Virus record (IMG/VR): IMGVR_UViG_3300037631_002865
Span: 1 to 46,317 of that record
From: a virus
Taxonomy: Duplodnaviria; Caudoviricetes
Direction: 5' to 3' (one strand)
DNA length: 46,317 nt
Every line of letters starts with the position of its first letter. Positions within the stretch are counted from its first letter, which is position 1. The notes under the pieces are model-generated. The model ran no database searches. It was not told the origin of the DNA and saw only the letters and a program-made list of their open reading frames with translations. Both the position numbers and the translations under genes were made by a program. Positions 1 through 46,317 of this stretch are shown here, piece after piece.

Positions 1-634
1 CTTTTGGCTTAAAATAACTATAGTGTGTACTAGGACCACCTACAATAATTTTAATGTTAGGTAACCGTTCTTTAATTGCTTTAATAATATAATCAGTAGG
101 CTCTTCATTACAGTAGTAAAGGCTTACACCCAAAAAGTCTGGCGCAAACTCTACCATTTGATCTACTGCCTTATCAAGTATTGGCTTTACATATTCATGT
201 AACTCGTTCCAGTATTGTTCGCCTATCCAGTGCCAATCACGTGGGCCGTCCCAAGGGTCATAATGAATATCCCAGGCATCATCTCCGCCAAAAACGTCCC
301 AAAATGCCCTGTATGCTTCTACATTTAAGTCAAAACACTTTGTTTCAAACCCTGCTGTATTGGTTACACCTGCAAGTTTAGCAATACCATAATGCGGAAA
401 ACCTGGATCCCATTCTGGACACATAAGCAGACATAACTTAGTTTGTCGACTGATATTATACTCAATCTCAACAGGAGCCAGACCTTTTTGTGGTCCTTTA
501 CTCCATTTTTCCATAATCTTCTGTGTAGCAGTGCTGCGGTCTTCTAAATAAGTACCCTCTTCCCTAGTAGGCGGGTCTCTTCGTTTTTTCTGCTGTAGTC
601 TGTACCATGCAATACCTTGATCTTCTTGACTCAT
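1..634 (-). CDS. Cobalamin (B12)-binding domain radical SAM protein, N-terminal part (runs off the left edge; not in the ORF track)
   Basis: The ATG at 634 overlaps the upstream stop (TAATG) and the frame is open to base 1. Hand translation: MSQEDQGIAWY...LLMCPEWDPGFPHYGIAKLAGVTNTAGFETKCFDLN...FAPDFLGVSLYYCNEEPTDYIIKAIKERLPNIKIIVGGPSTH. This fits the B12-binding Rossmann domain of class B radical SAM methyltransferases (P-x-G-I-A-x-L, D-L-N, P-D-x-x-G-x-S, I-I-V-G-G-P). The CxxxCxxC motif would lie outside the window. Confidence 0.8.
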   Translation of the reverse strand, partial: MSQEDQGIAWYRLQQKKRRDPPTREEGTYLEDRSTATQKIMEKWSKGPQKGLAPVEIEYNISRQTKLCLLMCPEWDPGFPHYGIAKLAGVTNTAGFETKCFDLNVEAYRAFWDVFGGDDAWDIHYDPWDGPRDWHWIGEQYWNELHEYVKPILDKAVDQMVEFAPDFLGVSLYYCNEEPTDYIIKAIKERLPNIKIIVGGPSTHYSYFKPK

Positions 635-1917
635 TACGTTAGAACCTCAAACGCAATATTGTGGAAAGTATCATACCATTTGGTGCCACGATGACGGTCC
701 ATAGTGTCACTAAACTCTCTAAAATGCTGTCGTTTTTCAGCACAATATTCTTCACTTAGTGAATTATCTTCTAGTCTTTTAATTGCTTGTTCTATCCCAT
801 GTTGATACCAGATATTTGGTACATTGTGACTAGGCTCGTATGACTTTAATGCCGCAACTGCTTTTGCACGTATCTCAGGTTGTACGATCCTGACATCCAA
901 ATAACTAGGACTATCTAACATAATTGGGCTCCAAATGTAAAGTCTGTTCTTTTCTTTACTATCATACCAGCTACGGTGATTGTGTACCCAATCAAGTACT
1001 TGTGGTATAGCATCGTAGTTATAAGTTTGAAACACTGTGTAATGTTTGATCTTCCAACTTTGAGGAAATGCATCGTATATTTTTAAAATATTTCTTTCAA
1101 TGTTTTCCCATTTAGTTGGGTACCTAATATATTCGTTTTTATCGTAAATATGATCAATACTAATCTGTATCTCGCCATTTTTAAAGCGTGACATTGTATT
1201 ATAAAATATCTCGTTCCACTGTGTTAGGTTTGTTGTAAGTGCAATATAACAGTCTGTGTTGCCACTGTCAAGTATCATTTGCATGATTTCAATATTACGT
1301 TTGATTAGAGTTGGTTCGCCTCCAGTTAGGTATAGTCGTTTAAGTTTGGGTGCAAGTTTTTTAATACTCTTAACAAACTCATCACTTTCCCACCAACGCC
1401 AGTTAGCTTGTTCATCTAGCTTTAACTCATGATCCCATTCTTTACGTAACCAGAACGGCATATTATCATCTTTACGCTGTATAAGACGTCTTTCATCTGC
1501 AACTCTATCACTACTAAGTGCCCAGCAACTATTACAACGTAGGTTACAAAAATTTCCCAAACGAAGTTCTAAGCTCTGTGGCAATGGGGGGTTGCTAGTT
1601 TGATATTCTTTAGGCACAGCCCAATCTTTAAGCTCACCAAATGCACTTTGTCTTGAGCTTTGGATACCACTATCTTCTAGTTTCCAACATACATCACATG
1701 CTGACGGTCTTTCCCCCTTGAGCATTTGTTTACGAACGTTCACCATGTAGTCACTATTCCAAATCTCTTCAACACTATGAGTACCAAAGTTTAGTTCTTG
1801 TCCATCACCGCCAGTTGCGTGGATATTTTCATTAATACTACAACACAACTTAACACTGCCTTCAGTGTTACTGTTTAAGTTAGTAAACGGGTATAAACAA
1901 TATGTATTACTGCTCAC
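634..1917 (-). CDS. Radical SAM protein with N-terminal Twitch/SPASM-like Fe-S domain
   Basis: CNLRCNSC (CxxxCxxC) and GGEPTL; N-terminal CLYPF...GSVKLCC...EEIWNS...ACDVC; GTG start preceded by AGGAG. Confidence 0.92.
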   Translation of the reverse strand: MSSNTYCLYPFTNLNSNTEGSVKLCCSINENIHATGGDGQELNFGTHSVEEIWNSDYMVNVRKQMLKGERPSACDVCWKLEDSGIQSSRQSAFGELKDWAVPKEYQTSNPPLPQSLELRLGNFCNLRCNSCWALSSDRVADERRLIQRKDDNMPFWLRKEWDHELKLDEQANWRWWESDEFVKSIKKLAPKLKRLYLTGGEPTLIKRNIEIMQMILDSGNTDCYIALTTNLTQWNEIFYNTMSRFKNGEIQISIDHIYDKNEYIRYPTKWENIERNILKIYDAFPQSWKIKHYTVFQTYNYDAIPQVLDWVHNHRSWYDSKEKNRLYIWSPIMLDSPSYLDVRIVQPEIRAKAVAALKSYEPSHNVPNIWYQHGIEQAIKRLEDNSLSEEYCAEKRQHFREFSDTMDRHRGTKWYDTFHNIAFEVLT

Positions 1918-3202
1918 GATATTCTCCTATACACAATAATTCTGGCAGTGCTTCCTGCCAATTTTCATTTCTAATACGGTCCCAACGTTCAAATTCTTTA
2001 ATCGTATCTGGCAACTCACTGGTGCGGTCTGTTGTATTCATAAAGTTTAATAGTCCCTCTGCGCTACTAACAAACTGATTAGCAGGCCAATGATCAGGAA
2101 TAAAGTTTTCCTGTTTGTCTAACCATGCAAGATGTTCCTCCCATCGTTGGGTTACTTTTATTTTGTAATCATTTGGCAATGCTTGCATACTCAAGAACTT
2201 TGGGTCCAGCAAGTTATTTAACCTTATCTCACCTGGCGGAATAAATCCTTTTCTTACCCAATCTTCATGAAAGTCTGGGAAATGTAGTACGTTCATTAAA
2301 CTAAGTGTAGGGCACAAATCAAACTCAATATGTGTAAGTTCTGGATCATCTAGCATTGCTTGTCTATTTGCTTCAATGTCTGACCAAATAGTACCTTTGC
2401 GTATATACTCACCATGTGTTCCCATTGCGTCTAAGCTAGCACTTACTTTAACTTGCTTAAATTGTTTCCACAAATCAAATACATGTTGTTTTTTATATGT
2501 AAGCTGGCTAAAGTTTGTAGTATATAACACACTAACATTTTGTGCATGACCAGTTTCAACCCAGTGGTTCATAATTTCCCAGTGCATGTCTGTTATTAGT
2601 GGTTCTCCACCTGCCCAGTATACTTCTTCTACTGTATCCAAATACGGGCGTAGTTCTTCTAGGAAGCCTGGTTTATTTTTAAGTTGTATAAATTTTTGCT
2701 CTGCAACATCTTTAGGCACAGCGCCAAACTCTTTAACAAAATCATCAAACCAACTGGTACTAAATGTTGGGCTACAACTACGGCAACTCATATTACACAA
2801 GTTACTAAAACGGAAGTCCATGTATGTAAGATTGATATCATCATATTGCCCGTCCGCATGTGTATCTTTTGTACGCCAGAACTGATGTGCAAAACGATTG
2901 TTCATATTTTTACGAAGTGTATATGCGTTACTATCGTTTTCAAGTTCATAACAACGGTTACATGCATTACTAGCTTTACCATTTAGCATGTTTGTACGAA
3001 GCTTTTTAGCTAGGTCACTGTTCCACAACTCTTCAAGAGTATGTGTATTAGTATTTCCATAATCGTTACCGTCATTATGTTCAGCTAAACAACAAGGGAA
3101 AGTTCTACCATTTGGCCATACATGCATATGTATCCATGGTGCCATGCAGAATACTTTACTGTCAGTTAATAGTGGATTAGGCGATTCTATATCTTGGGTC
3201 AT
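1907..3202 (-). CDS. Radical SAM protein with N-terminal Twitch/SPASM-like domain
   Basis: CNMSCRSC and GGEPL; N-terminal CMAPW...GRTFPCC...EELWNS...ACNRC. Confidence 0.92.
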   Translation of the reverse strand: MTQDIESPNPLLTDSKVFCMAPWIHMHVWPNGRTFPCCLAEHNDGNDYGNTNTHTLEELWNSDLAKKLRTNMLNGKASNACNRCYELENDSNAYTLRKNMNNRFAHQFWRTKDTHADGQYDDINLTYMDFRFSNLCNMSCRSCSPTFSTSWFDDFVKEFGAVPKDVAEQKFIQLKNKPGFLEELRPYLDTVEEVYWAGGEPLITDMHWEIMNHWVETGHAQNVSVLYTTNFSQLTYKKQHVFDLWKQFKQVKVSASLDAMGTHGEYIRKGTIWSDIEANRQAMLDDPELTHIEFDLCPTLSLMNVLHFPDFHEDWVRKGFIPPGEIRLNNLLDPKFLSMQALPNDYKIKVTQRWEEHLAWLDKQENFIPDHWPANQFVSSAEGLLNFMNTTDRTSELPDTIKEFERWDRIRNENWQEALPELLCIGEYREQ

Positions 3203-4499
3203 CTGGCATTATCTCATATTTTTTTAATTGTTCTAACTCTGGGTATGCTTTATATGCATCATTGTTTCTAATCGTATCAAATTCTTTTGTGTTCCACAGA
3301 AACTCGTTAAATTTTGTATCAAAGGTATTGTCAGCATACATAAACTTAATAATACCCTGTAGGTTATTTGAATCATGTTGCCAGTCTGGGTTTTGTTTTT
3401 TGCGTAGATCTTCAATCCATTCAATATGTTTTTCCCACTTTTTGGCTACTTGTCTTTTATAATCTTCTGGCAAGATTTGTATACTTAAACGTTCAGGATG
3501 TGTTAAGATAGTTAAGTTTAAACTGTTAACACTAACTAGTCCTTCTTCAATCCATTCACGATGAAAGTCTGGCCAATGCAGTACATTGTAAGCACTAATA
3601 GTACTACTAATAAAGAACCTAGTATCAGGACACTCAGCTATCATTTCACGCCGATTCTTTACAACATCTGTCCAGATAGTATCTTTACGCAAGTATTCTG
3701 CACGTTCCCAATTATCATCCAAACTGGCACCAACGTTAACATTTGTAAACTTATTCCAGTAGTCAAACACTCGCTTTTTACCCAAATGTGTTTTAGTAAA
3801 GTTGGTTGTATAACTAATATTTACATCAGTGTTGCCCCACTCTAACCAAGTATCTAACATTTTATAATGCTCTGCTGTAATTAATGGTTCGCCTCCAGCA
3901 AAGTATGCGTGGCGTACTTCCTGAATTGCAGGCAGTGCATCGTCCCAGAATGTTTTAGGTAACTCTAATAGTGCAGGCTCTTTGTAGTTCCATGCCTTTT
4001 TAGCATCGTTAATCCAACTACTACTAAACTGTGGACCACAACTTAAACAGCGTAGGTTACACAAGTTATTAAATCTTACGTCCCAGTAGTAAAAGCGTGG
4101 GTCATCATGCGATCCATCTGCATGTGTGTCTTTAACACGATCAAACATATCGCCAAAGTCTTCATTTAGACTTATACGCAGTGTTCTAATATCTGCATCT
4201 TTTTCCTGTTGATAGCAACGTCTACATGCCCGGCTGGGTTTATCTGCCATCATATTACGGCGCAACTCTCGCATTTGTTCAGTGTTCCAAAGTTCACCAA
4301 TGCTATTGTCGTTTAAATTTCCCATAAATTCGTCGGAAAGATTATTGCTTTCAGGAAGTATTACGCAACAAGGAAACGCCTGTCCACTTGGCCAAAAATG
4401 CATAGTGACCCAAGGCGCCATACAAAAAAACTTACTATCGTTTAGTAAATGGTCTTCATTCATCAGCGGTTTCTTCTTCATCAAATTTTCCAAATGCAC
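3177..4499 (-). CDS. Radical SAM protein with N-terminal Twitch/SPASM-like domain (true start may be ATG 4481 or 4463)
   Basis: CNLRCLSC and GGEPL; N-terminal CMAPW...GQAFPCC...ELWNT...ACRRC; evident paralog of 1907..3202. Confidence 0.92.
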   Translation of the reverse strand: MHLENLMKKKPLMNEDHLLNDSKFFCMAPWVTMHFWPSGQAFPCCVILPESNNLSDEFMGNLNDNSIGELWNTEQMRELRRNMMADKPSRACRRCYQQEKDADIRTLRISLNEDFGDMFDRVKDTHADGSHDDPRFYYWDVRFNNLCNLRCLSCGPQFSSSWINDAKKAWNYKEPALLELPKTFWDDALPAIQEVRHAYFAGGEPLITAEHYKMLDTWLEWGNTDVNISYTTNFTKTHLGKKRVFDYWNKFTNVNVGASLDDNWERAEYLRKDTIWTDVVKNRREMIAECPDTRFFISSTISAYNVLHWPDFHREWIEEGLVSVNSLNLTILTHPERLSIQILPEDYKRQVAKKWEKHIEWIEDLRKKQNPDWQHDSNNLQGIIKFMYADNTFDTKFNEFLWNTKEFDTIRNNDAYKAYPELEQLKKYEIMPDDPRYRIA

Positions 4500-6144
4500 C
4501 TACTAAATTATCTTCACTGTACATTCTGGTAGGTATATTTCTAATCTTTCTATAGTTAATCAAGCTCTTTGCTAGTCCAGGATGATGCCAAACAAAATCA
4601 TCATCCCAATGAAAATCAACTGGTTCATCTTTTAATAGTTCTTCCTTGCATTTACGATTATATTCCATCTCAGAAATATCATATAGTGTAGCACACATAT
4701 CATAATATTCAACCATCTCAGGAAAAATCTCCTTGAAGTCTGTATTACGTCTTGCATCAGTTGATTTAATAAACAAGTACCAGTTACGTCTAGCATCATC
4801 AATTTCTCTTGGTTCAAGATATGCATCTGTTTGTACACGGTTACGTTTGTCACAAATAGTTTTCCACATTGCTTGTACTCTAGACCATGCACGTACTTCT
4901 TCATCGCTAAAGTACATATGATATTGTTTGTTGTGATCCTCTTTTGGATACTTATGCCAGTTTGCTTTCCACTTCCATCGATCCATAAAATCTGTTGTTA
5001 AGTCAATATACTCATTAAATGCGTCAGGAAGTCCAACTAGTGTCCAATGGTTAGGCTCAGTACAATGAGGAATATCAAACATAATCTTTGGATATTCCAT
5101 ACCAGGTCTCTGAAACTTACGGCGCCATTCCAGTATTTTCTCAAGGAAGCTGATGTAGCTTGTTACACACATAATGTTATATGTGTTCATAATCTGGATT
5201 CCATTAAAGTCATCAACATGATGGTGACCCATCTTGTCCATAATTGCATTAATGTTTGCTTCAAACAATCCCAAGTCTAAACCACTACGTGTATATGATG
5301 CTCTATCGCCCCAACTTTCAATACTACTAAAAATCTGGAAACGTTTAATTTTCTCATCGTGCAACAGCTCATTAACCTGGTCACACATTCTCTCTACTAG
5401 TTTAGTTTTGATATTTAAGTTGGTATTAATTTGCAAAACCATTTCACTACACTCGCCTGTTTGTTGTAGTTTCTTTAAAAACTTCCAAACGTTTTGTTGT
5501 AGTAATGGCTCGCCGCCTGTAATGCGAATTACCTTAAGTGTTTTACGTAAGTAAGGCCACCATTTCCAAAAAGCGTCAACATACGGGTTATCATCCTCTG
5601 CATAGATTTTTTCGTGCTGTACTTGTAAGTGTGGTGCTTCAGGGAAAAGCCCTTCCTTGTCCATCTCTTTTTTCCATGCACTACTTGCTTTAGGATGACA
5701 ATAGGCACACTTCATGTTACATTCGTTACCAAAACTAATTTCCAAGTATGTTGGTCTATAGTTATGATCCCATCCGTTTTCCAAGATCATTTCATGTGCA
5801 TCTGGTGTAAGTAACAGTTCGTTTTTACTTTTGATAACACGGTCACTAATTTGATTGTCGTCAATATCTTCAACACGCCAACAATAATTACACTCATCAG
5901 GACGTTCGCCGTTAAGCATTTGTTTACGTCTAGCAATCTTATGTTTTGTATTGTGCAATGCACTTGGATTGTCTTTAATTTCTTCTAGTGGTATTTTATG
6001 TGGTAGCGGATGATAACAACTGTGTGTGTGGCCGCTTTGTAGATACAACGTACTTGTAAGAAATTTTGCAGTACACATGCTATCACAGCCGTATACTTTT
6101 TTCATATTTTCTCGTTCGTCTAGGTAATCTATATTCTTATACAT
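4456..6144 (-). CDS. Radical SAM protein, second subfamily
   Basis: CNMKCAYC and GGEPLL; N-terminal CTAKF...GHTHSCYHP...ECNYCW. Start moved from the track's 6177 to ATG 6144, which overlaps the upstream stop. Confidence 0.9.
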   Translation of the reverse strand: MYKNIDYLDERENMKKVYGCDSMCTAKFLTSTLYLQSGHTHSCYHPLPHKIPLEEIKDNPSALHNTKHKIARRKQMLNGERPDECNYCWRVEDIDDNQISDRVIKSKNELLLTPDAHEMILENGWDHNYRPTYLEISFGNECNMKCAYCHPKASSAWKKEMDKEGLFPEAPHLQVQHEKIYAEDDNPYVDAFWKWWPYLRKTLKVIRITGGEPLLQQNVWKFLKKLQQTGECSEMVLQINTNLNIKTKLVERMCDQVNELLHDEKIKRFQIFSSIESWGDRASYTRSGLDLGLFEANINAIMDKMGHHHVDDFNGIQIMNTYNIMCVTSYISFLEKILEWRRKFQRPGMEYPKIMFDIPHCTEPNHWTLVGLPDAFNEYIDLTTDFMDRWKWKANWHKYPKEDHNKQYHMYFSDEEVRAWSRVQAMWKTICDKRNRVQTDAYLEPREIDDARRNWYLFIKSTDARRNTDFKEIFPEMVEYYDMCATLYDISEMEYNRKCKEELLKDEPVDFHWDDDFVWHHPGLAKSLINYRKIRNIPTRMYSEDNLVGAFGKFDEEETADE

Positions 6145-7606
6145 TGTATTTGTCTTTCCATTCGTGGTATTGTTCACTAAACTCAGGGAAGGTATCTAAT
6201 ATACTAGTATCTCTTCGTCTATCGTGATCATCAAAAAATCTTACAAAGTTTTCTTCAGCTTCTTCACGTTGCTCATCAGTATCAAATCCTTGTTTCATAA
6301 ATTCAATACTGCGATCAAATCGCTCAATCTGGTGTGGTTTAAACCCTACCCAACGGCTATCACGATGCTTGTCAATATTTGCTTTCATAAATTCAAGTGC
6401 CTCATCTGCATAATGCCAATGGCTTTCTGGTGTTAGTTGTAAACTCTGCCAAAGCGGATAACGCAACATTGGTGTATCAATAAACACTTTGTGGTGTCCA
6501 TACACTACAATGTTTCCGTCAGCATCTCGTCTACTTTTAGTTACATTATGTATACGCTGTAGTTCTAGTATGCCTTCAAGTAACTTTTTAATACTTGGCA
6601 AACTAAGCATGTTGAATGTGACAATAAACGTAACAAGTCCTTCATCTACTCTGGTTAGATAATTATTTACGTTATTCCACATACGGTCAAAATCTAGTCC
6701 GTGCCGCATATACTCTGCTTGATCGCCCCAACCGTCTACACTAACAAATGCTCTAAAGCGTTTCAGTTTGTTGTACTCGCTGATAAAACTTACTTTGTCT
6801 ACAAACTTGTCCCATAACTTATCAGGTACACTAGCGTTTGTAGTGACAGCCATTTCAAGGTCTGGACGACCGTTATCAATTACATAGTCAAGTACACGGA
6901 ATGTATTTTTATCCATAAGCGGCTCACCGCCTGTCATACGGAAGTTCTGAAGTTTAGGGTATAGTTCAGGCCACCATTCCCAAAACGCTTCTACATATGG
7001 ATTATGTTCACGGTTTGGAATAGGATACTGTCCAATTTGCTTGAAATAGTCAATACTATTATGAGGAACAATAGTATCATAAGGACCATTCTGCTCAATA
7101 TCTTCTGCCCACTTACTACTTAAATGTGGACTACAATAACTACATGCTAAGTTACAAGCGTGGTTAAAGTTAACTTCCATGAAGCGAGGTTCAATGTCGC
7201 CATCAGCACCTTTTTCCAATACATCATCCCATCCAGCTTGTGCCCAAGGCTCACTACTGCGATAATGTCTATCACTGTTAAAGGATCTATCCATCTTTTC
7301 AATATTCCAACAGTAGCTACACCCATCAGGCTGTTCGCCGTCTAGCATCATCTGCCGTTGTTCTTTTTTCTGTGGAGTATTGTGTAACCCTTTTGGGTTA
7401 TCTGTAATATTTTCAACTTCAATTTTGTGAATAGGAGGAAGGAAACAACTATTAGTTGTTCCGTTGGTTAAGTGAACACTAGTCCACAACCACTTAGCCA
7501 TACACATGGTAGGGCTAATTTTATCTAGTTTTGGTTTTACTAACTCTGCTGCTGTTTCCGGATCTGGATCAAGCTCATAGTTTACAATTTCTACGTCATC
7601 GCTCAT
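6137..7606 (-). CDS. Radical SAM protein, second subfamily
   Basis: CNLACSYC and GGEPLM; N-terminal CMAKW...GTTNSCFLP...GCSYCW; paralog of 4456..6144. Confidence 0.92.
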   Translation of the reverse strand: MSDDVEIVNYELDPDPETAAELVKPKLDKISPTMCMAKWLWTSVHLTNGTTNSCFLPPIHKIEVENITDNPKGLHNTPQKKEQRQMMLDGEQPDGCSYCWNIEKMDRSFNSDRHYRSSEPWAQAGWDDVLEKGADGDIEPRFMEVNFNHACNLACSYCSPHLSSKWAEDIEQNGPYDTIVPHNSIDYFKQIGQYPIPNREHNPYVEAFWEWWPELYPKLQNFRMTGGEPLMDKNTFRVLDYVIDNGRPDLEMAVTTNASVPDKLWDKFVDKVSFISEYNKLKRFRAFVSVDGWGDQAEYMRHGLDFDRMWNNVNNYLTRVDEGLVTFIVTFNMLSLPSIKKLLEGILELQRIHNVTKSRRDADGNIVVYGHHKVFIDTPMLRYPLWQSLQLTPESHWHYADEALEFMKANIDKHRDSRWVGFKPHQIERFDRSIEFMKQGFDTDEQREEAEENFVRFFDDHDRRRDTSILDTFPEFSEQYHEWKDKYNV

Positions 7607-7611
7607 ATATT

Positions 7612-7640
7612 ATTATAACACACTCTCTATCTTCAGTCAA
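7612..7640 (-). promoter_or_regulatory. Sigma70-type promoter for the radical SAM block, probably giving a leaderless mRNA
   Basis: The minus strand reads TTGACT-17 nt-TATAAT with an extended -10 TG; the ATG at 7606 follows 5 nt after the -10 box. Confidence 0.75.
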
Positions 7641-8613
7641 TAGTATCTTGTACTTGGTCTTCACGTACCATTGCACCAAGTCTACTTGGGTTACGATAAA
7701 CTGTTTTCCAGAAACGTGAACCTTCAGCACCAACATCTGCTATCTCTAAATCAAGTGTACTACGTAACTCTTTACCCAGTTCTATAGTTTTTGCTTTTAG
7801 TTTATCTTTATCCCAACTGTATCCAGTACGTGGACATAGCTCTACACCATCAGCAAACTGTGGTGCTAGTTCATCTTCAAAGTATTTTGTTAACCAATCA
7901 AAGTCCCTAACATTTTTCCAATCCCATTCATGCCGTAACACATTTGTCATATGACAACCAAGTCGTGCACCATAAATTGCCCAAAGACCGTTGGGTGCAT
8001 CTTCACCAATGGTCATCCATACCATTAAACGACGATAATTTTCACGATAGATGTTTTTAATTTTAGCAGGATCAACAACGTCACCGTTCTCTAGTCCCAT
8101 CTTAACACCTTCTCTAAATCCAGCACGCCAGGCTTGTAGTGGGCTACCATTATTATATACCCAACTATGCCAGTTATTCATTTGAATGTATTGGATATTC
8201 CAACAAAAGTCTACTTGTGCTCTTTTGTCTGTTGCTGGTGCCGCTTCATGTGTACGCATACGATTAACAACGTCAACTGGCCACATTTTGATGCCACCAT
8301 TACCATATACTAATCCGTTAACTTTATTTTTTGCAGCAAAGCTAATAACATGATTTTGTTCAATTTTATCCATGTCTAACTCAACATTAAAAAAATCATC
8401 GTTTACTATATTATCAGCATCAATGGTAATAAAACGTTCTGTTTCACTCATTGCGGCTGCTGCTTTGTGTGCGGCATCACTACCCCATACACCATGGCTT
8501 CGTTTAGCCCATGGACATTTATCCAACAAGTCTGCATAATTTTCATCAGCATTTGGTTCGTCGTAACTGATGTAAATTATATCAAACTCATTAATACTAA
8601 CCATATTTGACAT
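7633..8613 (-). CDS. GT-A fold glycosyltransferase-like protein
   Basis: N-terminal strand FDIIYISYDE, then AHKAAA..SETERFITIDADN with a DxD motif after a hydrophobic strand. Confidence 0.65.
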   Translation of the reverse strand: MSNMVSINEFDIIYISYDEPNADENYADLLDKCPWAKRSHGVWGSDAAHKAAAAMSETERFITIDADNIVNDDFFNVELDMDKIEQNHVISFAAKNKVNGLVYGNGGIKMWPVDVVNRMRTHEAAPATDKRAQVDFCWNIQYIQMNNWHSWVYNNGSPLQAWRAGFREGVKMGLENGDVVDPAKIKNIYRENYRRLMVWMTIGEDAPNGLWAIYGARLGCHMTNVLRHEWDWKNVRDFDWLTKYFEDELAPQFADGVELCPRTGYSWDKDKLKAKTIELGKELRSTLDLEIADVGAEGSRFWKTVYRNPSRLGAMVREDQVQDTID

Positions 8614-9593
8614 TATTTTATTTCCTCATAGTTAAATGTAATATTTCTGCCCGCTTCTCCAACAAGCATTTGAGACGTTTTTAGATCTGCGTTGGTCTTG
8701 ATAGTTGTTTCTCTACCCCATCCTAGTTCAGTCTTTGGCAATGTAAAACTGCCCAGTAGTTCATGTGGTGAATCTCCAACAATATAAAAAGTAAGATCAC
8801 TATAAATTTTTACTTCTTCAGGATCTTGGAAATTACTACGCACAATCCAACCACTGTTTGCTTCACTAAGTGTAAACACGGCATCTTTGTCGTCTCTAAT
8901 TTTAACCATATTACGCTTAGTAACTTTACGCCTGTTGTAGTCTAGTGTAACATAGGTTGTTTTCTTTTTCAAGCCATAACTTTTAAATACTCGACGGGTT
9001 AACACATCAATGTCACCCAGTGCTACTTTAGTTGAAAGGTCATATAAATCAAACGTAGCAACACCATCATTGATTAAATCAATAGGGTCAATCTCAATTG
9101 TTTTGTATAGATATGATGGGTTATCCTTTGCAACGATATAAAAATATAGTGTAGTATTGTTTTCGTTATGCGCTTGGCTAAACTTTTTGTTAACATTCCT
9201 ACCAACCATTTTAAGTACAGTATCACTACTAATATTAATTTCTAGCATCATGCTTTCAATATATGTAATGATATTGATTTCTCTATCAACAGTATTTGGT
9301 ACTTCTACAATTTTACTAAGTTGATCTTCTTCAGCTTTGATACGTAAACTATCCGACTTAGCCATAATAAACGTACCACTTGGCGTATCGTTAACAATAT
9401 ACTTGCGTGGATTTAGATGCCCCATCAAAATTTCAGCCGCAGTATTATCCTCAGTGAGTAAAACGCTATACCCACCGTCCTTAAATTTATTTCCTACGCT
9501 GTATATTTCTCCTGACCATTCGTCATAGAATACATAGTACTTAGGAAGCGGCTTTTCGCCTACTATTGATATTAACTTGGGCTCTGTATTCAT
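8613..9593 (-). CDS. Hypothetical protein within the glycosyltransferase cluster, with an internal duplication
   Basis: 326-aa ORF overlapping both neighbours; repeated motif LYFYIVAKDNPSYL / LTFYIVGDSPHEL. Confidence 0.75.
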   Translation of the reverse strand: MNTEPKLISIVGEKPLPKYYVFYDEWSGEIYSVGNKFKDGGYSVLLTEDNTAAEILMGHLNPRKYIVNDTPSGTFIMAKSDSLRIKAEEDQLSKIVEVPNTVDREINIITYIESMMLEINISSDTVLKMVGRNVNKKFSQAHNENNTTLYFYIVAKDNPSYLYKTIEIDPIDLINDGVATFDLYDLSTKVALGDIDVLTRRVFKSYGLKKKTTYVTLDYNRRKVTKRNMVKIRDDKDAVFTLSEANSGWIVRSNFQDPEEVKIYSDLTFYIVGDSPHELLGSFTLPKTELGWGRETTIKTNADLKTSQMLVGEAGRNITFNYEEIK

Positions 9594-10425
9594 TTAAAAT
9601 TTCATTCGTTAAAAAGTTCTCGTCTTTGTAATGTACGATTCCATTTGTGATTGCACTGTTTTCAATAAGTAACTGTTTGTTTTTAGGAAACCAGTAGTTA
9701 AGGTTTTCAGTCCATTGATTTGAAACATCATTGTTCCATAGATATTGGCTTCTTGCATCTAGGTCATATAGATTAATTATCTCTACTTCAATTTGCTTTT
9801 CAACATCGAGCATACCAGTTACAATATTGCAAAGTACATTCTTGTTAAATGATTCTGGTTTCTTATCTTTAAAGACACTATTATATGTATCTCTCCAATT
9901 TTGGAAGATCGGATCAGCCATCTTAAACCAATCAATAGCAAGTTGTGATTCTTTCTTAAAATAAATCATACTGTTGTATAGCTTTGGTAGTCCATACATA
10001 TTTTCATACTCAAACTGGAATCTATCATTACTTAACATATTTCTATATGTCATTGCTCTTTTGCTCATTGCTAAGTCATAAGGTGAAAATGTATCCCACA
10101 GTAAGTCAAGATCAACGTTAACAAATATTGTATCATAGTCAACATAAATTGTCTCGTCATATGGTGTTGAATGATGTAATTGCCACAAGTTTGAACCATG
10201 AAATCCGTCAAGATGTCCACTGTTGCCAAATGGAAGTTCCACAGCATAATCAAATGCTGCTTCGTATTTTCCTAAACTGGCTTCTGTTTCACTATTTGCA
10301 CCGTCATATATTATAGTTACACTTGCATCAGGATCACAGGTTTTAATACTTAATGCAGTAGCATAAGCATACTTAATTTTATCAACGTCAGTATTGATAC
10401 CAATAATAACAAATCCACGACTCAT
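9541..10425 (-). CDS. Glycosyltransferase (GT-A, GT8-like)
   Basis: YAYATALSIK...STPYDETIYVDYDTIF (DxD)...YNSMIYFKK...IVHYK. Confidence 0.75.
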   Translation of the reverse strand: MSRGFVIIGINTDVDKIKYAYATALSIKTCDPDASVTIIYDGANSETEASLGKYEAAFDYAVELPFGNSGHLDGFHGSNLWQLHHSTPYDETIYVDYDTIFVNVDLDLLWDTFSPYDLAMSKRAMTYRNMLSNDRFQFEYENMYGLPKLYNSMIYFKKESQLAIDWFKMADPIFQNWRDTYNSVFKDKKPESFNKNVLCNIVTGMLDVEKQIEVEIINLYDLDARSQYLWNNDVSNQWTENLNYWFPKNKQLLIENSAITNGIVHYKDENFLTNEILNEYRAQVNINSRRKAAS

Positions 10426-11324
10426 GTTATACTCTCCATAATTAACTGTTCAAACCTATCAGTTTGTCTTGTTATTGCAAGTTTGTTCATCATATGTAAA
10501 TTTGTATTAGTTTGTCTTGTTAGAATGTTTTTCCATTGCTCTTTTCGATTATGAGATAGTAAGACTAAGTCATTCCAGTCTTTAACTTCAACAAGGTCAT
10601 CTTTTTGGTCCATACTAATTAAAGGTTCACCACCAAAATCATGTACAAAATTATTTTCGTTAAATCCGTTAAGTATGTGTGCTGCTATACTAACACAAAA
10701 ATCTGTACGGAAAAGTCCAGGGGGGAATTGGTATAGTAAATGATAATAGTCCCAATTATCTTTTACATGCTCCCATGTGTCAAAGAAAATCTGTGCTTCA
10801 TCACTTTTATCAAAGTACACAGCGGTACTCCACCAGTGATGTATGCCAGCTTCACTAAGCTGTTGTTCATTCATATAAGGTGCTTGGTGTTCTAAATATC
10901 TTGCATATTTGTGCATAGCAAGCGGTATGTCACTATCAAAAACATAGTCATAAAAGTCGTTCATAATAAAGTAGTCAGTATCAACCAACATTGTTTTTTC
11001 AAACGGACTTAGTGTAAAAATATCATGCTTGTTACTATTACTAAATTGTACACTGAATTCTGTCCACGGACTATCAAAGTGTCTACGTGGATTAGATTCG
11101 TGTGCAACGTCACTGATAACAACAGTATCAAAACAGTATTCATGCATCTTGGAATCAATACTGTCTTTAAGATATGCAAACGTACCCGAATCAGTAATAA
11201 GACAGGTACTATTGTTTTTCATATTTCGTTTTACGTGTGCGGCTGCAAAGTGTGCTAATTTAACATAATCAATCTTGTTGTTGTTATATGCAAAGAAGCA
11301 TGTGCCTTTTTCTTCTTCGCTCAT
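10422..11324 (-). CDS. Glycosyltransferase (GT-A, GT8-like), paralog of 9541..10425
   Basis: LSPFEKTMLVDTDYFI (DxD), WWSTAVYFDK, FRTDFCVSIA, LHMMNK; start placed at ATG 11324, which overlaps the upstream stop (TAATG). Confidence 0.75.
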   Translation of the reverse strand: MSEEEKGTCFFAYNNNKIDYVKLAHFAAAHVKRNMKNNSTCLITDSGTFAYLKDSIDSKMHEYCFDTVVISDVAHESNPRRHFDSPWTEFSVQFSNSNKHDIFTLSPFEKTMLVDTDYFIMNDFYDYVFDSDIPLAMHKYARYLEHQAPYMNEQQLSEAGIHHWWSTAVYFDKSDEAQIFFDTWEHVKDNWDYYHLLYQFPPGLFRTDFCVSIAAHILNGFNENNFVHDFGGEPLISMDQKDDLVEVKDWNDLVLLSHNRKEQWKNILTRQTNTNLHMMNKLAITRQTDRFEQLIMESIT

Positions 11325-11671
11325 TACCAATCCATAAGTTTCTTAATGTTTCTTGCTTTTTTTAGCTTATCCATTTGTACTTTGTATTCATTAACACCCT
11401 CGCTGTAGGCACTAATAAGTAATTCCATAAACTCGTCTAAGTTAGGTATTTCAATAGGGTTTTCTTTAGTATCAAGAATAACACCCTTTGCTTTTCCTTG
11501 TTGTATTAACGCCTGTACAAAGCTAATAGTTACTGGATTAGCTTTGAAGGAACCTCCTTCATGATGCACAAGTTGCAGTGTTTGCATACGTGCAATAATG
11601 TTTTTCTTTTGATTACTTAACGTTGTGCGATAGTTTCCGAATTCCAGCGCTCTTTCAAGTCTCTCATCCAT
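11324..11671 (-). CDS. Hypothetical phage protein, first gene of the modification cluster
   Basis: 115-aa ORF with an AGGAG Shine-Dalgarno and an upstream promoter. Confidence 0.8.
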   Translation of the reverse strand: MDERLERALEFGNYRTTLSNQKKNIIARMQTLQLVHHEGGSFKANPVTISFVQALIQQGKAKGVILDTKENPIEIPNLDEFMELLISAYSEGVNEYKVQMDKLKKARNIKKLMDW

Positions 11672-11697
11672 ATGAGTTTCTCCTATAGTTATATGCT

Positions 11698-11726
11698 AGT
11701 ATAATTATTTATCGGTAAAAAGTCAA
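11698..11726 (-). promoter_or_regulatory. Nested promoter: sigma70-type with a T4-late-like GATAAATA box in its spacer
   Basis: The minus strand reads TTGACT-ttttacc-GATAAATA-at-TATACT (17-nt spacer); GATAAATA at 11706-11713. Confidence 0.65.
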
Positions 11727-11734
11727 GTGTTTTT

Positions 11735-12859
11735 TTAGCCATCATCTGCGGTTTGCAGATTATTCACTATTGAAAACACTGGATCAGGGGTGACATCAAA
11801 GGTCGCATCGTTTTTTGTGATAACATCTGGCATTAGATAACTACATGTTGCTTCTAGTTGTCCATCAGTAACTTGAGCAAATGCTGTGTCGTCTAATGTA
11901 ATTTTAAAATCTACATCTTTACCGTTATCTGCCCATTTTCCATACAATTTCATATAACGGTTAGCGTAACCGCCATATCCGTACCCGTAGCCGTATCCAT
12001 ATCCATATCCATATGCACTACCTGCATCTCCCAGTGGAAGTTGGCTTTCAAATGCATTTTCATGTACATACAAGCCTGCTTGTTGATACCCGTAACCATA
12101 TCCATAACCAGTTGGCGGTGCAGTAACACCACTACTAGTAAACAATAGTTGATATGTGTTGGTTAAATCATAAAAACCTTTGCCTTCACTAGTACCTTGT
12201 GTAATACTACTACTCTGAAATGTATTATCCCATGTAAAGCTCAATACACCAATTTCATTAATAATGTCTGCCCAGTTGTAATAACCAGCAGTACTACCTC
12301 CAGACATTTCCATGTTTAAGCGTAATTGCCCACCACTATTAAAAAAGTAACGAGCATGGTTATAGCTATCAAATGTCCATTTGTGTTCGCCAATTATCTG
12401 GTCTTGCCATAATGCAGTACGCTCATATGGCTGAGCTGGGTTTGCAATATATGAGTTAGCATTTGTTGGATCAATAGTAAGGTGTGTTCCAGCATTTATT
12501 ATACTGTTTAATAATTTTGATTCAACAATGTTAAGGTCTTCTGCACGTATTAGTGTTCTAGCTAGTACGTCTGTACGATTAGACGGAACACTAAAAACTA
12601 AAATAGTATCGTTAATATTAACATGATCCACCATAACGTTAGTGCGGTTAATCATACTTTGTAGTCGTTCAGCAGTAATCAGTGTACCATTAACAAGTGC
12701 ATCTTCTATATTAACAGCTCCCCAACCAAATTTATGGTCAGATCTGTCAGCATCAGTGACAAGCACTGCGGAATATTTGTCACCAAAAATTTTGTTGACA
12801 AGTTCTGCAACTGTGTTATATTCACTGGCTAGTACTACTGTACCTGCTGATACCGCCAT
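11735..12859 (-). CDS. Putative virion (tail/baseplate-associated) protein with Gly-Tyr repeat tracts
   Basis: Last gene of the structural operon; motifs ARYFFNSGGQLR and GFYDLTNTYQLLFT; tracts GYGYGYGY and YGYGYGYGYGYGYGGY. Confidence 0.7.
   Translation of the reverse strand: MAVSAGTVVLASEYNTVAELVNKIFGDKYSAVLVTDADRSDHKFGWGAVNIEDALVNGTLITAERLQSMINRTNVMVDHVNINDTILVFSVPSNRTDVLARTLIRAEDLNIVESKLLNSIINAGTHLTIDPTNANSYIANPAQPYERTALWQDQIIGEHKWTFDSYNHARYFFNSGGQLRLNMEMSGGSTAGYYNWADIINEIGVLSFTWDNTFQSSSITQGTSEGKGFYDLTNTYQLLFTSSGVTAPPTGYGYGYGYQQAGLYVHENAFESQLPLGDAGSAYGYGYGYGYGYGYGGYANRYMKLYGKWADNGKDVDFKITLDDTAFAQVTDGQLEATCSYLMPDVITKNDATFDVTPDPVFSIVNNLQTADDG
11966..12109 (-). repeat. Two coding (Gly-Tyr)n tracts
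   Basis: Tracts at about 12086-12109 and 11966-12014; they use all four Gly codons and both Tyr codons. Confidence 0.9.
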
Positions 12860-12860
12860 G

Positions 12861-13778
12861 TTACTTTGCTCCTACTACTACTTCGATTAAACCTTCACCG
12901 TCATCGGTTTTATCTGCAAGAGCTCTCCCAATAATAATTCTATAATCTAATATATCCGTCATATGCGCTGCTTCAGCATGTCCGGCGACCAAACTAGTAA
13001 CCATTCTATCGCCCTTTTTAATAATTCCAACTACTTTACAAGGTACACGCCCTGCTAATGCCACAAACGGATGTGTATCATCACTACCAGCTGCACTATT
13101 CATTTCAAATCCTGGTGCTGTAGATATAATACCAAATACTTCAGGATCACCATGGTTATAAGTTTGTGTAATTTCTTTCATTCCACCAATTCTTACTACT
13201 GTACCTGGTTCATATACTTCGTCTGATTCATAACGCTCTGCAAGGTCGGCATATTCAGCACTTGTGGCAATGCCTCTAAACTTAAAATTAGTTGTTGTAT
13301 TCATGTTTACGCCAGACTGGATAACTGGAAATTGTGTACTTAATTCAGTTACACCATCTTCCAAATATTCTGTTGACGCAGGTGTCCAAGCGACAGTGTC
13401 ATCTACAAGTATAGTAACAATAACACTATCAACAATATTTTCTATAGTATAGTGCGAAACTCCATTGGTGTCAAGCCTTACTCTTACTTCCATTCTAGTA
13501 TTACCAGCTGGTGATCCAATGGTATACCACTTGCCACTCTCGTATATTTTTAAGTAGCTTTCACTTGTGTCGTACCAAAGTTGTCCCTCAGTTGGGTTTT
13601 CTGGTGCAGTTGTTCCTGCAAAATTTTCTAATAAGTGTAATAAGTCTTCATTAAGATACTCACCAAACCTATTATAGTTCTTACCTATTAGTTTTAAACT
13701 AGTACTTGTATCAACAGTAGCGTCATTTACTACTATTGGTGTCTTACCAGTCTCTGAATAATTTACTGTATATGGCAT
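12861..13778 (-). CDS. Tail fibre/baseplate-associated protein with C-terminal peptidase G2-like autocleaving intramolecular chaperone domain
   Basis: N-terminal LIGKNY...LLENFAGTTAPENPTEGQLWYD; C-terminal ATSAEYADLAERYESDEVYEPGTVV...VALAGRVPCKVVG.IKKGD...IIGRAL. Confidence 0.75.
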   Translation of the reverse strand: MPYTVNYSETGKTPIVVNDATVDTSTSLKLIGKNYNRFGEYLNEDLLHLLENFAGTTAPENPTEGQLWYDTSESYLKIYESGKWYTIGSPAGNTRMEVRVRLDTNGVSHYTIENIVDSVIVTILVDDTVAWTPASTEYLEDGVTELSTQFPVIQSGVNMNTTTNFKFRGIATSAEYADLAERYESDEVYEPGTVVRIGGMKEITQTYNHGDPEVFGIISTAPGFEMNSAAGSDDTHPFVALAGRVPCKVVGIIKKGDRMVTSLVAGHAEAAHMTDILDYRIIIGRALADKTDDGEGLIEVVVGAK

Positions 13779-13787
13779 GTCTTTTCC

Positions 13788-14387
13788 TTAAACGTCACTA
13801 TACGATGTTCGTAGTCTGAGCGTATATATAACTTGTATTTTTCTATTGGCACTTTTTTGTACTGGATGGAAAATTACATGTGTTAACAAATCATCATTAG
13901 CACTGTACAGTGCTAGTTCGTCAAATACATATGTTCCGTCCATGTTGGTTGCAGTGTCTGTAGCATCTTGTCCACTAGGTTCACCATAGTCTAATGTACA
14001 TGTTACAATTACATCGCTAAACAAATTTGTAGCAGTATGTGATACTTCTACACTATTTAATGCTGATCCTGTAACTGCTTCATCTACTGCCTTGCTAAAC
14101 GTTTGGTTGTATAGTGCACCAGTTGACAACGTTGTATTAGTAGCTTTGTATGTTACTGCACCTACTCCGTCAATTGTTGTACCAGCATTACCAAACTTCA
14201 TCGTACCAATGTGATGAGATCCAGTTGCACCAGCTTCGTTTGCTAATAGATTAGCAAGAGCTACGCTCATATTTTCAAAGTTGATAGCATTGCGGCGGCG
14301 AGTAAATACATCGCCGTTTTCGGGATCCCATATTGTAATGTGACCTTCTACGCCTATCATTGTTTTTTCAATTTTATTAACACTCAT
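13788..14387 (-). CDS. Putative baseplate/tail structural protein
   Basis: GHITIWD...NAI...FDELALY...LLTHVIFHPVQKSANRKIQVIYTLR; start reset to ATG 14387, downstream of a TATAAATA box. Confidence 0.7.
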   Translation of the reverse strand: MSVNKIEKTMIGVEGHITIWDPENGDVFTRRRNAINFENMSVALANLLANEAGATGSHHIGTMKFGNAGTTIDGVGAVTYKATNTTLSTGALYNQTFSKAVDEAVTGSALNSVEVSHTATNLFSDVIVTCTLDYGEPSGQDATDTATNMDGTYVFDELALYSANDDLLTHVIFHPVQKSANRKIQVIYTLRLRTSYSDV

Positions 14388-14406
14388 GATTCTTTTCCAT
14401 TTATAA

Positions 14407-14414
14407 TATTTATA
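14407..14414 (-). promoter_or_regulatory. T4-type late promoter TATAAATA
   Basis: Exact TATAAATA on the minus strand, overlapping the stop codon of the 3793-aa gene and 19 nt upstream of ATG 14387. Confidence 0.65.
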
Positions 14415-17400
14415 TCGATCCTGAACCCGCATTTCTAATGAAAGCATGTTCTGTAGAAGTACCTGCATCGGCAAGGCTTACACCACTATCGTTATAGGCT
14501 AGTCTTAAATTATCACCATAATGACCAAAATTATCTAGTATTGGTACACGTGGTTCGTAATTAACTACGGCATTTATGGCATGTGCTTGTGCACTCGTGC
14601 CTCTTGTTCCTCTTGTGCAATATCTCAAGTTGCCGCCCTCGTATGCACCATATTCTATTCTTTCAGTTCCTATCCAAACAACTCCGCCGCCTGCTGGCAT
14701 ATTTGCAAAAATTTGATTTAGCGAAATTGTAGTATCAGTTGCAGTACAACCTTGAGCTAAGAATGTTTTAGTTGCATCAACAATAACTGAACTCTCGTAC
14801 AAGCGATATGTTTCCCAAATATTCATACGGAACGAGCGTGTATCGCTACCAACACCCCAGTTTGAAGCAAACGAAAGTCTTACGTCCCAGTAGTTGGACA
14901 TTCCATTTGGTGAGAAGTTAACTGCCGTACTTGCATCATATTCAACAAATACACCTGTTTTACCGCCGTCTACTACCAGCAACGGAGTAAGATCTTTCGA
15001 TGTTAGTACTGTACTAGTTGCGTAGTTTGGACTGTCAGCACCACCAAATTCGCCAACTCTAAATGTTGATCCATCGTCAAAGCTAATGTCGATATATTCG
15101 GCATTGGTTGCAAAATCGCCTCTGAATTCACACTTCGTAAGACTTGCATTATCAGGCACTCCACCCATCATTGTTTCTAAATCAACAAATCGGCGTACTA
15201 GAGCATTACTTGTTGTTCCAGTTGTATAAGCGGCTGTACGTACTTTGTCAGTTTGTACTAGTATGCTGATGTTCTCGTGAACATCCATTGGTAAAAATTC
15301 TGCTCCCCAACCTTCTTCAGTTGACTGTTGGAATATATTGGCATCGTATATGTACTCAATGTCGCCATCAACTGTAGTAAATGTTATTGCATCAACATTG
15401 TCAGGTGCAGTAGTAAATGTACCACCTTCAAGTACAGTGTCTCCTGCCCATATTCTTGTGCTACGATGATCTTCATACTTCATTGTGATATCTGTCTTAC
15501 GATCATTATCATCTATTTCGGTCGTCCAAGATTCTGCAAACGTATTACGGTCTGCTGTACTGTGTAACTTGGTATGGAAAGGCTTGATTGTATTAAAGAA
15601 GTCTTCAATAACATTTACACTATAGTTTCCATATCGTTTTTTAGCTGTTAGTAGCGGATGATCTACATTTAATTTTACAAACGTAGTTTTAAATGCAAAG
15701 TCATCAGCAGCATTATCTGCAATTGACTGATACAAACACTTAAACCATAGTTTGTTATATTTAACTTTGTGTTTACCTACAAAAATGCGATTACGTAAAC
15801 CATCAAATATGTTACTTAGTATTCCATCAACAGCGTTATCAAATCCGTCAGTATCAAATCCACCTAGATCAAATCCTAATCCAAACTTTTCATTGTTCCA
15901 AAGTTCTTCGCTTAAACGTATAGCACCTTTAACTTTGTATTCTAGTACCCACTCATTATTGATACGTGAATAAATTTCTGGTCTATTAACACCATCATTG
16001 TGTATAACTGTGTTTATTTTTAATGTATCGCCATTTTTATATATAAACGGAACACCCAACTCTCCCATTAACTCTGTACGATCATTTGCAACGTACTTTG
16101 GTTCAATTGCTGTATTGTATTCGTATGTTAGGCTGTCATTATTATCATATGTTCGACGTACATAGTCAGTGTACCCCCAGTAAGGCGACACATCATATGT
16201 CACTTCGCCTTCAACATATGTCTTATTCATAACTGTTTCCCAATTGTCTATAGGACTTCCAGCTAATGGAATGTCAGCTAGTAAATTGTTAGCAGTTTCA
16301 ACAAAGTTTTGTCTTGCGATTAGTATATTTCTAAACAAGCTCTGTCTTGGACGTATAAGATGACCATAACGAGCATATTCGTGTAAGTTTAAGTCAGGCA
16401 GTGCATGTGGACGCAGTACGTCAATATCAGATTCTGGTGTGCCTTCTGGTAATGAGTAATCATAAATTCTAGCCCACAACTCCATGCCTGTGTCTAAACT
16501 AGGCTGGTTACCAGTATTTCCTTCTACTAAACAAATGTAAAATAAGTTGCCTTCTTTTACAACTGCATTTAGCGGATACACTGCACTATTGTTCCAATCT
16601 GTATATGTATATCTTACAGTATGTCTATTATAACCTGTTAAACTATCACGCATTTTAATATGTAACTGTTCAGGAATAATACTTGCTGGATCATTCTCTG
16701 ATAATAGTGTCCATTCACTAAGTGGCAACGCATTACTGTCAACACGTTGATTAACTTGTACAACAGTGTTGTTTGTGATAAACGAGTCAATGTTTGTCAT
16801 AAGCAATTCATTATTGCCTGCCGCAGCCGCCCAACTAATATCAAATGCACTTGGATTTTCTAGTAATCTAGCTAACTGATAAGTGTTGTAATTACGATTT
16901 GACCCTGTGTTGTTTTGTTTATCTTTAACCCAAAAGTAGTAGCTTTTTTCAGTACGTTTAGTTTTACTGTTATAGAATATTTCTTCTGTCCAGTTGTAAA
17001 CAACTTCATTGTCAATAATTGATGATAATGGTACACCAGTTGCTGGGCTTCCGTCAACAACGCCCTTGCGAAGTACAAGTTCTTGCCACTCTTCTGGTGG
17101 TACACTACTTCTGGTCCATTCGTATACATCAATACTTGCACCATCAAATAATCTTGCCCAATATGCTTGTTTATAATCAATACTACTTTGTTCATAGTCT
17201 ACATAGATTGCGGTATTGATATCCCACCAGCGCACACCTACTTCATTACTTGTCCAAGATTTGGTATTTTCAGTAAAGCCATCAATTGAATTGTAATTAT
17301 ATACTGCAATATCTGCTGTTAGTGTAAAGTCTATTTCTTCATCAATGAATCCAGGTATAATTCCTTTTGCTGGATCAAATACTTCAAGCTGTGCAATTGT

Positions 17401-20400
17401 ACTGCGTGTATATGCATCATATAGTTTAACACTTTCAACTAAGTCATTACGTGCTTGTGCAGTACTAGTTCTAACCTTGACCCAATTTCCGCCAGTGTGT
17501 CCTGTACTATTAGTAAACGAACCATTCCACGTATAAACGCCTGGCGCACCAGTTCCATCATCATCAACAAATGCATATATTGGTGATTGTAAATTATCTT
17601 GTCTAACACGCTGGAAGTTGTATTTGAATAACCCGTTTACAGTTGCGTTTGTTTGACTATTAAGTGTATTAAAATCAGGGAATCGAACATTGCGTATTGG
17701 ATAAACATTACCTGCGTTTCCTTCTTCTTGGATATATTCGTCGATAAAGAAACTAGCAGTATTTGCAGAGCTTACATCTGTTACAAGATGAATACCATCA
17801 ATATTTGGTACTGTGTTACTACCTGCAATTAATACATAGTCTCCAGCAGTAAAGTTATGTGTATTTACAAAGTGATCTTCAACTTTAATATTAATTAGTG
17901 CATCATCTGCATCATTATTACCAGCACATGCTTTCTGAATGTGCATACCAAAGTCCATAGTTTGATAAACACCATACCCACTTGTACTACTGTCATCATC
18001 TCCAACATTGTCTGCGACCCAAATACTAAACACATGCGGGTCATTTTCCATTTGTTGGAATACTTGGTTGCCGTCACTACCAACAAAAGCATTAAACACG
18101 TTACTTGTTTGTGTTTGTGTAGCACTAATTGTTCCTGCTGTTAGTCCTACTATACTATTAGCAGTGCCGCCACCAATAACAAGTGTACTGTTGGTACTTG
18201 TTAGTTTTAAACGATTGTTACTGTTACTAGCACCAATGCCACTAATTGCTGCATCATTAATAATATTAATGATTGAGTTTAAGTCAACACTACTACTAAC
18301 AGTAGTAGTTGTAATTGGTGCATTTGTAACACCACTGCCTAGTCCAATTATACTATTAGCAGTACCACTGCCAATATAAAGTGTTTCATTGTTACTGTTA
18401 ATTTGTAATACATTAAGGTTAACACCGCCTGCTTGTGCTGTAACACCACTGATGTTTGCATTGTTGATTTGATTTACAACTTGTGTTATAGTTAAATTTG
18501 GACTACTTAGGTTAATAGAACCACTACTTGTCTCAGTTTGTGAACCAATTGTACTAAACCCAACATCTGCATTTGCAGATGCAACACTAATTGTTAGTGT
18601 AAATGGATTGCTTGGTGTATTTGTTGTTTTTGTAATTGCAATACGATTTTGTGCCGTTGCAGTTGCTAATACATTTGGAATACTTTGATCATTGATTTTG
18701 TTAATAATTTCAGCTACATTATATATTTTAAATCCAGATGTGCTAATTGTATCAATAATAGTTGAATTTGAAATTACACTTGGTGAAAACGTACCTTTTA
18801 CATATGTGTTCCAAGCTGCTATATATGTACCGCCACCAACTGCACTCTGTGTTGCAGTAATATCAGGTGTTGTAACTACTTCTGTTCCAGCAAGAACGTC
18901 AGCTGGAACATAACTTGTTCCACGTACTGCATTGATAATGTTTACATCGCTAGTAATTAGATTTCCAACTGCACTACTATAAGCATGACCAGCACCGTAT
19001 TCTGACAATGCAAATGTAAGGTTAAATCCTGCGGCACTACTTGTATATGAAGTCCACCAAGTATTCCAGTTTGCTTCACTGTCAACAAGTAAAAACTCAG
19101 TTCTAAGATTACTAGTTGCTGTAATTCTAGCACTAGCTAATGAAGGAATGCTTCCGCCAGCACCAGCAATTGTTAGTGCATCTTCCCAAACACTTAGTGC
19201 AGAAATATTAGTTGTAGTAGATTCTAATTCATTGAATAGTATACTTTGACTTTCAATAATAAGCTCTTTAGTAGAACTACCAGTGATTGACGGGTTACTA
19301 GTATTACCAACAATACTAACATCATTATATGTTGTTGTAGTAACTGTACTATCAAAAGTAACTGTACGTGCGTTTGTACTACTTGATCCTAATATAAGTG
19401 TAGAGTTATCAGGAACAACATTACTATCACCAATATTATTTGAACCAGTAACATTGATAATACCAAACGTGGTTGTATCAGTTGTTTGTTCTAGCTCTAC
19501 ATCGATACCATCAATTGTAATGATTTTAGTTTCTTCATTAGCTCGTATAGATGGTAATGTTACAGTTGCAGTTATTTCAATAGGGTCGTTTGGTTTAGTT
19601 AATCCACTTGTTCCATCTGGATCAAGCATTTCCCATACACGCCCTGCATATATAACACGGTCTTTATATTTGTATGCTGTCTTATTATCCCATTGCTTAA
19701 TAGTTTTCCAGTTACCATCAAACTTGTATGCTGGCTTTACTTCTTGTGGAAACTTAGCAAAATCTTCTTTGTTTAGTACACGATAATCTGTCTCAGTTAA
19801 TAATGGTAATCCTGCTGTAACAAAGTCATTTGCATATATATTTTCTTGTTCAATAGTTGTGTAGTTAAACGTTTTAGGAGGTCTAGTTGTAAAGTTATTG
19901 CCTGGTATTCCGTTAACCAATAGTGGGCTATTAAAATCTACATCAATAACAATGTCACTTAGAACGTCATTTAGCTCCGTGGAGCTAAAGCGAACTGGTT
20001 GTGGATTAGTTTTAAGTAAATCTGTTGTTAGTTCAAACTCTAGTGTGTTTCTACTACGGGTGTCACCATAGTCTGCTGTACGTATTGCCCATTCTTCATG
20101 AACAGTTGCCGTACTTAGGGTACCAAATAGTCCAGTGTTGCGCATAAATGCGTTAAGAGCGTGTCTTGTACCACGATATTTGCGTGAACCTTTAACAAAG
20201 TTAAACAATGTGTCGTCGTCTAAACCAACAACTTCGTTCCAAATTGGCTTGTTGTATCCAGTATTAAATCTTGCGGCGTCCACTTGCTGTTGATTGCTTA
20301 GTGTATTACCTGCACCATAATACTGATCTATTTCGTTTGCAACTGTATCAAAGTTTGGAACAACTGAGCTAGAATTTACAATATAACCTGGTGCAAATAA

Positions 20401-23400
20401 TTTACCGTTCCAATTTTTAGTACGGCTACCTCTCCAAATAACTCTTTTGTGGCGTAGCCCAAGTGCTGGATCATAAATTAAATCATCAAAATTTGACTGA
20501 TTGTCAATAATTAACATGTGTTCAATTTCCACACGATACAATCGTATACCATATATCTCTGTACCATTTTTAGCTTCAATAACAGTAACACCGTCATCCT
20601 CACCAATAACGTCACGAGTAATAGTAAGTTTGTTATTTAAAATTTGTAAGCCAGCTTTGCTAATTATATTATACTGTCCGTCAAACTTATTGTTAATATT
20701 ACTAAAGTATCCGTTGTTGTTTTCAAGGATCTCTATTTTTGTTGTGTTTGGTATAGTATAATGTATATCTGTTAGTTCAGCAGTTTGTGACCAAATAACT
20801 GTTTGTGCGGCGGTACTAGCCCAACTATCTTTCCATCCTTTGCTTTGTAGATATTCTCCATAACCAATAATAAAATCGTACAAGGATTGAATATCACCAA
20901 AAATAGTATTGTAATCTAATATACTATCACTATTACTATGGTACTTGTATTTGTTAAGTTGTTGACTACCAGCAATTGTTATTACAAATCCATCATCTTT
21001 TTGTGGTTTGAAGTATGTAAAATATTCTTTAGTTGTATCATAACCAGATACTTTATATCCAGTTGCTACTTTTGTTACTTTAACTGCACCAAGGAATAGT
21101 TCTTCTTTTGGTTGACTTGTATAAAGAACAGTGCTAATATTCTCTTCTGGTATGTTAACACGGCCCTTGTCTTGACTACTTTCTAAGATAATCTCTTGGT
21201 TGTTGTTAACAAACCCACCTGCTTTGATAATAGGATTAGTACTATAATTTTTAAAACGTGTTTCAATAGTGTCAACTTTAGTTGAATTGTGCTCTGCAAA
21301 GTTAACAAGTGCATTGTTTAGTCCATCAATATAACTCTTAACATCTGATGCTAGGATAACTGTAAATTTTGTAGTACCAAGATCAGCAGGTATGATTGAA
21401 GGTGTTGTTTGATAATTGCCACCTGGGTCAACTACTGCTACACTTGTAATACTGCCACTATCAACTGTTGCTTGTAATTTTACACCGCTACCGAAGTTGC
21501 TAAACACATTAAGTTGTGGTGCTGATGAATATCCAGTACCACCGTCAACAACATTTACAAGTTCAACAATATTTTCATCGTATTCTTTGTTTGTTAATTT
21601 AGTTAACTTGTTGTTTCCAAGATCATTTGTATCACTAAACAACACCTGTACAGTATTAACATTATCAAGTTTAGTTCTTGTGTTACTACGGAAGTAATCA
21701 TTTGTTATACGTAGCGGTCTTAGTTTAAGTAATGCATGAAATAATGCTATTTTATAATCACTTGATTCTCTCCAAGTGTTTTCTATAGTTCCCCAATCAC
21801 CATATACAAAATCGTTAGTTGTTGTATATAATGGTGTTCCTCCTACTACATTGGCAGTATCTGGATCGTTAAGTACTCCTGCATTTGTTACAAGTGTGTC
21901 TATATCCCAATTATATGCACTGTATGCATATGTTATATTATACTTTTTAGGACTAATTGTAGGGTCACTATACTGTCCTGTTTTTAACGCTCCAATAAGT
22001 GCGGCACGTTTTGCAGCATCTGTCCAACTGTAAGACGCATCCCACCAAGTTGGTTTTTTATTGTATCCCAACATCTCCCAAGGATGTGTATCTGGACGAT
22101 ATGTATTGAAGTAATATGTGTATAAGCCTCTCCAGCCGCCAATGCCTGGTGCCATACTACTGTAGTTCCAAGTAAACGGGTCACTTGCTGAGTATTCTGT
22201 TGCATCATGTAATACAGTAACGTTATTACGTATTTTCCATTTGTTAAAGCTAGTATGAAGTGCATTGTTTAAATCTTCCCAAGTATTTCTATTTGGAAGA
22301 CTTGCTGACGGCATTATTTCTTTGTAATCAACAATATCAATATCAGTTAAGTTATTGTATATACGAGTTTCAATTTCAAATAATACTGCATCTTGAATGT
22401 TAAAGCCAGCTACATTACGATTGTAAAGTTCATTACCTAAACGTAGTGTTCTTGATCCATCATGCCCCACAATTTCAGTTGAAGTAGCTTCAATTGCAGT
22501 TGGTTTCATTAGCCCTAATTTAACTGCACTTGGTGGAACCCAACTTGGACTAGTAACTGAAAACCATCTGACATTAAGTAAAACTTGACCATTACTGTCA
22601 TATGTAACACTAGTAGTAATAGTTAATTTGTTTTGTGTAACAGTATATTCTTGGTCTTTAATAAGTGGACGCCAGATTGTATTACCGGATCCGTCATCTT
22701 CACGTATAAACACTTGTATATGATTTTTTGTATCATCATATGTGTTAACAGTTTGTGGTAAATCAAAAACAGGTGTGTCACTTGCTGTCCAACTACTGTT
22801 AAGTTCTTCAAACTCTTTAAATTTTAACATTTGACTATTGGCAAATAAATCAACACGTGATTTACCAATATTCATACTCTTTAGTGCTTCGTCTACTAGC
22901 GTAATAACACTAGCAGAACTGTTTAATGTGTTGTGTAATTGCTTACATTTTTGTATAAACTGTCGCTTAAAATTACTATAACTTTTTGTTGCAAAGTTTA
23001 AACTACTAAACAGATTTGTGTCTGTAAACATAGATGTCTGTGTTAAAAGTTCTGTTGAGTATGCTTGTTTTCTAATAGTACCGCCAAACTCATGTACTCT
23101 TGGTAAGTTTCTATAATTGTTAATACCATAAAAATCACCAATTAGACCAGGTATACCAGTTATTTGCTGTTTCATGTGATTTAGTATGTCACCAAAACTA
23201 ACTTGTGATAGAACTTCATTTTGTGGATTTAGTATATGTGTATCAGCAGGTGTATCAGATCCCAGTGTGTTATCCAATGTATGCCATTCAATATCAATTA
23301 AGTCGTCAGTAGCAAGTATACCATTTGAAATAGTTACTTTGTTATTAGCTAATGTAAATGCAGTAAATGGTTCACCATTTTTTGTAATGGTTAGGTTGTC

Positions 23401-25791
23401 TGCAATGCTATTACTGTTTACATAAATGTATCCATATACGTTTACATCACTAACACGACGATATAAGATAACAGCATTAAAAAATGTATCTGGAACCAAT
23501 AGTGTGCGCTCGTTATTAGATGGTGTGCTTAACGATATATTTTGTGCAACTGTAAATGCTGTTCCGTCTGGATTTAAAAACTCTAGATCGTATATATCAA
23601 AATTTGTAACAATATTATATGTCTTGTTTCTATCAATAAACAATCTTGGATTAAGTCCATTAACACGTATAGAATCAGAACGTGTATGTGTTTTGTTATA
23701 CTGATGCACTTGCAACTTGTTTTTGCGCTCTGACCATTTAAAGGTATCGTATGACTCAATGTCTGTAGTGCCAATATCAATAACAAGTGGTTTACTTACA
23801 TTAGTTGCTACGTGTTGTATATGTTGCTTAACTGGTTGTTGGTCTCTAACTTCGCTCCAGCCATTGTAATACTCATCATCTTTTTTGTAGTAGTAAAATC
23901 CTGTTATTTCGTTAGTGTTACTTGCATCGTTATTTGTAGGGCTATCAACTGAGTTAAACTCAACATAGTTATAACGTTTACTTCCAAGATCTATATCAAA
24001 ACCTAGTCCTGGTGTGTTGCCGTAATCTACATAACGTGGGCTAAATCCTAGTGCAATATCTTGTTTTGTATTACTAGTACCGTAGTTAAAAATATTATCG
24101 CCTGCAAACGTACTATTTGGATATTTTGTACTATTGTCCAAAGGTGTTAGTGTTGTATCATATAAGTTAAACTTGATACCTTGACTGCGATATGATTTTT
24201 GTTGTGCATAAATCCACTCGTTACCGTCCCAGTACCATTCACTGCCACTGTAAATGTTGTTTGGATATGTTTCGCCTAATACGTTGTTGTAACCTATACG
24301 TACATTAATACCTGCTTTAACCGGTACAGTGGTTGCACTTGGTCCATAAATTTGTGTTAGCCCGGTAACTGTGCCGCCGCTGTTTACTTGTACACTATAA
24401 ATGTTGTTGTTAAATCCAACTGATGAATTTAAAAACAGTATAGTATCGCCATCCGCCAAGTTACGTGCTTCAACTTTGCTCCAATATTGTGCATTTTCAA
24501 CATAGCTTGGGTTTTTAGATGTAGTGTGTGTTTTAATACAGTTCCAAAAACTATCTACACCATTACTTGTGAGCTTTACACTTGATCCATATTCAAAGCC
24601 CTGGCTAGTCCAAGATGCTGTAATAGTTTGTACTGCTAAGTTCCAGTTTGTTTGTCCTATAATCTCACCAAAAGGATCAGCAACATTATCAACAATGTGT
24701 GTTACACTACCTAAACTACTAGTTGCAAAGTTATACTTTTCAATACCAGCTTTGAATTCAATAATAGGACGAACACCACGGAAATTGTCTTGTAAGTATG
24801 TCGATGCTGTAACACCAGGATGTTGATAGTCAGTGTAGTCTGCAATAATTTTAACTACATCTTCATGTATCCAGAGATTACGTCTACTCCAAACACTTTG
24901 ATCTGGACTGTTTCTTTCCTCTACTACATAATCTCTACTTAATACATCATAAGATGTGAAGTCATATGTTGGGTAAGTAAAATCATAATCATCAGTATCC
25001 CATTGGCTAGGCTCTTGTGCACCATATACTGTGTCGTTAAACCAAACACGTTTTCCAAAACCATATGTTCCAGGACCTTCAAACTGCTTTGTTAGTGAGA
25101 TACCAGTGCCAACACCGTCTACAATATAAGTGTGGTCTTTGTTATACTCTGAACTACCACTTGCATCTGCACCAGTAAATCGTACACGCATTCCGTTTTG
25201 GAATGCCAACTGTTTTCCATTTGACAGTGTAGGTGTTTTATAATATGGTAAGCCAATGATATCAGGAATATGAATAGGATCAGCTGCGGTTACTGGAATT
25301 GTACATACTGGTAAAAAGTCTACTAACCAAAAGTAGTGATGATGGTTGATAAACATGTCATAGTTAATTGGCAAATCAAGTGTGTAGCCTGGTTCGTTTA
25401 ATATGCGGTTTACATTTGTAGTATCTACTTCATTAAACTTTAACATATCAATCAAGTCATCATATGAAATTGCTTCTATAATATTATCTTGATTGTCACG
25501 AACAACTCCCCCTGGTACAACCTGATGTTGGTCTGCACTACGGCCGTCTGTTAAAAATCTGTCACTAGTAACATCTTTATTTTTGCGATCACCTACATAG
25601 TAATTAACCGCTTCCATACTACCACTTGACATTAACTGTTCAAGTGTGCTGTTTAAAAACTTTTTGTTAACGCTTGTTTGAAAGATTGCTGGTAATAAAT
25701 CTACAGTATTACGTGTTCCGACATATTCAGAACTTTCACCTGGTCTAGTAGATTTTTTAGCTACTATCGGTTTAGCATGAAACTTACTCAT
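14410..25791 (-). CDS. Giant baseplate wedge/structural protein (in the gp7-like position)
   Basis: 3793-aa ORF directly after gp6; C-terminal IKPFHTK motif, GGTGYSSAP module, three CBM5/12-like Trp motifs and IN-type repeats. Confidence 0.75.
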   Translation of the reverse strand: MSKFHAKPIVAKKSTRPGESSEYVGTRNTVDLLPAIFQTSVNKKFLNSTLEQLMSSGSMEAVNYYVGDRKNKDVTSDRFLTDGRSADQHQVVPGGVVRDNQDNIIEAISYDDLIDMLKFNEVDTTNVNRILNEPGYTLDLPINYDMFINHHHYFWLVDFLPVCTIPVTAADPIHIPDIIGLPYYKTPTLSNGKQLAFQNGMRVRFTGADASGSSEYNKDHTYIVDGVGTGISLTKQFEGPGTYGFGKRVWFNDTVYGAQEPSQWDTDDYDFTYPTYDFTSYDVLSRDYVVEERNSPDQSVWSRRNLWIHEDVVKIIADYTDYQHPGVTASTYLQDNFRGVRPIIEFKAGIEKYNFATSSLGSVTHIVDNVADPFGEIIGQTNWNLAVQTITASWTSQGFEYGSSVKLTSNGVDSFWNCIKTHTTSKNPSYVENAQYWSKVEARNLADGDTILFLNSSVGFNNNIYSVQVNSGGTVTGLTQIYGPSATTVPVKAGINVRIGYNNVLGETYPNNIYSGSEWYWDGNEWIYAQQKSYRSQGIKFNLYDTTLTPLDNSTKYPNSTFAGDNIFNYGTSNTKQDIALGFSPRYVDYGNTPGLGFDIDLGSKRYNYVEFNSVDSPTNNDASNTNEITGFYYYKKDDEYYNGWSEVRDQQPVKQHIQHVATNVSKPLVIDIGTTDIESYDTFKWSERKNKLQVHQYNKTHTRSDSIRVNGLNPRLFIDRNKTYNIVTNFDIYDLEFLNPDGTAFTVAQNISLSTPSNNERTLLVPDTFFNAVILYRRVSDVNVYGYIYVNSNSIADNLTITKNGEPFTAFTLANNKVTISNGILATDDLIDIEWHTLDNTLGSDTPADTHILNPQNEVLSQVSFGDILNHMKQQITGIPGLIGDFYGINNYRNLPRVHEFGGTIRKQAYSTELLTQTSMFTDTNLFSSLNFATKSYSNFKRQFIQKCKQLHNTLNSSASVITLVDEALKSMNIGKSRVDLFANSQMLKFKEFEELNSSWTASDTPVFDLPQTVNTYDDTKNHIQVFIREDDGSGNTIWRPLIKDQEYTVTQNKLTITTSVTYDSNGQVLLNVRWFSVTSPSWVPPSAVKLGLMKPTAIEATSTEIVGHDGSRTLRLGNELYNRNVAGFNIQDAVLFEIETRIYNNLTDIDIVDYKEIMPSASLPNRNTWEDLNNALHTSFNKWKIRNNVTVLHDATEYSASDPFTWNYSSMAPGIGGWRGLYTYYFNTYRPDTHPWEMLGYNKKPTWWDASYSWTDAAKRAALIGALKTGQYSDPTISPKKYNITYAYSAYNWDIDTLVTNAGVLNDPDTANVVGGTPLYTTTNDFVYGDWGTIENTWRESSDYKIALFHALLKLRPLRITNDYFRSNTRTKLDNVNTVQVLFSDTNDLGNNKLTKLTNKEYDENIVELVNVVDGGTGYSSAPQLNVFSNFGSGVKLQATVDSGSITSVAVVDPGGNYQTTPSIIPADLGTTKFTVILASDVKSYIDGLNNALVNFAEHNSTKVDTIETRFKNYSTNPIIKAGGFVNNNQEIILESSQDKGRVNIPEENISTVLYTSQPKEELFLGAVKVTKVATGYKVSGYDTTKEYFTYFKPQKDDGFVITIAGSQQLNKYKYHSNSDSILDYNTIFGDIQSLYDFIIGYGEYLQSKGWKDSWASTAAQTVIWSQTAELTDIHYTIPNTTKIEILENNNGYFSNINNKFDGQYNIISKAGLQILNNKLTITRDVIGEDDGVTVIEAKNGTEIYGIRLYRVEIEHMLIIDNQSNFDDLIYDPALGLRHKRVIWRGSRTKNWNGKLFAPGYIVNSSSVVPNFDTVANEIDQYYGAGNTLSNQQQVDAARFNTGYNKPIWNEVVGLDDDTLFNFVKGSRKYRGTRHALNAFMRNTGLFGTLSTATVHEEWAIRTADYGDTRSRNTLEFELTTDLLKTNPQPVRFSSTELNDVLSDIVIDVDFNSPLLVNGIPGNNFTTRPPKTFNYTTIEQENIYANDFVTAGLPLLTETDYRVLNKEDFAKFPQEVKPAYKFDGNWKTIKQWDNKTAYKYKDRVIYAGRVWEMLDPDGTSGLTKPNDPIEITATVTLPSIRANEETKIITIDGIDVELEQTTDTTTFGIINVTGSNNIGDSNVVPDNSTLILGSSSTNARTVTFDSTVTTTTYNDVSIVGNTSNPSITGSSTKELIIESQSILFNELESTTTNISALSVWEDALTIAGAGGSIPSLASARITATSNLRTEFLLVDSEANWNTWWTSYTSSAAGFNLTFALSEYGAGHAYSSAVGNLITSDVNIINAVRGTSYVPADVLAGTEVVTTPDITATQSAVGGGTYIAAWNTYVKGTFSPSVISNSTIIDTISTSGFKIYNVAEIINKINDQSIPNVLATATAQNRIAITKTTNTPSNPFTLTISVASANADVGFSTIGSQTETSSGSINLSSPNLTITQVVNQINNANISGVTAQAGGVNLNVLQINSNNETLYIGSGTANSIIGLGSGVTNAPITTTTVSSSVDLNSIINIINDAAISGIGASNSNNRLKLTSTNSTLVIGGGTANSIVGLTAGTISATQTQTSNVFNAFVGSDGNQVFQQMENDPHVFSIWVADNVGDDDSSTSGYGVYQTMDFGMHIQKACAGNNDADDALINIKVEDHFVNTHNFTAGDYVLIAGSNTVPNIDGIHLVTDVSSANTASFFIDEYIQEEGNAGNVYPIRNVRFPDFNTLNSQTNATVNGLFKYNFQRVRQDNLQSPIYAFVDDDGTGAPGVYTWNGSFTNSTGHTGGNWVKVRTSTAQARNDLVESVKLYDAYTRSTIAQLEVFDPAKGIIPGFIDEEIDFTLTADIAVYNYNSIDGFTENTKSWTSNEVGVRWWDINTAIYVDYEQSSIDYKQAYWARLFDGASIDVYEWTRSSVPPEEWQELVLRKGVVDGSPATGVPLSSIIDNEVVYNWTEEIFYNSKTKRTEKSYYFWVKDKQNNTGSNRNYNTYQLARLLENPSAFDISWAAAAGNNELLMTNIDSFITNNTVVQVNQRVDSNALPLSEWTLLSENDPASIIPEQLHIKMRDSLTGYNRHTVRYTYTDWNNSAVYPLNAVVKEGNLFYICLVEGNTGNQPSLDTGMELWARIYDYSLPEGTPESDIDVLRPHALPDLNLHEYARYGHLIRPRQSLFRNILIARQNFVETANNLLADIPLAGSPIDNWETVMNKTYVEGEVTYDVSPYWGYTDYVRRTYDNNDSLTYEYNTAIEPKYVANDRTELMGELGVPFIYKNGDTLKINTVIHNDGVNRPEIYSRINNEWVLEYKVKGAIRLSEELWNNEKFGLGFDLGGFDTDGFDNAVDGILSNIFDGLRNRIFVGKHKVKYNKLWFKCLYQSIADNAADDFAFKTTFVKLNVDHPLLTAKKRYGNYSVNVIEDFFNTIKPFHTKLHSTADRNTFAESWTTEIDDNDRKTDITMKYEDHRSTRIWAGDTVLEGGTFTTAPDNVDAITFTTVDGDIEYIYDANIFQQSTEEGWGAEFLPMDVHENISILVQTDKVRTAAYTTGTTSNALVRRFVDLETMMGGVPDNASLTKCEFRGDFATNAEYIDISFDDGSTFRVGEFGGADSPNYATSTVLTSKDLTPLLVVDGGKTGVFVEYDASTAVNFSPNGMSNYWDVRLSFASNWGVGSDTRSFRMNIWETYRLYESSVIVDATKTFLAQGCTATDTTISLNQIFANMPAGGGVVWIGTERIEYGAYEGGNLRYCTRGTRGTSAQAHAINAVVNYEPRVPILDNFGHYGDNLRLAYNDSGVSLADAGTSTEHAFIRNAGSGSI

Positions 25792-28700
25792 TTAATGTTA
25801 ACTCCACTGTTTGCTGCAATTGATGTAGGATTATATGCTGTACTCTTGTTTACAGTTATATCGCCTATTGTTATTACTGGTAGGAACAGTTCATCACTGT
25901 CACTAATTATCTCAAATAATGCATTAGTACTTGCTTGGTTATCAACACTCTCAATACCAACTTGTGCAACTTGTCCAACTGTGTTGTTGTGTATATATGC
26001 TGCTAATTCAGTAAAGTAAAAAGTTTCTCCAAAGTCCCAATTATCAACATTAAAATATTGATCGATCAAACGTATTATTTCTTGTTTAATTTCAGTATCA
26101 CTTAGTGTACAGTTGGTAGTTTTGGTTATGTTAAATTTAGCTTGTAGTTCACTACTTGCCAAGTTTCCAAATAATATTTTATATTTGACTGGTCTGTATA
26201 TAACTTGATCACTGATTGATTTTTTGTTGTCTAAACGCTTAAACAAGTCGTTTAAACTACTGATAGTAGGCGTTTGTGGTTTAGTATAACCACGTCCGTC
26301 ATATTTTGCCCACGATCTAAATAAGTTCTCATAGCTTGTTAATAGTACGTATGTATCAATAATATTAGTTGTAGCTGGGTCAATAACTTGGTTTACATCA
26401 GCAATACGACTGTATTTGCTTGACAAGTTGCCTCGGCCTGGTACAGTATTACTGCCACTGTCGTCACGTACTTCATATGTAAATCCGTCAACAGTTTTTG
26501 TACCTAAGTTAATATTTTCGTCTCCAACAATGTCATGGAAGGCGCTTGGATTAATTGGGTATCCATCATTAGTAGGACTCGACAGTGTCAACCTAATTTT
26601 ATTAGGATCTGTGTAGCCGTCTGGATATGTAAAGTATCCAAATGCATTCATTGTATAATCTGTGCCAAGTGGCAAACTATTGGATGTACTTTTTGTGTTA
26701 ATGCCCAATACTTTAATATTGTCTTGACTTGGTTTAAGTGTTTCGCTACTAAATGTTTCAGCAAAATTTAAGTTTGCAAAAGTAATTTGTTCATCACTAC
26801 CAAATACATAACGTGTTTTACGTGTTACAATTTCCCATTGTGATGCAGTGTAGTTAAGTCTTATAATCCAACTGTTATCAAGTCCAGTACCATTAGTGTC
26901 GCCTTCGTATGTTCGATTCCAACTACTTGGATCATTGTTAGTTAAACTACTAGTAACTAAGTCACTACCATCAACTATTGCCCATTCCTGTGTTGTTGCA
27001 TCGTAACGTAATCCAAAACTGTTATTGTTTGTTAATAATGTTAGGACATTTGTTTTTACTGCGCTTGTTAAATCGTTACTCCAACTTGGAATAATACGTT
27101 TAATACGTGCACCACTAGGAATAACACCACTAAGTGTAATACTGCCTCTTCCCAACATATCAATACCAGTTGGTGTACCAGTGTTATTATCAATACCCAG
27201 TCCATCATTGTAAATGCCAGTTACTCTTACCCATTGTGTGTTTGCACTTTTAACTACGGCTGTTGCTGTTGCTTGTACACTTGCTCCACCGCCGCTAAGT
27301 GTAATACTAGTTGCACTATCGTAACCTAATCCTGCATTAGTAATGGTTATACTAATTACACTGCCGCTTCCGTCAATATTTGCAGTACCAGTTGCGCCTG
27401 TTCCTGCACCAGTAATAGTAACTGTTGGTGCACTAGTATAACCTGTGCTACCATCTACAATTTTAATACTGTTGATATATCCAATTTTATAAGGTGGAGT
27501 AACAAACTCAATAATTGAGTTTATATCAATTTTGTCCATTGGTGCAATACCATTTGACTTAACTCGTTGTATAGTACTTGTATCATCAGTAAGATAGCCA
27601 GTGCTTGTATCAGCACCTTTGGTAACTTGGTTCCAACGAAATGCATCTGTTGCACTACCATTAGCATTGTAGTAAACAATGTTAGCAGTTGTATTAGTAT
27701 ATTGTGTTGCTGGTGCATAGGCTCCGTCTGGACCATAATACTGTCTATCATAAAAGAAGTTTTTAACTTCTGGGTTGTCTAATAGTGGCTTAATGTACCT
27801 GCTGTAAGTTTGCTCACTGTTTAAATTTGTAGGCAAACTAACTACATTACGTGCCGCAATGTCTTGTCTATATAGATAACCATCATCCAAGAACTGCATA
27901 GCATCGCTATAACTTCCAGTTGGATCATTGAAATCTCTAAATCTACTGTGTCCACTATGTACACGGTTCACGCTTTTAATTTTGCGGATATTTTCACTAA
28001 CAGTTAATGGGAAGATACTGTAATCTTCTGCTGTTACTAGTCTATCCTGTGTACTAAAGAACCGGCCTGCGTTGTCTTTAATACTTTGTAAACTTTCACG
28101 TTCACTTGCATTGCTTACTCTAGATTTTAAACTTGCAGTAAACACAGCACGATACGTATTTCCATCATTGCCTGTGTAATTAAAGTTGTATGTTGTTTGT
28201 CCAAAACTTTCAGGGTTTAGTGTGTAACTACGGTTAAGACCTGTACGATACCAAACTCTAATAATACCACGTGGAATATTACCATATAGCCCGTCACCAA
28301 ACACAATACTAATTTTATCATCTTCTCTGCTACTTACAGTATAGATGTTTCTAAAGTTATTGTTGAGATTATTATATATTGAGTTAAGTCCAAAAATACG
28401 ATCAACTTGGCTCCAATTAGTTATTACTTGTCCAAGTTCGTCCACGTTTTGTACCCAAATGTTTCCGTTTGCAACATTTATATCGTCAATATCAAGTACA
28501 AGGTTAGGAAGTCCATCAGTGATTTCAAAGTCCCTAAATTGTAGTGTACCCTGTTTGAATCCTAAAAAGAATCCAGTGTCTGGTGAGCTAAATCCACCAT
28601 TGTCATTACGGTATAGAATATCAAGGGCGCCGTAGGGATCAGGAGTTTTTTCTTGTATACGGTTTGCATTGCTGTCATAATATAAACTGTGCGCACCAAA

Positions 28701-29330
28701 TGTACTACGTGCACCTGTAATAGTTGCACTAAATTCTGATGAAGGACTTTGTCCTGTACTAGTAGTACGATAAATTTCATTAGTGATACCGTCACGTAAA
28801 CTTTTACTAAATGGTGTACCAAATTGGTTACTACCTATAAACACTGCATTCATTACTGTAATAAAGTTTTGGTATGCCGCTGGATCTGTTACATCTTCAA
28901 ACTGCAAGTCAACATTTGCAAGACTGTTTCCGTCTACATCATATACTGTTTCACTTGTTTTGATGGTATCAATTTTTAAGTAGCCGCTTGCTACAACATT
29001 ACGTGTTGGATTATAACCCAAGAACTCAGCAATACGGAGGGCGCTATCTCTACGTTCTGCTGTGCTTAAATAATTTTCACGTGAGTTAAGGTCGTTACGG
29101 AACGCTAAGTTGTGTCCCAAAAATGCCATAAGTTCTAATAAACTAGTAAACTCACTTGAACTAATCCAGTCGTTAAAGTTTTCTGGATAGTTAGTATCAA
29201 TGTACTCCACCATTGCATTTTTGATTGTGTCAAAGTCATATGCTTGAAAGTTTGCTTGTGCAAAGCTCTCATAAATCACACTAAAATCTTCAGCTGCAAA
29301 TAAACTGCTTTGTCTTGCGCCCTGTGCCAT
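25788..29330 (-). CDS. gp6: Baseplate wedge subunit, T4 gp6-like
   Basis: DFDTIKNAMVEY...FNDW..SSEF..LLEL.A; ENYLSTAERRDS..RIA..LGYNP; IVFGDG..G.IP; ESLQSIK..A..FFSTQDRLVTAEDY. Confidence 0.88.
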   Translation of the reverse strand: MAQGARQSSLFAAEDFSVIYESFAQANFQAYDFDTIKNAMVEYIDTNYPENFNDWISSSEFTSLLELMAFLGHNLAFRNDLNSRENYLSTAERRDSALRIAEFLGYNPTRNVVASGYLKIDTIKTSETVYDVDGNSLANVDLQFEDVTDPAAYQNFITVMNAVFIGSNQFGTPFSKSLRDGITNEIYRTTSTGQSPSSEFSATITGARSTFGAHSLYYDSNANRIQEKTPDPYGALDILYRNDNGGFSSPDTGFFLGFKQGTLQFRDFEITDGLPNLVLDIDDINVANGNIWVQNVDELGQVITNWSQVDRIFGLNSIYNNLNNNFRNIYTVSSREDDKISIVFGDGLYGNIPRGIIRVWYRTGLNRSYTLNPESFGQTTYNFNYTGNDGNTYRAVFTASLKSRVSNASERESLQSIKDNAGRFFSTQDRLVTAEDYSIFPLTVSENIRKIKSVNRVHSGHSRFRDFNDPTGSYSDAMQFLDDGYLYRQDIAARNVVSLPTNLNSEQTYSRYIKPLLDNPEVKNFFYDRQYYGPDGAYAPATQYTNTTANIVYYNANGSATDAFRWNQVTKGADTSTGYLTDDTSTIQRVKSNGIAPMDKIDINSIIEFVTPPYKIGYINSIKIVDGSTGYTSAPTVTITGAGTGATGTANIDGSGSVISITITNAGLGYDSATSITLSGGGASVQATATAVVKSANTQWVRVTGIYNDGLGIDNNTGTPTGIDMLGRGSITLSGVIPSGARIKRIIPSWSNDLTSAVKTNVLTLLTNNNSFGLRYDATTQEWAIVDGSDLVTSSLTNNDPSSWNRTYEGDTNGTGLDNSWIIRLNYTASQWEIVTRKTRYVFGSDEQITFANLNFAETFSSETLKPSQDNIKVLGINTKSTSNSLPLGTDYTMNAFGYFTYPDGYTDPNKIRLTLSSPTNDGYPINPSAFHDIVGDENINLGTKTVDGFTYEVRDDSGSNTVPGRGNLSSKYSRIADVNQVIDPATTNIIDTYVLLTSYENLFRSWAKYDGRGYTKPQTPTISSLNDLFKRLDNKKSISDQVIYRPVKYKILFGNLASSELQAKFNITKTTNCTLSDTEIKQEIIRLIDQYFNVDNWDFGETFYFTELAAYIHNNTVGQVAQVGIESVDNQASTNALFEIISDSDELFLPVITIGDITVNKSTAYNPTSIAANSGVNIK

Positions 29331-29695
29331 TATTCTGTCTCACTTGTGTATGTTAGATATAATTCTTCAGCTAGTCCTGTATCATCGTAAACAACACGTA
29401 CTCGTATGTCTAACTGATGATCAGTCGGTTTGCTTAAATTTACTTCACTAAAGATCCATCTCGGATCACTGTCAACGATGTTTTGTACATCTTCTTCTGC
29501 TAGACGTTCAGTAGCAGCGTCTAACGGATCAAAAACTAAATCATGTAGTATAGATCCAAAGTTTGGATTCATTACCCGTTCACCTTTACGAGTGTAAAAG
29601 TGATTCATCAAGTCACGAAGTGCCAAGTCCTTGTCAGTAAGAACTGAGTTTATATCTGTACTATCTATTGTGCTATATCCAATGTATGTAACCAT
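29330..29695 (-). CDS. gp25: Baseplate wedge subunit gp25-like
   Basis: TRKGERVMNPNFGSILHDLVFDP...DPR is the gp25/GPW signature; adjacent to gp6. Confidence 0.92.
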   Translation of the reverse strand: MVTYIGYSTIDSTDINSVLTDKDLALRDLMNHFYTRKGERVMNPNFGSILHDLVFDPLDAATERLAEEDVQNIVDSDPRWIFSEVNLSKPTDHQLDIRVRVVYDDTGLAEELYLTYTSETE

Positions 29696-29700
29696 ACTGA

Positions 29701-29708
29701 TATTTATA
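29701..29708 (-). promoter_or_regulatory. T4-type late promoter TATAAATA (probably leaderless gp25 mRNA)
   Basis: Exact box in the intergenic gap, 5 nt before ATG 29695. Confidence 0.75.
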
Positions 29709-29728
29709 GCAAAATTAAATACTATGTT

Positions 29729-30613
29729 TTAGATTTTTGTAGTAAAACGTATGATATCACCAGCTTTTAGTGATTTTGTTATAGTAATAACGTTATTAAG
29801 TAAAGTAAAGTCAAAAAAGTGTTGGATTGTTTGTCCATTAACCTCAACTAGTAATTTTTCAACTGGTTCCATACTTGGGGTATCTGTTATTGTAAAGACA
29901 TTAGTGTCACTATATGTAAACTGTTCAACAACTATTGTGTTCTGATATGCTTTTGCGATAGTTCTTTTTATACCTTCGGGTGTTTTAGGAAGGAAACGTA
30001 GTGTTTCTGCATAGTATGCAAAACGTGCTCTTTGTAACTCTCCTTCATCTAATAAGCCAACTTCGTTTTTGTCACGTATATTAAATATACCATTTTGGCG
30101 CATCCAGATACGAGATTTTGATTTTCCATAGTCACTCAATCGTATAATACTTGCGGCTGTAATACAAAAAATCCTGTTAAAATTACTACGCTTAATCATA
30201 CTAGCAACTGTGGACCAATCTTGATTTACAATACTATCACGCAGTTCATATAGACCTTCATCCGAGTCTACATACAAAATATCACCGTTAATGATGTAAT
30301 ATAATAGTAATCCATCATATACGCATTGTGGTATACTTGTCAAGCCAAATGATTTAAGTTGTCTTAATAATGTTCTTTGATTACTTTGAAAATCAGTAAT
30401 CCAAATATTATATGCTTGTTGTTCAGTAATACCCTGATTAACTGTACCAACACCATAACCAGTTTGATTATAACCATTATACCGTGACATATTAAGAGTG
30501 ACCAACTGTACACGGTCACTTGCAGATATGGTTTCAATATCAAGTAATGTGTTCCAGTCTGGATCTTTAAGAACAAATTCATTCCAGTCAGTATTAAATT
30601 TTTCCAATATCAT
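29729..30613 (-). CDS. Degenerate GH24 lysozyme-like domain plus C-terminal beta-sandwich domain
   Basis: TGYG...GITEQQAYNIWITDF...IPQCVYDGLLLYYIING...VNQDW parallels GH24 (TIGYG..IT..EA...QxQFDALVSFxFNxG); C-terminal VEVNG...DF...I.I......GD.I. Confidence 0.55.
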   Translation of the reverse strand: MILEKFNTDWNEFVLKDPDWNTLLDIETISASDRVQLVTLNMSRYNGYNQTGYGVGTVNQGITEQQAYNIWITDFQSNQRTLLRQLKSFGLTSIPQCVYDGLLLYYIINGDILYVDSDEGLYELRDSIVNQDWSTVASMIKRSNFNRIFCITAASIIRLSDYGKSKSRIWMRQNGIFNIRDKNEVGLLDEGELQRARFAYYAETLRFLPKTPEGIKRTIAKAYQNTIVVEQFTYSDTNVFTITDTPSMEPVEKLLVEVNGQTIQHFFDFTLLNNVITITKSLKAGDIIRFTTKI

Positions 30614-32091
30614 CTCGGCTGTCTCCGTTCAACAGAGCTAGGGTCAGTGGCATTTGTTGCACCAGCTTGTCCAGACGACATTGAACTTCCATTTCTTTTA
30701 TCCACAACTTGATTACGCCGTGTTGCAATTTCACCAGTTTTATCTTCTTCAGTATTACTATTACCACTATAATATTGAGGAAGTTTTTTATCTGACTTTG
30801 GTTGTGTTAAATTAGATGTATCATAATCTTTTGTGCTTGTTCGTGCACTTGATGGTGCTTGTGCGGCTACTTTACTTCCTTGTGCACTGTGTCCTCCCCA
30901 AGGTTCGTGTTCTGGCACTCTTGGGTTGATACTAGTTTTAACGGTACGGTTTACACCTATATTGCCAGCTGTTGGACCAACTGCGCCAAATGCTGATGGA
31001 CCGTTCAAGTCTAACATACCTTCAGTACTAATTCTACCAAAGCCTGCAGCCTTGAGTTGTAAGTTTAAGTCAGTTGTTAGACGTATATCTTTATTTGCTT
31101 TAAGTTGTATTGGACCTGTTGATGTTTCCGCTTGTATACCAGCAGCACCACGTGCCATAATATTGAATGTATCAGCATCCATATTAATGTCACCTCCAGC
31201 ATAAAAGTTAAAGTCTTTTTCTGCATGATAACTTACACTGCCTGCCGCATATACATCTACATTACCCTCGCTGTCCAATTGCATCCAACTAGTGCCTTTT
31301 TGGTTTGTTATGTATACAATACCTGCACTGTCGTTTAGTAGCATTTGCGCACCGCCTGCACTGCGTAAGCGAATTAAATTATCCATTCCTTCTTCACGTG
31401 ATTGGTCTGGAACATAGTTTTCACCTTCTTTAAATGCAACTGTGCCATCATCCATTACAAAACTGTGTCCTGCTGGTGTTAAAAATCCTGCTACATTGCT
31501 TGGAGATTCTCGTCTACCACCACTACTGCCAATACCACGTATTGGGTCTAATCCTGTACCTTGACCGGCAACTGCATTTGCAACTGGATGTCTTGGTCTA
31601 GAATTTTGCTGTTGTTTTTGTCCAGGATCAATACTGGGACCAATTGTATCTTCGTTTTCGATTTTGCTAGCTGGTAAACCTGGTACTGCACTGTTTTTGC
31701 CAACAGTTGGCAAAACGCCAAGTAAAAACCCAGTTACATCATCACCAGTAAATGCAACAAGTACCTCAGTACCTGGTGCTGGTGGAGGGAAGGATGCACC
31801 ATATGTAACTGTAGCATCTAGCATACTAATTGAACCACCAAAAGGAGAAACAGTTCTTACTTTTGGAAATAGTTGTCTTTGCTCTCGAGTGTCTGTATCT
31901 CCAAATCTGTGTGATCCTAAAATTTGAACATATATTGCACCGCCATAATCTGCATCCGAAATTTCAATAACCTTAGCACTATATACACCATTTGGCATAC
32001 CCATGCCGCTTCGGTTCCCGCTTGTATATGCTGCAGGAACACCGATACTTTCACGGTTTAAATTTGTTGATCTATTTTGCTCTTTTGACAT
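30610..32091 (-). CDS. Baseplate central spike, gp5/VgrG-like
   Basis: OB-fold GVYSAKV...YGASFPPPAPGTEVLVAF; TPAGHSFVMDDG, IRLRSAGGAQMLLND, beta-helix repeats and RVPEHEPW.GH. Confidence 0.85.
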   Translation of the reverse strand: MSKEQNRSTNLNRESIGVPAAYTSGNRSGMGMPNGVYSAKVIEISDADYGGAIYVQILGSHRFGDTDTREQRQLFPKVRTVSPFGGSISMLDATVTYGASFPPPAPGTEVLVAFTGDDVTGFLLGVLPTVGKNSAVPGLPASKIENEDTIGPSIDPGQKQQQNSRPRHPVANAVAGQGTGLDPIRGIGSSGGRRESPSNVAGFLTPAGHSFVMDDGTVAFKEGENYVPDQSREEGMDNLIRLRSAGGAQMLLNDSAGIVYITNQKGTSWMQLDSEGNVDVYAAGSVSYHAEKDFNFYAGGDINMDADTFNIMARGAAGIQAETSTGPIQLKANKDIRLTTDLNLQLKAAGFGRISTEGMLDLNGPSAFGAVGPTAGNIGVNRTVKTSINPRVPEHEPWGGHSAQGSKVAAQAPSSARTSTKDYDTSNLTQPKSDKKLPQYYSGNSNTEEDKTGEIATRRNQVVDKRNGSSMSSGQAGATNATDPSSVERRQPR

Positions 32092-32105
32092 TTTAATCCT
32101 TTTAC

Positions 32106-34958
32106 TTAGTTCGTTGCATTATACATATTTACTAGCCAACTTGGTGTGCTATGGTCTCGTGTATCACCAGATCCGCCCCAATAGGGTGCAGCATTTGAAC
32201 TTAGGTTTGCACCAATTCCTGGTGTCATCGCAATATCATAATGATGTACTACACCACTCATATACAGTTCTCTTCCAGTTCCTTCATTAGGATTGGCAAT
32301 ACCAACACTTGGTGTTAACCCGTTTGCACGAGTGTCATTTAAGAAGTTTTGTGTATAGTTTTGTATAAGAGCAAGATCAGCAGGATTTTCCACAGATAAT
32401 AATCTATTACCATCATAAAGACTAATGTCAGCTGCATACCCATTATGTCTGCCACTTCCGCCAGGTCCTCTATTTCCGCCTCTTGGTGATATAACACCAG
32501 TTAGCCCAGTTGCTGCTGCTGCCGCTTCCATAGAACTCAATAATCGAGGATCTATATTAGATGTAGATCCTGTCGTATTATTACTACCAGTTATAGTACC
32601 ATTGCCAGATCCAGTTGCATTTGGATCAAGTGTTGTGCTAGTATCAGGTTGTTGTTGACTAGCAACTTCATTTGGTAGTACATCATTCTCTGGGTCTGGG
32701 TTAGGTCCTTGATAACCTTGCTTCAACGTTCTAGTTGGTTGTCCAATTACTCTTCCTTCTAGTAGTTGGTCCAGCAACTCTTCATTATTTGTATTTGTAT
32801 CTCTAAAACTTTCAAGTGTTTGTTTAAACTCTCCCATCATGTATGTACTAGTTACTGTGATAACACGATAAAGTGCAGTTATACTAAAATTAGTAAGCTC
32901 TTGATTCATAAAGCCTTCTTCATTTTCATAAACTGGCAAACGTACATTTAGAAAGTATCCAACACCACCAACATCATAGTCTGCTTGATTACTATTTGAA
33001 ATACTGGCTCCTTTTGGTTTACCTAACCAGTATGGATCTCCACGTATTTCAAGTCTTTGATCAACCATTTCACCAGTTGCATTAAGATTAAGCTCTAGTG
33101 CACCAAGCATTGCAGTTCCAGGGTCATCCAGTGTATCAGCACCACTAGCTGCTAAACTATCTCCTACTGTACGATAATCAAATTGCATAGATTCGTTAAG
33201 TTCATTTTGTACTTTTCGTTCTCGATGTGATCCAGCAAAAACATCACTTTGTGTTATATACCTATTTGTTATAGGATTAAGTTTCAATTCCGCTGGATTG
33301 GCTGTTCGTTCACGTAGTTCTGCCCCTGCTTCTTGTGCTGTTTTTTCAGTCGAAATCACCTCCTTTTTGGCGGCTTCTAGTTGGCTTTTATTGTCTTGAA
33401 TTTGTTGTTGTACAAAAAAATCTTCATTTGGTGAAACGTTAACTCCTATATCCGTCTTCGCTTCTAATCGTTCAATCTCACGTTTTATACTTTTAACCCG
33501 ATTAACAGCATCAACGTATTGTGCTTTTGCTTCGTAACTTCTTGCTTCTGCGGCATCCAGTCCTGGAAAGGATGCATTTGTGCCAAGTGATCCGCCAGCA
33601 ATAGGTTGCGTAACAAAAAACAAAGTGTTAAAACTTAAATCTAAATTCAGTACTTCACTATTAAGTCCAGTGTATGTGTAGTCATAACGTTTTTTTAGTA
33701 GACCATGGGTAAGTATATTGTTTAATCTTTTCTGTTGTAACTCAGAATCTTGTGTTAGTTGACCAAAACTTACAGGATCATGTATACCCTCTGGTGTAAT
33801 ATAAGCCTGAATGTTGTATATAAATTTACGCTGATAGCTTTTAGCTACTGGATCATAATTATTTTTATACTCAACTTCTGTTTTAAATGAAAACCATTTT
33901 AACATATCTGCCAATTTAGTAGATTTTGCTATGCCGTCATTGGCATTTGCTTTGGCAAATTGGTTTCTTCCAACAATTGGTATCTTTTTAAATTCTTTTG
34001 TTTGTAGTACTGCCGCTGCAACGGCTGCCGTCATACTTGTTCCTTTGTGTAACGTAAATTCAATAACATTACCTGCCGCTGACATACTAACGTTGCGACT
34101 TTCTTCAATATGTTCACCAGTAACAGCATCAAACACCCAGTCACGCCACTGGTCAGTTTCATCTATCGTTCCAAACTCATATATACTTGGATACATTCTA
34201 GCAATAGTTGTATCACAATGTTTCTCACATTCTCTGTTAAGTTCTGTTGTAAAGTTATCTAAAAATTCTCCAAACGTTGCAGCACGTACACTTATATCTG
34301 ATTTCAAGTGAAAGTCCATACGATTATATGCAGAATATTCAGTTTCAATAAATGTAACTTGATAATTTGTTGCACTATCAGTATGTTTTATTTGAAAGTC
34401 TGTAATGTCAGTAACATAGTAAAACGGTCCTACTTCTTTGTCTGCCATTGCACTGCCGTCTTGATTCCACCCACGGAAGTTTAGCTCAAGCAAATATGTT
34501 GCTTCTAAGTGATTTTCAAGTTTTAGTTGTTTGGCTGCTAGTATTATACGATTATAAAATGTCATACCAAGAACTTCAGTGAATGTAATATCAAAACTAT
34601 TAGCTACTGCATTTCTATTTTCTTTTGCAAATGCTAACTGTGTTTGCTGTATTACATTTTCAATACTAATCTCATTTTCAACACCTGTTTCAGCAAGTGT
34701 AATAAATTCTTTATTGTCAAGATTTTCTTCAAATTGTTGGGCTTTGAGTGGACTAATCATATGGATTGCCCAATTATAAGTGTAGGTATCGAATTGATTT
34801 AAAACATTTGGTTGATATTTACTTGCACTACTTCTAACAGCATCTCGAGTTTCGAGACTTGCATTTCTAGCGGCTTCTTGAGCGGCGGCAAAATTTCTTT
34901 CTGCTATTCGATCCAATGCACTAAGTTCACCACCATTGGTGTTATTTCTGATTGGCAT
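32106..34958 (-). CDS. Baseplate hub-like protein with C-terminal M15-type peptidase-like domain
   Basis: NVLNQFDTYTYNW, YLLELNFRG, KRYDYTYTGLNSEVL, LEIRGDPYWL, LYRVITVTS...GEFKQTL; a low-complexity linker is followed by SGRHNGYAADI...VVHHYD. Confidence 0.65.
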   Translation of the reverse strand: MPIRNNTNGGELSALDRIAERNFAAAQEAARNASLETRDAVRSSASKYQPNVLNQFDTYTYNWAIHMISPLKAQQFEENLDNKEFITLAETGVENEISIENVIQQTQLAFAKENRNAVANSFDITFTEVLGMTFYNRIILAAKQLKLENHLEATYLLELNFRGWNQDGSAMADKEVGPFYYVTDITDFQIKHTDSATNYQVTFIETEYSAYNRMDFHLKSDISVRAATFGEFLDNFTTELNRECEKHCDTTIARMYPSIYEFGTIDETDQWRDWVFDAVTGEHIEESRNVSMSAAGNVIEFTLHKGTSMTAAVAAAVLQTKEFKKIPIVGRNQFAKANANDGIAKSTKLADMLKWFSFKTEVEYKNNYDPVAKSYQRKFIYNIQAYITPEGIHDPVSFGQLTQDSELQQKRLNNILTHGLLKKRYDYTYTGLNSEVLNLDLSFNTLFFVTQPIAGGSLGTNASFPGLDAAEARSYEAKAQYVDAVNRVKSIKREIERLEAKTDIGVNVSPNEDFFVQQQIQDNKSQLEAAKKEVISTEKTAQEAGAELRERTANPAELKLNPITNRYITQSDVFAGSHRERKVQNELNESMQFDYRTVGDSLAASGADTLDDPGTAMLGALELNLNATGEMVDQRLEIRGDPYWLGKPKGASISNSNQADYDVGGVGYFLNVRLPVYENEEGFMNQELTNFSITALYRVITVTSTYMMGEFKQTLESFRDTNTNNEELLDQLLEGRVIGQPTRTLKQGYQGPNPDPENDVLPNEVASQQQPDTSTTLDPNATGSGNGTITGSNNTTGSTSNIDPRLLSSMEAAAAATGLTGVISPRGGNRGPGGSGRHNGYAADISLYDGNRLLSVENPADLALIQNYTQNFLNDTRANGLTPSVGIANPNEGTGRELYMSGVVHHYDIAMTPGIGANLSSNAAPYWGGSGDTRDHSTPSWLVNMYNATN

Positions 34959-35258
34959 TTAACTTGCTCCGAATGCTGTTGACTTTGATGGTACTTTAAT
35001 TTCTAAACCTGCTACAAAGTCATTAATTGGATCTCTTAGCTTATCACGATTATAGTGTACAAACACCCACCAGTATCTCGAGTTGCCGTAAATTTCAAAT
35101 GCAAATAAGTCAGGTCGTTTGTGATAACGATTGTCAATTTTAACCAGTTTTACTTGCTGACTAAGGTTGGCGTTTTTTAATTTTGGGTTATATATGTTCA
35201 AGTACTTTTTGTTTTGTGTAGTTTGCGCATAGTTACTAGAGTTTGAATAATTTGCCAT
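34959..35258 (-). CDS. Baseplate wedge gp53-like (LysM-like) protein
   Basis: YHKRPDLFAFEIYGNSRYWWVF..YN...L.DPI.DF.AG.EI.VP. Confidence 0.8.
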   Translation of the reverse strand: MANYSNSSNYAQTTQNKKYLNIYNPKLKNANLSQQVKLVKIDNRYHKRPDLFAFEIYGNSRYWWVFVHYNRDKLRDPINDFVAGLEIKVPSKSTAFGAS

Positions 35259-35866
35259 TAGATAAATCCTTTTCCGTATGCTGACCCACTAATAAAATCG
35301 TGTTTGCTAAAATCCTTTTTTTGCTTTGCTGGGTTAACTGAAACTAATAAGTCTAGAGCAATAGTTTGTACTGCTGGCAATGCTTGCGGTTTACCGCTTG
35401 CGCCAATCACTTCAACTAAATCAGTGTCACTTTGAAACGGTATACTTACATTTCCTAGTAGCACAGGTATATTGTTAAACATTTGTTCTCCAAAACTACT
35501 AAAATATAAAAGAGGAGGTGGGGTGCCTGCAACTGGTGATAGGTTAGCATCTGTAAACCCATAATACATTTTTGATACACTACGTAAGAAGTGAATAACT
35601 CCTTGTGTATAAAGATGTTCTTCTTGTGTAACATTACTAAATTGTGCTGTTACTTGTATAGTTGGACTGGGGGTTCCACTGTATGCATATGTTGTATAAT
35701 TTGTATGAGTTAAATTATAGGGTGTATAATTTACTGCTTGGTTATATACAATATCCGGCTGAATAGCAAATACTATACCGTCAGTATTACTTAATTCCGC
35801 CGCAGGGCCACTATAATAGCTTGCTGGACCAGTTAGTTTTGTTCTTGCTTCATTAGACACTGCCAT
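35258..35866 (-). CDS. Tail tube initiator/baseplate protein (gp48/gp54-like)
   Basis: THTNY...AY......IQVTAQF, HFLRSVSKMYYG, GTPPPLLYFSSFG..MFNNIPV; sits just before the gp53-like gene. Confidence 0.65.
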   Translation of the reverse strand: MAVSNEARTKLTGPASYYSGPAAELSNTDGIVFAIQPDIVYNQAVNYTPYNLTHTNYTTYAYSGTPSPTIQVTAQFSNVTQEEHLYTQGVIHFLRSVSKMYYGFTDANLSPVAGTPPPLLYFSSFGEQMFNNIPVLLGNVSIPFQSDTDLVEVIGASGKPQALPAVQTIALDLLVSVNPAKQKKDFSKHDFISGSAYGKGFI

Positions 35867-36443
35867 TTAGTTTATCCTTTATAAATTCATATACTTGTGG
35901 ATTAAATGTACCAAAGAAATCTGTAAATGCTTCTTGTCTTTTCTTTTCTTCTATACCATCCATCCGCATTACATTTCTAAACGTAGTAGCACTACGTCCA
36001 TCATCTTCTACTGGAACAGTGTAAATATATCCAGCTTCGTCACTACTTACTAATGGTTTGCCGTCTTGATACATACGTAAATATCCACCAGTTTTTAAAC
36101 GTCCTGCATCCTTTTCACTAAACACCAGTAGTACCGCAGTATTATTTGGATCTTTGTTAGTTAAGCTAATGTCAGGTTGATATGGACTAGTGCGTACAAT
36201 TTTGTCAGCAGGTATACCAAACATGTCTGTCATAATGCCTGTCTTTTCCTCATAACTAAACGGATCCTTTTCAGGTTGCGCATTTTTAGCAATTGTAGTA
36301 GCGATAAATACATTAGAGGAACCAAACTTACGAACAAGGTTCATGTAAACTTTATGATGACCACTGTGCATAGGCTGAAATCTACCTCCGTACATAACGG
36401 CAATATCAGTTGCTTCAGCTTCTGTAAGTTGTGAGTATCTCAT
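35853..36443 (-). CDS. HxGH-family nucleotidyltransferase (cytidylyltransferase/NMNAT-like)
   Basis: YGGRFQPMHSGH, DPFSYEEK and RSATTFR motifs; AGGAG Shine-Dalgarno. Confidence 0.8.
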   Translation of the reverse strand: MRYSQLTEAEATDIAVMYGGRFQPMHSGHHKVYMNLVRKFGSSNVFIATTIAKNAQPEKDPFSYEEKTGIMTDMFGIPADKIVRTSPYQPDISLTNKDPNNTAVLLVFSEKDAGRLKTGGYLRMYQDGKPLVSSDEAGYIYTVPVEDDGRSATTFRNVMRMDGIEEKKRQEAFTDFFGTFNPQVYEFIKDKLNGSV

Positions 36444-36462
36444 GTCTATTCTCCTATCATAC

Positions 36463-36470
36463 TATTTATA
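36463..36470 (-). promoter_or_regulatory. T4-type late promoter heading the baseplate operon
   Basis: Exact TATAAATA upstream of the Shine-Dalgarno and ATG 36443. Confidence 0.8.
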
Positions 36471-36503
36471 GCACCAGTAAACTACAACTATAACCAGAAG
36501 AAC

Positions 36504-36531
36504 TTGACATTATATCTAGATGTGTTATAAT
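36504..36531 (+). promoter_or_regulatory. Sigma70-type promoter for the phage sigma factor gene
   Basis: TTGACA-16 nt-TATAAT with an extended -10 TG. Confidence 0.8.
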
Positions 36532-36553
36532 AACACTAATTTAAGGAAAAACT

Positions 36554-37432
36554 ATGAGAAAACAGAATTATCTTAACAACAAGGATATGCTGAAGGAAAT
36601 ACATAAAAGTAAACTAACCTATTGTCACTCAGTTGATGACGAATATGGTAGATTTGATATCATTGTAGACAACTACGAAGATATTTTTGATCCAGATATT
36701 ATCCAACAAGCAAGAGAGAACAGAGCTAGTGTATTAAGTTCACAAGGTTATGAGGAATCATACAAAAGATGGCAAGACGCTGGCAGACGTACAAAAGATA
36801 AACCAAAGCAAGCTGAAACAAGAGTACAACCTGAAGAAATTGATCCAGACGACTTAATCTTTAGATTAATGACATTTGAACATGTACCTGGTGATTCAAA
36901 ACGTAAGACTAACCCTAAAACAGAAGCAGATCGTCACGTTAAAGTTAACTTTCCACCATTTAAACACTATGCAAAACGTGATGGTGAAACACAAGAAGTA
37001 GTACGAAGCCACTGGGAAGGTGGGATCGACAACGGAAAATTTAGCACAACACATGGACACACAACAAATGAATTAGCAAAGATGTATATTAAACTATGTG
37101 AGCGTTATAGTATGCGCAGTAATTGGCGAGGATACACGTATGTAGATGAAATGCGTAGTCATGCACTAATGCAACTATCTCAGATAGGTTTAAAATTTAA
37201 CGAAGCAAAGAGTCAAAACCCATTTGCGTACTACACAGCAGTTGTTACAAATAGTTTTACAAGAGTTCTTAATCTTGAAAAGCGTAATCAAAATATACGT
37301 GATGATCTGTTACAAGAGAACGGGTTTAATCCTAGCTTTAGTAGACAACTTGACCATGAAGCAGCGTCCAAAGCAAAATGGGACGAACAAATGGAAAAAG
37401 ATCGCAAAGAGGCAACTGGAACAAATTTCTAG
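36554..37432 (+). CDS. gp55: Late-transcription sigma factor, T4 gp55-like
   Basis: NYLNNKDML, SNWRGYTYVDEM, KFNEAKSQNPFAYYT....NSF.R.L..EK; gp55-gp47-gp46 synteny. Confidence 0.85.
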   Translation: MRKQNYLNNKDMLKEIHKSKLTYCHSVDDEYGRFDIIVDNYEDIFDPDIIQQARENRASVLSSQGYEESYKRWQDAGRRTKDKPKQAETRVQPEEIDPDDLIFRLMTFEHVPGDSKRKTNPKTEADRHVKVNFPPFKHYAKRDGETQEVVRSHWEGGIDNGKFSTTHGHTTNELAKMYIKLCERYSMRSNWRGYTYVDEMRSHALMQLSQIGLKFNEAKSQNPFAYYTAVVTNSFTRVLNLEKRNQNIRDDLLQENGFNPSFSRQLDHEAASKAKWDEQMEKDRKEATGTNF

Positions 37433-37438
37433 TTATAC

Positions 37439-37467
37439 TTGACAAATCCTAACATAGAGTATATTCT
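37439..37467 (+). promoter_or_regulatory. Sigma70-type promoter, probably giving a leaderless gp47 mRNA
   Basis: TTGACA-17 nt-TATTCT; ATG 37474 follows 6 nt after the -10 box and has no Shine-Dalgarno. Confidence 0.7.
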
Positions 37468-37473
37468 AACTAC

Positions 37474-38481
37474 ATGACATTTTTTAATAAAGCGGCGTGT
37501 TTTACTGACATTCACTTCGGAAACAAGAATAATAGTAAACAGCATAACAAAGACTGCGAAGATTTCGTAGATTGGTTTATTGCGAACAGCAAAGACTGTG
37601 AAACTTGCATATTTTTAGGCGATTGGCACCACCACAGAGCTGGTGTTAACGTTAGTACACTGAATTATAGTGTAAACAATGTAAGGAAACTAAGCGAAAA
37701 CTTTGAAAAGGTGTATATGATTATGGGCAACCATGATTTATACTATCGTGAGAAACGTGAACTTAATAGTTTGCCATATGCGGGCTTATTTGATAACGTT
37801 ACCTTAGTTGAAGATGTATTTCAACAAGATGATGTTGCATTAATACCCTGGCTAGTGGGAGACGAGTGGAAACACATCAACAAAATAAAAGCACGTTATA
37901 TGTTTGGGCACTTTGAGTTGCCACACTTCAAGATGAACGCAATGGTAGAGATGCCTGATCATGGTGGTATTAATGAAAGCCACTTGCACGGTCCTGAATA
38001 TGTATTCAGTGGACATTTCCACAAGCGTCAGCACAAAGGTAACATTCATTATCTAGGGTCACCATTTCCGCACAACTATGCTGATGCATGGGACGATGAT
38101 AGAGGAATGATGAAGTTAGAATGGGGCGGTAAGCCAGAACATTTAAACTTTGATGGTCCAAGATATCGAACTGTGCCACTGAGTAAGCTAATTGACGATG
38201 CTGACTCTATTTTAAATCACAATACATACTGTCGTGCTGTACTAGATGTGAATATTACGTATGAAGAAGCAAACTTTATTAAGGAAACGTTTGCGGCACA
38301 ATATCAATTACGTGATATTACACTAATGCCCAGTAAAAAAGAAGAACATGCACAAGATTGGCGGCAAGTAGACGATTTAGAGGTTGAAAATGTAGACCAG
38401 ATAGTGTATAATAGCTTAAATGCTGTAGACAGTGAAATGATAGACAAAAAGTTATTAGTGGATATATACAACAACCTATGA
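37474..38481 (+). CDS. gp47: Recombination endonuclease subunit (Mre11/SbcD-like)
   Basis: Metallophosphoesterase motifs DIHFG, LGDW, GNHD, GHFE and SGHFH. Confidence 0.93.
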   Translation: MTFFNKAACFTDIHFGNKNNSKQHNKDCEDFVDWFIANSKDCETCIFLGDWHHHRAGVNVSTLNYSVNNVRKLSENFEKVYMIMGNHDLYYREKRELNSLPYAGLFDNVTLVEDVFQQDDVALIPWLVGDEWKHINKIKARYMFGHFELPHFKMNAMVEMPDHGGINESHLHGPEYVFSGHFHKRQHKGNIHYLGSPFPHNYADAWDDDRGMMKLEWGGKPEHLNFDGPRYRTVPLSKLIDDADSILNHNTYCRAVLDVNITYEEANFIKETFAAQYQLRDITLMPSKKEEHAQDWRQVDDLEVENVDQIVYNSLNAVDSEMIDKKLLVDIYNNL

Positions 38482-40253
38482 TTATTATTAAAGACATCAC
38501 AATCAAGAATTTCATGAGTGTGGGTAATGTTACTCAGGCTGTACGATTTAACGACAATGGACTTACACTTGTACTGGGCAACAATGTTGACTTAGGCGGA
38601 GATGGTAGCCGTAATGGCACTGGTAAGACAACAATAATCAATGCACTATCATATGCAATGTATGGTAATGCACTTACTAACATACGTAAAGACAACCTTA
38701 TCAACAAAACAAATGGTAAAGGTATGATAGTTACACTGGACTTTGAAAAAGATGGTGTTAACTATCGTATCGAACGAGGTCGCAAACCTAACCTTTTTAA
38801 ATTTTATGTTGACAATATCGATACTGACGAAGGCAACGAGGCACAAGGTGAGAACCGCCAAACACAAGAACAAGTGGATAAACTGTTCGGGATGAGTCAT
38901 GATATGTTTAAACATATTATCGCCTTAAATACATATACAGAGCCCTTCCTTAGTATGAGAGCAAATGATCAAAGAGCGATCATTGAACAACTACTTGGTA
39001 TCACTATGTTAAGTGAGAAAGCGGAGGCTCTTAAAGAACAACAAAGGTTGAATAAAGATGCAATCAAAGAAGAAGAGTATCGAATTAAGGCAGTTGAAGA
39101 TGCAAATCAAACAATTGCGAAGAGTATTAGTGACCTTGAGCGTCGACAAACCCTCTGGCAAACGAAAAAACAAGAAAGCCTGCAAGAACTAGAAATAGCT
39201 ATCAACGTATTAGATAAAGTTGATATTCAAGCAGAGATCGCAAAGCATAAAGAACTAGCTGAGTACTTGTCAAAGAAGAGTCGGCTAGACGATGCTAACC
39301 GCTGGATCTCCAGAATAGATGCTGATACTAAAAAACTAGATAAACAAATTATCAAACTAGAAAAAGAGATAGTACTACTTAAAGATGAAAAATGTCATGC
39401 ATGTGGACAAGAGTTACACGATAACAGTCATGAGGAATTACTACGTAATAAAGAAGACCAACTAGCTGATGCACGTATGCAAATTTTAGCTAACGGTTCG
39501 CAAGAACAAGAACATTCAGAAGTGATTACTGAAATAGGCGAACTAGGTCAACTACCAAGTACACTCTATAATACAGAGCAAGAAGCGTTTCAACACCAGA
39601 ACCAAGTTGATAAATTACTTACAGAATACGGAAACAAACAATCCGAAACAGATACATATCAAGAACAAATTGACAGTCTAAAGGAAACTGCACTACAAGA
39701 AGTTAGTTGGGATAAGATGAATGAACTTGTGCGTATAAAGGAACACCAAGACTTCCTGTACAAACTGTTAACAAACAAAGATAGCTTTATACGTAAACGT
39801 ATTATTGAGCAAAACTTACAGTATCTAAATTCTAGACTTGCATACTATTTGACTAAACTGGGACTTCCACATGAAGTTTCGTTTCAACCAGATCTCGCTG
39901 TAGAAATTACAGAACTTGGTCGTGAACTAGACTTTGACAACTTATCTAGAGGCGAACGTAATAGGCTAATACTTGGACTTAGTTGGAGTTTTAGAGATGT
40001 ATTTGAAACTATGAATACGCCACTTAACTTCCTTGCTATTGATGAACTTGTTGATAGTGGAATGGATACTAATGGTGTTGATAGTGCACTCAGTGTACTT
40101 AAAAAAATGGAAAGAGAAAGAGGCAAAAACATTTTCCTCATCTCACATCGAGATGAACTACAAGGTAGAGTTAATACTATCTTACAAGTTATTAAAGAAA
40201 ATGGCTTTACATCATTTAGTGTAGACACGGAGATTGTCGACATTGCTGGATGA
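38478..40253 (+). CDS. gp46: Recombination ATPase subunit (Rad50/SbcC-like)
   Basis: KNFMS, Walker A NGTGKTT, coiled coil with CHAC zinc hook, LSRGE signature, Walker B LAIDE, and ISH. Confidence 0.95.
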   Translation: MIIIKDITIKNFMSVGNVTQAVRFNDNGLTLVLGNNVDLGGDGSRNGTGKTTIINALSYAMYGNALTNIRKDNLINKTNGKGMIVTLDFEKDGVNYRIERGRKPNLFKFYVDNIDTDEGNEAQGENRQTQEQVDKLFGMSHDMFKHIIALNTYTEPFLSMRANDQRAIIEQLLGITMLSEKAEALKEQQRLNKDAIKEEEYRIKAVEDANQTIAKSISDLERRQTLWQTKKQESLQELEIAINVLDKVDIQAEIAKHKELAEYLSKKSRLDDANRWISRIDADTKKLDKQIIKLEKEIVLLKDEKCHACGQELHDNSHEELLRNKEDQLADARMQILANGSQEQEHSEVITEIGELGQLPSTLYNTEQEAFQHQNQVDKLLTEYGNKQSETDTYQEQIDSLKETALQEVSWDKMNELVRIKEHQDFLYKLLTNKDSFIRKRIIEQNLQYLNSRLAYYLTKLGLPHEVSFQPDLAVEITELGRELDFDNLSRGERNRLILGLSWSFRDVFETMNTPLNFLAIDELVDSGMDTNGVDSALSVLKKMERERGKNIFLISHRDELQGRVNTILQVIKENGFTSFSVDTEIVDIAG

Positions 40254-40416
40254 TATTGATAAAGATTTACTACAAAGCCTAGGAGGCATGATATTTGAGT
40301 CTCCTGATAAAGGCAAAACAATACGTAGTAGACCTAGTCCTGAGCATCCAATCTTTCTACTTTCTAACGGAATACTACCAATCGATATTTGGTACAAAAT
40401 ATACGGAGACGGATAA
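40234..40416 (+). CDS. Small hypothetical protein
   Basis: 60 aa with GGAG upstream; IFESPDKGKTIRSR; ends LPIDIWYKIYGDG. Confidence 0.65.
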   Translation: MSTLLDDIDKDLLQSLGGMIFESPDKGKTIRSRPSPEHPIFLLSNGILPIDIWYKIYGDG

Positions 40417-40688
40417 TGGGAGACGACTACTTAGGGACATCATCAACCTACACTATTACTACTGATAGCGATATTAGCGGCGATTACAGTATTGATTTGT
40501 CTGATGTCACCGATCTTGGTGCAAGTACTACTACGTTATCAACCGGGACTTATATTGGTTCAAACCTGTCAGGAATCACATTTGGTGAATATGAAGATAC
40601 GTCACGTAAAAAATTACGTGATGAAGGCGAATTACCGATTGACATTTGGGCCAAAATGTATAATAATGGAGTTATAGATGACGACTAA
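40416..40688 (+). CDS. Small acidic Ser/Thr-rich hypothetical protein
   Basis: ATG 40416 overlaps the previous stop (TAATG) with GGAG upstream; ends LPIDIWAKMYNNGVIDDD. Confidence 0.7.
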   Translation: MGDDYLGTSSTYTITTDSDISGDYSIDLSDVTDLGASTTTLSTGTYIGSNLSGITFGEYEDTSRKKLRDEGELPIDIWAKMYNNGVIDDD

Positions 40689-41409
40689 TTATATTTTTGA
40701 TCTCGATGGCACACTAACTAATGCTCGAGAGCATATTGACACACAGTTTAAAGATTTTATGCATGAGTTTACTGACAAGTACTCGTGCAGTATCTGTACT
40801 GGCAGTGACTATGCAAAGGTTGAACAACAACTTGGAAAAGAACTTACTGATAAATTCGATACACTATTTTTAAGTAGTGGCAATCATGTCATGCAAGATG
40901 GTGAAGACAAGTACAAAAGTACATGGAAGTTATCAGGAGAAGAATATTGGTTTTTGATGGAAAAAGCTGAAGATAGTAAGTTTTTTGATAAGACAGTTAG
41001 TCAACATCACAATATAGAACAACGAATTGGCTGTGCAAACTTTAGTGTTATTGCAAGAGACAGTAGCTTAATGGACCGCCAAGCATATCACAATTGGGAC
41101 AATGATCGTAATGAACGTAAATCAATTGTAAAACAATTTACCGATCTATTTGGCTACAAATCATCTGCAGTGGTTGGTGGCAAAGTAAGTATCGACATAA
41201 TACAAAAAGGCAAAGACAAGGCACAAATACTACAATACTTCGAAACATCAGATATTATACACTTTTTTGGCGATAAAATTACACCCAATGGCAACGACTA
41301 CACACTAGCAATGGCAATTAACGAACTTGATAATGGCACCTCGCACAATGTAACTAACTGGCAAGAAACACACGAAATACTTCAAAGGCACATAAAACGG
41401 CATTTTTAA
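40678..41409 (+). CDS. HAD-superfamily (IIB) phosphomannomutase-like enzyme, eukaryotic PMM type
   Basis: FDLDGTLT.AR, TGSDY.K..QQL, IEQRIGCANFS, GGKVSIDI...G.DK and IHFFGDK..PNGNDY. Confidence 0.8.
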   Translation: MTTNYIFDLDGTLTNAREHIDTQFKDFMHEFTDKYSCSICTGSDYAKVEQQLGKELTDKFDTLFLSSGNHVMQDGEDKYKSTWKLSGEEYWFLMEKAEDSKFFDKTVSQHHNIEQRIGCANFSVIARDSSLMDRQAYHNWDNDRNERKSIVKQFTDLFGYKSSAVVGGKVSIDIIQKGKDKAQILQYFETSDIIHFFGDKITPNGNDYTLAMAINELDNGTSHNVTNWQETHEILQRHIKRHF

Positions 41410-41453
41410 TACCATAATCAGTAGATTTTGATGATAAATGATATATAGTACGT

Positions 41454-41894
41454 ATGCATTGGACACACCATGGTATCCTTGTTGAAGAGATACCAGATGA
41501 TTATATTGGTTTTGTATACATCATTACAAATCTGACTAACGATAAAAAATACATAGGCAAAAAATTAGCCAAGTTCAAAAAAACTAGGCCACCACTTAAA
41601 GGCAAAAAGAGAAAAAGAAAATCATTAGTAGAAAGTGATTGGCGAGACTATTGGGGATCGTCAGACAAACTACAGGCAGACGTAGACGAATTAGGCCCAG
41701 AAAACTTTAGTAGAGAAATCTTATATTTTTGTACAACACGTGGTCAACTTTCCTACCTTGAGGCAAAAGAACAATTCGACAGAGAGGTTTTACTCACTGA
41801 TGAATACTATAATGGCATAATAAATGTCCGCATCGGCGGATCTCAGGCTCTCAAAGAATCACTAAAAAATAACATACCCTCCTTGAAACCATAG
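41454..41894 (+). CDS. Minimal GIY-YIG-family nuclease-like protein
   Basis: GFVYIITNLTNDKKYIGKK, a later Glu (SYLEAKEQ) and Asn (YYNG); strongly basic insert KFKKTRPPLKGKKRKRK; only 146 aa. Confidence 0.8.
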   Translation: MHWTHHGILVEEIPDDYIGFVYIITNLTNDKKYIGKKLAKFKKTRPPLKGKKRKRKSLVESDWRDYWGSSDKLQADVDELGPENFSREILYFCTTRGQLSYLEAKEQFDREVLLTDEYYNGIINVRIGGSQALKESLKNNIPSLKP

Positions 41895-42200
41895 TATTGA
41901 GGGCTAGAGAAACACTAGCTCGGAATCTTACTTGAGGGCGAACAAACCAAATGACCAGGCTCTGTTGAGCTATTACAACCTGGAAGTATTTCTGAGTACG
42001 TAGCCTTTATTGCGACTCAGTAGCTTGCGTTGAAAGCAGCATGTAAAGGGGTACAGCACAACCGCCTCTGCTAGTTTACTAGTTTTGCTATAAAGGTGTA
42101 CAAGGTGACTGGTAATATCAGAATCTTTTGTCGTGCTTGGCCGTATCAGGCTAAGTGCGACTTTAGATCATGGTAATAATCAATTATATCAATCATGATA
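41895..42200 (+). ncRNA. Candidate structured non-coding RNA of unknown class downstream of the GIY-YIG gene
   Basis: ORF-free, with consecutive stems at 41901-41921, 41955-41983, 41992-42020, 42047-42067, 42070-42083, 42109-42121, 42130-42161 (13 bp, three G-U pairs) and 42167-42199; possible pseudoknot 42004-42010 with 42090-42096. Confidence 0.6.
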
Positions 42201-42236
42201 TAATATACGTTTTCTAATGTTATCGAATGAAATAAT

Positions 42237-42279
42237 TCAATCGAACGATAGTGAAGATTGATGATGTCGTAAGACATCA
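42237..42279. other. Two adjacent Watson-Crick hairpins with GNNA loops
   Basis: TCAATC/GATTGA enclosing AC-GATA-GT, then TGATGTC-GTAA-GACATCA. Confidence 0.6.
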
Positions 42280-42321
42280 GATAAAGATAAAACTTACATA
42301 GATATAAATGAACACTTCAGA

Positions 42322-42558
42322 TTAAAATTTTCGAGTGTTTTTGCTTTGCATGGCGTCTATTGCTTCTTTTTCTTTTTCCCTTTTCTCTGTGAATGCGTCC
42401 ATAATTTCACTTAGTTGGGATAATGGCATCTGGTACAATTCGTCTACTCTAAATGCACCTTCACTGTACAATACAATATCATATAATTGTTTTCGTAGGT
42501 CTCGATTTGCTTTGGTCATTTTATCAACCATACTTTGCGCCGATTCTGGGCTAATCAC
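42322..42558 (-). CDS. Small baseplate/tail assembly protein (gp51-like position); probably made as a -1 frameshift extension of the upstream gene
   Basis: GTG start with no Shine-Dalgarno; the frame is open back to the T9 run; LYDIVLYSEGAFRVDELYQMP. Confidence 0.65.
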   Translation of the reverse strand: MISPESAQSMVDKMTKANRDLRKQLYDIVLYSEGAFRVDELYQMPLSQLSEIMDAFTEKREKEKEAIDAMQSKNTRKF

Positions 42559-43394
42559 GAGTCGTTTGTGAAAAAAAAAGTTGGGTTAAATTCCACTGCA
42601 CTTTTAAACTTTTTACCACATTCTTCATTACTACATTCAAACTTAAACTCCTTGTCAATACCATTGGCATTGATCTGTTGGTTAATTTCTTGTAGTTTTT
42701 TGATTGTTACGCTGTCACTATTAGATAGCCAAGCAAGTATTGATGTTATATTGTCAATAACTTCAGTGGATGGTGTGATAATTTTTTCGATACTGTCTGC
42801 GAGGATCATCATACTTGCTGCTGTTGATCGCTCTAAACTTTGCTGAAAGATTTCATGCTGTTTTAATTGATCAGTTTCGTTTTCTAACTGTTGTAGCAAT
42901 TGTGCATTTTCAGTTATCCTGATCTGATTACTTGTTATAGATTTCAAACTATTTGGTTTAAAAACAATAGTTAGTCCGTTACTAAGTTCGATCTCAATAC
43001 CGTTTACTGGTTTTATTTGATTGAGGATGTTTATTATTTTTATCTCATATTCTTCAGTTGATTCACAGTGTGGGCATTTTGCTTCTGTTCTGAGTGTACC
43101 TTCTTCGTTATTATTAATTCGGCTTGCCAATAAGATAACGTCTACATCTGGTAGCATGATCTCATATGGATTTTCCATGTCAGGTACAATACTTTTAAGT
43201 ATCTCAAATAAACTTTCGCCGTTATATACACTATCTGGAATACTCAGTAACATTTCGTCTTTGAAGCTCAAAGGCATAACACCAATCTCATTTTGATCGG
43301 ACATTTTAATGTTAGATGTGTACCATTTACCCTCGGTAGGCAGTTTTATGTACATCTCTTTGTGTCTGTAAAAGTCTAGTAGTGGGTCTGTCAT
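42555..43394 (-). CDS. Baseplate hub assembly chaperone, T4 gp26-like
   Basis: YIKLPTEGKWY, PLSFKDEMLL, DVDVILLASRI, CPHC and CSNEEC zinc motifs, C-terminal FFF. Confidence 0.8.
   Translation of the reverse strand: MTDPLLDFYRHKEMYIKLPTEGKWYTSNIKMSDQNEIGVMPLSFKDEMLLSIPDSVYNGESLFEILKSIVPDMENPYEIMLPDVDVILLASRINNNEEGTLRTEAKCPHCESTEEYEIKIINILNQIKPVNGIEIELSNGLTIVFKPNSLKSITSNQIRITENAQLLQQLENETDQLKQHEIFQQSLERSTAASMMILADSIEKIITPSTEVIDNITSILAWLSNSDSVTIKKLQEINQQINANGIDKEFKFECSNEECGKKFKSAVEFNPTFFFTNDS
42570..42579 (-). other. Putative -1 programmed ribosomal frameshift site (T TTT TTT / T TTT TTC)
   Basis: ACT TTT TTT TTC shortly before the gp26-like stop; the -1 frame reads F-H-K-R-L-V-I-S-P-E into ORF 42322..42558. 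Confidence 0.65.
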
Positions 43395-43402
43395 AATCTT
43401 CC

Positions 43403-43429
43403 TATAAATACATATATAAGTTATTTATC
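43403..43429. promoter_or_regulatory. Face-to-face pair of late promoter boxes
   Basis: TATAAATA on + (43403-43410) and GATAAATA on - (43422-43429), 11 nt apart, between divergent structural genes. Confidence 0.7.
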
Positions 43430-43447
43430 TAATAAAGTGAGTAGTTA

Positions 43448-45388
43448 ATGGCAATAGTAAATATACCTTTTGGTGGGCAGAGTGTTCCGGTTACAGTACC
43501 GGATTTTGCTATGGAAGCAACACAACAAGATGTACTAATCCAATCACAAAAACAAACAGATGCTCTTCAACAAATTGCATCTAAAATGGGAATCAGTCTA
43601 TCAAACGATCAGAATGAAATAAAAAGCAACAAGCAGTTAACTAGCCAAATACAAAAGAACGCCAAACAACAAGAAAATCAAAATAGAAGGCTTGAGTTGT
43701 CACTGGATACACTTGGACGTGGAGCAAGCAATACAGTTAATGCTATGCAACAAGCCGGTGATACTGGTAAACTATCTGACATGATCGGTAAACAAGGATT
43801 GCTGGGCAATATGGGTTTTGCCGCAATGGGTGCACAACTTGGTACACTGTTTGGTATCATGGAAGAGTTTGGAGATGCACTGGGCGCATTACGTAGAACT
43901 GGTGCTGGATTGGGTGCTGACTTGGTTGAACTCCGTGGAGCCGCCGCCGCAGTTGGTCTTGACATGCAAACACTTAGTAAACTTACTGTTGAGAATGGTG
44001 CGGCAATCAGATCATTAGGTGAAAACAGTAAACAAGGCACAAATGAATTTTTGCGATTAAACCATTCTCTGCGTGAAGCGTCAAGAGATATGGGCTTCTT
44101 TGGCATGGGCACAAAAGAAATGAGTGCTTTGTTGGTGGATGAAATTGAACTCAGACGTGCTACTAGAAATGAAGCCTTTTTGGAAGAAGGTGCTAGATCT
44201 GGCATGATTGATAGTATAAAAGAAAACATGAAGCTAAATGAAGTTATGGCTGGACTAACAGGCCAAGATGTCCAAGACCGAATTAAAGCACGTAACGAGT
44301 TTAGAAAAGATGCTGTTAATGCCGCCGCAATGTCTAGAATGAATGAAGGCCAACTAGAATCACTTAAATCACTTACTGAAGGCATGAGTCAAATGGGTAC
44401 CACAGCGCAGCCATTAATGATGCAAGCAGTTAAAAACTTAATGGCTGGTGTTCCAATAGATAAATTTAACGAAGGATTTACACAATTAGCAGCCGCCGCT
44501 GGCGCTGAAGGTATTAATTTACGTGGTAGTATTGAAGATATGGCAGCTATGGTACAGGCCGGTGCTAATCCTACTGAAATCGCCGCCGCCGCAGATGCAT
44601 TAGCTGGTCAATTTAAAAACATACAAGTTGATGACGGAATTTTAGCACGAGCCGCCGCCGGGCAAGAGGGTGCAATAGCATTATTAACAGCAAGAATGGA
44701 AGTATTTGCATCAAATGCAGACTCACAAGCTGAATCCTCTACATTAGTTAATGATAACTTGGAAAAACTCAATTCATCACTTGCAAGAGGTGAAGCTGTA
44801 CTATCTGGTATCGCTAACCAACTTACAGTAACATCACAAAAAATCAAAGACAACTTACTAGATGGTTATTTAAAGGCGTTTGATATTAATCCAAACGATC
44901 CAAATAAGTTTGCTAATTTTATTAATCAGCTAGAACGGTTGCCAGACTCAGAAAAGTTTCAAACATTTATGAACGGTTTAATTGAGTTTACTACTGCATT
45001 AAGTGGTGCACAAGGTGTCTTATCATTGTTAGACGTGGACGGTTCGGGTAAATTAGAACGTGGTCTTAATATTGGACTATTGGTAGCGGCAATTGCAAAA
45101 CAACTAGGCGTTACTGGTGTTGCTGCAGGTGCTATTCCTGGATTACGCAAAGGTGGCGCAACCGGACCTGATCAAGCCCGTAGACAGATGGATCCGAGTA
45201 CTCTTAACGGTATCGGACTCAATGCTTTATTCGCCACTGGAGGCGCACTTGCGGCTACTGTTGCAATGAAAACAACAGATGGTAAAGAAATCGGACCTGA
45301 GAACCCTATGCCAGTAACAATTATGAAAGTTGAAAATGGTGCATTTTCTCAGGTAACTATCAAAACTAGTACAACAAGTTCTAATTAA
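43448..45388 (+). CDS. Putative tape measure / gp29-like protein
   Basis: 646-aa Ala/Gly/Leu/Gln-rich, helical-looking protein with no Cys or Trp; lies between the gp26-like and portal genes. Confidence 0.6.
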   Translation: MAIVNIPFGGQSVPVTVPDFAMEATQQDVLIQSQKQTDALQQIASKMGISLSNDQNEIKSNKQLTSQIQKNAKQQENQNRRLELSLDTLGRGASNTVNAMQQAGDTGKLSDMIGKQGLLGNMGFAAMGAQLGTLFGIMEEFGDALGALRRTGAGLGADLVELRGAAAAVGLDMQTLSKLTVENGAAIRSLGENSKQGTNEFLRLNHSLREASRDMGFFGMGTKEMSALLVDEIELRRATRNEAFLEEGARSGMIDSIKENMKLNEVMAGLTGQDVQDRIKARNEFRKDAVNAAAMSRMNEGQLESLKSLTEGMSQMGTTAQPLMMQAVKNLMAGVPIDKFNEGFTQLAAAAGAEGINLRGSIEDMAAMVQAGANPTEIAAAADALAGQFKNIQVDDGILARAAAGQEGAIALLTARMEVFASNADSQAESSTLVNDNLEKLNSSLARGEAVLSGIANQLTVTSQKIKDNLLDGYLKAFDINPNDPNKFANFINQLERLPDSEKFQTFMNGLIEFTTALSGAQGVLSLLDVDGSGKLERGLNIGLLVAAIAKQLGVTGVAAGAIPGLRKGGATGPDQARRQMDPSTLNGIGLNALFATGGALAATVAMKTTDGKEIGPENPMPVTIMKVENGAFSQVTIKTSTTSSN

Positions 45389-45396
45389 TAGATACC

Positions 45397-45425
45397 TTGA
45401 CAACTGGATAAATACATGTTACAAT
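45397..45425 (+). promoter_or_regulatory. Nested sigma70-type and late promoter before the portal gene
   Basis: TTGACA-actg-GATAAATA-catgt-TACAAT (17-nt spacer, extended -10 TG). Confidence 0.7.
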
Positions 45426-45447
45426 ACAAGAAATATAGGACAAATCA

Positions 45448-46317
45448 ATGAGCTGGAAAAAGCACTTTACAGTATACCAAGGACAAAGTCAAGAAATGAA
45501 ACCTAGCACGTCTAGTCGTTTCCAAAGCTGGCTACCTGAAGTATACAGCGGTCAACCTAACCGTGTTGAACGTTATTCACAATATGACCAAATGGACATG
45601 GATAGTGAGGTAAATGCTGCACTTGATATTATCAGTGAGTTTAGCACACAAACAGACGAAACAACACAACTACAATTTAGTTTAAAGTATGTTGGTGATG
45701 TTACTGAAAGCGAAACAAAGATTCTAGAGCAAACACTACGACAATGGTGTAAGTTACAAGACTGGGATAAACGAATTTTTAGAACATTCCGTAATGCAGT
45801 TAAGTATGGTGATCAATTTTTTATCCGTGATCCAGAAACTTGGGAAATGTATTATGTAAATCCAGTTGATGTTACTAAAGTTATTGTTAACGAAGCAAAG
45901 GGTAAAGAACCAGAGCAGTATGTTTTAAAGAACATTGATTTAAATATGCAAAACAAAACTGTAAGCGAGCCAGTTAGACACAGTGATTCTCACACTACTG
46001 TAAACAGTATGATGCGAGGACAAACTATTGATCGTAATGGCTATGGTGCAAGTGGTGCAGAGTATGCTAACAGTTTAGGAAACATTCAAGAATATAACGT
46101 TGATGCAACACACATTGTACATGCGGCATTAACAGAAGGTATGGACAGTGAATTCCCATTTGGTGCAAGTATCCTGGATCCTATCTTTAAAACTTACAAG
46201 CAAAAAGAACTACTAGAAGATAGTATTATTATCTACCGTGTACAACGTGCACCTGAAAGACGTGTGTTTTATGTAGACGTTGGCAACATGCCACCAAACA
46301 AAGCTATGGGTTTTGTT
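45448..46317 (+). CDS. gp20: Portal vertex protein, T4 gp20-like (truncated by the window edge; not in the ORF track)
   Basis: AGGA then ATG 45448; MSWKKHF...[17 protein letters not shown]...[32 protein letters not shown]. Confidence 0.93.

Follow-up and report, generated by a model that had tools for sequence, protein, structure and literature searches.

The locus and its genomic context

The window, i.e. the whole stretch of 46,317 nt that was analysed (IMG/VR record IMGVR_UViG_3300037631_002865), comes, from the profile matches of its proteins, from a large T4-like myophage, of whose genome it represents 46.3 kb. Its minus strand carries baseplate genes; these are followed on the plus strand by the late sigma factor, gp47, gp46, a HAD gene and a GIY-YIG gene. 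Among cultured phages, the sigma factor is best matched in PA5oct, Phosso and jumbo phages of the GAP32 type (41-46% identity). Directly after the stop codon of the GIY-YIG gene, a gap of 427 nt (41895-42321) separates it from two convergent genes. With the window's first 633 nt left out, this is the longest gap between called genes, the runner-up measuring 135 nt, in line with the claim of an earlier sequence-only reading that no other long gap exists. The features of the locus are the following, all positions being those of the window.

36554-41409, plus strand: upstream block of late sigma factor, gp47, gp46, a small ORF and a phosphomannomutase-like HAD gene
41454-41894, plus strand: stand-alone GIY-YIG nuclease of 146 aa (SegE_GIY-YIG, phrog_447), from profile matches and slot comparison
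41877-42177, plus strand: structured RNA-type element as a whole, ~300 nt, its first helix arm inside the last codons of the nuclease gene
41877-41938, plus strand: variable 5' domain with hairpin 41901-41921, self-paired and without a spacer-like segment
41877-41881/41934-41938, plus strand: 5' helix, read by eye from alignments
41955-41983, plus strand: helix 41955-59/41979-83 with nested helix 41963-65/41975-77, double changes at 5 of 8 pairs
42003-42097, plus strand: pseudoknot 1, loop 42003-09 with 42091-97 (covariation model)
42029-42069, plus strand: conserved core with pseudoknot 2 (42029-32/42059-62) and purine stem 42047-51/42065-69 (alignment, descriptor)
42038-41/42086-89, plus strand: closing helix of the junction that encloses the conserved core (covariation model)
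42110-42116, plus strand: box 1, TGGTAAT, in a small hairpin (alignment)
42130-42161, plus strand: hairpin of 13 bp that separates the boxes and includes G-U pairs in its plus-strand form
42171-42177, plus strand: box 2, TGGTAAT, 61 nt downstream of box 1 and the predicted site at which RNA would pair with DNA
42178-42279, plus strand: AT-rich tail, 26% GC (sequence composition)
42237-42/42256-61, plus strand: tail stem around a conserved purine motif at 42243-55 (alignment)
42262-42279, plus strand: tail hairpin with C-GTAA-G loop (hairpin scan)
42322-43394, minus strand: convergent genes of 78 and 279 aa; baseplate-hub genes occupy the same slot in cultured relatives

Elsewhere in the window, five radical SAM or SPASM genes in tandem precede four unannotated genes of ~300 aa (634-7606), and a run of nine A at 42571-42579 (nine T on the coding strand) lies towards the end of the 279-aa gene, immediately ahead of the 78-aa gene that overlaps it.

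Fold and extent of the structured element

The plus strand of the gap folds better than 200 of 200 shuffled sequences (z -3.01), while the minus strand shows no fold excess (z -0.07; 99 of 200 shuffles). All five stems named in the sequence-only reading are found in the sequence and in the centroid fold. Its deduction of a plus-strand RNA from the G-U pairs holds for the strand; the G-U bias does not necessarily point to RNA. Across 25 window-class sequences a 49-pair model with two pseudoknots was 98.3% paired, compared to 37-44% for slid controls. Double changes, the covariation for which a check had been suggested, were observed at 16 of these 49 pairs (0 of 500 shuffles), figures that overstate the certainty as the model was chosen from the same alignment and the sequences are related. 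Both pseudoknots of this conserved plus-strand structure are backed by compensatory changes. It continues past the stems into the tail, to about 42280; the CTGGT/ATCAG stem is variable and carries box 1. At four other loci (L086, L123, L128 and L134) the nuclease frame extends 60-130 nt into the RNA, with the 5' domain overlapping the coding sequence.

The RNA class had not been recognised from sequence, and an Rfam scan of the window at gathering and E-value thresholds likewise returned only chance matches, with no intron, RNase P or other ribozyme family among them. ARAGORN found no tRNA in the window, and a promoter and terminator scan gave no signal above chance level. Four metatranscriptome runs cover the block and the structural genes in a low and patchy manner at very low depth. 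A single 216-nt RNA contig covers 41842-42057 and none lies over 42058-43400; these contigs give neither strand nor ends and are too sparse to show a discrete transcript. Many contigs break within the RNA; a genome end at this position was considered and rejected, as the breaks occur at varied places, several of them at the T-run.

RNA classes and the link to Polynucleobacter-1

Three classes, W (that of the window), B and C, have an alignable 3' core in common. Class A has the twin boxes described below, and the core was not detected there by the tests used. The 5' part of class C corresponds to Polynucleobacter-1 (RF01718), which was matched in 4 of 20 loci scanned, all of them of class C; the RF01718 covariance model has no match in the window, the 5' domain of which differs. 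This family of 141 nt omits core, boxes and tail, and is related to the window element as the 5' part of a sister class whose 3' core aligns with that of the window. The part of its publication accessible to us (PMC2864571) gives no function for it. Model R1, comprising only 6 pairs, and nhmmer joined the window class neither to the GAP32 group nor to class A, and blastn with the window RNA and one class C RNA gave no meaningful match in cultured phages. A literature search that covered open sources, i.e. neither subscription journals nor bioRxiv supplements, retrieved no description of the RNA beyond Polynucleobacter-1; catalogues of candidate phage RNAs may list it. The structure of the element is real, conserved and, apart from the Polynucleobacter-1 5' part in class C, uncatalogued in Rfam and the open literature searched.

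Twin 7-nt boxes

Two boxes about 60 nt apart flank the last hairpin of the element, and each variant is found in both places (GGGTAAT, GGGAAAT, ACATGAT, ACGTGAA, ACAGGAA, GCATGAT, AGATAAT, GGATGAA). In class C, the boxes are identical at all seven bases in 101 of 102 distinct parsed RNAs (6 more were not parsed); positions 1, 5 and 7 vary separately, and shuffles reach 68-72 matches at most. The class B boxes match in 31 of 40 cases, the remaining 9 differing at base 7, and within the window class L138 carries a change in both boxes. A column scan over 510 nt of 62 aligned sequences revealed no other RNA column that tracks the boxes (MI 0.48 or less versus 0.87-1.2), and no internal RNA partner that could act as a guide was found for them, either in class C or in the cultured copies.

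The nuclease does not account for the boxes either: among 58 proteins compared, no residue determines the box, only a moderate association of C-terminal columns with box positions 5 and 7 being observed, above shuffles that are blind to kinship. Two deep protein subfamilies accompany the same box, and sister proteins within starred clades carry different boxes, so that the double box change must have arisen repeatedly. In six cultured phage genomes, both boxes carry the same variable base in 22 of the 23 copies that could be parsed, out of 25; it should be noted that only one box base varies in enterobacterial copies and that orthologues do not count as independent cases. Both box variants occur within one genome in Munch, EJP2 and Hallingskeid. 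The box rule consequently acts per locus and not via one genome-wide protein. All four GAP32 copies share one box, as do all four XaC1 copies. In the simplest reading, both boxes would answer to one complementary strand at the locus, namely the template DNA.

The AT-rich tail

The tail is rich in small hairpins of a kind known from single-stranded DNA. Class C tails contain 77 C-GNA-G or C-GNNA-G hairpins on the plus and 33 on the minus strand against 1.9 expected for each, and 16 short-loop hairpins occur in 36 W tails against 0.6 expected, with more in B and C. The purine motif is present on the plus strand of 92 of 161 tails and in none of the upstream RNA stretches checked; in its strict form it occurs in only 9 of the 36 window-class tails, 24 having a variant, and is absent from the four copies of GAP32. 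In ColE1, picked for a perceived resemblance, the motif matches once, at position 1332 of the primer strand, a short way downstream of the origin and ~150 nt beyond the second of two G6 runs; this match is probably the primosome assembly signal of the plasmid. Such a signal is placed on the strand exposed downstream of the ColE1 origin in the accessible part of PMC3167613.

Copies in cultured jumbo phages

GAP32, PA5oct and Phosso have a long gap in the same slot, beside an EndoVII or RusA-like gene, and Vibrio phage 2.275.O has a gene there instead. Our structural descriptor at first missed GAP32 and was relaxed by one base after one GAP32 copy had been seen. In this relaxed form it finds four GAP32 copies, all on one strand and in gaps with no or hardly any genes, while three shuffled sequences yielded nothing; it further recovers 20 of 21 copies in five other genomes and 59/59 W, 93/93 B and 45/119 C loci. 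It gave no further match in 1.25 Mb of flanks except three core-only chance matches in the 99%-complete genome G006. The relaxed form fails to pick up 74 of the 119 loci of class C, the genuine copy in G006 and all 4 loci tried from class A. A single GAP32 copy used as BLAST query matched 267 places in 62 phage records, with 3-5 per record among the 60 listed; Sharanji, a jumbo phage of E. coli K-12 (host MG1655), has four. Several of these copies (L404:1334-2068 and other records) have been annotated as series of small hypothetical ORFs, which are probably erroneous calls.

The cultured copies are co-oriented and 50-140 kb apart, and TG-n-TATAAT-like sites lie upstream of 20 of 23. Among nine cultured records searched, six carry detected element copies and none carries the nuclease gene. 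Sequence profiles run in both directions did not join the environmental and the cultured groups; the relaxed descriptor, synteny and the tail motif nevertheless make common descent of their elements likely. No descriptor match was obtained in the syntenic gaps of Phosso and PA5oct, nor a match of model R1 in Phosso. The 1-kb Phosso gap (L144:9259-10660) contains a similar-looking hairpin and is directly followed by RNase HI. The PA5oct gap (L142:6667-8181) is annotated as four tiny ORFs and by eye holds a hairpin between two near-identical boxes; none of the four ncRNAs listed for this phage in PMC7318152 lies within it.

The GIY-YIG protein and its relation to the element

The 146-aa protein matches Pfam SegE_GIY-YIG (PF19835; E 1e-35, 123 bits against a cut-off of 25) and phrog_447 (E 8.5e-38). 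The Pfam profile spans residues 3-123, with no separate C-terminal DNA-binding domain, and the basic stretch (residues 37-57) lies within a predicted beta-hairpin, as the domain-only protein with basic insert had been described. PDB sequence searches with the nuclease found no solved structure with a sequence match; the best fold match is the catalytic domain of I-TevI, a weak one (E 0.16, probability 0.97). The idea that the lack of a binding domain sets the protein apart has to be given up, as GIY-YIG proteins consisting only of the catalytic domain, such as T4 EndoII, are not unusual. The phrog_447 family occurs in 523 phage records, often labelled 'NAD synthetase', a label of PHROG 447 and of many phage records that does not fit a GIY-YIG domain.

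Gene and element are closely linked in environmental phages. The DNA downstream of 80 close protein relatives in IMG/VR falls into RNA-bearing groups in 71 cases and not in 8, one being too short. Among 194 loci found from the motif side and having 1 kb or more of upstream sequence, the gene lies immediately in front in 184, more than 450 nt away in 8 and is absent in 2, the records being redundant and 48 shorter loci without the gene left out. An unrelated ORF separates gene and RNA in all seven inspected of the eight distant loci (L169, L174, L180, L198, L221, L225 and L236; ORFs of 70-341 aa), which shows that the spot accepts cargo genes. Of the two loci without the gene, L201 lacks twin boxes and could be a chance match. 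In L193, a RusA-like gene stands directly in place of the GIY-YIG gene, with the same small ORF on one side and, on the other, an RNA that shares 97.7% identity with the L056 RNA. Conversely, seven RNA-less proteins including that of Melnitz form a well-supported (starred) branch inside the RNA-linked proteins, and the complete Melnitz genome has no match to model R1, which did find the G006 copy. On this quick protein tree of 148 rows and 149 columns with many open forks, the RNA classes do not each fall on one branch, and a minimum of four changes is required for class C. Homologues without RNA (L034, L044, L067, L079) likewise carry the basic stretch.

An obligate or guided ribonucleoprotein of nuclease and RNA is not supported, because each partner occurs without the other and a guide-length spacer is absent. 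The proposed association of the two survives as the linkage of a conserved structure to the gene in environmental loci, and is not supported as an obligate partnership, the element occurring without the gene in L193 and cultured phages and homologues, as in Melnitz, without the RNA. The further step to an IscB- or TnpB-like guide is not supported by the alignment, which, searched for a variable guide beside a scaffold, contains no variable segment of guide length: its variable parts are self-paired hairpins, and only the 7-nt box varies.

The protein is more likely an interchangeable, independent branch-resolving enzyme, judging from its slot. G006 and the complete Melnitz genome lack both the phrog_423 and the phrog_244 resolvase families; as G006 has the GIY-YIG gene, this suggests that the GIY-YIG protein may be a third interchangeable resolvase. 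Both phiN3 and S-SRM01 encode distant homologues alongside partial phrog_423 (EndoVII-like) matches. The slot swap offers a testable function for phrog_447.

Discussion

In this study, we describe what we consider, with a confidence somewhat above even, a new large phage RNA class that recognises its own DNA via a re-programmable 7-nt box, acts there by priming replication or as a ribozyme built on a double-pseudoknot core, and is present in 1-5 copies in hundreds of jumbo-phage genomes, cultured E. coli phages included. For its mode of action we propose a model to which we give slightly less than an even chance, in which the element would act in cis, its transcript pairing with its own DNA to form an R-loop replication primer, with the nuclease probably an independent branch-resolving enzyme. 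The unit would be transcribed as part of the operon in the window, and in enterobacterial jumbo phages from an extended -10 promoter belonging to the unit. The folded core would then expose box 1, which could pair, in the wake of the polymerase, with the template strand of box 2; the hybrid may persist across the AT-rich stretch and provide a 3' end for leading-strand synthesis, while the displaced plus strand might fold into hairpins and load the primosome.

Consistent with this R-loop model are the near-complete identity of the class C boxes with no other column tracking them, the match of the boxes per locus, the co-oriented, dispersed copies with promoter-like sites and the tail hairpins, together with a tail motif whose ColE1 match lies on the primer strand; ColE1 itself has two same-sense G6 runs (928 and 1175), and Phosso encodes RNase HI directly after the syntenic gap. 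Several observations speak against it. Fourfold-site skew gave no replication signal in GAP32, G006 or the window, and whole-genome skew showed no origin either. A hybrid of 7 bp is short, and a G-T wobble in the tolerated direction occurs once only (L431) and never in class C. The connection to the cultured copies depends on the relaxed descriptor, synteny and a tail motif that is missing in its strict form from GAP32 and from most window-class tails, and the slot is filled by a gene in Vibrio phage 2.275.O and by gaps without descriptor match in Phosso and PA5oct.

A ribozyme, in which box 1 serves as a guide in the manner of the EBS1-IBS1 pairing of group II introns, and which nicks DNA, or cuts or joins RNA, at box 2, appears unlikely to us. 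The double-pseudoknot core with unpaired bases invariant across classes and the sharp bounds of the 7-nt identity would fit such an activity, but no Rfam ribozyme or intron matches, no joint or skipped form appeared in the four RNA runs (at very low depth), and the hairpin tail would be left unexplained.

We regard as improbable that the element is a free RNA scaffold or decoy with two boxes that a single dimeric protein binds, or that must be identical to make contact with one another. Its size and conservation fit such a role, as does the single box common to all copies of GAP32 and of XaC1; however, boxes differ between copies of one genome and match within each, three box positions vary independently, and, as a minor point, the RNA is not conspicuous in the four metatranscriptomes. 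A cis-acting transcription or packaging signal, with a polymerase that pauses or makes a jump from the first box to the second, or with a folded RNA that alters the polymerase or tags the DNA for processing, seems improbable to a similar degree. Template jumping would need identical boxes, copies are promoter-linked, co-oriented and dispersed, and a T-run precedes the hairpin in many members, yet the element abuts convergent genes in the window and in the syntenic GAP32 copy, and no skipped form was seen in the RNA runs, whose depth is low. That the GIY-YIG protein and the RNA form an RNA-guided or RNA-dependent nuclease we consider very improbable, since the upstream position of the gene at 184 of 194 motif-first loci, the 5' helix overlapping the gene end, the RNA contig across this junction and the moderate association of C-terminal columns with box positions 5 and 7 (kinship-blind shuffles) are outweighed by partners found apart, two deep protein subfamilies with the same box, a basic stretch retained in RNA-less proteins and the missing guide-length variable segment.

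Comparison with known systems

IscB with its omegaRNA and TnpB with its reRNA combine a RuvC or RuvC+HNH nuclease and an obligate cognate RNA, in which a variable unpaired guide of ~15-20 nt lies beside a fixed scaffold. The window locus resembles them in a compact nuclease gene adjoining a structured RNA, but differs in having a GIY-YIG fold only, no guide-length spacer, no transposon context and separable partners. Guides of the box C/D or TIGR type have fixed C and D boxes and a Nop-domain partner; the boxes of the element in contrast vary, including the G of the sheared pair, and no Nop domain was found among 30 window proteins scanned.

The nuclease itself resembles enzymes that act without a separate DNA-binding domain. 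According to the available parts of the respective reports, T4 endonuclease II is such a GIY-YIG protein and acts ahead of gp46/47 (PMC2764454), and GIY-YIG enzymes of the Slx1 type resolve junctions (PMC3045582, PMC9071465). The window protein has this architecture in common with both, with no sequence match to solved structures, while homing endonucleases of the I-TevI type carry a separate C-terminal DNA-binding domain, which it lacks.

For the R-loop model, the closest comparisons are the T4 and ColE1 origins. The T4 R-loop origins oriF and oriG are presented in the accessible sections of PMC4412123 as a promoter plus unwinding element, without a large conserved folded RNA or twin boxes; promoter, AT-rich stretch and several dispersed sites in a T4-like genome are features the element would share with them. 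For GAP32-like jumbo phages, our literature search found no paper mapping replication origins, and the element supplies exact candidate origin sites in cultured E. coli phages, with a ready compensatory-mutation test. In ColE1, RNA II primes via rG-dC pairing, again as far as the same sections describe it (PMC4412123). A long structured transcript, a same-sense twin motif, an A-rich stretch and then a GAGCG-n-AGCGA-type motif on the transcript-like strand are common to both, by analogy and not by homology: no Rfam match to RNA II occurs in the window, and the sole, core-only descriptor match in ColE1 lies at 1961, outside the origin. The G6 runs of RNA II are 247 nt apart, whereas the element has mixed 7-nt boxes ~60 nt apart, two pseudoknots and several copies per phage genome. 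Kinship of an R-loop primer to RNA II would hence be one of analogy, not of membership, while a ribozyme result would make the element categorically new. If self-recognition is true, a large folded RNA with an exchangeable 7-nt box for addressing DNA would join the few mechanisms of RNA-DNA targeting.
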